Notes under the pieces: generated by a model
Database searches by the model: none
What the model saw: only the letters and a program-made list of their open reading frames with translations
What the model was told of the DNA's origin: nothing
Assembly: GCF_021869535.1 (NCBI RefSeq)
Contig: NW_026262745.1
Location: 27,404,001 to 27,468,000, forward strand
Source: Mytilus californianus
Lineage: Eukaryota
Length of the DNA stretch: 64,000 nt
Direction of reading: 5' to 3'
Translations under genes and position numbers: made by a program
Part shown: positions 1 through 64,000 of the stretch, piece by piece
Numbering within the stretch: the stretch's first letter is position 1
Layout: each line of letters starts with the position of its first letter

Positions 1-170
1 ACAGTAAAATAACAAAAATACCGAACACTGAGGAAAATTCTAAACGGAAAGTCCCTAATCAAATGGCAAAATCAAAAACTCAAACACATTTACCGAATAG
101 ATAACAACTGTCATATTTCTGACTTCATACAGACATTTTCTTATGTAGAAAATGGTGGATTACTATGTGC
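1..170 (-). repeat. Dispersed repeat C; other copies 33490-33650, 53390-53550, 55309-55420, about 35380-35490
   Basis: aataacaaaaataccga...ggaaaattc...ccctaatcaaatggcaaaatcaaaa.ctcaaacacat repeated in both orientations. Confidence 0.8.
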
Positions 171-2385
171 TTTCTTACGTCCTTTAATATTGAAAATAAA
201 ACCACTTTTAAAGAAAATTGCCTTTGAAATGCATTAATATATCATCACTGTGATTTTTTATGCATGCGTGTTCTATAATGATAACTATAATGATAATATC
301 TTAAATTAAATGTAGAAGTCTCTTTTTATTGAGCGATTTATTTTCCTCAGAAAAAATCAGCGATCAACTAATGGACAGTTCCTTTGTAGAACATCACTGT
401 TCAATGTAATGTTCAATGAAGCCATGTAGGACTTATGATTCGCCAAAATCTCATCCTTGTCAAATGATATGTTTTTGTATGTGGGATTACCTGAGTTATC
501 ATTCATTCCTACTTCTTTTACGAGACACTCGTAGTAATACGATTTTTATTTTTTAGGAAGCACATTGATGATTTGACTTTTATGTCCTACATTTAGGCTT
601 CATGGACTTGTATAAAAGAGAGGCGAAATATACTAAAGGGACATTCAAACTGACAAGTCGAAAACAAGCTGACAACGCCATAGCTAAAAAAGAAATAGAC
701 CAACAGACAAACAATAGTACACAAAACACATTATAGAAAACTAAAGACTGTTATAGTTCATCATTATTATTCTGTTGTAATTAGATCAATGTGTATTTTA
801 GTGATCAGACGTGTCAACCTCGCTGAAATATGTCCATCCCCCAAACCTATCATTTAAATAACATGTCGCCCATACATGTCTAATTTTATTCCCCCTAAAC
901 ATGTCCGATGATTATTTTCGTTCAAACCTGTCTGAATTTATACTTAACCCAATCATATCACGTCACAAATTGTCCTCTATGACGCCAGTTACATATAATA
1001 AGTCATCTGATCTTAAGTTTCCTTTATTATGTTCATACTGCAACATACAAGAAGATACTGAAGTGTATGTTGCAGTATATTTTTTACAGATTATACTATT
1101 TAATAACAGTCAACAGTTGATTTTTGCTTCTGTATCCTTGTTCTTCTTATTACCTGAAAATTCAGGAAAACCAGTCTGTTAATTGAATACATCAAATGTG
1201 TCTCTACATATCCAGTGGAACGATGTATTAACAAATCTGTAAACAATCAAAGTTGATAAAATTTCCTTTTTACAAACCCTAGGACGATAAGATCATTTCC
1301 ATGTTCAGCAGTAGCTTCAGGACGAATGGAGTTGTAACTTGGACAGACAATAAATGGCTCAAGACGTGGACCATGCACTGTATACAGTTCAGGATAATAT
1401 GAGGGACATTTTTCTCTCACATTAACATATATCATATCAGAAAAAAAAGGTGACATAACAAACATTGATTTTCACCAAGTTTTATTCCTTTGCATTAAGA
1501 ACATCCAGTTAACAATTTATGCACACGAAGTATTGGAAACTAAATCTGTAGATGCATCTGAAATAACTCTTTGGAATTCACTAATTGATCAACCTTTATA
1601 TCTCAATTGCAATATAAAATGCAAGTAGTCGTACAGAACTTTGTTTACTGCACTTATCATACAAAGAAAATTTACATTTGATATTTAGCTGTCATAAAAA
1701 AAAATCTCAAATGCGAGTGCCTTGCAAATTATCATTAACTCATTGACCAATACAGTTCCCTTGAGGTCATTTTATGTTCATCGATTACATGATGTGTTTT
1801 TTGTTTTGTTTTGTTTTTTTTTGTTTTTTTTTGGGGGGGTAGATTTATTGAAAACCGCAATTTACGCAGTAAATAAAACCAGGTCTGTTCCATAAACTTT
1901 TTTTGTTTTGGTATGTTTTCCAACCATGAACATGGTAGCGAAATTGAGTTTGATACGTTAGTGCATCTTCAGAAATGGACATGATTGGACGTCAGCGAAA
2001 GCACACATTCCAGTGTCCAAAACAATCTATACATGTTTAGATATTCATTGACGTCGACCACACGCGTTTGAATTTGAGGATTGGACACGTGTGCTGATCG
2101 GACACGTTTGAAGGGAAGGACACGCTTTTGAGTATAAAATACCTTTATAATATATCATTTAAACAAAAACCGAGGCATCATCATTATACGTCAAACAAGA
2201 CATCACAGATGGTTAGCATGTTTCACGTTTTTCCAACATTTGATAACTAGACTAAAACATCATTAGGGATTAGGGGTTCCTCTTAAGGACTGACATCTTG
2301 ATATTTACCAGTCATTCACCTGTTTCAGTTCTTAACAAAATAAAATAATGTTAAAAGGGGATTTTTTTCAGATTTATTTAAAGAC

Positions 2386-2672
2386 TGACTGTAATATTTT
2401 TTCTGTCTATGAAGAAATAACATCAAAAATGTGGTGCACACTGAATAACCCGCGTAGCGTGTTATTTAAAAGTGTGCACCACATTTTTTAGGTTATTTCG
2501 AATAGACAGAAAAAATATTACAGTCATTCCTTATAATTTAATTCTAAAAAGGAGTAAATCATGATAAAAACGTTGATGACGTCACGGTCACATGACAAAA
2601 TTATGTCTATGAGCTGATAGACAAAACACTTTCAGCTAATCAGAAGACGTGTTTCATCCAAAATTAAATTAT
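2386..2672. repeat. Long hairpin (2386-2526) plus a second inverted pair (2533-43 / 2662-72)
   Basis: tgactgtaatattttttctgtctat...atagacagaaaaaatattacagtca with inner aaaaatgtggtgcacac / gtgtgcaccacattttt. Confidence 0.75.
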
Positions 2673-4055
2673 TGTAAAATATTAACAAAATTATGTTTTG
2701 TTTATTTTAAATTTGTTTAAATTTAAGATTTTAAAAGTCGATATAAATTTTAAATTTACTTCGTTTTCATCTATTTTTTCCCCCTATTTTCCATTCTTAT
2801 GTATTATTGATAACAATGTTGTGAACTTGAATAAAGATAAACATTGTATGTGTCGAGAGATTTAAAAACTGCTTATTATCAAAGATGTATTATATTTAAA
2901 TTTCTTATTCGGCTTGCAATAATTGTCCAAAGCTTGCGTTTCATGTCAAAAATGATTGTAGCTCACAATTCAATAAGCCAGTTCCCACAGTTAAACACTC
3001 TACATTTCACGTCGTAATTTACCCAATTTGTATTCTACCTTTTTCGTGGAAAAAACTATCAGATATACGACTGACTCTTTCATCTGCTTAACACAGCATG
3101 CCAAGAACATTGACTTCGGCTCTTATGATACAAAGCCAGAATGACCAGGTAGATGATATATGGTTCTTCGCAGTAGAAGGCAACAGCTTTCCGTGGCTAT
3201 ATACGTACATAAACCTTCTTTGTTGCGCATCGTTTCAGATTTGGATATCTACATAACACAAATGCAAAATGAATATCAAGAAATAGAATAAATTACTAAA
3301 ATTCGGTATAGTCAGTGAACATTTCGATTTTTTATGTTATTTTCGATAAAAAAAAAAAAAATTTCAAAAAATCGTTTTGAGATTATTGATTTATTTTTAT
3401 GAAATTTTCACAGTTAAAGGTTTGAATTTTCCTTATTTATTTATGGATTTATTTCGTTGCATAACGTTTTAACTAGTAATTAAAACACGGATGCAAGTAA
3501 TTTCGTATCATTTTCTGGTTATATTCAACCAAAACTATATGAAAAACCATTTTTCTGTAAAAAAGATAAATATGGTTTGGTCATGTTTTTATATGTGTGA
3601 TCTTTAAACATTATAAATTACCCCTTTTTACAATATTTTAGTTTAGCACTGATACAGGTGAATTGCAGGTAAATATCAAGATGCAAGTCCTTAAAAGGAC
3701 CCCCTAATTCTTAGTGTTGTTTTAGTCTAATTATAAAGTGTTGGAGCAACGTGAATAAACCCTTTAATGACCCACTTGATGTCTTTTTACCATGTTTACA
3801 ATAATATTATTTACATAACAACCGTTCTGAAATTTATGTATTTTGCACTCTGCATTGTAGGTTTACGTCTTATCATAACAGAAAAAATATTTATATATCT
3901 ATTGCTGGTCAATACCATATTATTTTCCTTGAAAACATTAATTACACGTGTATTTTATTGTTACTTCTTTTAAAAGTTTTCTAAAATCGATTATCGTAAA
4001 TCTTTATGAAAATCAAAGAAATATTATATTATTATTTTTTTAGAGTACCATCATA

Positions 4056-4063
4056 TGACGTCA
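4056..4063. promoter_or_regulatory. Palindromic CRE (TGACGTCA) upstream of paralog A exon 1; TCACGTGA E-box at 4096-4103
   Basis: Perfect CRE 109 nt before the exon 1 donor; paralog B has a CRE at the same 109 nt spacing. Confidence 0.6.
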
Positions 4064-4114
4064 TTATAATATTGACCAATCTACCATTTCACACATCACG
4101 TGATCTACCATCTA

Positions 4115-4172
4115 TATACGACATCAACTTCTATTTTTGGACTTTCATTTGGAAACAAAAAACAACAACATT
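4115..4172 (+). other. Putative non-coding exon 1 of BTB paralog A (5' start approximate)
   Basis: ...aaaacaacaacatt|GTGAGT matches paralog B ...aaaacaacagcatt|GTAAGT; the downstream intron starts also align. Confidence 0.6.
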
Positions 4173-4549
4173 GTGAGTAAAGTTAATAGTCAATAGTAAA
4201 AAAAATATTTTATATCTGTCACCGAAACTTTATATTTGTAAACACTCTGATACTTTTTAGTATGCATTATATTATTAAGTTTACGAGTTCAATGTATGAC
4301 CCATTAAACATTTTCAGAAAGTCATATACACAGACACTTATGACGATGACATCGATTTTCATAAGCAGGAAGTTCTCTAAATAACTTCAATCTAAATAGA
4401 TTTAAACATATTTTTATATATTTTAAGATCTTTTTTTATAAACTGAGTGAATTTGCAATGATTCACGGTCGACCAAATCCAAGGTCCTGTATAATATTAT
4501 GATTTTGTCAAAATCTGTTTCTTTTGATTTATAACGTGATGACATGAAT

Positions 4550-5920
4550 CACAGGCGCTTGGGTATATGATACAGAAATTTTAATTTTTTTTTGTTGTTG
4601 ATTAAAATATTCAATTTTCTATATTTATACTACATATCTATCACTACTGCGCATGTCTCACCTAGTTTCGAGTGATTTTACCAACTTTGAGACAAACCCC
4701 CATTTTACTATCCACACTAAGAAACAAAAAGGCAACTAACTCGACGCCATCTTGCGTGCTATAAATAAATAATAAAATTGACCTACCTGGATTCCCCATC
4801 GATTTTTATGGAAAACATGCCTTTCTCGCAGTCCGATCGCAGACGTCGTTTCTATTCATCAAATTGCTACTGTTCGTAACATTTTTAGTTCATCTCAAGC
4901 ATATAATAAAAAGATTTTCACTATTTTCACTAAATTCAAATTTACGTGCCCGGAAGTTTACTGTTAATATTCAGGGGAAGTTACTTTTTCCCGAACTTTT
5001 GTTAAAGGGAAGTAATATTTTCCCGGACTTTTTCGGAACATCTCTGCAAGTACACATAAAACAAAGAAAGGGATACGATGATTTCCGAATTATTATAAAA
5101 AAGGCGCAACTTTTTCGTTGCTGAAAAAAGAAAAGATCTGTTTTAGAAATAATGGCAAGTCAAACAAAGGAAGAAATTACGAAGGAAAACATAGTTTCAT
5201 GGTAATTTATGAATATACAAATGCTCACACAAAATTGTCTTATGAAAAGAATTAAAAAAATAATCCGTGGACCATTTGATCTGATATTTTTTTTATTCTA
5301 TTTTTGGGGGAGGGGTGCACTTACAATCAAATTAAAGGCTTGATCTTGTTCTTCGTCCATCATATCTGTTTGTTTACATTCAGTATTAGTTCGGTAATCA
5401 TCGTATCCCTTTCTTTGTTTTATGTGTACTTGCAGAGATGTTCCGAAAAAGTCCGGGAAAATATTACTTCCCTTTAACAAAAGTTCGGGAAAAAGTAACT
5501 TCCCCTGAATATTAACAGTAAACTTCCGGGCACGTAAATTTGAATTTAGTGAAAATAGTGAAAATCTTTTTATTATATGCTTGAGATGGACTAAAAATGT
5601 TACGAACAGTAGCAATTTGATGAATAGAAACGACGTCTGCGATCGGACTGCGAGAAAGGCATGTTTTCCATAAAATCGATGGGGAATCCAGGTAGGTCAA
5701 TTTTATTATTTATTTATAGCACGCAAGATGGCGTCGATTTAGTTGCCTTTTTGTTTCTTAGTGTGGATAGTAAAATGGGGGTTTGTCTCAAAGTTGGTAA
5801 AATCACTCGAAACTATATGAGATATGCGCAGTAGTGATAGATATGTAGTATAAATATAGAAAATTGAATATTTTAATCAACAACAAAAAAAATTAAAATT
5901 TCTGTACCCAAGCGCCTGTG
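4550..5920. mobile_element. Foldback DNA element, about 540 bp arms, about 295 bp spacer, 8 bp TSD; possibly P/Galileo superfamily
   Basis: 4550-5092 is the near-perfect reverse complement of 5387-5920; termini CACAGG...CCTGTG; ACATGAAT at 4542-4549 and 5921-5928. Confidence 0.88.
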
Positions 5921-7590
5921 ACATGAATAAGTAAAATATCAATGAGTATTGATGATTATTTGCAGTACAATGAAAACAACATTTTCCGGTGTATTTATAA
6001 TGTTTTCAAGAACAGCTGTTGTACGAATCTGAAATAAGATTAATATTCTAATGGATATTTTGAAAAATGATTATTTAATATAATGCACTTAGGACTTGAC
6101 ATGTACAAACATAATGTTGTTAAGAACTGTTGTAGTATTAAAGCTTATTGTAATAGCCTGAAGTGATAATAAAGTATGAATAACACCTCCACGCAATGTA
6201 GATATAAAATATGTGTCTCTTATCATTGAGAAAACATATCTCTGTTTATTTGTTTTTTGTTTATTTTTGTCTGTTTTTGTATTTGTATTTTGTAAATGTC
6301 AGCTGGTATCATTCCTGTATTGGAATTTACACCAATAAAATTATTTGATTTGATTTGATTTTGATTTGTACACAAAAATTACCAACCATTCAAAACAGTA
6401 ATAAGTATGTCTTAATTAGACAGTATATTACTAATAGTCTATATTGGTTGTGGGTCCCTTGAAGTAAAAGAAGGCATTAAATCAATACTTTACTTTAGGG
6501 GTCAGCATATATCTTTAAAACAGTTTGGCAGTTAAGTACTTTCTTTAGGTTGTGGGTCCCTTAAAGTGAAAGAAGGCATTATAAATTCTGTATTTACCAA
6601 AGTCATAACAACAATAGGTAAAGAACATAACATACACATTAACATAAATATATAGAACAAGATATTATAACATGTGAAATCTTTATTTCTGTGTACGAAT
6701 ATTTTACCCAAATTAAATAGCTCTTTTGTATCATCATGATCATTTGAACGCTCTAATTGCATAGAATGTTTTGTTCCATTATAAGATAGAATGAAAATAA
6801 GTTCTAATAACTTGATGCATTGGTCATTTATGAATGAAACGTATCTTATTCTCAATGTCATCGTTACAAGAACAAGAGCCTATTTCCTCATAAATTTGCA
6901 AGAAACTTCAAACTTCGATAGCTATATTTGGCTACTAAGTCTTCTTTTAGTAATACATGTCTGATGAATAAATAGTATTATCAGTATATACATGAGTAAT
7001 ACATAATTAATATTGTAAATAAAAAATTTGAACCATGTTTCTATAAAAAGACAGGCGAAAGATACCAAAGGAATATTCAAACTCATTAGTCGTAAAAATC
7101 TGACAATGCCATGGCAAGAAACAAAAAGATCATTTGATTAGACAAATAACAGTGTGCAAAACACAACAGAGGAAACTAACGACTGAGTAACACGAATCCC
7201 AGCAAAGGGTTATTGCCGGTGTCCTTAATTGTAAGCAGATCCTGTTCCATATGTTGCACCTGTCATGTTGAACATTTAATTCAAGCACTCATTTGGCTGT
7301 CAAAATCTTACTCCTACACGTACTGTTTAATTATTAAGTAAAACGCACCCGAGAGATAACTGTCTTTACAATAACTCTGAATTTACCAAAATCACATAAA
7401 CCTATGGGAAGCAGTTCCTTTTTAATAAATTACAACCAATTAGTCTTACAACTTGGATATTTTAGTAAATCATCATATAGAAAAAACAACAGGTTCTTTT
7501 AGAAAAAAATTGTAAGGTATAATTCAGTTTATATTAGCATTTTTAAACAATTCTACATTTTCTGGTGTGTAATAATGACAATCTGCCTAG

Positions 7591-7678
7591 TTCATAATAC
7601 ACCATGACATTCCTTGTGGAGCTTTTTGCTTTCATAATACACCATGACATTCCTTGTGGAGCTTTTTGCTTTCATAAT
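7591..7678. repeat. Perfect 40 bp tandem duplication; a similar 42-43 bp duplication lies at 9669-9752
   Basis: ttcataatacaccatgacattccttgtggagctttttgct x2. Confidence 0.95.
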
Positions 7679-8690
7679 GTTTTGACAATAGCCAATATGT
7701 ATCCTCTGCTTAGCTAGTGTCTTAGTACCGATATATCACAGCCATAACACAGTACGCTGTTTCTATACGTCTCAAAATGTGAATGTAGAGTGGAATTGAT
7801 CGTTCATAAATTCATAAATTATTTCGAGACTACGGTTCCAAAAAACATCCTTGGCTTTCAACTATTTCGCTTTAAGTGCCTCTAAGTAAATCAAGAAAAC
7901 CCCCTTGGACGGATACCCGGTCATGAAATTTTCTGCTGTAACAAGTTACATATCTATTATGTTTCAACAATTCTTTGAGATATCCGTTACATACGTTTCA
8001 GACCAGTCTGTTAAACATTGATTCAAAACGGACGTTAATAACTTTCCGAAATTACCATCTGAACCGTCTGTAGTTTTTCGGATCAAGCAGTGTTTAAAAG
8101 AACTTCATAGCATTAAATATATTTTTAATAACAAATGACAGTAATTTTCATCATAATAAATATTGGTAATCGCGGAATATATCACTACTTTAATTCTCCA
8201 GCATGACTTTGTATGTACTAACTGTTTTAGTTTGACCTTAGGGAAGTTTTATTAATATACTTTTGATAGATGGCCATTGTGTCGTGGACAGTCTGTTTAG
8301 TTTATAGTTTTGTATTTAATTCACCTGTAATGCTAGGTATATGGAAGCAACCGTAATGGTCGAAGTTAATGACATATTAATTTGCTCCTTCAGGCTTTTG
8401 AAAAGTAAGTACCTGTCAAAAAATGAAACAAACAAAATTCTTTCCAAATTATAGTAATCTTTGTAAAAGTATACAAAGAATTGTCTAGAACGGACAGTTC
8501 AGATTGTAATTAATCGGCTTATTACACGTGATACCAGTTAAGGCTTCTTTCGTTACCCTGACTGTTACTTGTTAATGTTGTTTTCAGGACGCAATAGCTC
8601 ACGTCTGAATAGATGTTTTTTCATGTACATCATACGGATGAAGGGTATCTGTTATCTGATATATTTATTGATGGTGGATTTGCTGTTTCT

Positions 8691-9570
8691 TTTTTAGGTC
8701 ATCCGGCCCAAAGGGCCAAGTGACCTTTTCTCATTACTTGGCGTCCGTTGTCCGTCGTTCGTCGTCGTCCGTCGTCCGTCGTCGTCCGTCGTTAACTTTT
8801 ACAAAAATCTTCTCCTCTGAAACTACTGGGCCAAATTTAACCAAACTTGGCCACAATCATCATTGGGGTATTTAGTTTTAAAATATGTTCGATGACCCGG
8901 CCAACCAACCAAGATGGCCGCCATGGCTAAAAATAGAACATAAGGGGTAAAATGTAGATTTTGCCTTATATCTCTGAAACCAAAGCATTTAGAGAAAATT
9001 TGACAGGTTTAGAATTATTTATCAGGCCAAGATCTATCTGCCCTGAAATATTCAGACAAGTTCGACAACCATTTGTTAGGTTGCTGCTCCTGAATTGGTG
9101 ATTTTAAGGAAATTTTGCAGTTTTTGGTTATTACCTTGAATATTATTATAGATAGAGATAAACTGTAAACAGCAATAATGTTCAGCAAAGTAAGATCTAC
9201 AAATAAGTCTACATGACCAAAATGGTCAATTGATCCCATAAGGAGTTATTGCCCTTTAAAGTCAATTTGTTTAAATTTTCGTAAATTTTTGTAATCTTTC
9301 ACAAAAATCTTCTCCTCTGAAACAACTGAGACAAATTTAACCAAACTTGCCCACAATCATCATTAGGGTATCTGATTATGTGTCTGATGACCCTGCCTGC
9401 CAACCAACATGGCAGACATGGCTAGAAATAGAACATAGGGGTATAATGCAGTTTTTGGCTTATATCTCTGAAACTAAAGCAAAAGTATAACGGTTGCATT
9501 ATTTCATGCGTCAATGGTAAAGAAAAAATATCAGGTGAGCGACACAGGCTTCTTGGTTGCCTCTAGTTTA
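8691..9570 (+). mobile_element. Helentron-type non-autonomous element (HINE family 1) with (GTC/GTCC)n tract
   Basis: T-rich start, 5' palindrome ggcccaaagggcc, microsatellite 8745-8790, 3' caggtgagcgacacaggct...gcctctagttt stem-loop. Confidence 0.7.
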
Positions 9571-10149
9571 ATAATGGTGCTGTTTTGTTCACTTTTCAAG
9601 GCGGATATATATATAATAGATATAAACGCCTAGATGTTTTGTTTGATGAGATTCAAGATTTTGGAGTAAACCAATAGTCAAAAATGTACCTGTATGACTG
9701 TACTTTTTTACAACCAATAGTCAAAATGTACCTGTATGACTGTACTTTTTTACATAAACAACTAGAAGCACTATTTCATAACATCATCTTCGTATATTAC
9801 CATCTTATGTTAGTACCGTTGCGCAAATCATTAGACTTTTATCATTTTATCCTTATCTACGCAGTATCGCTTATTTATGATACAGATATGATTGTGCTGA
9901 CTCTAAATAAAAGGTACATAATTGCTTATTATTTTGAATTGCATTTATTTTTTGCCAAAAAGTACATGATTATCATCGATATTGGTGCAATTTCTGCAGT
10001 TTTCATCAATAAGAGTAAACAATAAATACACCAACGAGCTCATTCAAGCTCTAACATTTTCTAGGCGTGAATGATAGAATGAAATTAAAGATATAACGTT
10101 TAATATTAGCATTGAATTTCTTGCTTATTATTTTGTAGAATTCACTGTT

Positions 10150-10209
10150 ATGTCATTCAGAAAATTAAGCCAGCGTCAGACACCACAGCAAAGTCGTGCT
10201 CCAGTTTCG
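10150..10209 (+). CDS. BTB-BACK paralog A, coding exon 1 (MSFRKLSQRQTPQQSRAPVS); exon starts at 10139
   Basis: Acceptor ttttgtAG|aattcactg shared with paralog B, ATG at the same relative place, phase-0 donor TCG|gtatct joins an open phase-0 acceptor at 16642. Confidence 0.6.
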
Positions 10210-10500
10210 GTATCTTTATTTGTAGTATATGGGGAGGGGTGGGTGGGTCTGGAGAGCATGACCAATTAACAGTGACTATAAAGGTTCTAATTTGTTGTTG
10301 GTATATCAAAATAATTTTATCAAATTATCCTAAGTTACACGTAATCAAAACTGTTATAGAAATAACATAGTAAATAATGAATACCCTAGTATTCTTTCAA
10401 CGTTTGACGAAAAGAATAGAAAACAACGAAAAGATGCTTTATCTGACTGAATGATTTTTATTTTGGTGATTGTTTTACTTTAATTGAATGCTCGGATAGT

Positions 10501-11150
10501 TTTTAGCTCACCTTTTTTAGTTTTTTTTTAATCACTTTGCGTCCGTCGTCAGTCGTCGTCGTCCGTTAACTTGTACAAAAAAAATCTTCTCCTCTAAAAC
10601 TACTAGACCAAATTTTACCAAACTTGGCCACAATCATCATTGGGGTGTCAAAATTTTAAAAAAAAATGTGTCTTATGACTTCGCTTTCCATCTCAGCGTT
10701 TCAATTTTTCGACGACACCTTATTGGAGTTATTGAACTTTAATGACGATTTTGCCATTTATTTTTTCCATTTTTTTTGCGTTTTGTCTTATATGATAAAA
10801 AGTATAATAGATAAATAGAAACTTTAAAATAACAGAAATGGTCAGCAAGGCAAAAGCCAAGATCCACAAACAAGTCAAATGTTGCCGATATAGTAAGTAG
10901 AATGTCACTCTTCATAGAAGTAATTGCTCTTAAATGAGGACTTTTTTTAGCCCTCTTTTGTTTTTTGAGAAAAAAATACTAAAGAAGATAAAAAAAAACT
11001 AAACAGACAAAACGATCATCAAAACAAGATCAACAAAAAAGAAATTTTTGCCATGATTTCTGTTCTTGTCTATAATGTTGGAGAGAGTCCATTGTTGATA
11101 AGAACATAGACCTAGGTGACCGACACAGGCTCTATAGAGTCTCTAGTTGT
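10501..11150 (+). mobile_element. HINE family 1, diverged copy
   Basis: ttttagctcacc start, same core (aaaatcttctcctct...aaacttggccacaatcatcattgggg), 3' aggtgaccgacacaggctctatagagtctctagtt. Confidence 0.6.
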
Positions 11151-12626
11151 TAATCACCATAAAGATACGAATGACGCAACCGAAGCACGTGGCATTTTCA
11201 AAAAAGTGCAAAGGCAAAACTGTAGTTTCGATAATGTGGTATATGACGACACGTCTCCCTGTGAACCGTGTACGTTAAAATACGGCTCAGCGTGTCGATG
11301 TTGAACAAAACCATTCTTAATTTAATTGCATTTGTATGTTCTATTCCTGATACGAATGTTATATTTGTAACTGGGCGGTAAACACCATTCTACAGTCGTC
11401 ATTTCTTAGTTTGACGTAGTTTTGGGAATGTTGCGGAAAGCAACATTATTTCGGAAGATTCTTTCTGTTGTCCTTTTTGGATTTATGTACATCCTTAATT
11501 GCATGCATACAGAATGAAGAGACATTAGTGTAAACAAAATATTAGTATGAATTGAACCAAAGCATCATATATAATTTAAGTTCACATGTTTACAAGAAAT
11601 GTTTTTGTGGTATTTTTTTTTCACCTGAATTACCAATTTGGCTGATTTAAACAGCACAAAAGAAGTCAATGACCATATCAATATTTTTATCTTTAAAACG
11701 GAGATTTAACGAAATTTTACGAACATTCTATACATTGGGCGAAAAGAAAGGATTTTTTTCAAAGATAATTTTGACAAAGTTTTTGATAGATTGTACGTAC
11801 AGTATACTTTACATGTGATTTTTATTTATTATTTTTCTAGCAAGTATAACAGTTGAAAATGTACACCGGGTTCCACTGACAATGTTGAACGCCAAAAATT
11901 AAGCCCACTTATCAGTAAAATAGGGGAAAATATTTTCTTTATCCTCAAGAAATTTCTGTCCAAGTTCCATAACATTCCATGAAGGTTTGACTAAAACATT
12001 GATGTCTAATAATTTGCTTGTTTGAGCAATTCAACTTTCGGTCAATATATATGTTCCTGCCATAACGTTTACATGTTTGTAAAATTACTGTGTAAGCTGA
12101 AAGAACAACCGGTCCCTCTTATAATAAGTCTACATATAAATTATTGTTAATACAATGACTTTTTACATGTACCACTCCAAACGTTGTCAAGGTTGGGCCC
12201 CGTCCTCCCACTTTTCAAAATCTTGGATCCGCATCTCTTAAGGGGCATTTTTACCAACTACTAGTGCAATAAAATATCTGAACTTGGTTAAAGGGAATAG
12301 ATGTCTAAGAATTTAATCAAAAACTGTACATTTTAACTAAAAAAATCCGTTTATCAGTAAAATATGAAAAAACGAAAAACAACATGTTTTATTATTTTGC
12401 ATCAAGTATTATATCTTTCTCATTAAAAAAAAGCTTTTGGAAAAGTTTAATAAACTTTATTAAGTTTTGATTAAGTTATTGATATGACAATTTTACGAAA
12501 TAAAACCCAGACTGTATCTAAATGGTAACTGCTAAAAATAGTTTCCTTATCAGTAAAATACCGATAAATATAAAAACATTTTAGCAGAATTTTTCATTTG
12601 ATATTGTCTTTGGATCATAAAAGAGC

Positions 12627-12970
12627 TTCTACATTGCCTAGAGGTATAGGGGAGGGTCGAGATCTCAAAAAACATCTTTCGCCCAGCCGCATTTTTGCGC
12701 CTGTCCCAAATCAAGAACCTGTGGCCTTTGTTAGTCAAGTGTATGATATTTTTTGAATTTTGGTTCATCTATATTTTTCGAAGTTTAGTGCGATGTCCAT
12801 TTTATCTGAACTAGTAAACATTTTTGTTTAGGGGCCAACTGTAGCCCGTCTCAGGGTGCAGAATTTTCTCGCTGTGTTGAAGACCCATTGGTGGCCTTGT
12901 GTTGTTTTCTGCTCTTTGTTCGGGTTGTTATCTGTTTGACACACTCCCCGTTTCCATTCTCAATTTTATT
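12627..12970 (+). repeat. Dispersed repeat A, the truncated 3' end of the Naiad element; another copy at 62885-63150 (-)
   Basis: Collinear with 59130-59462 (ctagaggtatagggg...ccatttccattctcaatttt). Confidence 0.8.
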
Positions 12971-13689
12971 CTGTCCAAGTTTCATACAATTCCATTAAGA
13001 TTTGAAAAAGTTATTGATGTTTAACCACAGACTGGACATAATGGCTGACGCCGAGGACGACTGAATTTGGGATCGCTATGTCTTATAGATATAAGAAGAA
13101 GTGGTATGAGTGCCAATTAGACAACTCTCTCATCCAAGTCACAATTTGTAAAAGTAAACTATTATAGGTCAAAGAACGGTCTTCAACACGGAGCATTGGC
13201 TCACACCGAACAGCAAGCTATAAAGGGTCCCAAAAATTACATGTGTAAAACCATTCAAACGGGAATACCAACGGTCTAATTTATATAAAAAACGAGAAAC
13301 GAGAAACACTTATGAACCACATCAACAAACGACAACTACTGAACATCTTTGACATAAATGTCGCTGTGCCAAAGTTAAGTACAACGTTTTACTCAAATTT
13401 GTGACATAGCCCATATAATGACTTTTTTCGAAAAAAAATTGAATACCAATAAATCCTAAACAGTCGAGCCATTAACAACTGTATGTTAAACTTTACCCGA
13501 GGTAGTTGCTCACAGACAGGAAGTTATAAACTAAAAACAACAATTGAATATATAATGGTATACTATTAGGTTAAACATAAATAATTATCTATTGGATATC
13601 TATTTGTGGTATTTAAATAAAAATTGATAAACCAAAAACCGACCGATTATTAATCAGTCTATAACGGGCCCGGATCCAGAAACTCCAGT

Positions 13690-13900
13690 TTTTAACCTGA
13701 TTTTCGAAGTAAAAATCGGTTATTGATTTGTTGATATACGGCGGGAGGGGGGGGGGCGGGCAGGCGGCTGCCAAACAGTGTACGTTCATTTACATGAAAA
13801 CGCTTTGAAGAAATTTTTTCAAATTTAGATATGTTGTTTCCTGTGACTAAATGAAGGTCAAGTTCAATTTTCACGATTTTAGCTTTTCTCGTTGTTCAGT
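13690..13900 (+). mobile_element. 5' part of another HINE-like element with a (GGCG)/G-rich tract
   Basis: T-run then palindrome taacctgatttt...aaaaatcggtta, G-rich microsatellite; 3' end not found. Confidence 0.4.
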
Positions 13901-14082
13901 TATAGCCCTTTCACAAGATTTCAATTTTTGATGAATTAATCCATTTCTGTACAACTCATGTTTTAAAAGATTTTTGAAAGACATTGTATAAATGATAAAT
14001 GATATTTTGGATTTTTTTTCTTTTCTTTGGTAAATTGTTTGAAGAATTTTGTGGTAGGTTTGTTAACTTATTTTCTGAATGC

Positions 14083-14113
<31 letters not shown>

Positions 14114-15276
14114 TATGAAGTGAACTCCTTTAATTAGATAATATATATTTTTATTAAAGGAGATATTTCATTACATTAAATTTTTGTTGTGTGTGTTAAT
14201 TTTGATTTTTTCTTGATCCTGTTAGGGGTTCAAGATTTGCAAATTCATTAGATAATAATCTTTTTTATTAAAGGATATATTTCATTACATTACATTGTGC
14301 AGATAAATGATAGCTAAGTTGCAGATCTATATTAGTTTGTTGCAAATGAAAGAAAAAATATTGGGAACTATTAACTATATATATAAAGTGTGATTACACT
14401 AAGTGGTTTTAAATAATGTTCACCTTTTATCAAGACAACACACCATCTGGTAATTATCAATCACCCAATTATAATATTTGAATAAAATTTGAAAATAAAT
14501 ATAACATCATATCTAATTACATCATATCTAATTTTAGAGAATTATGGTTATATCATGTTTAATTTTAGATTTACATTATTGGTTCATGGACATAAAGTTT
14601 GAGTTATTTCCCTCTGAACAGAAATAGTTTAACTATTAAAGCAGTATTTCATCAAAAGTTGAATTTTTGGGGTTCTTTGATATGCTGATTCTAGCAACGT
14701 ACTTAGATTTTGGATATTTGACCATAATAGGTAAATGTCCAATTTCAATTTTTTTCAGCTCTTTGACCACATTTATTTTTGTCACAAACCTATGCTGTAT
14801 CAAATATTCAATCACAATCCAAATGCAGAGCTGTTTTAAGCTTAAATGTTGTGTCCATACTTGCTCAACTGTTCAGGGTTCGACCTCTGTAGGAAAATCC
14901 GGTTTGCTGTCTCTCTGACAGCCTCTTGTTATATTCTTTGCAGCAAACATAATATATCCTAATTGCTGACGTCGAGAACGACTGAATTGATGATTGCCAT
15001 ATCTTGCCGGTGTGACATAAATGTCATAGGAACTAGTTTGTAGAACTGGTTCGATTAGCATTTGATTATAATTGTTGTGCTAGTACTGCACGAATATTTA
15101 TTTGACGCTATTACGGGTACGGTTCTATAGTCATATATACTTCAGATACTTGCATAGTATTATCGGGATGCTCACAGCAACTTCACGTTCTTCATAGTTA
15201 CAATACATTCTTTACATTATATTGAATTGATTTAGTGTTGAATATCTAGATGAGTGTTTGTTTGAAGATATTTAGA

Positions 15277-15610
15277 GATAGGAGGATGTGGTATGAGTGC
15301 CAATGAGACAACTCTCCATCCAAGTCACAATTTGTAAAAGTAAACCATTATAGGTCAAAGTACGGTCTTCAACACGGAGCCTTGGCTCACACCGAACATC
15401 AAGCTATAAAGGGCCCCAAAAATGACTAGTGTAAAACCATTCAAACAGGAAAACCAACGGTCTAATCTATATAAAAAACGAGAAACGAGAAAAACTTATG
15501 AAGCACATCAACAAACGACAACGGTTACCACTGAACATCAGGTTCCTGACTTAGGACAGGTGCAAACAAATGCAGCGAGTTTAAACGTTTTAATAGGTAC
15601 CAACCTTATT
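15277..15610 (-). repeat. Dispersed repeat B; other copies 13087-13350, 27842-27965, 45848-46060
   Basis: gatgtggtatgagtgccaatgagacaactctccatcc...ataggtcaa...gctataaagggcccc repeated. Confidence 0.8.
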
Positions 15611-15718
15611 TGTATTTTTTTTATAGAAGTTGCATTGCAGTTACCAAGTCTACTCTTTGACCTACCTCTTATTTAGCCTTGTAGAAAGATGATTAGAAAT
15701 GTTTTAAATCTGGACTAA

Positions 15719-16432
15719 TTTTTATACACCCGTCAAATTTTTGACAGGACGTATTATGATATACAAATGTCCGGCGTCCTTCCGTCTGTCTGTCCGTCCG
15801 TCTGTCTGTCCGTCTGTCTGTCTGTCCGTCTGTCTGTCCGGCGTAAACATGTCGCACCGTAACTTGAGAATGACTTATCCAAATTTCATGAAACTTAAGA
15901 TAGTTGTTTCTTATGATGGTCAAACGATCTGTACACTTTTTGGTGAAAATAAGATTAAAACTTTTTGAGTTACGGGACTTAGTAACTAAAACAGGTGTGT
16001 GTTTTTTTTTCACATGTCGCACCGTATCTCAAAAACAATTTATGATTATTGCTTAAAACTTTACACACTTCTTAGTTATATTAATCTTAAGATCTGTATA
16101 CTTTTTGGTGATGATTCAAAATTTTATTTTAGAGATATTGAGTATTTTGTTAAAAAAGGGGGAGGGGTTTTTCACATGTCGCGCCGTATCTCAAAAACGA
16201 TTTATGATTATTGCTTTAAACTTTACACACTTCTTAGTTATATTAACCTTAAGATCTGTATACTTTTTGGTGATTATTCAAAATTTTATTTTTGAGATAT
16301 TGAGTTTTTTGTAAAAAAAAAGGGGGGGTTTTCACATGTCATGCCGTATGTCAGAAACTATTTATGCTTATTGCATAAAAATTCACACACAAGACGACGG
16401 GCGTATCATGCGCTCATGGCGCAGCTGTTTAT
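15719..16432 (+). mobile_element. HINE family 2 with (GTCY)n tract and about 161 bp internal tandem repeats
   Basis: atacacccgtc / gacgggcgtat subterminal inverted pair, 5' palindrome, repeat units at 16011, 16173, 16333, 3' stem-loop then T-rich end. Confidence 0.8.
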
Positions 16433-16641
16433 TAAGTGTAGTTTTCTATCTGTGGTAATTTACCTTTCGTAAATACTCAAGTATTGATATACAACTGTAG
16501 AACTGAGTTAAAAGTGTCGTTTTAGTTAAAGAACTGAGTTAACAGTGTCGTTTGTTATGAGTCAATGAGACAATGAGACAACAACCAAAAAACAACTTGT
16601 AGTGTCATATTTGAGTTATTATATTTTTTTTTCTTCCGTAG

Positions 16642-16904
16642 GATGCTTTTAAAGAATGTCATAAAAAAGAAGGAAGTATGGACACCATAACAGGAAAATT
16701 GGACCAGATATGTCTGACAGAGGAAATGGCGGATGTGTTCTTCTCATTTCAAGGTGAAAATATAGTACGCATACCGGCTCATAAAATGATCCTTGCTTTG
16801 AGAAGTCCTGTTTTTAAGGCCATGTTCTATGGTAGCTTTCCACAAAGTGAAGGCGATATACGGATCGAAGATATCACACTGGAAACATTTAAAAGATTGG
16901 TGAA
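16642..16904 (+). CDS. BTB-BACK paralog A, coding exon 2 (N-terminal half of BTB)
   Basis: ADVFF...IPAHKMILALRSPVFKAMFYG is a BTB signature; acceptor ttcttccgtAG, donor AA|gtgagt (phase 2). Confidence 0.92.
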
Positions 16905-17157
16905 GTGAGTAGTCTACTATCTAAATAACACACACACAAACAGGATTTTGACAGTTTCAGGTTAAAATGAGGTACCTTATTATCTGTTTTGCCTGTATTT
17001 TTTATGGACATGTTTTCTTTGGCATTATTAAAAAGTCGCGTTATCAAAATAATGTCATTTAGTTGTTTGCAATTTTTACACACTACTACTTATTTAGTCT
17101 TATTTTCCTCCTTTGAATATTTATTATGAACAAAAGACTACAATGCAAAAAAATAAT

Positions 17158-17800
17158 TTAAGGGGCATTAGCTGTCAAATTCTTTTTCGCCAATTTAACC
17201 CAAGTTATGATATTTTATATATAATATACTAAAAACCAAGGCTGTTATTTGGTGTATTGTGAAAGAATAAGTAACGGTGGTCAAGTATTGCGATTAGATC
17301 GTGAAAGATCTGGTATATGATCGTGAAGGAAATCTTATGAGACAACGTCAGTAAATAATCTAATTTAATGATTTATACAATAAATATTGGAACAATTAAA
17401 ACTGTCTGTTAAATTGATTCAGCATTATTTTCAGTATCCGAGAAAATTTCAAAAACAGTTTAAAAGTACAACCGTTTTTACAAAGCTAAAAAAGTCAAAT
17501 TGCTTATCGAAATTTCACAGAAATTAAAAAATGTAAACAAACATGATTTTTTTTCATATTTTGAATGCATACACTACTTTTCTCTTAAAATGTAAAAATG
17601 TCGCTCCATATTACTGTTTAAAATGGTTCTTAAAGTTATTTTGTTTTAGTTTAATCAGAAACTTTGCAAAAATTGGAATATTTGTAAAAATTTTGCTATT
17701 TCGGATCATGAAAGATCGGGTAACGCTATTTGATGATCGTGAAAAGGATCGTGAAAGATCTGTTGCCGCTTTTTGTTATTGCAAAAATTCACTAAAACGA
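17158..17800. mobile_element. Possible Kolobok-like (TTAA-flanked) element with GATCGTGA motifs
   Basis: TTAA|GGGGCATT start, also at 12238; clustered gatcgtgaa; right terminus not found. Confidence 0.3.
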
Positions 17801-18929
17801 TCAATTCATTCTTTAAACATATGATCATTTATACTTGTAATTGGTATATCAAAAGATTTCATTTTCATGACTTATTCCGCTTCAGCTTTGTTTGTGAATT
17901 GTCCTATGATGGTTCAATGCCTGTGGATGTGATTATTTGACAATACCACACAAACTAGTTGCCCTATAACAATACAATATAAGTCCGTCTGTCCGTCCTG
18001 CATAAGTTTTATGTCGTATGAAAGGTTAAAATGGTCTCATCTGATTTCCATTAACTTTTATGCACAGTCATATTTATAAAACAAAGATCCTTGTTGATTT
18101 TTGTAAAAATTGGAAAAACAAAAACATTGTTAAAAAAAAACGCAACAAAACAACTGTCATATTCCTAACGTTGCACAGACATTTTCCTAAGAAACTGGTG
18201 GGTTAAACATGGTAACTAACTAATAGCTAAAGCTCCTACTTGTATGACAGTTGTTTTATGATCCGAAATATTGGCAAATTGGTTGATCAACCCAAACAGA
18301 CACAGACATAATTAGTTAACGTGGCCATAACTGGGATCCAGTAGCCAAAACTTTGTTAACATACATCACAGACTAGATTGGTTAACGTGACCATAACTTG
18401 AATCAAGCAGCCAAAACTGTGTAAGCATACACAAAGAAATACAACATAACTAAATTAAACGTTCAAACACATACAATTAAATCAAACAAAGACGCCAACA
18501 AAATGCTTGGTAGTTGATATTACAGCCAGTGTAGTAAAGCATAATGACATATACACTTTCCCGATAACATACAAAATATATTTACAAGGGTAAACAAAAT
18601 GAAAACACCACTATAAATACCTCATGTGTCCGAATCACATCTCTGGACACACCCGCATAGGGAATGCCAAAGGCAAAACATCTGAAATTGGATGCCATAT
18701 ATCGAAACACGTCAAGAGTCGTACAACCAAATGGAACATAATAATACAAATACAAATAAGGGAAAACTGTAAAGTAAATAAGTAGATACATTTTCCACAC
18801 TGAGTCAACACCTATAAACCAAGACCATCCTGTAATAATTGTGAAGTAGACATTGAATATGTATCTATTAGGACTTGGTACTTTTAAATGAACTTAGAAA
18901 TATATATAACATATACATATACAAATATA

Positions 18930-19866
18930 CATAAATCCTACTTTGTAAAAAATCACTCTGTTTCAAACAAAAAATTCTCTGAAACTGACAATATCAAGAT
19001 GCTTCATTTCTTGATTGACAACATATTTGTTACGTTTGGAAGACGTGTTTTTCAACAAACAATCACCATTCCCATGGGAACAAACTGTGCTCCTATTCTT
19101 TCCGACTTGTCCTTTTATTCATGTGAGGCTGACTCCATACAGGAACTTCTTAGGAAGAAAGAAAAAAAGTTAGCATTATCCTTTAACTTTACTTTCCGCC
19201 ATATAGATGATGTTCTCTCATCAGATACAGTTAAGTCTGCAACATATCTTGACTTACATCTAGAAATTGACAATGAGGGTTGGTTGAAAACAAAACTTTA
19301 CGACAATAGAGATGATTTCAGCTTCCCAATTGTGAACTTTCCATTTCTATGTAGCAACATTCCAGCAGCGCCTGCATACGGGGTATATATCTCCCAGTTG
19401 ATACGATATTCCAAGGCTTGTATTTCCTATCATGATTTCCTTGATAGAAGGTTGCTGCTCACAAGGAAGCTATTAAACCAAGAGTTTTAAGTGGTGAAGT
19501 TGAAATCATCCTTTCGTAAGTTTGTTGACCATTATCCTGGTTAAAGAATACCCGTTTCACAGATGATAGCGGATATGTTTCTAATGTCGTAACTACAATC
19601 CCTCCCCATTTCCCAAAAGTGACCTACCGAATTAGACTTATTACCGGGTTTGTATTAACACGAGCAACACGACGGGTGCCACATGTGGAGCAAGATCTGC
19701 CACTCTAAGATCACCCCCTGTTTTGGGGGGATTCGTGTCTTTAGTTTTCTATGTTGTGTTTTGTGTACTATTTTTTTTCTATTTTTCTTTTTCTTTTTTA
19801 GCCATGGCGTTGTCAGTTTATTTTCGACTTTTGAATGTCCCTCTGGTGTCTTCCGCCTCTCTTTTA
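18930..19866 (+). mobile_element. 5'-truncated PLE (family D): RT C-terminal half plus 3' UTR
   Basis: QQTITIPMGTNCAP, RHIDD, LKTKLYDNRDDFSFPIVNFP; internal deletion after IDDVLS; no C-terminal GIY-YIG. Confidence 0.85.
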
Positions 19867-21129
19867 GAATAGACATTCTTTTAAAAAAATCCTGGCTCGT
19901 TAATTTTTTTCTCACACACTGATGACGTTAATCAAATTCTAAGTAAGTAGCAGCTGCAAGCTCCTGTATATCGTATGAGTTCAGAAATGTATATTCTATA
20001 CGCGGATGAAGTTGGTAAATTGCTGCCAAGGTGAGGAACATTTATAATTTCAAAATTGAAAACATCTCATTTGTCATATACTGTGGTATTGAGATGACCG
20101 ATGTAGTCAAATTCAGTGTATATGTCTAACAATGATGATAAGGGAGCTGTATATGTGGTGTCTGTAATCTCAGGTTCAGGACTATTAATGGGACCCAATC
20201 AGAAAAGTTTGTATTATTAATGGAAAGTACATCTTCAATATACCTCTATGTAAAGCTAAATGATATAGCTGCTTTGATCTAACTCTTACGAAGAAAAAAA
20301 ACGTACACATTAAGATATTTCCAAGGTCTGACAATTGGTAAAAAATGTTGTTTTCTGATCACACCTTGTCTTTCACGATCTATATAAGGCGTTTCCTATT
20401 CTTTTTTCAAATAATAAAATTCTTTTATTTTGCTGGCCTATCTGACACACTAAATTTTAAATATATTATGATATGTTTTCTTGAAAAGTACTTCATTTTT
20501 CTTCAACGTAGTACACAGTATTATTAATGAAGTTGAATCATTTTGACAGACATAATTCTTTTTTCTGATATGTTCCGCCTTTTGAAAATAAAGCAGTTTT
20601 TTATAACAGATTTTGAAGTAGAATTACACTTAATTGCATTTACAATCCGATTCCAGATCTTTTACGATCCGATCGCAATTCTATTTCAGTGTAAGTTATT
20701 CTTTCGCGATTATTATTCTCGATATACCGAATGACACCCGTGAAAAGATATATACAAATTGCATAAGACAAAAAAAAAAAATTAGCAATACATGGACTCG
20801 CTATAATTTATCAGCATTTCATGCGTATTATAGACCAGATGCCTTCTAATTATCCATCGAGAGGACCACCGAAGACTGCCGACGGTCGTTTAATCCGATA
20901 TAAACATAAAATGAAATAGAAATAGATAGCGACCAAGTGCAATCTGATTTTTCTAGGTCTGTTTGATTTCATATTATATGTTAATACTATATGTAAAGCA
21001 TCGTGTTACCTGTATAAGAATGATTTTTATGGACCGGACTAGTCAACAAAACGGTCATTCCTAGTGTCTCCTTTGTTCCATATTTAAATGTTGACTTTTT
21101 TTTCATTTTTAATGATGACTCCTTATTAG

Positions 21130-21881
21130 AGTTATTGCCCTATAATGATGATTACCATTTTTTTGCATTTTTGCCTTATATCTTAGAAAAATCTTCTCCT
21201 CTAAATCTACTGAGCCAAATTTAACTAAACTTGGCCCCAATCATTATTAGAATATTTAGTTTAATAAATGTGTCCGATGTCTAAAAATGTTCATAATGAT
21301 GAGCTCTACCTGCTGTCTATCTACGTCAAAACCAACAGATATCATCTTACAGGATTTTCAACCCTTAAATGTCAAATTTTACCATTTACCAAAATTATCA
21401 GCAACAAATGATCTACAAACAAGGGAAATGGCTAAAATCGTCAGAGGACTCGTTACTCGAGTTTTTGTTCTTTAATGTCGATTTTTACCAATTGTTTTGC
21501 ATTTTTGTCTAATATCTTGAAAATTAAAAGAGATGTATAGGAACTTTAAATAGTAAAAATGATCAGACAAAATCTACCAAGAAGCCATCATGGCATAAAT
21601 CCTAAGTCGTTAGTGTAGTTTTTGCCGTTTAACATGTTTAAAAGAGGATTTTTATCATGTTTTTTTAGTTTTTGACTATCAGCTTGAAATGTTTGATAGA
21701 TACAAATGTAGATAGAAACTTTTAAAAGCAAATATGATCAGCAGGACAAGATCTACAAATATGTCAACATGACTGAATTTGTCTGTTTGTTAACTCTCTA
21801 TAGAGTTATTATATTTTCATGGTGATTATTACCAAAAAGGGGCCAATGTTGAAGATGCAGGTGAGTGACACAGGCTCTTTT
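21130..21881 (+). mobile_element. HINE family 1, partial old copy
   Basis: Core aaaatcttctcctctaaatctactgagccaaattt and 3' caggtgagtgacacaggctc. Confidence 0.5.
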
Positions 21882-22124
21882 GAAATATTCGGGTTTTGTT
21901 AACGTAACTACTATTAAGAAGATTAACATCAGACCTCTTGAAGACCCGATAATATCTGCTTTCTACATCCTTTCCTAATTTGGTATCACTTGTCGAAGGT
22001 TCTGCAAATAAACTATTGTAAAACAGTCAACTAATTGGTTGATTGTTGTTTCAGAAACGCCCGGTAGAACTAACACCAACGACTGATACAAAGTAATAGA
22101 AATAGCTTTCTTGTTCATAGCTTA

Positions 22125-22707
22125 TGCTCCCTTCACATACACAGAGTTTTCTTACGAGTCCTCACGGACCAGCTCGTAGTCAATGGCAAGCATCCGTAAA
22201 TAACACGCAACAATCCATAAAATGCGCGCATTATATTACTCTTAACAATTTTTTTACGATTTGTTTACGGATTATTTACGCGTAATTGCGAGTGCTTACG
22301 TGTTGCTTACGATTTTATTCTGGTCGTGCTATGTTGGCTTTACGGATTGTAATGAGTTATTACGAGAAATTCACGTGTAGTTACGAGTACTTTATGAATA
22401 CATATGTTTACGTTACGTATTTTTAACGATTTGCGGAAAGGTATATTAGCTGCAAAATGGTATGGACTCGTAAATACTCGTAACTATTAGTAAAATGCCC
22501 ATAAAGTTGCTCGTAGCTATCCGTGACAATTCGTAACAAATCGTGAACTTTTCCGTAAAGACATCGTTATAACTCGTAATAATCCGTAATAACCGTAAAT
22601 AGATCGTAACATCTCTAAAAATCGGTCGTAAAAGTCGTAAGGATCCGTGAATTTGTGAGTAGATCCGTAATGACTCGTTTGAAAAATCCATGTATGTGAA
22701 GGGGGCA
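22125..22707. mobile_element. MITE with about 25 bp TIRs and polarised TTACG/CGTAA internal motifs (Harbinger-like termini)
   Basis: tgctcccttcacatacacagagttttc versus reverse complement tgcccccttcacatacatggatttttc; flanks TTA / GTA. Confidence 0.65.
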
Positions 22708-22772
22708 GTAGTTGTAAATTCTTTTATTCTATACATTCAGTATAGTTAAATTGACTTTTTTAAATGTTTCAG

Positions 22773-23946
22773 ATATCTATATACCGATCATCTTCAGCTT
22801 AGCAAAAATTGCGTTATTCCTTTATTGTATACCGCTCAGAAGTATCAGATTGCAGGATTAATCTCAAAATGTGAGAATTATCTACAAGATAAATTAGCTG
22901 TTGATAATGCATGTACACTTTTCAGTCATGCAAAATTTTTCACAATGGCTAAACTTAGAACTAATGCACTCAAATTCATAGCAGATGATGCGATCGATGT
23001 GTTAAAACATGACGATTTTCTTTTGCTCCTATCAGAAGACTTAGTTGATATTCTTCAGCTTGATTCCCTTTGTGTACAAGAAGTAGATATAGTACGTGCA
23101 GTTCTTAAGTGGGTGGATCATAAACTGACCAAGTCCAAAAACAAAATCGACGGGAAATCAAGACGAGCCGTTCTTCTTAAAGATGGTATTCTATATACTA
23201 TGGCAATCCCTCTACTTTCCCTTGAGGAATACACGTCAGTTGTCATACCAAGTAGTATTTTGACAGACGAAGAGCAGCTACAGATTTTTAAAGCTATTAC
23301 AATTCCGAATAATCCATCAGCATGCGGAAAATTTAGTGTAAGTCCGAGAAAAGGAGGTAGGGTTGTGGAGGTGTTAGTTAACGATATAGTGTATCCAGGT
23401 AATAACCGGTCAGGTGATATCAATGACATCATGTTTTCTGAGTATTTGACTAATTTACAACCTGAAAATTTATCTGTGAAAGCAAACAAAAGAATCAAGA
23501 TTAAATCAGTTACCCTCAAACCACAATTCCAGCAACCAGGCCAGAATAACTGCAATTTTAAAGTTGATATTAAAACTGTTACCAGTGTGCAAAACATTCT
23601 TCCTAGAAGATCCAATATGTTTGACTTCCGCGAAGTTGAAAGTAGCGGTACTGAAACTGATGAAGGCACATTGAATGTAACTTTTGAAGGCAGAGCTTGC
23701 AAACTTCCAATTGACAAAGTTATTTCAGAAAATGAGAAATTAGTATTGACAATCAAACCGTGTATTCCTTTTGGATATTCTGATATGTGGGGAACAAACC
23801 AACACGTGATCCCGATCTTACCACAAAAATACCAACTGATAAATGGTATGATGTATCAACACGAGTTATCTCAACAAACAACTCTTTACTTGGCTCTTAC
23901 AGGCGGAAACTTAGTGGAAAGTTTTGAAGTGGTGGAAATTTGTTGA
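22773..23946 (+). CDS. BTB-BACK paralog A, last coding exon (rest of BTB, BACK, C-terminal domain); spliced CDS about 498 aa
   Basis: Acceptor tgtttcAG|A completes Lys, then YLYTDHLQLSKNCVIPLLYTAQKY, BACK motif QEVDIVRAVLKW; open to TGA at 23946. Confidence 0.93.
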
Positions 23947-25127
23947 AATATCTGAACAGTTATTCTGTTTACTGGACACATATAAATATCACAAACGTTT
24001 CCTTTGATAACTCTTTATCAGAATGGATTTTGACAATTCTATAATTCAAATACAGTTGTAACCTAAGTCAAATAAAAGTATATAAGAGATGTGGAGCATG
24101 CGCAAATAAATCATGCTGTAACTCAAGAACACAAGTTTGCCAAATGTTAACATGTAAACAAGTTTTTTTTCAAAATATTTAATGATTTAAAAAAGTGAGC
24201 ACAGCATGAGTTTTGCACACTGTTGAAAGTCGTACCTTGATCAAGCTACCATCTTCGTTATTTAGTCTCTGGTGGATAGTTGTCTCATTGACAACCATAC
24301 CGCATCTGCTTTTTATACAGGCACTTGTGACCTTCAAATATCTTAATTTAGAATGTAAGCTATACCTCAACCTTATCAGTCAGACCAAAGAAAAAATTCA
24401 TATTGTCAAGGGAATTTGTTAAAGAACAACGAAAACGTAATAATAATTCATCGAAAAACATTTATCTTTATTTTGGAAGAAAACTACATACCAATATATC
24501 GGAGCTCTGTCCCTTTTCTCCATTTTTTAACGCGGATTGTGTCCGAAATCCTTAGTTTTCTGTGTACAAATTTGTTTATATTTTCGTATTTTTCATTTTA
24601 ACATGGTTTCCCTCGTGATATTTTCCAGTCCGATTGAAAACTATTAATAAAGAAAAATAATGAGAGTTGCTTATTTCATCGCTAGACTTCTTTTTGTGCA
24701 TATCATAAACTTTTAATGCAAATAGACTATGTTTGGTTAACAAAGATCAACAACAATTACATTTGGCTAAATCCATGTGTTCTGTTTCTGTAGAATGATA
24801 TCATTACAAAGATGTTCAAAAAAAGTCAATTTCTAAAATGCTAAGTTATTGTTATTGTATAACGATCAAATAGCGGTAGAGAAATGAACAGCAGTTTGAT
24901 ATTCTAGTAGTATATTCAATTACGATACGTTTACATTAAGGACATATGTCATCAAGTTCACAGTAAATCAGTGAAATAGACATCCTTGACAGATAATAAA
25001 ATTCGTTTCAAAGACAGAAAAGTACTATGCTAAGGATCTTTCAGATGTTTTTCCCACTCTTGAGATCACCTCCTACCTTTAATTTGATATCCATCTACAT
25101 TTGAACACTTGCTTTTATATTTTTTGA

Positions 25128-25650
25128 TAGAGAGGAGAAAGATACCAAAGGGATATTCAAAATCATAAGTCGAAAATAATCTGAGAATACCATGGCATAA
25201 ACAAAGAAAAAAAAATTAAAACAATAAACAACAGTATGCAAAACACAACATAGAAAAACTAAAGACTGGGCAACTCGAACCCCATCAAAATCCGAATGTG
25301 ATCTCAGGTGCTCTGACAGGGTAAGCATATCCTGCTCCACATGTGCCACCTGTTGCTTTGCTCATGTAGGTACAAACCCGGTGATAAGTAATTCCGTAAG
25401 TTACATTCGAGGAATAGAGGATGCGATTGTGGCTACGACAATTGGAACATAGGCGTCGTCACCTGTGAAACCGATACTCCATATCGGTCAACTAACTCGT
25501 GATGGTGTTCGTAAAATTTTCGAAGGAAAGATTTCGACTTCACAACTGGGAACTCTTGGTTTGATAGCTTCATACAATCAGCAACCCTCTTTCAAGGAAA
25601 TGATGATAGGAAATACAAGCTCTGGAATATCGTAATAACTTGGAGATATA
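25128..25650 (-). mobile_element. PLE family D 3' fragment; homologous-position copy at 42825-43320; shorter 3' fragments at 611-750, 7042-7277, 27151-27348, 32066-32285
   Basis: Shared gataccaaaggga.attcaaactcataagtcgaaaa...gatctcaggtgctc blocks. Confidence 0.7.
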
Positions 25651-28604
25651 TGTTTAGGACTTCTATTGTTTTATACAAAATGATCTTACATTTGCTTTGC
25701 TTAGTTGTAACAAGATTTTCAGATTTCTCAAAGGATCTTTCCTGATTATATTTATTATTTAACATGTATAATCTTTTATAGGCTTGAATTCAATTCTCTC
25801 CCCAATAGTACCTTCATCCTGTTTTCAAGCGGACAGCTATTCATCATCACCATTATAATTATTCAGTGCACAGATCTACGCAGAAAAGATCAGACTCATC
25901 TAATTAAAGTGTATCGGATATGTATCCTTGTCCATATTAAAGATACCAAGGATACTATTAATAACAAAAACGCGTCTGCGATAACATATTTCATACAATC
26001 GTTTCAAAACGATTCTTTTTAAAGGACAAGGAAGATAGTAAACAATTTCAGATTGTCTATATTAGTAATATATTTTAAATCAACTTTATTGAATAGTCAT
26101 TCAACGATCAGAAAGTTCATTATAGTTTTCTTTTTAAATAGTTTCAGAAGTATAACTGTCAAAAGGTCATAAATAGCCTTGTAATAAATCTTTCTGGATA
26201 AGGGCAACCATACCTATTTCAGTATTCTTAAGGCAGTTGTTACAGATATCCGTTTTCTTGGACCATATTTTCTCAGATTTGACTATGAGTCTACATAATA
26301 TCTTTTTATTGATTCCTTCATATAGAAAACTAATATTGTGAACTCTTACTTAAATTTATCAAACAAAAAAATTAGGAGTGCCGACAATGTTTGCTAACAT
26401 ATAGATTGTGAATAAGATGGAAAGGCAACAAACAAACCCAGATATATGAATAGAAACACAGATTGTTTTCTATATTGATATACATTTGTATGCATTAAGT
26501 TGATTCAATATAACATATGAAACACTAAATCCATGTTACTGACTTTAATGCAACCTGCCACCAAAAATATTTCTTGGTTTCTTGAAACATGCAATCAGGA
26601 AAGTTTAAAATAGGTATACAATCTCAATTCATTACGTTTGAAAACTTTGAAAACGAAAGCACTTAAATAGAAAATCCAAAGCAAAATTAATTAATCGTCG
26701 GTCGATGAAAAATACAATCTTAGTATTTTGTACCTCTCTGCTGGTTACAGTGGATCTATCTGGGACAGAGTCAACAAAAGAAATAACGACCACATAAAGT
26801 TGATAAACGTATGAGACTAGTTTCACTGTGTGCAATATGTTTCTACAAAAACCATCATCCAGTTTGCTAAAATGTCACAGGCTTCGAAAAACACCTTTAT
26901 AAGATATGCTGAAAAATCACAGGTTCCGGAAATAATCTTCATTTGAATACACCTGTGACGTAAATCTTTTGTTCAAACTCTCCAATATTTTTGTCAGGAA
27001 TGGAGAGTATTTTCTATTCATCATCTTCATTCATCCAGACGTTTCGCCCTTTGGCAATTTCAAAAGGCACTTTCTCAAAACGTGTTCACCCATGGAAATA
27101 ATTCTAAAGGGATTTACGCGATATTGAATAAAGATTAAAACGTGCATTGACGCAGGATCTGCTTACCCTTCCAATGTAACTGAGATTAGCTCCGGTTTTT
27201 GGTAAGCTTCGTTTTGCTCAGTCTTTACTTTTCCATGTTGTGTTTTGTGTGTACTGTTGTTTGTCTTTTCGTCTTTTTCAGTTTTGTGTAATGGCATTGT
27301 CAATTTGTTTTCACTTTATGAGTTTGAATATCCCTTTGGTATCTTTCGTATATCATTTACTGAAACTCCTGATACTGGATTTTTTTAAGGTGGGCTCGCA
27401 GTAATACAATGAAACCAAATATCTTATTACTAACAAACCCCTTTTATTTGCGAGTCGTAATTCCATCGTATAAAATATAGTATCGGTTTCACCTACATTC
27501 AGCAACAATATCCGCAGTTTGTTTTCCAATGCAAATCTGACTGAATTTATGTCACATATGGTATCCAAGCGGGTAGAAACGAATATTATCCATTGCGTGC
27601 CATTCCTCTTCTGTCCATCTTATTTTACAATACATTAACTGTGTTAAATCTGTTGAATTATTTAAACATTTAGGAAAACAGAAACCGTAGAGTACGCATT
27701 AAAGGGCCCCGACATGACAAAATGTAAACCAATTCAATCGATAACTGGTTTATGATTAGGAAATAAACAAAATGTTTAACAAATATGACGGACAATAATC
27801 AACGATAACTACTGACGTACAGGCTCATGACTTGGGACAATAGATATAGGAAGATGTGGTATGAGTGCCAATGAGACAACTCTCCATCCAAATAACAATT
27901 TATAAAAGTAAACCATTATAGGTCAAGGTACGGCCTTCAACACGGAGCATTGGCTCACACCGAACACAAGCACACAAATAATGTAGCGGGGTTAGATGTG
28001 TTTGAAAGCTCTCAACCCTCCCCAAATATGTAACACCACATAACAAACTGTAAAAACAATTTGGAAAGTACTCGACTCAACAGATTCGTCACGTAAAACA
28101 TTTACAAAAAAGGCAAATGACACAAAGTACCAATCTCAGAGTAGTCGCAGTGGAATACTAGTTCATAATTAAGGCGACATTGCTAAAAGTTTACCGATGT
28201 TCAGATCTCGTAAATCGATTTTAAAGAGACAAACCAAGGAAACAATCAAAAAATGAAGGAATTGCAAGAATCTCGAAAGGAGCGAGACCAGTGCGTCGAC
28301 AGGGTAGGCATCTCCTGCTATGCATGCATGTCAGGAGCCTGTAATTCAGTGGTTGTCGTTTGTTGCTGTATATTGAAATTGACAATTATCTTTGTACTTT
28401 GGGAGTTTAAGACATTTCTATAAAAAATATAATTTGAAAGATCCTCCATGCAATATTGTACTAAAATCATGCAATTTATGAGAACGTTCCAAGATTACAG
28501 AAAGTCAAAACCACATAATCCGTCAGTCTTTTATGATAAATTCAATGGTCAGGAAAACATATTTCAAACCTCAACAGAAATTTTAATCGAAGATAATACT
28601 ATAA

Positions 28605-29353
28605 GTTATCTACGTTCATATCCGTAGATATGGATATTTTAACACCCTGAAGTATCAAAGTACACCCTGAGGCGAAGCCGAAGAGTGTACAGGGTACTGA
28701 AGGGTGTTAAAATATCCATATCTACGGAAATGAACGTTGATAACGAATTTATCCCCGGTCTTAGTCCAAATCTGTCGATTTTTAGAGAAATTCGACCACA
28801 AAGTGTAACGTGAAAGCAACGTTTGTTTCATTTTCTAAAAATCTTTTATTGACATTTGGGAATTTGACGTATCTTTTACGGGGTGTAGGGTACTACCTTT
28901 GGTAGAACCCTACAGGTATTCAAATATAAGAAGTTTTTAATACGGAGACAGAGAAACTGGAGTGGGTCGAATTTGGCGCTCAATGTTGTGAGAGTTACAT
29001 CATAGACGGTATGACGTTAACGTGGGTCATTTGCATGGCTAGGTCAGTAGTCCCATTCATAGACAGTGTGGCAGCCAAGTGATGCATTTACTAAAATGAG
29101 TGCAAATGATCGACAAAATAAGATAACATCGTTAGTGGATTACATATTTAATTACAAACATCATGAATAATCTACAGAATTCTATATTTCACAAAGAACA
29201 ACAATGAAACTAAGGAAAACGCGCGTGACGTCCCCCGGGGTAATGGATAGCAACGTCCGGGTATATGGGTTAGAAACGCCCAGGGGCTATGGGTTTTGTA
29301 ACGACGTGCGTTATCCAATCAAAATCCTAGAAATATACTAAGCCGGGGATAAA
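28605..29353. repeat. Long hairpin (28605-28744) plus a second inverted pair (28748-58 / 29343-53)
   Basis: tccgtagatatggatattttaacaccc / gggtgttaaaatatccatatctacgga; tttatccccgg / ccggggataaa. Confidence 0.75.
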
Positions 29354-29589
29354 CCTTCTTAACGTATCGATCATAATAAATTATAGCCACTGAGTGTATC
29401 ACTCCTATAAATTCGAAAACTTCAAAAGGCATTATTACTTTGAAAGTCCAGTGTATTTTATTGTACACAAATAAATTATTTCTAAATATTAGATTATGAA
29501 AGAACTGTTATGATATTGACGTAGTTGGGTCAAGTTTAACAACGTGTGGTACCTCCCGTTAATGGAAAACATAAATTAAATTTTTGTAA

Positions 29590-30260
29590 CATGTGTTTAA
29601 TAATAACCAACAGTTAAACGTACTGAAAAACTGTGTCTAGAGTTGATTTGTGGTTATATCTGCTGACAAGACATCAAATACTAAAAATCAGCTCAATATG
29701 TGCAGGCGTTTAGAAAAAAAGTCCGTATAACTGTTATTTTTACGAAGTTTTCAAAATCAAAATCCCGTAATTTTTGCCAAAATTAGCGGAGCAGAACCAA
29801 ATCTAAACTTTTTCCACGAAATTTTCAAAGTTCGATGACCTATAGTTATTAATTTCTTTGTCATTTGGTCTATTGTGGAGAGTTATCTCATTTGCAATCA
29901 TACCACATCTTCTTCTTACATCATATACTTAGTGGAGCTGAACCAAACCTGAACCCAATATGTAATCCATTATAGTAGACTCACATACTCAAAATCAGCT
30001 CAATATGTGAAGGCGTTCTGAAAAAGTTCCGTATAACTGTAACGAAATTTTTAAAGACAAAAGCCCTTAATTTTGGTATAAATAAGCGGAGTGGAACCAA
30101 ACGTAAACTCGATCTATAACTGGATATAGTAGATTCACATACTAAAAATTAGCTCAACATGTAAAGGCGTTTACAAAAAAAAATCGGTATAACTATTCGT
30201 TGTAGAATGACAAAATGACGGACAAGGGTAAAACAATATGACCCTGACCACTGGCCACTA
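29590..30260 (-). mobile_element. Old HINE-like element with about 155 bp tandem units
   Basis: aatcagctcaatatgtg..ggcgtt recurs near 29686, 29993, 30148; gacggacaagggtaaaacaatatg end. Confidence 0.5.
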
Positions 30261-33124
30261 TTCCTCAATTTACTTTTCAAACTTCTCGGTTTTATCAGCT
30301 CTTCTACGTTTGTATGAGATTTTGGACATTCAAATAATTTGGCCCCTAGCATCACGGAAGAGATCGAATGCGCATCTTACTTTGCACCATTAATAGTATT
30401 ACCACTGGGTCGGTACCTCTGCTGGTGAACAGTTATTAGCCGAGGTTGTCAGCAGCTCAGTAGTCCAGTTATTCGGTAGTGGAATGATAGTACGAACATT
30501 ATTTAATTAAAATGTGTTGTCATAAAATTTTGAAATCAATTTTATTAAAGGAATATGTCTCCTCATGCATGGCTCTGATTCTTTGTCTGGGTTGGATTTA
30601 TTATTTTTTTTGTGATCTTGTCAGCTCTTCAATGTTAGTAATAGGTTTTGGACATTCGAATATTTTGCCTCGAACATCAGTGAAGGTACGTTAATTGTCG
30701 AACTGCGCATCATGTTGCAGTAAAATCGGTTCTGTTGGTGTTATTCCAGAAAGTTCACCCCTACTACCTTTATTGAAGAATATACAAATATAAAAGATCA
30801 AATCGCTAAAACAGAGACTCAACTGAAAGCTCCTACTAATCACTTCAAGACTCTTGATATGAACTGGTTCCCTTAATCAATAATAAAAAAAGAAACCTTA
30901 CATATAACGTTTGCAATCACCTACAACAAGTAAATTTTCAACTACAATTTGTTTTCTGTTTCGCGGACCAGTCCACTTACAACCATTTAAAAGCTCATTA
31001 TCAAATATTGCGACAAAGATTATGTTGACAGGTATCTTGAATGTTGAATATTCCTTGAAAGTTTTAAAAAACTAAGACTTTATTGTACAGTTTTTTTTAT
31101 GTTGGCACTTACAACTTCATTACTCGTGGTTCACAAATTGTACTTCGATAAATTTACGTGTTCTGCATTTCAGCAACAAATTCCCCAAATTACACTCATT
31201 TGAAATTGGGCATTTAGAGAATGATTACAGCTATTACTTTTTACTTGATATTATTATACAGTACTCGTAAAGAAAATGATGTATGCAATTGAGTGACTGG
31301 GATTTCAATCTTGAATCCCCCTTTTTGCACAATTTGTCTCATGAATGTAAACCCTATCATCACATTTTTTTCTTCATTTTATTACTAAAACAAGCGTTGA
31401 AAATAAAAATAAGACTTGACAAGCTACATGATCAAAAGTAATCGTTATCTTTTGAACCTTGATATTAGAATTTCCGGCTGTAATTTTCATGCCAAAACAC
31501 ATGTCCAACGGCAAGATTTTTTATTCCCCGTTATTAATTTTCCTTTCTTTGTGTGAATGTTCCGTTGGGTCTTAACCGTAGAGTTGATTGTATATCTTAA
31601 ATTAGTTTCGATATGAGCATCTCAGATTAGACGTAGCATTTATATTGATCAAATATTTTTACAGCAAGAATACATACATAATAAAATGATCAAAATATAA
31701 CTAAATTTTATCCAAAATATATGATGTTATTGTAGAACTTGTTTCAACAGAAAATGTGTTATTTCAATCAGAATAATAACGGAAAGTAGTATTATCTATA
31801 AAAGCAAACTTATTTAAGATTTGTCCTTTGTGTCTTACTTTTTTTTGGCTTCAGTGACTTACTAATATAGTTTTTCATTGTTATTATTTTGATATTCATT
31901 AATAGGGTGTGGCATTTACTTATTTATTGTTTAAAGAAAACTCATAAAAGATACCAGGCTTGAATCCAGAGTTAAATAACCGTTTTTTATCGTTTCCTTT
32001 TGCACCAGTAGTTCTTCGTTAACCTCTACTGTGAACATCAATAGAAATACCAATTGAAAAGAGAGGCTGAAGATATCAAAGGGTTATTCAAACTAATAAG
32101 TGGAAGATACAATGACAATAGTTCGGCAAAAAAACGATAAACAAGTAAAAGACAAACAAAATTATAAAAAGCACAACACAGAGTACTTTAGACTGAGCAA
32201 CACGAGCCCCATAAAAAAACAGGGATGATCTCAGGTTTTCCGGAAGAGTAAGCAGAGTTCTCACCACAGGTGGTACCCGTCGGAATCTGTTTAATGACTT
32301 GTTATCTCTTCGTCTTTTTTGTATTCTTTTGCAAATGGTGTTGTCTTCGACTTAATGATTTTATTTGCCCCCTAAAGTCCTTTTCTCCTTTTATACAATA
32401 ATTAAAGTATCTACCAATTCTGAAATAAATCAATAATTCATGTATTAATACATTTGTTTTTGTATTGTAGGTATACATCTCATTATAACCGAACATACTA
32501 TTACAATTCTATTGCTTGCTGCTCCTTGATCTGTGAATAACTTATTATATATCTGATAAAATATATATACACACGGTCCTGATATTTATGGAGAAATTCA
32601 GCTTTATTCGCCTTTCATGAACATCTGATATTGCTAGTGATTTCTGGTGTGTAAAGTTCTCACTGTTTGCAGTTCTTCAGATAAAAGTGAAAAGTGTAAA
32701 ACTAAAAACGTATTAATAGTCCTTAAAGTTTTTATAATATTAGAATTTACCTAGATTTGCATACATCTATGTCGTTATTACGACAGATGGAGAGTTATTA
32801 CGACAACGTTATGTCATTATTACAACATGAAATGCCATTATTACGACACAACTTTTTTTCAATATGGCCCTTATCGTCCTCCATACTATAGATCTTTTTG
32901 AAAGTAAGGCAGTGTTATATAATAATCTTTTTGGGGTTTCATTTCGTTATTTATCTATAACAGATCATTTTTAGTATAATTATCAAAATTAATATAATAG
33001 ATATTTTACTTACTCCGTTGAAACACATTTGCGTCTCTTGATGTGTGTATTATGTTTTATTTTTATTTTCAAATGTCATATTTTCATTTCCTATATTATC
33101 ATTTTTATTGTATGATTTTTTACA

Positions 33125-33132
33125 TGACGTCA
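33125..33132. promoter_or_regulatory. Palindromic CRE upstream of paralog B exon 1
   Basis: TGACGTCA 109 nt before the donor at 33242, as in paralog A. Confidence 0.6.
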
Positions 33133-33184
33133 ATACTTGACCCATTTAACAATCGATAAAACACTTGTGCTACACAGATAACTA

Positions 33185-33241
33185 GTACGACAACGATTTC
33201 TAAGTTTGGAATTTTATTTTGTAACCAAAAACAACAGCATT
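33185..33241 (+). other. Putative non-coding exon 1 of BTB paralog B (5' start approximate)
   Basis: Homologous to 4115-4172; consensus donor GTAAGT at 33242. Confidence 0.6.
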
Positions 33242-34562
33242 GTAAGTAAATTTATTAGAGTTAATAGTCAGGATAAATATTTCAATTTTTTCACTAGCTA
33301 GTATAGTTTTTACTGTTTTATACTTTGACGCCTTTTCGAGTATGTTTTAAAAAAAATTATGGCGTATTTGAACCATTAAACATTTTTTGGAAAGTTATCT
33401 GCAAAAACCTGTTATCAGTGGTAGGTTATTATTCGACATTCCTGTTTAGTGTAGATAATTGGTGTGCTATGTGTACACTGTTATCAATATTCATTCATTT
33501 ATTGCATAAGGAAATGCCTGTACCAAGTCAGGAATAGGACAATTGTTTTCCATTCGTTCGATGTATTTGAGCTTTTGATTTTGCTATTTGATAAGGGAAT
33601 TTCCGTTCTGAATTTTCCTTGGAGTTTGGTATTTTTGTTATTTTGCTTTTTATCAGTTGAATAAAATAGATGTAGAACTTCAATGATCATTAGTGTAATA
33701 ATTATACCATAGAATGACGAACTTGTCCTAATGCCAAAAGACAAGGTATGATTAGTGTCATTTTTTACCCCTCTTCTAAGAACTTCATATTTATTTCATC
33801 ATTAGTCTAGTTATGACTAAACAACACGAAGCCGTTCAAATACTTAGGCCCGAACAGGTCATAAAATCATGTGCTCCAGAAGGGTAAGAAGTTATTCATT
33901 TACCAGTGCCACCTGCCTTGTTTCTTATGAAAACAGTATTTATTGCGAGCTATTGCTTACCTAATTATACTTCATCTCAATGTTGTTGACTACAAGTGAG
34001 TACAATATCATATATTATCATGTGCATGACATTTTGAAGAAACAAGTTTTTCGTATTCATGAAGACAATATTTAGGGAACTGGAAACGTGACACGCAGTA
34101 TAATGGGTCAGGCTTAACTAGATCTAGCTTGTCAAAAAATCATGAATCTATGACCTGGATTTATTTAATTGCTGAAAATAGCGCGGTAGAAATATAAGAC
34201 GGACATACGGCGAAAACAGGGTTTCTTGTACTTTAGAACACTTTTAATGATAAGATGTATCTATTCTAGTCTACAGGCTAGGATTTGTGGTGAATAAGTT
34301 TTTGTTTCTTTTAGACATATAAGCAAATGTCATACTGTTTTTTAAATCTATTTTGTAGTGCATTAAGTATCGAAATGTTCATGATTGACATCATTATTGA
34401 TGTAATATCTGAAGTTCTTATATAAAAAAAAAAAAATCAAATCATCCATGTTATAGCATATCATAAGCGTTAACAATACTAATAACCAGAACGAAATTAA
34501 AGAAATAATATTTAATTTTTAGAATTTAATGTCTTGTTTGTTACATTTCAGAATTCACTGCC

Positions 34563-34625
34563 ATGGCATCCAGCAAATACAACTTGGGTCAGAACGCAAT
34601 GTCAAGACATTCCAGAATTTTTTAT
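34563..34625 (+). CDS. BTB-BACK paralog B, coding exon 1 (MASSKYNLGQNAMSRHSRIFY); exon starts at 34552
   Basis: Acceptor catttcAG|aattcactg, Kozak gccATGG, phase-0 donor TAT|gtaatt. Confidence 0.62.
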
Positions 34626-37600
34626 GTAATTGAATTAACTAAGTATATGTTTTTTGTCTGGGATCTAGAACCAAAAAACAGTAAACATGATAATTACTTT
34701 ATATCCTGATTATAAAGACCGTCGTTTTTTTTTCTCGTGCAATATCAAATCGGGTTTAATTAGATTATCATAGTTTATATAACAGCATATCCATTTAATA
34801 AAAACTAGTCAAGAAAAAAACTAGTATACATAATCGTAAATTGTGAATACAATGACATTCTTTCAACATTGGGCGAAAGTTTAAATAGTAATGCAATGAG
34901 ACTTTAGCATATTGGTTTAATTTTATTTCGATGACTCCTTAGTTAACTATTAAAGTTTTGTGTGAATCAGCAAAATCGTCGATCGTCATTCCTTAGTTTG
35001 ACATTGTTCGGGAATGCTGCGGATTGTATGATAGTAAAATGATTACTGGGTGTCTTCTCTGATATCTTATTTGGACTTGAGTCAATATTTTTCTTTTCCA
35101 TATTAATGGCATGAGTAACAGAAAAGTTCTGATTATAAACAATATTTTATAAAGAAGTGCAAACAATACACATTCACATAGTGATAATTCGGATCCACAG
35201 ATAAATGAAAAGATTAAGTGATTCACTTTTTTCGACTACTGGATGAATTGAACATGTTGAATATATTGATATACAAAAATAAACGCTCGTTTACATTACA
35301 TATAGATATTGTTAGTATTAAACATTTCATGGTGAACTGGAAATATGAAAAAATATATATAATTTTTTTTATGTGAAAAATAAAAATACCGAACTCCAAG
35401 GCAAATTCATAAAGGAGAAGTTCATGAAAACTGACAAAATCAAACGCTATCTATCAACGGAACACATTTCTGATTTGGTACAGACATTTTCCGAGATAAA
35501 AGGTGGATAACATCTCGTTAAATTGCTAGCTAAATTCCCACTTGTATGAAATAAAATGCAAGTGAATATATATTGTATGAGTGAAAAGTTCGTAACCCGT
35601 TTGTACAAAAAGAAAACATATAGTCTTTGATACGCGTTTATCATTTCTTGTCTTATATTGGAAGATATCTATAGAGTACATTCAAGACAATTAAAAATAT
35701 TCAAATATTCAAAATTACCACAGCCGCCAACAAATTTCTAAGATACAGCTGGAAATTCAGAGAACTATGACATGACGAGTATTCATTCATCATGGTGCAT
35801 TGAGAGTTTGACCATTTATTTTGCCTTTGAAAGTTTTACGGACGCCATCTTTTTGGTTGATATATGAATGTAATTTATGATGAATATGTTATATAATGCT
35901 ATCGAAACTATTTTGGAACATAATTATCAAAAGTCAATTTTCAATGAAGATCTATTATTTATACTTTTTATATGTATTATTGGCGATAATAAAATATGGT
36001 TTTGGCGCATATGAAAGATTTTTTCGGCGAAAATGAAATGCAAAGTAAAGTACCGGTTTACCGGACGGTCTTTTGACAATTCAATTCAATTCAAACCAAT
36101 ATTTTTTTAAAGTCTCATCACTCACAAATGTATGATACAACATAACACTAAGTGTAAAATAAAGATATCAAATAGAGAGACATTCTGCAAAGAATAATAA
36201 GAGGCTATAACAATAAAACTTTATAGAAAACTTGTCTATTATAAAACATATTTATACGTACAGTATTAACAGTATAAAACATGTCTACGTCTATTTGTAA
36301 AAGGATAACAAGCTTTGGCACAGGTACGAATATTTATTAATATCTGTGAATAGAAAGCTAATTTCTGTTTGTCATCATAAGACATAGAATCACTACCAAA
36401 ATGTTGTGTATCATCAAATAAATGATTCTTAAAAGTGTCATATAATGGACACGATAAAAATAACATGGGCTTCATCTCATAAAATAATACACCAACATTT
36501 ACTGAAATAAACTGTAACAGTATTACCTGACGCTCTTAATGTCATATGCAACAAGTTTCTGGTTATTATAATGTAAAGGATATTTTTGAACCAATGCGTG
36601 CATATATACTCAACTATAATTATAAGTCTCCTATGCAATTTTGTACATTTATTAAAAGTCCATACCGTATAGGACAAAATATATTTCATTTGGTAATTGT
36701 TAAATGACAAAGATTATCGATCGTGATCTTTTTTTTTTTAGGTGTGTATCACACTTTGTTGGTAATTTTGACATTTATTTGTAGGATAAATAATTTTGAA
36801 AATTCATTTGTGCCTATGATTATGTGTATTATACTATGGAGCCAATGACGTTTTGACCAAATTTTAATTATATTTTCAATTTCTGTTATTTTTGGATAAT
36901 TATTTAAAATTTCATTTCTTGCAAGTTAACGGATCGTGATCTTGATAAACAATCAACTCAGAATCATGGAGCGCGTGAAAAATAAATGGGAAGATACCAT
37001 TGAAAGAAAGCTGGTTTTTTTTCTATATGTCCATGCGTTCCCATGTATTGATTAAAGTTTGTCATAAAAGTTGTTACATTATTTGGTATATAAATGTTTT
37101 CTTTCAGTATCAATCAATTATATCTTCCTTCAACGTTTGCTTACCTTTTCTTTCATCACGGTTTTTCCGTCGCACTTGTGCTGTGTGGTTGTCGAATTTC
37201 TAACGAGGATGTCATGGCTGAAGTCACTGCGTACAGAAAATCTTTTTGTGAATTAGAATACAGGAATTTAACAGCTGCACATTTCTGAATAATTGGATAG
37301 AACAAAGGAATCTGTTTTTATAAGAAATTCTATGTACACGTGTTTTAAAGTAAAAGTTAGTCATTCAAGTAAATTGAAGGATCATATTACATATCAGAAG
37401 CATGATAACAGATGACGATTATAATAAGTTTTCTATTCTAAGTTAATCTTACTTTACTACTTCCTCATCATTTTACCAAGTAACAGGTTGTGTCCAGTCA
37501 TTAAAATATGTTGTAATAATCAATTAGGGATGTTATTCCCAAACTGGAACATAATTTTACATTGGAAAAATCTTAATTTTTACATTAAGCAAAATTATGT

Positions 37601-38191
37601 AAAAATGCATTTGTTCAGGCCAAGAATAGCCATTTATGGTTAGCAACTTTTCCAATAAATGAATCAGTTGCTCGATTAGTCCCTCTAAAAAACGCATCTT
37701 CCTATGCTTGAAAATCATAAACAAAACAGGTATTCAGACAAATACTTACAAATTGTTGCCTTGTATGTAATCATTTGCACTTGAATCCAAAACAAAACCT
37801 TTATTTTTTGCATAGTTAATTCATTTCTTCACATTAGAAATACATCTGATAATTTCATAGCAATTTGATAAAAACAATAACTAATCCAAGATTTAAAATA
37901 TCGATAACAAATTCAACTCATGACCAAACAACATTGATAAGTAACTAATGTGCTACGCGCATTCGTGAATTAAAGTGTTGTTCTATCACTCATTGAATAT
38001 TTTTCCACTTTTGAATTTTTGGGTTAGTTATTCTATAAATTACATTTGGGTTTATTATATCTCAAACGGAATATTATAACCCATTTGGGTGATTGGTTCC
38101 AGTCTTACATTTGTAGTAATACTTGTCAATAAGAAAGCAACCAAACATCATCTTGTAGTATCATACCTTAGTCAGTTTATTTTCTCCATAG

Positions 38192-38457
38192 CAAAGCGAT
38201 GCACAAAATATGCTTAAAGAAGAAGGAAGTATGGAGACTATAAATGGTAAACTGGCCCAAATATGTCTGACGAACGAAATGGCAGATGTGTTCTTCTTAT
38301 TTCAAGATGAAAGTGTAGCACGCATACCAGCTCATAAAATGATCCTAGCTTTGGGAAGTCCCGTTTTTAAGGCCATGTTTTATGGTAGCTTTCCGCTAGG
38401 TGAAGACGATATAAGGATCGAAGATATCTCATTGGATACATTTCAAATATTGATGAA
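38192..38457 (+). CDS. BTB-BACK paralog B, coding exon 2 (BTB)
   Basis: IPAHKMILALGSPVFKAMFYG; acceptor tctccatAG, donor AA|gtgagt, same phases as paralog A. Confidence 0.92.
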
Positions 38458-39615
38458 GTGAGTAGTAGTCATCTGTCATTGTTGCAAAGTATTATACATG
38501 ACATCATGGTCGCAATTGAAATTTCTGGTCCTAGCATTAGTTGATGCAATAAGTTCAATGTAAAAATAATAATTTTATGTTGTAATGCACTAGTTATAAA
38601 TTTTATGATTTATGATAAGGTGTGTCCTTTGGAAATATTTCGTTTCGGAATCTAAGGGTACATTAAAAACACTCTTTTCAAATTATTATGTTTAACAATT
38701 TTAGTCTTGTATTCATAATAAATATTTAAAGGGAGAAAATGAGACTGGAAAAATTGACATTGTAGTTAAGATTGAAAGCAACTTAATGACATTAAGTTAA
38801 TAACTTTTCTTAAATGTAAATGAAGATACTTCCAAAAAAAAAACATGCAATAGAGATTGTAAGGTACCATATTTTCAGACCTGAAACTTTAAAAACCATA
38901 TACATGTATGTATTAAAATTTTGTTATCTTATTTAATGTTGTTTTTTTTTTGCTTTTCTTTTATCAATATTGTTTCTTTGAACGATTTTGTGGTTGATTC
39001 TAGGGACAGCGTATTGTGGTTCTGTCATTTTTTATTATGTCTATTGCTTTCTAGGACTTTTAACAAGATAAATACAGTTGGATACGTCTATAATAAAAGC
39101 TATGGTACTAACGTCTGATTAGTTAACTGTATTTTATCATGATATAACTGCAATACTGCAATATATCTTTATTCCAAATTATTAAATTGCCATTTTACTG
39201 TTTAAGTTTTTTTATATTTGAAAACAGGAAGTGTATGTATTAAATGGAAAATGCATACCCTCGTTCTAATAATACAAAGAAGATTGAAAAAGGGTAAAGA
39301 GGGAAGATTACCTCATTAAAAAATAAAAAGACAGACAATAGTTCGCAAAAGTACCTTTATTAATAAAAAATTAGAAACATGAACCCCACAAAAACAAATG
39401 TTGCTAAAACATGCTTCTGATGGAAAAGCAAGCGTACGTAATGAGTAGTTTGATATCATCTGGAAAAAAATATTACGCAGACAACGGATAAGCTGTTATG
39501 TGTTTGATAAACGCAAAGCATGGTCATAGCGTAGATTTAAATACAATTTTTGGCAATAAATTATCAAATCCATTTTCAGTATCGTTAAATTTTCTTTCTT
39601 TTTTTACTGTTTCAG

Positions 39616-40750
39616 ATATGTATATACCGATCAACTTCAGCTAAGCAAAGATTCTGTTGTTCCTTTATTGTATGCCGCACAAGAGTATATGATCGCAGGA
39701 TTAATCTCAAAATGTGAGAATTATATACAAGATAATTTAGCTGTTAACAATGCATGTACACTTTTTAGTCATGCAAAATTTTTCAAAATCGATGACATTA
39801 AAACTAAAGCGCACAGATTCATAGCAGACAATGCGATCGATGTGTTGAAAAATGACGATTTTCTTTTGCTCCCATCAGAAAACTTAGTTGATATTCTTAA
39901 GTTTAATTATCTTTGTGTACAAGAAGTATGTGTAATTATTGCTGTTCTTAAGTGGGTCGATCATAAACTGACCAAGTCCAAATGTCAAATCGATGGGAAA
40001 TCAAGAAGAGCCGTTCTTCTTAAAGATGGTATTCTATATAATATGGCAATCCCTCTACTTTCCATTGACGAGTACTCATCAATTGTCTTGCCATGTGGCA
40101 TTTTAACAGAAGAAGAAGAGCTTCAATTTTTTAAAGATAAATCAATTCCGAATACTAGTAGTCCATCATCATGCGGAAAATTCAAGATACGTCCGAGAGA
40201 AGGAACTAGGGTAGTAGAAGTTTCAGTTAACGATATTTTGTATCCAGGTAATACCTATCACAACAGGGATGATTACTGGGTTCCTTTAGAAGATGAAACT
40301 GTTTCTATCAAAACAAACGAAAGAATAAAGATTAAATCAGTTACCATCAAGCCACAATTCAAACATCAAAACCAGAACAACTGCAATTTTAAAGTGAAAA
40401 TTGAAACGCAATCTGGCTCATCTAGAGTCATGCAAAAACGTCATAGAAAATTCAGTAGAGTGGACAAGGGTAGTTCTAAAACAGAGGAAGGCACTGACAT
40501 AGTGAATGTAATATTAGAAGGGGGAACTTGCAAACTTCCAATTGACAAAGTTATACAAACAAACGAGACGTTAGTATTGACAATTAAACCAGCATCAAAC
40601 CGACACGAGATCAAGTTTTTATCACAAAATTATCAAAATTTGATAAATGGTACGTTTTATCAACACGAGATATCTCACCAAACAAAACTTTACTTGTCAC
40701 TTACAGGCGGACATTTAGTGGAAAGTTTTGAAGTGATGGAAATATGCTGA
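39616..40750 (+). CDS. BTB-BACK paralog B, last coding exon; spliced CDS about 487 aa
   Basis: Acceptor tgtttcAG|A, YVYTDQLQLSK..., collinear with paralog A to the stop at 40750. Confidence 0.93.
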
Positions 40751-43700
40751 AATATCTGAACAGTTGTTCTGTTTTCTAGACGTTACTTAATATCAAAAAG
40801 TATGTCTTTGACAGCTCTTTATCAGAATCGATTATGACAATTTAAATGAACATACACTTTTGAACCACAATGAAATACTAGTTAAAAAGAGATGTAGATC
40901 AAGCATTAATGAAGCATAACATAAGTTCGCCAATTGTAAACATTTAAAGGGTCAGCATTTGATTGTTGTATGATTTTGTCAGCAACTATAATTTAAAGCA
41001 TTAAAAAAAATATTCTATGATTGAATACATTAAGCACATTCACTTTTCAAATTATATCACCTCAGTAAGAATGCTTGCTTTACATCCTTCTTATTAGTTA
41101 CATCAAATGGAAATTTCGTATTTTCAAGTGGATTTGTAGAAAAACAACATGAAAGTAATTTATCGCAAATCCAAAAACCCGTAATTTTATTAGAAAACTG
41201 CATATATATCAACGAATCTGGACGGCCTTCTTTTCCTAATGTATGTTGTGGTTTATGTCCTAAATTCTGAGTTTTTTGTGTATTAATTTTTAGACTGTTG
41301 CTTACGTTTTTTGTTTTTTTTTCTTTGGAATATGGTCTTTTCTCTCACTCATGAACTTATGGTTTTTGTTGTCCTGTTGTTTTCTGCCAGCTACGCCCGG
41401 TTGAAAAATATAAGTATAGAAAAGATGATAAGAGTTGCTTATTTCATTGCTAGTCTTCTTGTTGTGCCTATCATAAACATTTGATGCTAAAGATTACTAT
41501 TAGAATAAGACTGGTTTGCAAAAATATTTTGCTTAAATATTATCTTCACAAACATACATGTAATTTGGTTTGGGAGCGATGAATATAGTACAGATTTATC
41601 ATGTTCCGACAGAAATCTGTCTTAGGGAGAAACTACTTTTACTAAGTATCAGTTAGATGTAGATCTTGACAAATTGTCAATTAAAATCATTCTCGAAAAA
41701 ATTGCACTGTTTAATGATACTTTAAATCAATGGTCTAAAAGAAATTTAACTGTAATACTAGTAGGTAGAATAACACTGTAAAATATCAACAGATTTGTAT
41801 TCTGTACTGAATAGAAATAATGTTATTCCTACTTGACAGTTAAAATGGGTTAAAATTCTAAGTGTACAGAATCTAAACTGAAAAAAATGTTTTTAGACTG
41901 CTTTTCGCTAATACTAAATATAGTAAAAGACAGTTGTTTCAATACATGATTAGCCTTTGCATTATTGCAACAAATCAGTGTTTCGTTAAAATCAAACATG
42001 CTGATGATCCTTTATGTATAATTTGTAAAACAGAAAACGAGTCTTTAGAATATCTTTTGGATTATATTACTGTATAAAATAATCTACAGGATATCGGTAA
42101 CTGCTTTCTTATCCAAAATATTCCCTAAAACCAATACAACATGATTTTTCTTTATATTTAACAATATATGTAAAATTCTAGATGCTTCAAAAGGAATCTC
42201 TCACTGCAAACAATTAAAATAAAGATGAAAGATATGTACAAATTAAAGGGTTTGTAGCTATAAAAATTGAACAAATAACTGAATTTGACAAAGTATTAAA
42301 AGTTTTTGAAAACCTGTCATTTAATTCGTGATAATGACTATTAACCAATCATTTATTTTCAAGAATATATCATTTCCATGTAATGTTCTTGGCCTTTTTT
42401 GCTGGCTGTTACGAAAGAAATATGTATAGTTATTTTTTTTATTCATCATGAATATGTTACTTCAAAATATATATTTATATAGATAGGAATGTAACTGGAT
42501 AATTCCTTTTTCTCTTTTTTTTTTTCTTCTTCTAAATTTTGCAATCCTATATAATTAGTTACTTATTATTTAATTATTATTGTTTTTTTCTTTTTATCTG
42601 TTCTGTAGAAAATTTCCAACTGCAATGTATTTATGATAAAGATTTTGTATATCTTACATGTATTATATTGTATGTGTGTCATGTATATACTTTATTTGTT
42701 GGATATAAAAATAAATAGAAAAAGACATTTGATGAGAAAAGACCATATTTAAAATATTTCTTAATCCAAGTAATCTAACATTTTTAAATCCATATACTAT
42801 TAATGACACTTACACCTGTTTAAAGAGTGATGCAAAAGATATCAAAGAGACAAAGTCATTTGTCAAAATCAAAATGAAAAATGGCATGGTAAGAAAAGAA
42901 AATCAATCAAAAGACAAGTAACAGTAAACAAAACACAACAACTTAAATACTGAGCAACACAAACCCCTATGCAAAATGGGAGTGATCTAAGCTGCTCAGA
43001 AAGGGGAAACAGATACTCCACATATGGGATCCTTTGTGGTACTCATGAAAGTAAAATCTTGTTATGATTATTATCCGGTAGTTCACATTCGATGAGAAGA
43101 TGTCAAGAGTGTGGTTAGGACAATTGGAACATATCTGTCGTCATCAGTATAACAGACATTCCAAAACGGTCAACTAACTCATGATCGCGTCCATAAAATG
43201 TTCGAAGGGATTTCAACTTTACCACTTGGAACTTCCTTGTAAGCAGCAATCCTCTATCAAGGAAATCAAGATAGGACATGAAGCTCTGCAATATCGCGTA
43301 TCAACTGGGAGACATATGTTGAGAAAAGCATCTATGGTATTATACCAAATTATCTCACTTTTACTTGATTCCGTACATTAAATATTTGCTGGTGTATACT
43401 GTCAATTGTCCCTTCTTCATCGGGCTTTGTATGACAGTTGTTGTTAAAAAATGGCTTTATTAGATTTGTCGACGGATCTTTCAAGATTATATATATTATT
43501 TATCATGCATAATCTTCTGTATGCTTGAATTCATTTATCTCCCCCATTCTACCTTCATCTTGTTTCTTAACGACTCAAAAGTATCCAATATGCAGTGCGG
43601 ACCTCTTCGAGACAGATAAAAGGTAGGATTTCTGTTTACTTATTTGTTATTTGTATAAATATAAAGAATATATTTTTTTTTAATTTAAATATAAATTTAT

Positions 43701-46389
43701 TCAGTAGTCATTCGACGATCACAGAGTTCATTAACATTCTTATAAATAGTTTAGGAAGAAAAACTGCCAAAAAATTGTAAATAGTCATGAATGAATCTTT
43801 CTGAATAAATTTCCCTATGGAATTTACTGACCTCATCTATATCGTATTATGGTTTAGCAAACTATTACATTCGGCATTTCAAATATAAAAAAAACGCACT
43901 ACACTTGACCACCAATAAAGACACGCATTCGACTTATAAAATTACATACACTTCTTCGGTTTCTCTAACTTATACATAGCAGCTTTCCTCAATTTGTCTT
44001 TCTTAATTCAGTGGACTCACACCTAGGCTTTAACTTTTTGCTTTTGAAAATCAAATGGACCGTGCATAACACATGAATGATATTTTAGAATTAGAATAGT
44101 ATTATAAATATCCGACATAATGCTGAAAGCGGTGAAGGGAGACAACAACAATTTATACTATGTTATACTTGTTAGCCTAAGTTACTTGCATTAACGTATA
44201 CGTAACGGTATAATATAACATATAAAACATGAAATCATGTCACTGACTTCAGAGCAACATGCCATTAAAACTATTTTTATGATACATGCAATCAGGAAAG
44301 TTTGAAACAGGTACACAATCTAAATTCATTACGTTTGAGAACTTGAATAACAAAAGCACATAATTAGAACATCCATAGCAAAATTAAATAATGTTCGGTC
44401 GAGAAATGCAATCTACTTTTATGTACATATCTGCTGGTTAGAATGGTACTATCTTGGACCGAGTCCTACAACATGAATAACGACCACTTAGGAAATAATA
44501 AACGTATGAGATTAGCTTCATTGTGTTCAACACGTTACTACAATAATCATCATCAATCTTTTGTTTAAACTTTCCAATATTTTTTCAAGAATGCATAGTT
44601 ATATTTTCTTATGTTCATCTTCATTCAATTGTTGCATTTAGATATATACATTAAATATAGAAGATTTAATAGAAAAACAAAGGATATGGGGTATCCATCC
44701 ATGACAAAACATCAGTCCATGCACAGCAAAAATCACACAAAAAGCAAAGGAACAACGCTTTTATTGCTGTTTTCCATCTTAAAGTCACAGCAAGGCCTTC
44801 AACAAGGATCTACACATCTCTCACCTCACTGTAAGTTTACGAAGGCCCTAACACCGATTTGAGCGGAATTCTTTGCAAAATTCTCATATAAAAATTTGCG
44901 TGTCTGGCCGAAACAAAGTAATGTCTACCAATCACTAGTGTTGTATTTATTTTGCAGTACTGCCTAATATTTTCATAGTTTTTACCTTTATTCTGTAGGA
45001 AATTGTTCTGTTATAAGAACGACAAATTGACGAAAATTTGAAATTATTTCGTGGATTTGTAAATGCTAATTACATGTACATTTGTATTAACATGTAGATG
45101 CTTTTCTTTTGATAGCTCTAGTGTTACCTTTCTATTTACCCTTCAAATAACATCATACGTCCAGTTTTCTTTACCTCATTGTCGAAATATGCCTTATTCA
45201 GTATAAAGCTCTCAAAAGCTTATGTTTATAATGTTATGTATAAACCGAATCAAAATAAAACTTTCGTATTCGTTTTTGTATTGACAGATATCACAAGCAT
45301 TTTATAATGTGATGACGTAAGACTGAATATTGGCAATGGGTATAATTCTACACTGATTTCAAACACAGAACAAGTGAGTCATATAGACAATGAGTGGATT
45401 TTCCAGTTCAACATTTTCCGAAAAATTTCTGCAAGAATAAAATAAATTGAACGTTGTTTTTTTTAATTAGGTTATTTAAATTTATTATGGTATATGCTTT
45501 TCTAATATATAAATCATGACAAGCCAGTTCGTGCTTCGTTATTGTTAATTGATGAAGACTTAATCTTTGAACAATTTAGGAAGTTTGATTTGAAAATATT
45601 GAAAATTAAAAAAATGCACTTAAAAAAATCAAAATATTATAATCACATCTTTGTTAAAACAAATAATATTTAATTAATTCTCACTTTGACCATATCAAAG
45701 ACATAACGTTACTTATTAATCAAATTGAATTAATCAAATATCATTTAGGAAGAATTTGCACTTAAAGAAACTGTTCAAATTCTTTCTGTATATAAACAAC
45801 GATATTGTAAACGGAGTGTTTATCATCACAGCTATACCAATATGAAAAAAAGATGTGGTTTGAATTCCAATGAGACAACTCTGCACAAGAGACAAAATGA
45901 CACAAAAATTAACAACTGTAGGTCACCGTACAGCCTTCAATAATGAGCAAAGCCCATATCGCATAGTCAGCTATAAAAGGCCCCAAAATGACAAATGTAA
46001 AACAATTCAAACGAGAAAACTAACGGCCTAATTTCTATTCAAAATAATTGACGAAAAACAAATAGTCGACTCTTGCTTGATGTAAGTATTAAACTGAGAT
46101 ATTCGAATCTGACGTCCCAAATTCATGCATACTACCGACTAAACTGAAAAACTCTTATTATATACTACAATTCTCCTGCTATCTATTTGCCAGCTTGATG
46201 ATACCAAAAGGACAGCCATAACTCATAACTTATTAAAATGAAATAAAAGAAATCCTACATATTTAGTTTGATACCTACATCCAGGCAATGTCAATGTTCG
46301 ATTACAAATATATCCGTTTCTTGAACAAGCGGACTCGGAATCATTAAGGAACTGGTTATCAAATTATGATTGAATTTCAAATATTCCTT

Positions 46390-47500
46390 GGGAAATGAGA
46401 GGCGAAGGATACCTAAGGGACATTCAAACTCATAAGTCGAAAATAAACTGACAACGCCATGAATTAAAAAGAAAACGACAACCAAACAAACTACATTACA
46501 TCAAACATAACATAGTTAACAAAAGACTGAGCATCACAAAGCCCAGCAAAAACTGGGGGTGATCTCAGGTGCTCCGAAAGGGTAAACAGATCCTCCTCCA
46601 CGTGTGGCACCCGTCGTGTTGCTCATGTTAGTCCAAACATGGTGACAAGTCTAATTCGGTATGTCACATTCGGGATAAACTGCATGGGATTGTAGTTACG
46701 ACAATTGGAACATATCCGTTATCAACTGTGAAACGGATATTCTATAACAGTCAACCAGCTCGTGATGGCGTCCGTAAAATTTACAAAGGGATGATTTCAA
46801 CTTCACCACTTAGAAGTATTGTGTTAATAGCTTCCTTGTGAGCAGCAACCTTCTATCAAGGAAATCATTAGAGGAAATACAAGCCCTGGAATATCGTATC
46901 AACTGGGATATATATACTCCGTATGCAGGCGCTACATTAGGGAAGCTGAAGTCATCTATTTTGTCGTAAAGTTTTGTTTTCAACCAACCCTCATTGTCAA
47001 TTTCTAGATGTGAGTCAAGATATGAGGCAGACTTAACTCTATATGTTGTATCCCTCATCTCAAGTTCGATGTGATAGATGTGTTCAACATACTCTATATT
47101 TTGAATTATTTAGTGAGAGAACATCATCTATATAGCAGAAAGTAAAGTTAAAGGATACTGCTAACTTCTTTTCTTTCTTCCTAAAGAGTTTTTGTATGAA
47201 GTCAGCCTCATATGATCAAAGAACAAGCCAGCAAGAAGAGGATCATAGTTGGTTCCCATCGGAATGTCAATTGTTTGTTGAAAAACATGTCCTCAAACCT
47301 AACACATATGTCGTCAATCAAGACAGTCAGTTTAAGAGAATTCTTCGTTAAAATCAGAGTGATTTTTAACAAGGTACTCCCTAAGACAAGAAACTTGTAT
47401 CTGCGTAGGCCATTCTTTAATATGAAATAAAGCATGACCAACTCTTTCAATTTATCTTTTAGTTTGGAATGGGGAATACCTGTGTAAGTGTAGAAAAACA
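46390..47500 (-). mobile_element. PLE family D, truncated copy, reverse strand
   Basis: Translates to YTGIPHSKLKDKLKELV and SASYLDSHLEIDNEGWLKTKLYDK; same 3' UTR as 19490-19866. Confidence 0.85.
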
Positions 47501-47609
47501 AATGATTTAGTATTATTGCAAGATGAAAAAGTCTTAGATTTTATGTACTTTAAAAGATCGTGGAATTATTTAGTATCCACATCTGATTCACGCCGTCTCT
47601 GGAGTAGGT

Positions 47610-47860
47610 AGTTTTAAATTTCCCATCTCATTCGGTATTCAAGATCTTGCAGCTGCTAAACAGACTTTATAAAACGTCACCGGTATCTAAGCAGAAAGTT
47701 GATCTGTTTCTAAAAAAATTCATCGGAAGATACCAAGACCTTGTTGATAAATTTTCTGTATCAACTTCACAAATAATAAATGATGATCTTGAAGTATAGA
47801 TTCTAGGTACTGATGCTGTTAATCATCTTAATTACGTGTTATAGAGTTCTTTTATTTGTC
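47610..47860 (+). mobile_element. 3' fragment of a further PLE family
   Basis: Translates to ...IRYSRSCSC*TDFIKRHRYLSRKL...KFIGRYQDLVDKF (stop inside), a PLE RT C-terminus. Confidence 0.55.
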
Positions 47861-48414
47861 TTTGTAAATTATTACCTTTACTCTTGTCATACACTTATCC
47901 AGGAACTACCCTTAACCCGGAAATTTACCTTTATCCCATTACCCTTAACAAGGGAACAAACATATTCTATGATATTTTTTCAACAAAGCAAAATTTGTTA
48001 AATATTTCTTTTTAATTAGATTTACAGTAAATTAATTAGCATTTATCGGTATATAGCATTTCGATTATTTTGAATAATGCACTAATATTGAAATAATTCT
48101 TATTTGCAAAGGGAGAATACATTAAAAAAAATAATTTTCAATGAAAGGGAGACAACTGCAAATTATTACTCTTAAACGGAAACGCGTTTACTCTTATCCA
48201 GAAGATGTAATGTTTTATTATTGACTAATTGTCAACACAGGAATGCATTTCCAATATTTAATCAACTAAAAATAAATAGATGTAAATGAACACAGTCAAA
48301 TCCAAATGCAATTGTATTTCCTCAATAGACTTGTAGCTTTAAAGTCGAAGGTAATTTTATTTTTGTCATTTTCATCTGTAATGAGACAATTATTTGATTT
48401 TTCGGGGTGTTTCT

Positions 48415-48445
<31 letters not shown>

Positions 48446-48896
48446 GCAGCAAGATTTAGAAAAACAATACCCTGGTCTGGCCAAAACAAACACAAAGTGC
48501 AGGAAACAGTTGTGCTCAAAAGTGGTAAAAAAAATTTCGGCCAACAAATGTAAGCGTGCATAACTTTATGATACTAGTAGATGGAAATTAATAGCCAATC
48601 TGCAAATACAACCAAGATGGTTGTCTCAATTGGCGATCATTCCACATCTCTTGGGTTTATTTTTAACCTACAACACATGTAAAGTATTCAGGACCTTCAT
48701 AATTAGAATTCAGGATATCCTGAAATATTTCATGACCTTTACAAATAATCGGTAAAAATTGATTTATTTCAAAAGGTCTTTCAGTATTTAAATGTCAGCA
48801 TATCTTTAATATATATGGATGAGCGTGATAGTTTTATATTTGTTTGTTCGTGTTTTTTATCTTCTTAAAATTTACCCATCATGGCTAAAATGACTA

Positions 48897-49712
48897 ATAA
48901 ACAGCTGCGCCATGAGCGCATGATACGCCCGTCGTCTTGTTTGTGAATTTTTATGCAATAATCATAAATAGTTTTTGACAAAAGGTGCGACATGTGAAAA
49001 CCCCCCTTTTTTTACAAAAAACTCAATAACTCCAAAACAAAATTGTGAATCATCACCAAAAAGTATACAACTCTTACGATTAATATAACTAAGAAGTGTG
49101 TAAAGTTTTAAGCAATAATCATAAATTGTTTTTGAGATACGGTGCGACATTTGAACCCCACCCCCCTTCTTTTTTTTTTTTTTTACAAAAAACTCAATAT
49201 CTCTAAAATAAAATTTTCAATCAAAATCAAAAAGTATACAGATCTTTGGATAATATAACTAAGAAGTGAGAAAAGTTTTAAGCAAAAATCATAAATTGTT
49301 TTTGAGATACGGCGCGGCATGTGAAAACCCCCTCCCCCTTTTTTTACAAAATACTCAATAACTCAAAAATAAAATTTTGAATCATCACCAAAAAGTATAC
49401 AGATCTTTAGATTAATATAACTAAGGAGTGTGTAAAGTTTGAAGCAATAATCATAAAATGTTTTTTGAGATATGGCGCGACATGTGAAAAAACACACCCC
49501 TGTTTTAGTTACAAAGTCCCGTAACTCAAAAAGTTTTAATCTTATTTTCACCAAAAAGTATACAGATCGTTTGACCATCATAAGAACTATGATAAGTTTC
49601 ATGAAATTTGGATAAGTAGTTGTAAAGTTAAGGTACGACATGTTTACAGACGGACGCCGGACATTTGTATACCATAATACGTCCCGTCAAAATTTTGACG
49701 GGAGTATAAAAA
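48897..49712 (-). mobile_element. HINE family 2, second copy, reverse orientation
   Basis: Reverse complement of 15719-16432; one more repeat unit and almost no microsatellite. Confidence 0.8.
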
Positions 49713-50291
49713 CCAAGTTACCTGAACATAGGAATTATATGAATTAATTGGCTTATATCTAGGAAACCATAATAGATAGAGAAATAAATCATTCGCGCAA
49801 ACAAATTTTAATGCCAAGAATAACAATTTCTACTTATTTACCATTTCCACCTAAATAATCAGATGGCTTCTTTGAATGACTCCTTTCAAGATTGTCCCCC
49901 TAAAATGATGACTTTTGACTTATTCGCGAGGTGTGCCTTTAACATCGAAAATTATGATAGGTTGTAACTATAAAATAATCAACAATGCAAAATATATATT
50001 TGACAGGTGAGCAATTCACGCTATCTTGTAATTTTAGTTTAATTAATAAACACTTATCCGATTTATGCAGCAAGATATTTTCTCTCGAATATATGAGACA
50101 GACTACAATGTATATAGAAGCTTCTGAATATAGTCTACTATTTTACTGTATGTCAATACTCTTATCCCGGAAATAAAAGTGAATTCTCATTTGACGGAAA
50201 ACATACGACTAACAGCTGTTTGCAGAACTACGAAAAATACAATAACTCCCCTACTGCCAAACCCTCGTTTCAATAAGAAACGGATCACATT

Positions 50292-50294
<3 letters not shown>

Positions 50295-50343
<49 letters not shown>
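50295..50343. repeat. (TA)n microsatellite; another at about 14083-14110
   Basis: Direct reading. Confidence 0.95.
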
Positions 50344-50347
<4 letters not shown>

Positions 50348-51790
50348 AAAGGTTAAGTAGAATCCGTATGCTGGTAACATATAAGAAAATTAATAAAAGA
50401 TAATAACGGTTTCAATTCATCACTTTTACTCTTTCACAGATCTTCAGGTATATACATATGCATAGATATGATAACACGTATTTATAAAAAAAACACCTTA
50501 TCATATTACAGCTACATTTATATAAATTAAGGCTCATATAAATAAAAAATAAAATAAAATTCTGTTAACACTCCTCACAAATCATTTTACGTATTCAACT
50601 GACAATTATATGAAAATGATAATATCTGTTGATCCTATAAGCTTCGTTTAAAATACGTACGAAATAGGAAACAATATTATGCATATAGATAAGACTGTCT
50701 TATTAATATTTAGATGATACTTTCAATTGAATTAGTCTGGCTTTAGTCTGAAATTTTATTTCTAATGTCAGTACTCTTAACCCGTCAATATTTTTTTTTT
50801 TAAAGAAAAGTACATGTATGATTCAGTAAAAGTGAATAGTTTCTTTGATGCTGTTGGTTTTTTCTCCTTTCTTTCGGAATGAAACAAAGTTTCTTGTAAA
50901 CTTGTGAAACTGCTAGCATCTTATAAATAAAGTAAATGCGCCTTGAACTGCGCATTGAGCAGTGTGGACAGTGCCGTGATATATACCTCCAGACTTGTTT
51001 GTAGGAGATGTATAAAAAAGGACACTGTTAACAGAAAAAGAAACGAAAGGACCATGATATTATTGTTCAGATCATACCTCTTTCCGAAGAAATCTGCAAT
51101 TTGACTTTTTATGTTGGTACTCTTATCCCGGAAATATGATGTAAAGAGAATGTTTGTGTTGCAGGGAAAGCTGCTATGCTTTCCGTTTTCTCCGTTTTCT
51201 GCCCAAATATGACACAATATTGTTCCTTATGTTCTGTTCAACTACTCATATCATACCTTTTTAAATACTTTAAACTTACAAACGGACAGTTGTGTGGAAC
51301 GAATGATTCCTATATACCCTAAAAATTGCATTACAGTTTCATTTAATATGTCGGTACCCTTATCCCGGAAATATGTAAAAAAGATAAAATAGGTATATGC
51401 TCCCTTTTTTTTTTCTTTTTTTTTTTTTTTTTTAGTTTTTTGCTCTGTGTTCAAGGCCTCACTGTGACTTTGAGATGATGCTTTGCACATGCTGATTTTG
51501 TGTCTTTGAAAGATATCCCATATCCTATACTTTCTATCAGGGTAGTAGCTCCGATGTCTAAGTTGTTTTCTAATAATCATATTCTTTTCAAGGTGCTCAC
51601 ATCATACATTTTTGAATATTTGTACGTTCTAAACAGACATTCAAGCAAACAGAATATATTAGCATTTACTTCAAACTGTGTTTTCAATACACAGTAAAAC
51701 GAAATAGCGACTAAACAGTGCTATTCTTTTTTTTATTTTTACCATTTTCCATATCAGTCTCAAAAATGTAGCCTGTAATTTTATATCATA

Positions 51791-52085
51791 CTAGAACACA
51801 CCGGCGAAATCGCGGGCATTTAGTGCGTGGTTGAAAGTATGTAAACTGTTGTAGGATGAATTTTCATAAAATATTTTATGACTTGATAATTTCAGGAAAG
51901 GTATCAAAAGTCTTAGCCTGCGCGCGGGTGCCGTGTTGCCAGGACAATTTTGTGTTAGCCCTCCCCCTTTATCCAAAGTCAGTTATTGTTTGTTTTCTGT
52001 TTTTCTGTATACTTTCAAAATTGCTATCTACTATCAATTCCTAGTCTACTATCCACGGCAGTCACTGATATAGTATATATAGAGA
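51791..52085 (-). mobile_element. Short non-autonomous Helitron candidate
   Basis: On - strand: GC-rich hairpin (51801-51816) then CTAG|T; 5' TC(TC)TATATATAC start, but the flanking base is not the canonical A. Confidence 0.5.
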
Positions 52086-53885
52086 CTCTTTATACAAAAT
52101 ATCAGCGACCACGTCAGCGACACAGGGACTCGGTTAGCAGATTAAAATTTTGTTAATCAATGTTTTTTAATTTTTTTTTAGTATTTCCTGTCTATTTGTA
52201 TTACTTTATTAACGTATTTGATAATGACATCACTATTTCTTTGTTTTCTAGCAATGTGCAGTTTACTATCCATATCCGTATACTGAAGGATTTTTCGAAA
52301 AAATGAGTTTAAGGTATTGTATCCACACCTAATTTCTTATCCACAAAGAATAAAGTTTTAAGTTACACACATTTTAATCCCCCCTTTTACACCCTCGCAA
52401 AATAAAATATCGTCCCATTGTCGTATAATGTAAGAGTTTGATGTTCAAAATCATAGATCAAAATGAGTTATTAGGTTTACACTTACCTATCTAAACCTAA
52501 GATATCTTACGACTTTTCTTCATCGACAAACCATAAAGTTTTTTCTTGAACCCTCACAATATATTTCGGTATTTGAGAACATGTCAATATAATCAAATAG
52601 GGTAAGTTGGGTTATGGTTGGAGCGTTATAAGTTACAAAAATGTATCTTGTTTATCTCTAATCATTTGGATTTAATTATTTTGACACGAGTGAATTTTTT
52701 TCATCAGAAGAAATAATAAAAAGTTAAGCAGCATCAATATTGTTGAAAACTTCATCTTGATATTACGGACTTCGGAAATAGCGCGAACTAGAGCTGGTTC
52801 CTATTTCAAGTTTTCTAAGGGGGTAACAGATACACGGGAGACATTATTTTAGATCTCGGCAGATATGATTCTTATTTCGGTATTAGTTGAATAAATTTGT
52901 AACTAAATTAATAGTAAATGCATAAAAAATACAATTCATCAATATAACTTACGATGTCAAATAATAGAAGCGTTTGTTAATACTTGTAGGTATATTTTTT
53001 TGAAAAAAAAATGAAATTTCCAGGATAAGAGTATTTTGTAAGAGTAAATTATCGGGCTAAAAGTAATTCCTGGATAAGTGTATAACAACTGTTTAGTCCA
53101 TTTTTTGGAATATCCCTTTGGCGTGACTCGGTACTTATACATCCCGTCATTGTGTTATTGTTTTTACTTTTTGCTTATGTGCTTTGTCTATATGCCAATT
53201 TGTTTTTCTTTGTCGACATATTTGTTCATTTTTATAGTGATTAAGATTATAACATGAGGTTGACTGCTGTACCCCTATTTTAGACATTTTTACCTATTAT
53301 GTATGTTTGTTTTGTTCACACATTGTTGTCAATATAATGTAATTTTTTGCGAATGTCATATAAGTGAGAGGTTCAGCAATAGAGCCAGGTTTAATTTGCC
53401 ATTTATACATAAGGAAATGCCTGTACCAAGTCAGGAATATGACAGTTGTTTTCCATTCGTTAGATGTGTTTGAGCTTTTGATGTTGCCATTTGAAAAGGG
53501 ACTTTCCGTTTTGAAATTTCCTTAAGAGTTCGGTATTTTTGTTATTTTAAAATACCTAATAATTTATTTATCAAGCAGTTTATGTTATTTACAAAAACGA
53601 TGTTGTTGAAGACGTGATATAAAAGCTTAAGTTTAATATACAAGGTATGTTAGTATTTGAGATAAAAAGATATTATCAATCCGACATTATTTTTCGTTAA
53701 AAAGGTTAAATTTTGCCTTACAATGCTTTTATTCCAAAATACAGAATAAAATCATTTTTATACACATACCAATGCAAAAGTCGAAGGAAATGCATACATG
53801 GAATCTATATATCCTTAGATATACAGACACTTTACAAAAATTCTTGTTATTGCATTGAAAACGACATTTTTAGACTAAATTAATG

Positions 53886-55138
53886 TCTATATGTCCGGGT
53901 TTTTTCGAGAGCAGTCCGGTTTTTTTTTTCGAGAGCGTCCTTGTTTTATCGAGTGATTATACAAATTTCCTATAGCTTAAAATGTTATGTGTCAGTGTAT
54001 TTACGTTTAAAAACATTAAAAAAAAAGGTTCAAATTAGGTACTTTTCAAGACACGAAACCAATGCATTCATCAGTTTGATAATGGTGTACTAACACTTTA
54101 TAAACAAGTATCGTTCATTTGAGTATATTGTTGCTTGTCACATCTTATTAATTACATAAATTACATGTACAGTATATATTCGTGATGTCAACAATCTAAT
54201 GTAAGCATACACAATTTGGATTGAGACGTACATACATATAGTGTGTTAAGCTGATGAACTATTTATTTCATTGTTAATTATATATGAAATTTAATTCAAA
54301 TTTTATTGTCAATGGGAATAAAAATAGGGCGGATTAAGTGTGTGTGTGGTATTTTTTTTTTTTTTTTTTATTAATGCATTTTTTTATTTTTTTTGTGGGG
54401 GCGGGGGACAGGCCTCTTTTAGTAGAATATTTTTTATTACATAGCATTTTTCTGATTCTTTACTGCTGTCCAGTAGGTTTCTTACACCTTTTTTTTAAAA
54501 AACTCCTAGGTTTACCACAAAAAATATTATTAACTGTAAAAACAAAAGTAGCATGAAATGAAGTTGAAAAGATTATGAGTCCCCTGCACTATGTTCTAAA
54601 GACCGTTTTATAAAGAATCCAGTAATTTCTAATCTAACACTGGAAAGTTGTGGTAGAACGTTTTCCAAACAGAAATTTTGCATTAAATTGAAAAAGGTTA
54701 ATTTTGATCAACGTAGTAAAATGTTTTGGTGATTTATTGGAAATATATGAAATTGTCCTTCACTTATTACAGTTATAAACTAGAAACAGTCATTTTTTAA
54801 AGTAAAGAATACCTTTTTTCTTATTCAGATTTTCTATAAAAAAACACGGACCATTTGTTGACAAACCCGGACGGTTTCACTTTTGCTCTTGAAAAAACCT
54901 GGACAATATTAAACACTGAATTTTTTAGTTAAATACAAGGAAATTGTGCTTCTTTGTTGCTCAAAACATGTATAGTATTCAAAATAAGATGGGTAGTCAT
55001 GTAAAAAACAATTATAATTACGAAATAGCAGTTAATTGACCTTATCGCCTGTTTTATCACTCGAAAAAACCCGATCTACACTCGAAAAGAGTAGACCGAT
55101 TCACTCGAAAAACCACGATCCTAGCCGGACACTATACC
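53886..55138. mobile_element. MITE-like element with tandem subterminal motifs in inverted orientation
   Basis: Three gtccgg..ttttcgagag-type units at 53893-53955; reverse-oriented units at 54885-54904 and 55058-55120; ccggacactata end. Confidence 0.5.
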
Positions 55139-55856
55139 TACCGTGAAATTGCCCTTCGATAAATCTTCGTGTACTACAAAAAACTTGTAGTCATTCAATT
55201 CCTTTTAGTCATAAAACTTGCCTTTAATTGACATATTAGGAATTTGTCATGCATCGAATTGATAAAAACCATTAGAGTTTGCTTCATAATATTAAGTGCT
55301 CGTTAGGAAAAAGTAAAATAACAAAAATACCGAGCTCCGAGGAAAATTCAAAACGGAAATTCCCTAATCAAATGGCAAAATCAAAAGCTCAAACACATCA
55401 AACGAATGGATAACAACTGTTATCTAGGAAACTAGAGTATACGATCAAGTGATTGGGATTTCCATGGGACTTAATGTGCTCCTATACTTCTTTCACATAA
55501 TTTTTCTTTCTTCAAGGTTAACTCCATCATCTCATTCTATAATGGAGTGTGTGTCCGAGCGAGAACATCTCTATGTTCATTACTTTAGGAATATTTATCT
55601 AAACTCATATTTCACTTTTCAGCCCCGTTCTACTGTTAAGTCAGACGTCAGGCGCTACCCTAATATACCCTGTCTATTTTGTTTTTTTCTTTTGGTTTTG
55701 TAGTTTACGTATTTCGCCGGGTACTTGATGATGGATAGTGTTTGATGTCTTTAGCCGAACCGTTTTATCTTTTTATTTTATTCAACTCCTGTGTGCTGGT
55801 TCATATTCTGGACGCCAGTCTCTGCTCCTTTCAATACGGATAACAAAATACAAAAA

Positions 55857-58825
55857 ATGAAACAGAAACAGAAAAAAATATACTAAATACCAAACTCGTT
55901 CAAAGGGTTTCTACACGTCTCAATCTTCAAAATCGCTTATCTAAAAATACTACAATCGCTAATCTTTAATAATAAAAAATCGTTGTTACCTTTCTATCGA
56001 TAATTGTCATACCAAACAATGACTTACATGTCCCCGTCTTTCCACCAACAATACGGTTAGGTCCATGTTTTATGGTCGCACATTTTCTTTTAATTTTGAA
56101 ACTAATATAAATTGAAAAACTAACAGTATTATCTATTTACTCACATGAAACAAACCGGGCTGCGATATTCAGTACGAACATGAAACTAGACGCTATTTAT
56201 CTAAACGCACGCAAGAACACCTTTATCATTTTAAAAGACCCAAAAAATTCAAACGTATCATTTATCAACTGTGTACACCTTAAGAAGCACAGTCATCTTA
56301 CTAAATATCAACCAGTTCAACCAAGTAGTAAAAAGCCAGCCTGGAGAATCTCATTCAAAGTTTGTGCGATCACGGAAAATAATTGAATTGAATTGGTTTA
56401 AAGAAAATTACAGACAGTCTATCCTCTGCTAACATTTTGGAAATAGTTTCTAAAACTGTTCATAAAAACCGTTCTCATGGGTGTAGAATAAATCGCAATC
56501 AGAGAAAATTTCGTACCAACAATAAAAATATTTCGGACCTAATTACTATTTCAAAAAACAACGGCAGAAATTATCTGTTAACCAAGCTCTGGTCTTTACC
56601 TGTTAATAAATTACATCAAATTTTAGAGGATTGCAACAACAACTCCATATTGCAGTTCTAAGTATGAAAGCGTCCAAATTATAATTGCATATTGTTATTC
56701 TAAACTGTTTCCAAAAAAATAAATCGCCCTGAAGAACATAAAAAACCATTTTATTAAAATCAAATATGTAAATAAAGGTTTTGATTTTGTAAATATTGCC
56801 GGTATTTTTAATGATCATTCTGTTAAGAACAAATTCCTGGCTATTTTGATAATACTGAACTACCTCTTATTTGTTATATTTACCAAAACATCTACTCGGA
56901 AATATGTGTTTAAATGTGGCGAAGTGTGTAAAGATGTTAATATTAGTGACAATACACCTACGTCATGAAATTGCAGTAATTCCGAATACATTTATGGCCC
57001 CAGTTCCCATGTTATAACAGGAGACATAAACATCTTTCATGACCGAGAGTTGAAATCATTTCTCAGTTAAGGACCTAAATATCGTCCGCCGTCAATTATT
57101 AATTGGAATGAGTGTCGTAACATCATCCACGACTCACTCCGTACTTACTGCTCGAAATGGATAAAACGAGAAAAAGCTGACAAAAAATCCTTAGATTCTT
57201 TTTTTAATTCAGTAATGAACATAGTTGATATTCGTATTAAACATTTCAAAGAACATTTTACTCCTAACAACGACCATAACAGCCCTATTTCTCGTATCAA
57301 ACAAAAGCTAAAAATCCTCGCCAAGGAATTTGTTTTGTCCCGGCTGATAAAGCTGCTAATAAGATCATTTTTGTTTGAGGGAAATTTTACATTGAGGTTC
57401 TGCAAAAGGAAATCACGAGTTCATCAACATTCCAACTGACTCCATTTTCGGAAAATGACATCTGTAACAAACATACACTTTTAGCTACTTCTTTACAAGC
57501 AGAACCAAATACAATGAAAGTTCCAACTATGTACTGGCTTCCGAAGCTGCACAAAACACCTTACAAATATAAATTTATTTTGTCTTCAAGCGATTGTTCC
57601 ACTACTTGACTGTCTATTCTACTTACTAGTACACTTGGTACAATCAAAAATCTGGTAGTAAATTGTTCAAATAAGGCCTTCGACAATAGAAGGATTTTAT
57701 TACTTTTGGAGTGTCAAAAATTCCTTGGAGGAAGTACCTGATAAATTGCATGCTTATATTGGTGATTTCGAATCTGTTCAAAGTTTTGATTTTTCTACCC
57801 TATATACCCCTTTGCCTCATAATCGTATTTAGAATTAATTCACACACCTAATCAAACAGGCATTTAAAAAGCCAGAAAGCGAATGTATATGTTCAAACTC
57901 TTTTAGGTCATTTTTTAGTAACAACAAACAAAAGAACTATGTCAATTGGACCTGCTTTGATACGATAACTGTCCTTGAATTTTTACTAGATAACATTTTT
58001 GTTCGCTATGGAGATTCCGTATATCGTCAAGTTATCGGAATTCCAATGGGGACTAACTGTGCACTACTTATTGCGGACCTGTTTTTGTATTGTTATGAGT
58101 TACAATTTATGACTAAAATCAGCAAAGACCCATCGAAACAACATCTGATACAAAAATTTAATAACATTTTTAGATATTTGGATGAGATATTGGCTCTCAA
58201 TAATGACGACTTCAGTATGTACACTAAAGAGATTTTTCCTGCTGAACTGACTTTGAATAAAGCTAATACTAACAATGAACACTGCCCATTCCTGGATCTT
58301 GATATCTATATCTTTAACGGGAAGCTTAATACAAAAATGTATGATAAAGGATATGATTTTTCATTTCCTATTATTAATTATCCATTTTTAGAATGTGACG
58401 TTCCCTTGTCAATATCTTACAGTGTTTATATGTCTCAACTTGTTCGATTCGCTCGTGTATGTAACAACGTATTTGATTTAAACGAAAGAAATCTCTGTAT
58501 TACTGAAAAAACTATTACACCAGGGTTTTCGATATCACAACCTAGTCAAAACATTTAGTAAATTTTATCATCGGTGCAAGGACATCATTTATAAATATAA
58601 ATCAACATGCAGACATCTTATACGTTCAGGTATAGCACTTCCAATATTTTATGGTAATATTCTATACGAAGCACAAAAATGTCGGCACTCACCTCAAAAG
58701 CTAACAAAACCTATAAACAAACTTATTCAGAAGGGATATAGTTATGATACTGTTGTCAGGTCATTAAAGATGGCATATTGTGGTATTAATATTAATTCAC
58801 TCATAGGGCTTTGCATCGGAAATAA
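55857..58825 (+). pseudogene. Disrupted GIY-YIG-CxC-RT ORF of the Naiad element with TGA at conserved Cys positions
   Basis: Manual translation across several frameshifts and TAA/TAG stops; the YxDD motif reads YLDE; the start ATG at 55857 is tentative. Confidence 0.8.
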
Positions 58826-58872
58826 ACACATTTATTCTAAAACCAGGTGTTGGCATGATATGGGTTATGTTC

Positions 58873-58948
58873 TTCTCATATATCTTATGATGGTATGATA
58901 CTAAAACCCTAACGGGAGGGATTGTGCTTGATTTTCATATAATGAGGA
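58873..58948 (+). promoter_or_regulatory. Type II SECIS-like element in the Naiad 3' UTR
   Basis: ATGAT core 58887-91 / TGAT 58929-32; helix II GGTATGATACT pairs with GGGATTGTGCT (one A.G mismatch); AAAA then CCC-TAAC-GGG mini-stem; helix I 58873-82 / 58938-48. Confidence 0.78.
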
Positions 58949-59609
58949 CATAATCTTTCAATCAGTTCAATTGGGGTCTGGTGCTGGCATGTCAGTAACT
59001 GCTAGAAGTCTTTTGTTAATTTATGTATCATTGTCATTTTGCTTAGTTTCTTTTGTTACCTATTCTGACATCGGACTCGAACTTCTTTTAAACTGAGTTT
59101 TACTGTGCGTATTGCTGTGTTTGTTTATTCTACTTTGGCTAGAGGTATAGGGGGGAGGGTTGAGATCTCACAAAACATGTTTAACCCCGCCGCATTTTTG
59201 CGACTGTCCCCAGTCAGGAGCTTCTGGCCTTTGTTAATCTTGCATCTTTTTTTTATTTAATATGTTTTGGAGTTTAGTGTGACGTCCATTTTTACGGAAC
59301 TAGTACACATTTTTTTATAAAGGGGCCAGCTGAAGCCCGCCTCCGGGTGCGGGATATTCTCGCTGTGTTGAAAGAACAATTCGTGGCCTTCTGCTGTTTT
59401 TTGCTCTTTGGTCGGGTTGTTGTCTTTTTCACACATTCCCCATTTCCATTTTCAATCTTATTCATTCTTACTAAATCAAACGTTGAAAAAGAAAATAACA
59501 CATTTTGTGCAACCGAATAGTTTCTAGATTTACCTTTATCAGTTATATCAGACCAAGACATTTTTCAGTCAAAACTATATAAAACAAATTGATGACTAAA
59601 AACGATGGT

Positions 59610-59745
59610 TTACTATTTGGACATGGATATTAAGATTACCGGCGGTAATTACAACATTTTATGACAAACGGGTCGATTTTTCAATTCCTGTTGTTAAATT
59701 TCTTGCCTTGATGTTGATGCTCCGTTGGCTCCGTACAATATCATA
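59610..59745 (+). mobile_element. Short PLE RT fragment
   Basis: YLDMDIKI...YDKRVDFSIPVVKF...DAPLAP, with a frameshift. Confidence 0.55.
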
Positions 59746-60129
59746 TTCCAAATAAATGATTTAGTTGTAGAATATAATTAAAGAAGCAGCAGCTTGTACT
59801 TCAATCAGCTTTTTTACATTGGGTTGTATTATTTAGGACGCAAACTCATTGACGATTTGACCTTGAGTTCCTACATTAAGGCTTCAGGGACTTGTATAAT
59901 CACTGGTATAGTTTATTATGACTATTCTGTTGTAATTCGATCAATGTGTGTGAACGGTATTGATTTGAGTGATACCAATTCGCTTGTAATCTTCAGAGAC
60001 ATCAAACGTGTCCATTCACGCCCCTAAAAGTGTCCACTTTGCTGAATTATGTTTATTCCCTCTCCTCCAAACGTGTCCTCTAAATCACATGTCGCCCCTA
60101 CGTGTCCAACTTTTTTTATTCACACTTAG

Positions 60130-60862
60130 TACGAGAAACTCAATCTGTAGATGCATCTGAAATTACTCTTTGGAATTTACAAATTAACCAACTTTTATCT
60201 TTCAATTGCCATATACTAGTATAGTAGCCGTCCCGAACTTTGTTTACTTCAATTAAAAAACAAAGAAAATTGATTTGTTTTTTTTTATAAAAAGCAACAA
60301 TCTTGCTTAGCTTTCACCAAAAATTCGCAAATGCGAATGCCTCCGCAAATTATCATTAAATTATTAACGAAGACAATCCCCTTGAGGTCATTTTGAGTTA
60401 ATTTATTAAATGGAAGTTTTTAAGATTTATGGAAAACCACAATTCACGCAGTAAATGAAACCAGGTCTGTACCATACACTTTATTTGTCTTGATATTTTT
60501 CCAAACCATGAACATGATAATGAAATCGAATTTGACACTTGAGTGCATCTTCAAAAATGGACATGATTGGACGTTAGTGAAAGCATACGTTCCAACGTCC
60601 AAAACAATCTAGACATGTTTGGATATTCATGGACGTCGACCATACGCGTTTGCAAGATTGGACACGTTTGAATAGAAGGACACGCTTCTGAGTGTAAAAC
60701 ACCAATATTATTTATCATTTTTACAAAACACTTTTGTTTTTTTTTTTGTAAATGACTTTAATGACCCACTAAGTGTCTTTATACCCTTTTTACAATAACA
60801 TAATTTACACAACAACCGTTCTGAAATTAATTATAAATTTATGTATTTTTGCACACTGCAAT
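60130..60862 (+). repeat. Collinear copy of paralog A upstream blocks 1520-2140 and 3765-3855
   Basis: tctgtagatgcatctgaaa..actctttggaat and taatgacccact...acaaccgttctgaaat shared in the same order. Confidence 0.75.
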
Positions 60863-61274
60863 ATATGTATACGTATGGAACGCCATCACTGCCTTATAAG
60901 AAGAAACCACAATGACATGATGTCAAAACACTGTTACATGATATGAATACATCATTACATGATATGAATACTACATTACATGATATGACGTCATTTTTTC
61001 CCTGTCAATGAACATGCAAACAACATTTATCTATATTTTGAATGTTTAACACATTATTCAGGAAAATAACGTAATATTTAAACTATGATAATTCCTAAAC
61101 TTATATTTTGTGAAGTTTTAGTGCTAATATTGAAGACCCTTTGTGAATCTGCATGTTTAATAACATAAACACATGTTCAAACTATATATCTCTATCACTC
61201 ATTTTCTCACATGTATTACTTAATTATGACATTGTCATTTGTAAGAAATAAATTTTTATCTGATATTGACAAAA

Positions 61275-61440
61275 ACTTTCTTTTTTTTTACGACAATGTT
61301 CAACCTGCATCCTTTGGTATCTACATTTCCCAACTTATTCGCTTTGCTAGAATATGACCTGATGTAGGGGACTTTGAAGAGCGTAACCTTGCATAAACAA
61401 GGCTATTTTTACAAGCAACAGATAAAACTTCATATAATTT
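61275..61440 (+). mobile_element. Short PLE RT C-terminal fragment
   Basis: NVQPASFGIYISQLIRFARI*...KQGY; TGA at 61355-57 where the other copies have Cys. Confidence 0.6.
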
Positions 61441-63149
61441 CAAACATTTAAGTTGTTACCAGCATCTTATCTCAAATACGTCACTCGTTTAAGGAAAATA
61501 TGACAATATAATTTTTATTGTAATGACCTAAACAAAAATTGAAACATTTAAACAGATTTTAAATTCGTGAAATTTCTTTCTTCTTTGAATCACTAGGACT
61601 ACAGGAATGACAATACTCACTAGTTCAGTATCAACTTTTAATACTTACTGGCTTCCCCGGGCTGGCTTCATGAAATGTGTTGTTTCTTATTATAAAAAAG
61701 AACAGTTTTCAACCAACAACAGTAGCTAAATTTGCTAGCTTCTTATAGAAAAACTCTCATCAAAGATATCAGGCTTAATTAAGCCAAATAGTAGCAACAA
61801 CCTTTGGATTGTGCTTTCCAAATTATGTGCAGTCCTTTATTTCTTTGCTAAGTTTTTTTTGTATTGCCTTTTACTTTTAAGGCATATAAATAGACAAAGA
61901 GGCACGCAAAACTGATAATATATTATATTATATTATTTAAGGTCCCAGGCAGGATGCACTGTTTTGGACAAAGGTTAAATGGCTTCATCCGTGTCTATGT
62001 ATATTTAAAAATGATGACAAAATTTCTTTTGTATGACATGGGTGCATTATTATCATAATGAGAATGTCACAACACTATAATCTCAGTAAGAGAATACAAA
62101 CCACACCTGCTCAATACCATACAAACTAAACCCGAAGATGAACGTTCAACACAACACAACTGACTAAACCACAGTAGCCAAATACATAGTATCACTATGC
62201 AGAAGGTTAGGTCAAAATGCAAATGTAGTACTTTATCACAAGGCAGAAAGTATAACATTTTTATATAGTTTTAAGAATCGAAATGAGATGGTCAAAGTTC
62301 TAACCTTTTCTGTGAACACAATACAGGTGTAACAACTGACTGATCAATCTTCAACAAAATTCATCAAACTTAGACCATGGTCCGTTTATATCTTTTTGTA
62401 CCTTTCTTGTTTTAAGTAACTGCAATGAAGTCAACTAAAATCATCACAGGCTATGAGTCTGTAATCTATTTTACATTAATCACAGCAATATATATCTCTG
62501 TGATTTTCAAGATCAGAGGCCATAAGTCATAACCACAATGATGAAAGGAGGAAGTCTGTTCCAGATGTATATTTCATTCATGAAACGACCATTAAAGTTT
62601 TTTGAGGTAGTGAGGAAGTGCTATGCTTTTCAGTGTAATTAATTGTAATCTTGTTCCAAACTTACCAGTATGTCTTTGCCCTAGAGTAAGAAGGATAACT
62701 GTTCCTACCAAATGTGGAGGAAAGGTATAAGATCAACGTATTAATACTGGTAAATAAATTGAATGTATCTTCTTTAATAATTGGATGATGTATAGAAATA
62801 AAATCTTTGCCATGAGGGCTATATGGTTATTCACTGATTATCTTGCTAAGCAATGACAACTAGCTTGGCTTCAGAAGTGTTCTTAAAATTGAGAATGGAA
62901 ATGGGGAATATGTCAAAGAGACAACAACCCGACCAAAGAGCACACAACAGCCGAAGGCCACCAATGGGTCTTCAACGCAGCGAGAAAATCCCGTACCCGG
63001 AGGTGGTCCTCAGCTGGCCCCTAAATAAAATTGTGTACTAGTTTAGTGAAAATGGACGTCACCCTAAACTCCAAAACATATAAATGAACTAAAATTTAAA
63101 AACATACAAGACTAACAAAAGCCAGAGGCTCCTGACTTGGGACAGGCGC

Positions 63150-63950
63150 AATAAAATGCTCCGCAGGGCGCAGCTTGATACGACCGCAGAGGTCGAACCC
63201 TGAACAGTTGGGGCAAGTATGGACACAACATTCAAGCTTGATACAGCTTTGCATTTGGATTGTGATTAAATATTTGACACAGCATAGGTTTCTGACACAG
63301 AATGAATGTGGTCTAAGAACTTAAAATTTTTAAATTGGACATTCACCTATTATGGTCCAATATCCAAAATCTAAATACATGGTTAGATTCAGCATATCAA
63401 AGAACCCCAAGAATTCAATTTTTGATGAAATCAAACAAAGTTTAATTTTGGACCCTTTTTACCTCAATGTGGACAAAGTTGATAACGGGGCCCAAAAATC
63501 AAAAATCTAAGTACATGGTTAGATTCAGCATATCAAAGAACCCCATATATTCAATTTTTGTTGAAATCAAACAAAGTTTAATTTTGGACCCCGATTTGGA
63601 CCAACTTGAAAACTGGACCCATAATCAAAAATCTAAATACATGTTTAGATTCAGCATATCAAAGAACCCTAAGAATTCAATTTTTGTTAAAATCAAACTA
63701 AGTTTAATTTTGGACCCTTTGGACCTTAATGTAGACCAATTTGAAAACGGAACCAAAAATTAAGAATCTAAATTCACGGTTAGATTCGGCATATCAAAGA
63801 ACCCCAATAATTCAATTTTTGATGAAATCAAACAAAGTTTAATTTTGGACCCTTTTGACCTCAATGTGGACCAATTTAAAAACGGGGCCCAAAATCCAAA
63901 AACTAAATACACGGTTAGATTCAGCATATTAAAGAACCCCAAGAATTCAA
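63150..63950 (-). mobile_element. HINE family 3 with 126-136 bp tandem units; a partial + strand copy lies at about 14650-14890
   Basis: ggttagattcagcatatcaaagaacccc recurs at 63381, 63517, 63643, 63778, 63913; terminal stem-loop gctccgcagggcgcagc. Confidence 0.75.
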
Positions 63951-64000
63951 GAATAAAACCCCATTGAAATTGGTCAAGAAATAAGCAATTTATACGAAGT

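What the first reader, a model, noticed from the sequence alone, without database searches (positions are those of the whole stretch)
55981..57378. Retrotransposon ORF with TGA at five conserved cysteine positions: candidate selenoprotein-encoding Naiad
Seen: TGA falls where PLE motifs have Cys, at 56020 (CHTKQ*LTC), 56113 (NIN*KTNSIIYLL), 56146 (LLT*NKPGC), 56966 (*NCSNSEY...HVITGD, the CxC linker) and 57376 (DKAANKIIFV*GKFY). The first three lie in one otherwise open 106-codon frame (55963-56280). That is roughly half of the motif cysteines. Other decay stops are mostly TAA/TAG at non-Cys sites, with one TGA at a non-Cys site (57607). Known: Naiad PLEs have GIY-YIG before RT with a CxC linker, and Sec-encoding Naiads have been described in clams and spiders. 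Inference: this is a relic of a Sec-recoding family, possibly an unreported mussel lineage with its own set of Sec positions.
Basis: partly seen in the sequence, partly recalled or inferred. Interest (0 to 1): 0.92.

Follow-up and report, generated by a model that had tools for sequence, protein, structure and literature searches.

The report
Selenocysteine-coding Naiad retrotransposon relic in mussel
This is a dead copy of a mussel jumping gene whose working relatives apparently read five UGA "stop" codons as selenocysteine; this was published for clams and spiders in 2021, but not for mussels or with five such codons.

Summary

**What is in the window.** Bases 55540-59461 (+) hold a decayed Naiad-type Penelope-like retrotransposon, with an N-terminal GIY-YIG nuclease followed by a TERT-like reverse transcriptase.

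**The five TGAs are a family trait.**
- Across 55 other genomic copies they are kept in 30/35, 33/35, 32/36, 30/44 and 45/50 copies.
- The non-Cys TGA at 57607 is private (AAA in 42/49).
- In about 1000 codon columns, the only stops shared by at least 20% of copies are these five TGAs and the terminal TAA (30/31).

**Supporting evidence.**
- The only SECIS_1 match in the 64-kb window starts 54 nt after that TAA. It recurs in 10/13 copies at 29.9-34.5 bits, just under Rfam's cut-off of 35.
- dN/dS between subfamilies is 0.14-0.17, and 0.11-0.31 in each segment downstream of a TGA.
- Families only 45-57% identical, on public contigs, keep TGA at the same columns.
- The genome has two tRNA-Sec genes.

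**The fifth TGA.** The TGA at the first Cys of CxC arose once (TGT to TGA) inside this family.

**Host.** Assembly size points to Mytilus californianus.

**Novelty.** Sec-coding Naiads were published in 2021 for clams and spiders. This scan has also noted them repeatedly on other DNA of this genome. I file it as a new member of a known kind.

The parts
55540..59461 (+). Decayed, slightly 5'-truncated copy of a Naiad-type Penelope-like retrotransposon (about 3.9 kb)
   Evidence: 29 to 55 other genomic copies align from 55539/55540 to 59452-59466; flanks differ beyond the 3' end. Full-length copies carry about 57 nt more of 5' leader.
55857..58825 (+). Remnant of the single ORF (1002 codons in open relatives), broken here by frameshifts and private stops
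   Evidence: The ATG at 55857 is shared by copies and the TAA at 58823-58825 is in 32/33 copies. The window copy has about 10 indel events and 4 private stops in the part compared, plus frame changes in the 5' part.
56005..56031 (+). CX2-5CxxC zinc-finger-like motif, here C-x4-U-x2-C
   Evidence: first and third Cys are TGT in 32/35 copies, the second is TGA.
56020..56022 (+). TGA 1 (codon 55): second Cys of CX2-5CxxC
   Evidence: TGA in 30/35 copies; also TGA in the 57%-identical family L061.
56113..56115 (+). TGA 2 (codon 86): Cys preceding the GIY-YIG motif
   Evidence: TGA in 33/35 copies; TGA in L061; same position as in all four published Sec Naiads.
56146..56148 (+). TGA 3 (codon 97): first Cys of the CCHH finger inside GIY-YIG
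   Evidence: TGA in 32/36 copies; TGA in L061; same position as in the published clam Naiads.
56128..56400 (+). GIY-YIG endonuclease core (IIY ... YVG/YEH ... R ... EH ... E ... N)
   Evidence: Motifs seen. The nearest named Atlas clusters are GIY-YIG (PF01541) at 0.94. Pfam itself gives no hit on the piece after the third TGA.
56966..56974 (+). CxC linker motif; its first codon is TGA 4 (codon 385) in this subfamily
   Evidence: TGA 30/44, TGT/TGC 8/44. Outgroup families have Cys. All TGA copies form one clade with 98% SH-aLRT support. Genome-wide, 283 exact motif matches have TGA and 675 have TGY.
57071..57085 (+). GxKF/Y motif (GPKYR)
   Evidence: a diagnostic PLE motif.
57346..57354 (+). 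DKA motif
   Evidence: the Naiad form of the PLE DKG motif.
57376..57378 (+). TGA 5 (codon 522): Cys 8 aa after DKA
   Evidence: TGA in 45/50 copies. TGA in L061, L062 and L063/L064. Cys in relatives P0002-P0004, which are 76-78% identical. Genome-wide, 1950 motif matches have TGA and 292 have TGY.
57379..58822 (+). Reverse transcriptase and C-terminal region
   Evidence: An AlphaFold model of the open relative (pLDDT 80.6) best matches telomerase reverse transcriptases, with the top 15 hits at E 1e-7 to 1e-4.
57607..57609 (+). Private decay TGA at a Lys column
   Evidence: AAA in 42/49 copies.
58879..58941 (+). SECIS element (AUGA ... AAA ... UGAU core with a mini-stem), starting 54 nt after the TAA
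   Evidence: Rfam SECIS_1 at 28.2 bits, full model. It is the only SECIS_1 hit at E<=10 in the 64-kb window. It recurs at the same place in 10/13 copies at 29.9-34.5 bits. Two common variants keep pairing: G-U/G-C and U-A/U-G.

Best explanation
The window holds a dead copy of a Naiad-type Penelope-like retrotransposon family of a mussel, most likely Mytilus californianus. The single 1002-codon ORF encodes a GIY-YIG nuclease plus a TERT-like reverse transcriptase, and it is a selenoprotein gene. In the active elements, four UGA codons were read as selenocysteine: the second Cys of CX2-5CxxC, the Cys before GIY, the first Cys of CCHH, and the Cys 8 aa after DKA. In this copy's subfamily a fifth UGA, at the first Cys of CxC, was read the same way. 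Recoding would have been directed by one SECIS hairpin in the 3' UTR that starts 54 nt after the true UAA stop. Shown here: the TGAs are ancestral to the family, the ORF across them was under purifying selection, a SECIS-like element sits in the right place, the host has tRNA-Sec, homologues show Cys/Sec pairs, and the fifth TGA arose once from TGT. Inferred, not shown: that the ribosome actually inserts Sec. The window copy itself is inert, with private stops and frameshifts.
For: - **Family-wide TGAs.** TGA is kept at the five columns in 30/35, 33/35, 32/36, 30/44 and 45/50 copies, while the non-Cys TGA is private.
- **No other shared stops.** The only stop columns shared by at least 20% of copies in about 1000 codons are these five plus the terminal TAA (30/31).
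- **Open frames in natural copies.** When TGA is counted as sense, natural copies have frames of 898, 824 and 800+ codons.
- **Purifying selection.** dN/dS is 0.17, 0.14 and 0.15 between subfamily copies. It is 0.11-0.31 in each segment after a TGA. The median within the five-TGA subfamily is 0.43.
- **Diverged families.** Families on public contigs keep TGA at the same columns: L061 (57% aa identity) has four, and L062, L063 and L064 have DKA+8. Relatives 76-78% identical have Cys at DKA+8.
- **SECIS.** SECIS_1 is the only such hit in the window and lies in the 3' UTR on the sense strand. It recurs in 10/13 copies. L062 has a SECIS_1 hit overlapping its stop codon, with several both-sided pair changes relative to this family.
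- **Host machinery.** Two tRNA-Sec genes score 79.6 and 77 bits.
- **Fifth TGA.** In the tree rooted on L061+L063, TGT copies are basal and the CxC-TGA copies form one clade at 98%.
- **Abundance.** Genome-wide there are 1950 DKAANN...V-TGA matches against 292 with TGY.
- **Published parallel.** Positions match the published Sec Naiads.
Against: - SECIS_1 scores (28-34.5 bits) are below Rfam's gathering score of 35, and SECISearch3 could not be run.
- No fully intact copy was seen among the roughly 55 copies sampled. Sampling was limited and biased towards the window's subfamily.
- No SECIS was detected at E<=1 after the ORFs of L061 and L063.
- RNA-seq reads of two species labels cover the element, but in both orientations and with a strong 3' bias. 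They do not show a full-length sense mRNA.
- There is no protein, ribosome-profiling or 75Se evidence.
- Pfam and PDB sequence searches give no significant hit. The domain calls therefore rest on motifs, a fold match and a feature search.
Confidence: 0.85

Rival explanations
1. The TGAs are private decay of this one copy (TGT/TGC to TGA by chance), and the family encodes ordinary cysteines.
For: The copy is clearly decayed, with 4 private stops and about 10 indels. Cys codons are one transversion from TGA.
Against: TGA is the state in 68-94% of the other copies at all five columns, whereas the one non-Cys TGA is private. Diverged families share the TGAs.
Confidence: 0.01
2. The TGAs were fixed in a dead, non-autonomous master that was copied in trans by Cys-encoding Naiads. 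The SECIS-like hairpin is fortuitous.
For: Cys-type Naiads coexist in the genome: 292 DKA+8 TGY matches. No fully intact copy was seen. SECIS scores are sub-threshold.
Against: A dead ORF would drift, yet dN/dS is 0.11-0.31 in every segment after a TGA. All shared stops are TGA and all lie at conserved Cys columns. The same columns are TGA in families 45-57% identical. After the fifth TGA arose, its clade kept diversifying, with several well-supported internal branches.
Confidence: 0.06
3. The UGAs are leaky or regulatory stops read through by some means other than selenocysteine, such as a near-cognate tRNA inserting Trp, Cys or Arg. They would throttle production of the full-length protein or yield truncated products.
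For: Some relatives carry Trp (TGG) at DKA+8 (P0104, P0105, P0108). Five UGAs with one SECIS may be inefficient.
Against: The UGAs fall only at metal-binding-type Cys columns, with Cys in homologues, which is the classic Sec/Cys signature. A SECIS with intact AUGA/AAA/UGAU core sits in the 3' UTR. The host has tRNA-Sec. Bivalves decode multi-UGA selenoprotein P (cited).
Confidence: 0.07

Closest known systems
Naiad_Mmer and Naiad_Scon, the selenoprotein-encoding Naiads of the clams Mercenaria mercenaria and Sinonovacula constricta (Craig et al. 2021, PMC8557442)
   Same: Bivalve Naiad PLEs with in-frame UGA at the Cys before GIY-YIG, the first Cys of CCHH and the Cys 8 aa after DKA. They have a SECIS in the 3' UTR and multiple Sec per protein.
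   Different: The host here is a mussel. There are four to five UGAs rather than three to four. The extra UGAs are at the second Cys of CX2-5CxxC and, in one subfamily, the first Cys of CxC, a position not reported. The SECIS starts 54 nt after the stop, against 1-21 nt or overlapping the stop. Whether the Sec state is shared by descent with the clam families was not tested, because their sequences were not at hand.
Naiad_Sdum and Naiad_Smim of Stegodyphus spiders (same paper)
   Same: UGA at the Cys before GIY-YIG and at DKA+8. Naiad_Sdum also has UGA at the second Cys of CX2-5CxxC.
   Different: In spiders the first Cys of that finger is also, or alone, UGA, and CCHH is not recoded. Spider Naiads lack the IFD. 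The paper regards the spider origin as independent.
Ordinary Cys-encoding Naiads of bivalves, including those curated from Mytilus galloprovincialis
   Same: Same architecture and motifs: CX2-5CxxC, GIY-YIG with CCHH, KR-rich block, CxC, GxKF/Y, DKA and a TERT-like RT. They also share 5' truncation, partial tandems and the lack of a hammerhead.
   Different: They have cysteine codons instead of UGA and no SECIS. The mussel Naiads in the paper have a 5-aa insert in the first finger, which this family (C-x4-U-x2-C) does not show.
Selenoprotein P
   Same: One mRNA with many UGA-Sec codons decoded through 3' UTR SECIS. It is especially Sec-rich in bivalves (discussion quoted).
   Different: It is a host transport protein, usually with two SECIS elements, and is unrelated in sequence and function.

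Membership tests
Naiad (N-terminal EN+ Penelope-like element) | GIY-YIG endonuclease N-terminal to the RT in one ORF | tested here: met
   The motif order in open copies is GIY (IIY) ... YVG ... R ... EH ... E ... N, followed by the RT. The Atlas feature search gives GIY-YIG clusters at 0.94. Pfam gives no hit on the piece after the third TGA.
Naiad (N-terminal EN+ Penelope-like element) | CX2-5CxxC finger upstream of GIY-YIG, and a CCHH finger with two Cys between GIY and YIG | tested here: met
   C-x4-U-x2-C at 56005-56031, and U-x4-C between IIY and YVG with His residues downstream. The U positions are Cys columns.
Naiad (N-terminal EN+ Penelope-like element) | CxC linker, GxKF/Y motif, and DKA in place of DKG | tested here: met
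   The motifs (U/C)NC, GPKYR and DKAAN are at 56966, 57071 and 57346. The diagnostics are listed.
Naiad (N-terminal EN+ Penelope-like element) | RT of the PLE/TERT lineage | tested here: met
   The predicted structure (pLDDT 80.6) has TERTs as its 15 best PDB matches, at E 1e-7 to 1e-4. A homologue shows only a weak RVT_1 hit, at E 0.01.
Naiad (N-terminal EN+ Penelope-like element) | [quoted passage not shown] | not tested
   No alignment with canonical PLEs was made.
Naiad (N-terminal EN+ Penelope-like element) | No canonical hammerhead ribozyme; 5' truncation and partial tandems (pLTR); body of 3.4-4.4 kb | tested here: met
   No hammerhead family appears at E<=5 in 55400-59700. Most copies are 5'-truncated. 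Partial 3' fragments lie upstream of several full-length copies. The body is about 3.9-4.0 kb.
Selenoprotein-encoding Naiad | In-frame UGA at conserved Cys columns as a family trait | tested here: met
   within the family; across families.
Selenoprotein-encoding Naiad | SECIS element in the 3' UTR | tested here: met
   Full-length SECIS_1 matches lie at the same place in the window and in 10/13 copies, and this is the only such hit in 64 kb. Caveat: the scores of 28.2-34.5 bits are under the curated 35, and SECISearch3 was not available.
Selenoprotein-encoding Naiad | Coding constraint continues downstream of the UGAs | tested here: met
   dN/dS is 0.11-0.31 per segment and 0.14-0.17 overall.
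Selenoprotein-encoding Naiad | Host has the Sec decoding machinery | tested here: met
   Two tRNA-Sec genes lie above the Rfam cut-off. The protein factors were not searched.
Selenoprotein-encoding Naiad | Sec is actually inserted at the UGAs | not testable with these tools
   This needs 75Se labelling, mass spectrometry or ribosome profiling.

The most novel reading that the evidence does not exclude
Sec-coding Naiads may be the dominant Naiad type of Mytilus rather than a clam and spider oddity. About 2000 copies carry UGA at the DKA+8 column, against about 300 with Cys. They are also still converting Cys to Sec stepwise: a four-UGA lineage gave rise once to a five-UGA lineage by TGT to TGA at the CxC motif, and that lineage then amplified to hundreds of copies. 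If so, this would be the most Sec-rich transposon protein known. It would be a natural series for studying how extra Sec codons are gained once a SECIS is present, and it would have scattered thousands of SECIS elements through the genome as raw material for new host selenoproteins.
Probability: 0.6. Interest if true: 0.65.

Novelty: new member of a known kind. Interest (0 to 1): 0.5.

Why it matters
Selenoprotein-encoding transposons are known from a single paper and four families. A mussel family with five Sec codons extends the host range. One of those codons sits at an unreported position and was gained recently on a traceable branch, which shows that Cys-to-Sec conversion can proceed stepwise once an mRNA carries a SECIS.

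There is also a practical consequence. These elements look like pseudogenes to gene finders and repeat annotators because of their "stops". Their thousands of 3' fragments each carry a SECIS-like hairpin, which can confuse selenoprotein prediction in bivalve genomes or could seed new selenoproteins.

Tried and rejected
- **Pfam.** Scans of the ORF pieces and of homologues gave no significant GIY-YIG or RVT_1 hit.
- **PDB sequence searches.** Searches by single sequence and by a 22-sequence profile found no RT. Only the fold comparison did.
- **Fetching more DNA.** L053 and L057 could therefore not be followed past 800 codons. The copy sample is biased towards the window's subfamily.
- **RNA reads.** Reads laid at 85% likeness cover the element in two species labels. 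They lie in both orientations and are 3'-biased, and only 40 of 570 difference rows were shown. The letters at the TGA columns in transcripts could not be read off.
- **SECIS in diverged families.** Rfam found no SECIS at E<=1 after the ORFs of L061 and L063/L064. By eye, L063 has an AUGA...AAA candidate just after its terminal TGA, which I did not pursue.
- **Organism names.** Names of the sequencing runs are coded, so the species was inferred from assembly statistics only.
- **Clam and spider sequences.** These were not at hand, so common descent versus convergence was not tested.

Full report
**Observation.** The frame 55963-56280 is 106 codons with three TGAs and no TAA or TAG, and it is bounded by TAA on both sides. 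Nine cysteine columns belong to the named motifs. Five are TGA here:
- the second Cys of C-x4-C-x2-C
- the Cys before GIY
- the first Cys of CCHH
- the first Cys of CxC
- the Cys 8 aa after DKA

The other four are TGT/TGC.

**What the stretch is.** Other places in the same genome align to window 55539/55540 through 59452-59466, and their flanks differ beyond that point. Most copies are 5'-truncated. Several full-length copies are preceded by a partial 3' fragment. Full-length copies also carry about 57 nt more of 5' leader, with short inverted repeats.

Natural copies have long frames when TGA is counted as sense: 898, 824 and more than 800 codons. They show one ORF of 1002 codons. The motif order is CX2-5CxxC, GIY...YIG with an internal CCHH, a KR-rich block, CxC, GPKY (GxKF/Y), DKA, and then the RT motifs. 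This is the diagnostic layout of Naiad Penelope-like elements as described by Craig et al. 2021.

Pfam and PDB sequence searches were blank. An AlphaFold model of the RT part (pLDDT 80.6) has telomerase reverse transcriptases as its 15 best structural matches. That is what is expected of a PLE RT. A language-model feature search puts the nuclease piece next to GIY-YIG clusters. No hammerhead was found, as in Naiads.

**Are the TGAs private decay or a family trait?**
- In 55 other copies the five columns read TGA in 30/35, 33/35, 32/36, 30/44 and 45/50 copies. The non-Cys TGA at 57607 reads AAA in 42/49.
- I scanned every codon column of the ORF in the frames of two open natural copies. The only columns where at least 20% of copies have a stop are these five TGAs and the terminal TAA (30/31). 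The mean stop frequency per column is under 1%.

**Was the ORF used across the TGAs?**
- Between natural copies of different subfamilies, dN/dS is 0.17 (dS 0.31), 0.14 and 0.15.
- Split by segment, it is 0.31, 0.14, 0.28 and 0.11 for the stretches after the first, third, fourth and fifth TGA columns.
- Within the five-TGA subfamily the median is 0.43.
- A frame that ended at codon 55 could not show this.

Public contigs add families only 45-57% identical in protein. L061 has TGA at four of the same columns and Cys at CxC. L062 and L063/L064 have TGA at DKA+8. Relatives 76-78% identical have Cys at DKA+8. Together these form the Sec/Cys homologue pairs that usually mark selenoproteins.

**SECIS and host machinery.**
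- Rfam's SECIS_1 matches window 58879-58941 on the sense strand over the full model, starting 54 nt after the TAA (28.2 bits).
- It is the only SECIS_1 match at E<=10 in the whole 64-kb window.
- It recurs at the homologous place in 10 of 13 copies, at 29.9-34.5 bits. This is just under the curated 35.
- The AUGA, AAA and UGAU elements are nearly invariant. The two common variants in helix II keep pairing: G-U/G-C and U-A/U-G.
- The 49%-identical family L062 has a SECIS_1 match overlapping its stop codon, as reported for Naiad_Mmer. As aligned to the Rfam model, several pairs differ on both sides from this family. That alignment is fitted to the model, so this is supportive only.
- The genome has two tRNA-Sec genes, at 79.6 and 77 bits.

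**The fifth TGA.** At the first Cys of CxC, eight sampled copies have TGT/TGC, and so do the outgroup families. I built a tree of 42 copies, with that codon left out, rooted on L061 and L063. The TGT copies fall at the base and all TGA copies fall in one clade with 98% SH-aLRT support. That clade then shows several well-supported internal splits. The TGA therefore arose once, from TGT, and the five-TGA lineage went on amplifying.

Exact-pattern counts over the genome give:

| Motif context | TGA | TGY |
|---|---|---|
| CxC | 283 | 675 |
| DKAANN-xxx-V | 1950 | 292 |

The reversed-pattern controls were zero in every case. The DKA+8 counts include a second sequence type (DKAANNVVVV) that occurs with both TGA and TGC.

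**The window copy.** It belongs to the five-TGA subfamily. It is dead. In the part that could be laid on an open copy, it has four private stops and about ten indel events. It also has frame changes and stops near its 5' end.

**Host.** The genome has 1,651,950,171 bases in 175 sequences. The published Mytilus californianus primary assembly has 1,651,966,901 bp in 176 scaffolds. The difference is one sequence of 16,730 bp, which is the size of a mitochondrial genome. This is an inference from the numbers, not a label given by a tool.

**Expression.** RNA-seq reads of two species labels cover the element at 85% likeness or more. They lie in both orientations and are strongly 3'-biased. This shows that family sequences are present in RNA, not that a full-length sense mRNA exists.

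**Comparison with what is known.** Craig et al. 2021 (PMC8557442) described Sec-encoding Naiads in two clams and two spiders, with three or four UGAs:
- in all four families, at the Cys before GIY-YIG and at DKA+8
- in clams, at the first Cys of CCHH
- in spiders, at the first, or the first and second, Cys of CX2-5CxxC

They found SECIS elements 1-21 nt after the stop or overlapping it. The present family combines the clam set with the second finger Cys, and one subfamily adds the CxC Cys. That position is not in the published set, and five is more than any published count. Full-text searches found no later paper reporting Sec-coding transposons in mussels.

This scan has already noted Sec-type Naiads many times on other DNA of this genome. 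One of those notes has a follow-up that reached the same reading. These are unchecked notes and do not count as independent evidence.

**Verdict.** I rate the family-level Sec reading at about 0.85. What is missing is direct evidence of Sec insertion. Novelty: a new member of a known kind, with a new Sec position and a documented stepwise gain. Interest is moderate.

All comparisons use natural copies and column counts.

Noticed in passing
G000 genome-wide; e.g. C1:7568427-7568459 (TGA) and C1:5272930-5272962 (TGC): A second Naiad sequence type (DKAANNVVVV) occurs with an almost identical 30-nt context ending either in TGA or in TGC. This is a Sec/Cys polymorphism at DKA+8 in another family of the same genome.
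   Followed up: partly
L037 (G000:C99:21787162-21791380): This one copy has TGC at both the pre-GIY and the CCHH-C1 columns, where 32-33 other copies have TGA. Two A-to-C changes at exactly these sites suggest a Cys-type relative or a recombinant rather than random decay.
   Followed up: no
G000:C154:27755505-27807263: About 50 weak tRNA-Sec-model matches (42.8 bits, below the cut-off) are spaced 728 bp apart. This looks like a tandem array of a tRNA-like unit or tRNA gene.
   Followed up: no
L062:5472-5542 (ENA contig ERZ25073293:ctg31945l): In a 49%-identical family, the SECIS-like hairpin overlaps the last codons and the UAA stop of the ORF (SMMVPT*). This is the arrangement reported for Naiad_Mmer.
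   Followed up: partly
Proteins P0104, P0105, P0108: These relatives carry Trp (presumably TGG) at the DKA+8 column instead of Cys or Sec.
   Followed up: no
L025, L026, L027 (G000:C88:42384764-42397660): Three nearly identical 5'-truncated copies lie 5586 bp apart. This is a tandem segmental duplication that contains the element.
   Followed up: no
L053:1350-1497 and homologous places in other full-length copies: The 5' leader of full-length copies holds a 40-50-nt unit present in direct and inverted orientation. The window copy lacks it.
   Followed up: partly
window 2386-2526 (-): A long hairpin matches plant miRNA-precursor models (MIR9563 at 47 bits, below the cut-off). It is probably an inverted-repeat transposon.
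   Followed up: no

Follow-up and report, generated by a model that had tools for sequence, protein, structure and literature searches.

A hairpin behind a decayed Mytilus Naiad retrotransposon is very probably a SECIS element

RESULTS

Identity of the hairpin

The hairpin at 58873-58948 of the window (the whole stretch of 64,000 nucleotides analysed) is very probably a genuine eukaryotic SECIS element, situated in the 3' untranslated region (3' UTR) of a selenoprotein-encoding Mytilus Naiad retrotransposon. We base this reading on the structure and the position of the hairpin, on five TGA codons that fall on cysteine columns upstream of it, and on the same pairing of TGA codons with a SECIS in intact relatives. 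The identification had been put forward in a first-pass annotation made from the letters alone, and it was upheld by covariation among relatives, by the first rank of the hairpin under an independent model, by the SECIS elements of intact relatives and by the context. Taken alone, the hairpin is suggestive but not beyond chance for one window, whereas the combination of hairpin, position and strand is beyond chance. Since the hairpin by itself is modest, with a score under the cut-off, a rival fold and a measurable chance rate, it is the context that carries the case.

Table 1. Features of the hairpin and of the element that carries it
Feature	Position in the window	Strand	Basis
Whole SECIS with extended helix I	58862-58956	+	Rfam SECIS_1, folds, covariation, independent covariance model
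Helix I, 10 pairs, one bulged base	58873-58882/58938-58948	+	fold
ATGAT core strand, 5' side	58887-58891	+	sequence, fold
Helix II, 11 positions	58892-58902/58918-58928	+	10/11 pair
Apical AAAA, unpaired	58903-58906	+	canonical spacing from core
Apical mini-stem CCC-TAAC-GGG	58907-58916	+	3 G-C pairs
TGAT core strand, 3' side	58929-58932	+	sequence, fold
Decayed near full-length Naiad (Penelope-like, N-terminal GIY-YIG endonuclease plus RT)	55978-59463	+	tblastn, frameshift-aware alignment
Endonuclease region, CX4CxxC-type and CCHH zinc-finger cysteines, frameshifted	55978-56430	+	alignment to L001/L007 N-terminal domain
TGA 1, second Cys of CX2-5CxxC finger	56020-56022	+	C/U in 12/12 aligned homologs
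TGA 2, Cys before GIY-YIG motif	56113-56115	+	C/U in 15/17; TGA in L001-L004
TGA 3, first Cys of CCHH finger	56146-56148	+	C/U in 16/17; TGA in L001-L004
TGA 4, first Cys of Naiad CxC motif	56966-56968	+	C/U in 22/23; TGA in L001-L004
TGA 5, Cys eight residues past DKA (DKA+8)	57376-57378	+	C/U in 22/23; TGA in L001-L004
Reverse transcriptase (RT) and C-terminal region, with frameshifts and stops	57514-58822	+	homolog alignment
Inferred natural stop TAA	58823-58825	+	homolog C-termini
3'-terminal segment common to short window repeats	59128-59463	+	blastn

Structure, scores and folding of the hairpin

All the parts named in the first-pass annotation (the ATGAT/TGAT core, helix II, the AAAA, the CCC-TAAC-GGG stem and helix I) were found where it had placed them. 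The core, UGAU at 58888-58891 and UGAU at 58929-58932, agrees with the consensus UGAN/KGAW, which is given together with the apical adenines and the definitions of the SECIS types in PMC3753652. Helix II comprises five Watson-Crick pairs, five G.U pairs and one A.G mismatch, in the order GU, GC, UG, AU, UG, GU, AU, UA, A.G, CG, UG. As for the label "type II" that had been attached to the hairpin, the extra apical helix is indeed there, and it is in register in four relatives, where 90% of its cells were paired and one pair had changed on both sides; the label is not distinctive, since a possible apical mini-stem can be seen by eye in both published clam Naiad SECIS elements.

The Rfam check that had been proposed gave a mixed outcome. 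The model SECIS_1 (RF00031) matched at 58879-58941 over its full length (model positions 1-64 of 64), but with 28.2 bits the window hairpin stayed below the gathering score of 35 bits. The E value was 0.0014 in a 401-nt search and 0.22 in a search of the 64-kb window with 4227 Rfam families; dividing the whole-Rfam value by the number of families gives about 5e-5 for a single family. The hairpin was the only SECIS among the eight Rfam matches obtained in the window at E values up to 5. In a pattern scan, the core with at least 10 of the 11 helix II pairs occurred at a single site in the window, while 0.07 sites were expected in simulated 64-kb sequences, with one site or more in 6 of 100 simulations.

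When 58873-58948 was folded in isolation, the SECIS shape was the minimum free energy structure (-16.3 kcal/mol), with pair probabilities of 0.82 to 0.97 for the first eight pairs of helix II and of 0.87 for the three G-C pairs of the apical mini-stem. In three longer contexts, a rival fold was better by 1.8, 3.3 and 0.4 kcal/mol under an energy model that has no term for SBP2 binding, and in three contexts for which pair probabilities were computed, the mean for helix II dropped to 0.01 to 0.09. The core energy was -8.6 kcal/mol in the window hairpin versus -11.9 to -21.4 kcal/mol in its relatives.

At 58917-58959, two strands, the 3' one of helix II and the 5' one of the extended helix I, vie for one downstream stretch, which results in two folds of near-equal energy, while the hairpins of the relatives fold stably as SECIS elements. 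This competition may be a product of decay, not a switch, and the G.U-rich helix II of this copy may itself be partly decayed.

The element that carries the hairpin

The hairpin belongs to a decayed Naiad element (Table 1) that is colinear, from 55978 to about 58820, with the intact open reading frame (ORF) of locus L001 and with locus L007. Position 55978 is the limit of the alignment (to the intact L001 ORF, L007, P0151 and P0002) and not an established 5' end. A Pfam search of the RT and endonuclease pieces of the window element gave no match, and the identity of the element therefore rests on its homologs: the RT is 86% identical to P0001 over a 231-aa query, and L007 has a Pfam GIY-YIG domain at residues 139-230 followed by RVT_1. 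Two Naiad motifs were recognised in the window element itself, the CxC motif in the form U-N-C (56966-56974) and the DKA motif (57346-57354).

The copy is a fossil, a dead pseudogene unable to make protein. It carries about 11 frameshifts (seven in the N-terminal alignment and four in the C-terminal one, at positions that vary with the template) and nine in-frame stops, six of them TGA and three TAA or TAG. In the RT part, frameshifts lie near 57689, 58509 and 58805, and stops at 57607, 57830 and 57836. As the copy is dead, its SECIS probably recodes nothing at its own locus.

The first-pass annotation had placed the hairpin about 50 nt after the stop codon of the retroelement. The distance holds from the inferred TAA, as 47 nt separate it from 58873 and the SECIS starts 36 to 47 nt past the stop, depending on where it is taken to begin. 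The stop itself is in frame only across the frameshift near 58805; in the raw frame, the last ORF enters the hairpin and stops at 58898. The C-termini of homologs point to the TAA: of the 25 closest proteins, 23 stop no more than one alignment column away from it.

Downstream of the hairpin, the 3'-terminal segment of the element has two short repeats in the window, at 12627-12971 (+) and 62884-63159 (-), with 79% and 84% identity in blastn. Both start some 180 nt past the hairpin position and lack the SECIS, which would thus be missing from very short copies. In the window copy, the 3' end is not duplicated upstream in the manner of a pseudo-LTR (pLTR) or a partial tandem, and some Naiads are listed without a pLTR (PMC8557442). 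There was no hammerhead ribozyme among the eight Rfam matches of the window (E up to 5), nor was a second SECIS-bearing copy of the element found in the 64 kb by Rfam, blastn or the covariance model.

In-frame TGA codons on cysteine columns

The hairpin had been taken in the first-pass annotation as support for a pattern of TGA codons upstream, and this link held: five of the six in-frame TGAs fall on near-invariant Cys/Sec columns, and the intact L001 ORF has a TGA at four of the same five positions (sites 2 to 5). The column counts of Table 1 come from 27 sequences picked for length. The sixth TGA (57607) and the three TAA or TAG codons, four of the nine stops in all, lie on columns without Cys; chance TGAs do arise in this copy. 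With the nonsense rate taken from the copy itself (4 events in 389 opportunities), the binomial probability of finding at least 5 of 36 Cys sites changed to TGA was 3e-5, and at three times that rate it was 0.005.

Most of the sites have published counterparts. In PMC8557442, the position of TGA 1 is a Sec site of the spider family Naiad_Sdum, those of TGA 2 and TGA 5 are Sec sites in all four published families, and that of TGA 3 is a Sec site in both clam families. The CxC position of TGA 4 is absent from the Sec sites listed in the available text of that 2021 paper.

SECIS elements and covariation in relatives

One scan of GTDB genomes yielded 22 Naiad-like loci (L001-L022); their presence in bacterial genome records is most likely due to contamination of the assemblies by animal host DNA. 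None of the 22 is a close DNA relative of the window's Naiad family, the 72% identity of L020 being that of a 48-residue segment only. Loci L001-L004 (CBDDTI010000653.1 and CBDDTI010000448.1), within a bacterial MAG, form head-to-tail arrays of one family with two subfamilies 95% alike. Their unit of about 3.7 kb is a Sec Naiad in largely intact condition, whose ORF of 1074 codons stays open if TGA is read as Sec. The family ORF as seen in L001 has five internal TGAs, four at window sites 2 to 5 and one on a non-Cys column. As experimental templates, these loci are the best suited for asking whether Sec is incorporated, whether it serves as a zinc-finger ligand and whether transposition depends on selenium.

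The Rfam search covered 13 of the 22 loci. A SECIS_1 match followed each complete ORF end in L001-L004 with 42.1 to 42.8 bits, above the cut-off of 35. L006 (39.3 bits) passed the cut-off and L005 (29.2 bits) fell below it; the sequences of these two loci do not include the upstream TGA sites. For their part, the four scanned cysteine-type loci that have TGY at DKA+8 and extend 300 nt or more past the RT (L007, L009, L014 and L015) gave no SECIS_1 match.

In L001 (3148-3150 region) and L006 (1060-1075), the ORF terminates at the UGA within the AUGA core of the SECIS, whose 5' arm thus belongs to the coding sequence in these loci. Unlike them, the window element and L005 have a TAA stop upstream of the hairpin. 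A different overlap of ORF and SECIS has been described for Naiad_Mmer (PMC8557442).

When the window hairpin was aligned with those of L001, L003, L005 and L006, the core aligned without gaps, and AUGA, AAA and GA were invariant in the five rows while the stems varied. Ten of 15 pairs had changed on both sides and 88% of the cells paired; in helix II, 9 of the 11 columns showed two-sided changes. With slid partners, pairing fell to 40-56%, and none of 500 shuffles reached the observed level. The set consists of four distinct families only, and the structure was read off the same sequences. A covariance model based solely on the four relatives gave the window hairpin first place among 16 matches in the window, with 16.1 bits and an E value of 0.1. 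Among the loci, model R1 matched only its own training families, and its silence on the cysteine-type loci is for this reason weak evidence.

Breadth of selenocysteine use among Naiads

The best 120 of 310 long RT homologs were taken, and 117 could be anchored. Of these, 109 start at or downstream of DKA+8, their starts piled against the site; six span DKA+8 with Cys and two are irregular. Similarly, in a search with the linker region (best 150 of 1149 representatives), 12 proteins terminate immediately in front of DKA+8, and in 34 the chain runs on with a Cys at that site. In the subclade of the window element itself, five of the 25 nearest proteins carry Cys at DKA+8, so that individual sites switch between Sec and Cys inside the clade. 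Trp occupies the first CxC position in 14 of 135 relatives, as opposed to 0 of 135 at the second Cys position; we infer a common TGA decayed to TGG by one transition. As the queries derive from a Sec element, ascertainment favours a picture of broad Sec use.

An IQ-TREE tree was built from 38 RTs picked from 138, the published spider Sec Naiads not being placed in it. The window's group (11 rows, support 99/98) and a group with L001, L005, L006 and P0111 (12 rows, 90/84) form one clade (100/99). Trees joining either of these groups with the cysteine-type L007-like group were rejected (AU p 1e-4). By eye, P0111 ends at its C terminus almost as Naiad_Mmer does, and L007 starts as Naiad_Mcor and Naiad_Mgal do. 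These sequences hint at a single large clade of Sec-using Naiads in which Sec and Cys are exchanged site by site.

Other features of the window

Further Naiad-like RT remnants lie at 18846-19535 (+), 19944-20278 (-), 46699-47784, 408-545 (-) and 61274-61414 (+); the first three resemble L007 more than the Sec family, and forward and inverted pieces adjoin at 18.8-20.3 kb. No SECIS match was found in these five remnants. Two BTB-BACK paralogs, at 22750-23946 and 39560-40750 (+), are 75% alike at the DNA level, and the ORF of the first is 99% identical to a Mytilus californianus protein. Each paralog ends in Cys-TGA with a second TGA three codons on. This terminal TGA was considered as a Sec site and rejected, as orthologs end at the same column with varying residues and no SECIS follows. 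A 547-nt inverted repeat with 97% identity (4549-5095 and 5384-5921, within 4549-5921) and a long hairpin at 2386-2526 with a weak score against plant miRNA models are probably non-autonomous DNA transposons.

DISCUSSION

The SECIS, SBP2 and eEFSec pathway decodes UGA as selenocysteine. In an active ancestor of the window copy, the SECIS would have led this host machinery to place selenocysteine at each of the five UGAs, of which three correspond to zinc-finger ligands in the endonuclease, another lies within the CxC linker and the last precedes the RT. Selenocysteine would then act as a metal ligand in three finger motifs. Because all five sites lie upstream of the RT core, no RT would be made unless every UGA was recoded. 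Five recoding events served by one SECIS would keep the protein supply low and sensitive to selenium, and retrotransposition would depend on selenium because that supply would.

3' stem-loops act as RT recognition signals in other retroelements. Accordingly, the hairpin might be a recognition or stability element for the RT, with the UGAs read as Trp or Cys by another route; the Trp found at the first CxC position in some relatives would fit such readthrough. We consider this explanation highly improbable, though the best placed of those weighed against the SECIS reading. The host genes of the window have their terminal TGA at the position where the orthologs stop, which shows that the code is standard, and the Trp cases would be explained by the TGA-to-TGG transition in decayed copies. 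In addition, the invariant positions of the hairpin are those of a SECIS (AUGA, AAA and GA), and the hairpin is absent from the four testable cysteine-type Naiads, which need RT recognition as well.

That all the SECIS hallmarks have been kept although the ORF is destroyed could be taken to mean that a host transcript has co-opted the SECIS at this locus. The persistence of a 76-nt motif is unsurprising at such a degree of decay, the closest recognised host gene terminates at an ordinary stop some 18 kb upstream, and Pfam matched none of the 20 ORFs with 65 aa or more on the plus strand from 40.8 to 56 kb, a search that short exons would escape. Co-option here thus appears very unlikely. The first-pass annotation had gone further, suggesting that mobile copies could donate a SECIS to host transcripts, a proposal already made in the Discussion of PMC8557442; the window gave it no support, with no recognisable host exon upstream and two short 3' ends devoid of the SECIS.

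A chance hairpin beside a decayed element, with TGAs that are random nonsense mutations of Cys codons, is equally improbable and already largely refuted: the copy is heavily decayed (four stops besides the five, and the frameshifts), Cys codons are one change away from TGA, the SECIS score is under the cut-off and a similar pattern turns up in a few simulated windows, but the five Cys-to-TGA changes are far from expected by chance, the other 31 Cys codons are all unchanged, four of the TGAs are common to an intact relative, and the hairpin is in register and covaries with the hairpins of the relatives.

With the SECIS reading preferred, the locus and its relatives suggest that selenoprotein-encoding transposons are common and mis-annotated as fragmented ORFs; the authors of PMC8557442 had asked whether such transposons are rare exceptions. 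A wider picture can be sketched tentatively, and we hold it to be possible rather than probable. Sec use in aquatic Naiads would mark one large, old clade, with mussel and clam families, in which zinc-ligand positions flip between Sec and Cys. The five UGAs and the single SECIS would act as a selenium gate on RT supply and tie retrotransposition to the selenium status of the host, and longer copies would scatter ready-made SECIS elements.

Comparison with known systems

Selenium-using Naiads are already known. Craig et al. reported in 2021 four Sec Naiads among 54 families, two from clams and two from spiders, with three or four UGAs and type I SECIS elements of grade A by SECISearch3 (PMC8557442). 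In the available text of that paper, four mytilid Naiad families appear without a SECIS note. A literature search, with subscription journals, Repbase and Dfam outside its reach, found no other paper on Sec Naiads, and no mussel Sec-Naiad family, five Sec sites, Sec in CxC or one-large-clade pattern. Mytilus does have SECIS-bearing selenoprotein genes, the deiodinases (PMC8481496).

Among general SECIS elements, the window hairpin shares with RF00031 the core quartet, the 11-pair helix II, the apical adenines, helix I and the extra apical helix, and it departs from typical members by its sub-cut-off score, an unusually G.U-rich helix II and a mobile-element carrier. The cysteine-type Naiad_Mcor and Naiad_Mgal (PMC8557442), which are L007-like, belong to the same superfamily and host genus as the window element; L007, with 32-44% identity to it, has Cys at all five sites and no SECIS.

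The spider families Naiad_Sdum and Naiad_Smim, from Stegodyphus, share with the window element the TGA before GIY-YIG, that at DKA+8 and a SECIS in the 3' UTR, and Naiad_Sdum also shares the TGA at the second finger Cys. Unlike the window element, they keep Cys in the CCHH and CxC motifs, and an independent origin has been reported for them (PMC8557442).

The closest counterparts are the clam families Naiad_Scon and Naiad_Mmer (PMC8557442). Like the window element, they have an endonuclease-first Penelope-like ORF, TGAs before GIY-YIG, at the first CCHH Cys and at DKA+8, and a SECIS right after the ORF that shows, by eye in the supplement, the same AUGA...AAA...GA layout. The window element differs in its host, a mytilid mussel, and in having five Cys-site TGAs instead of three, the additional ones lying in the CX4CxxC finger and in CxC, where both clam consensus sequences have TGY. 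Its SECIS starts 36-47 nt after the stop, as opposed to 1-21 nt in the clam Naiads; the element falls in a subclade sister to Mmer-like proteins, and the window copy is dead. What is new with respect to the clam and spider families is thus the mussel host, the five sites, Sec in CxC and the evidence for a large clade.
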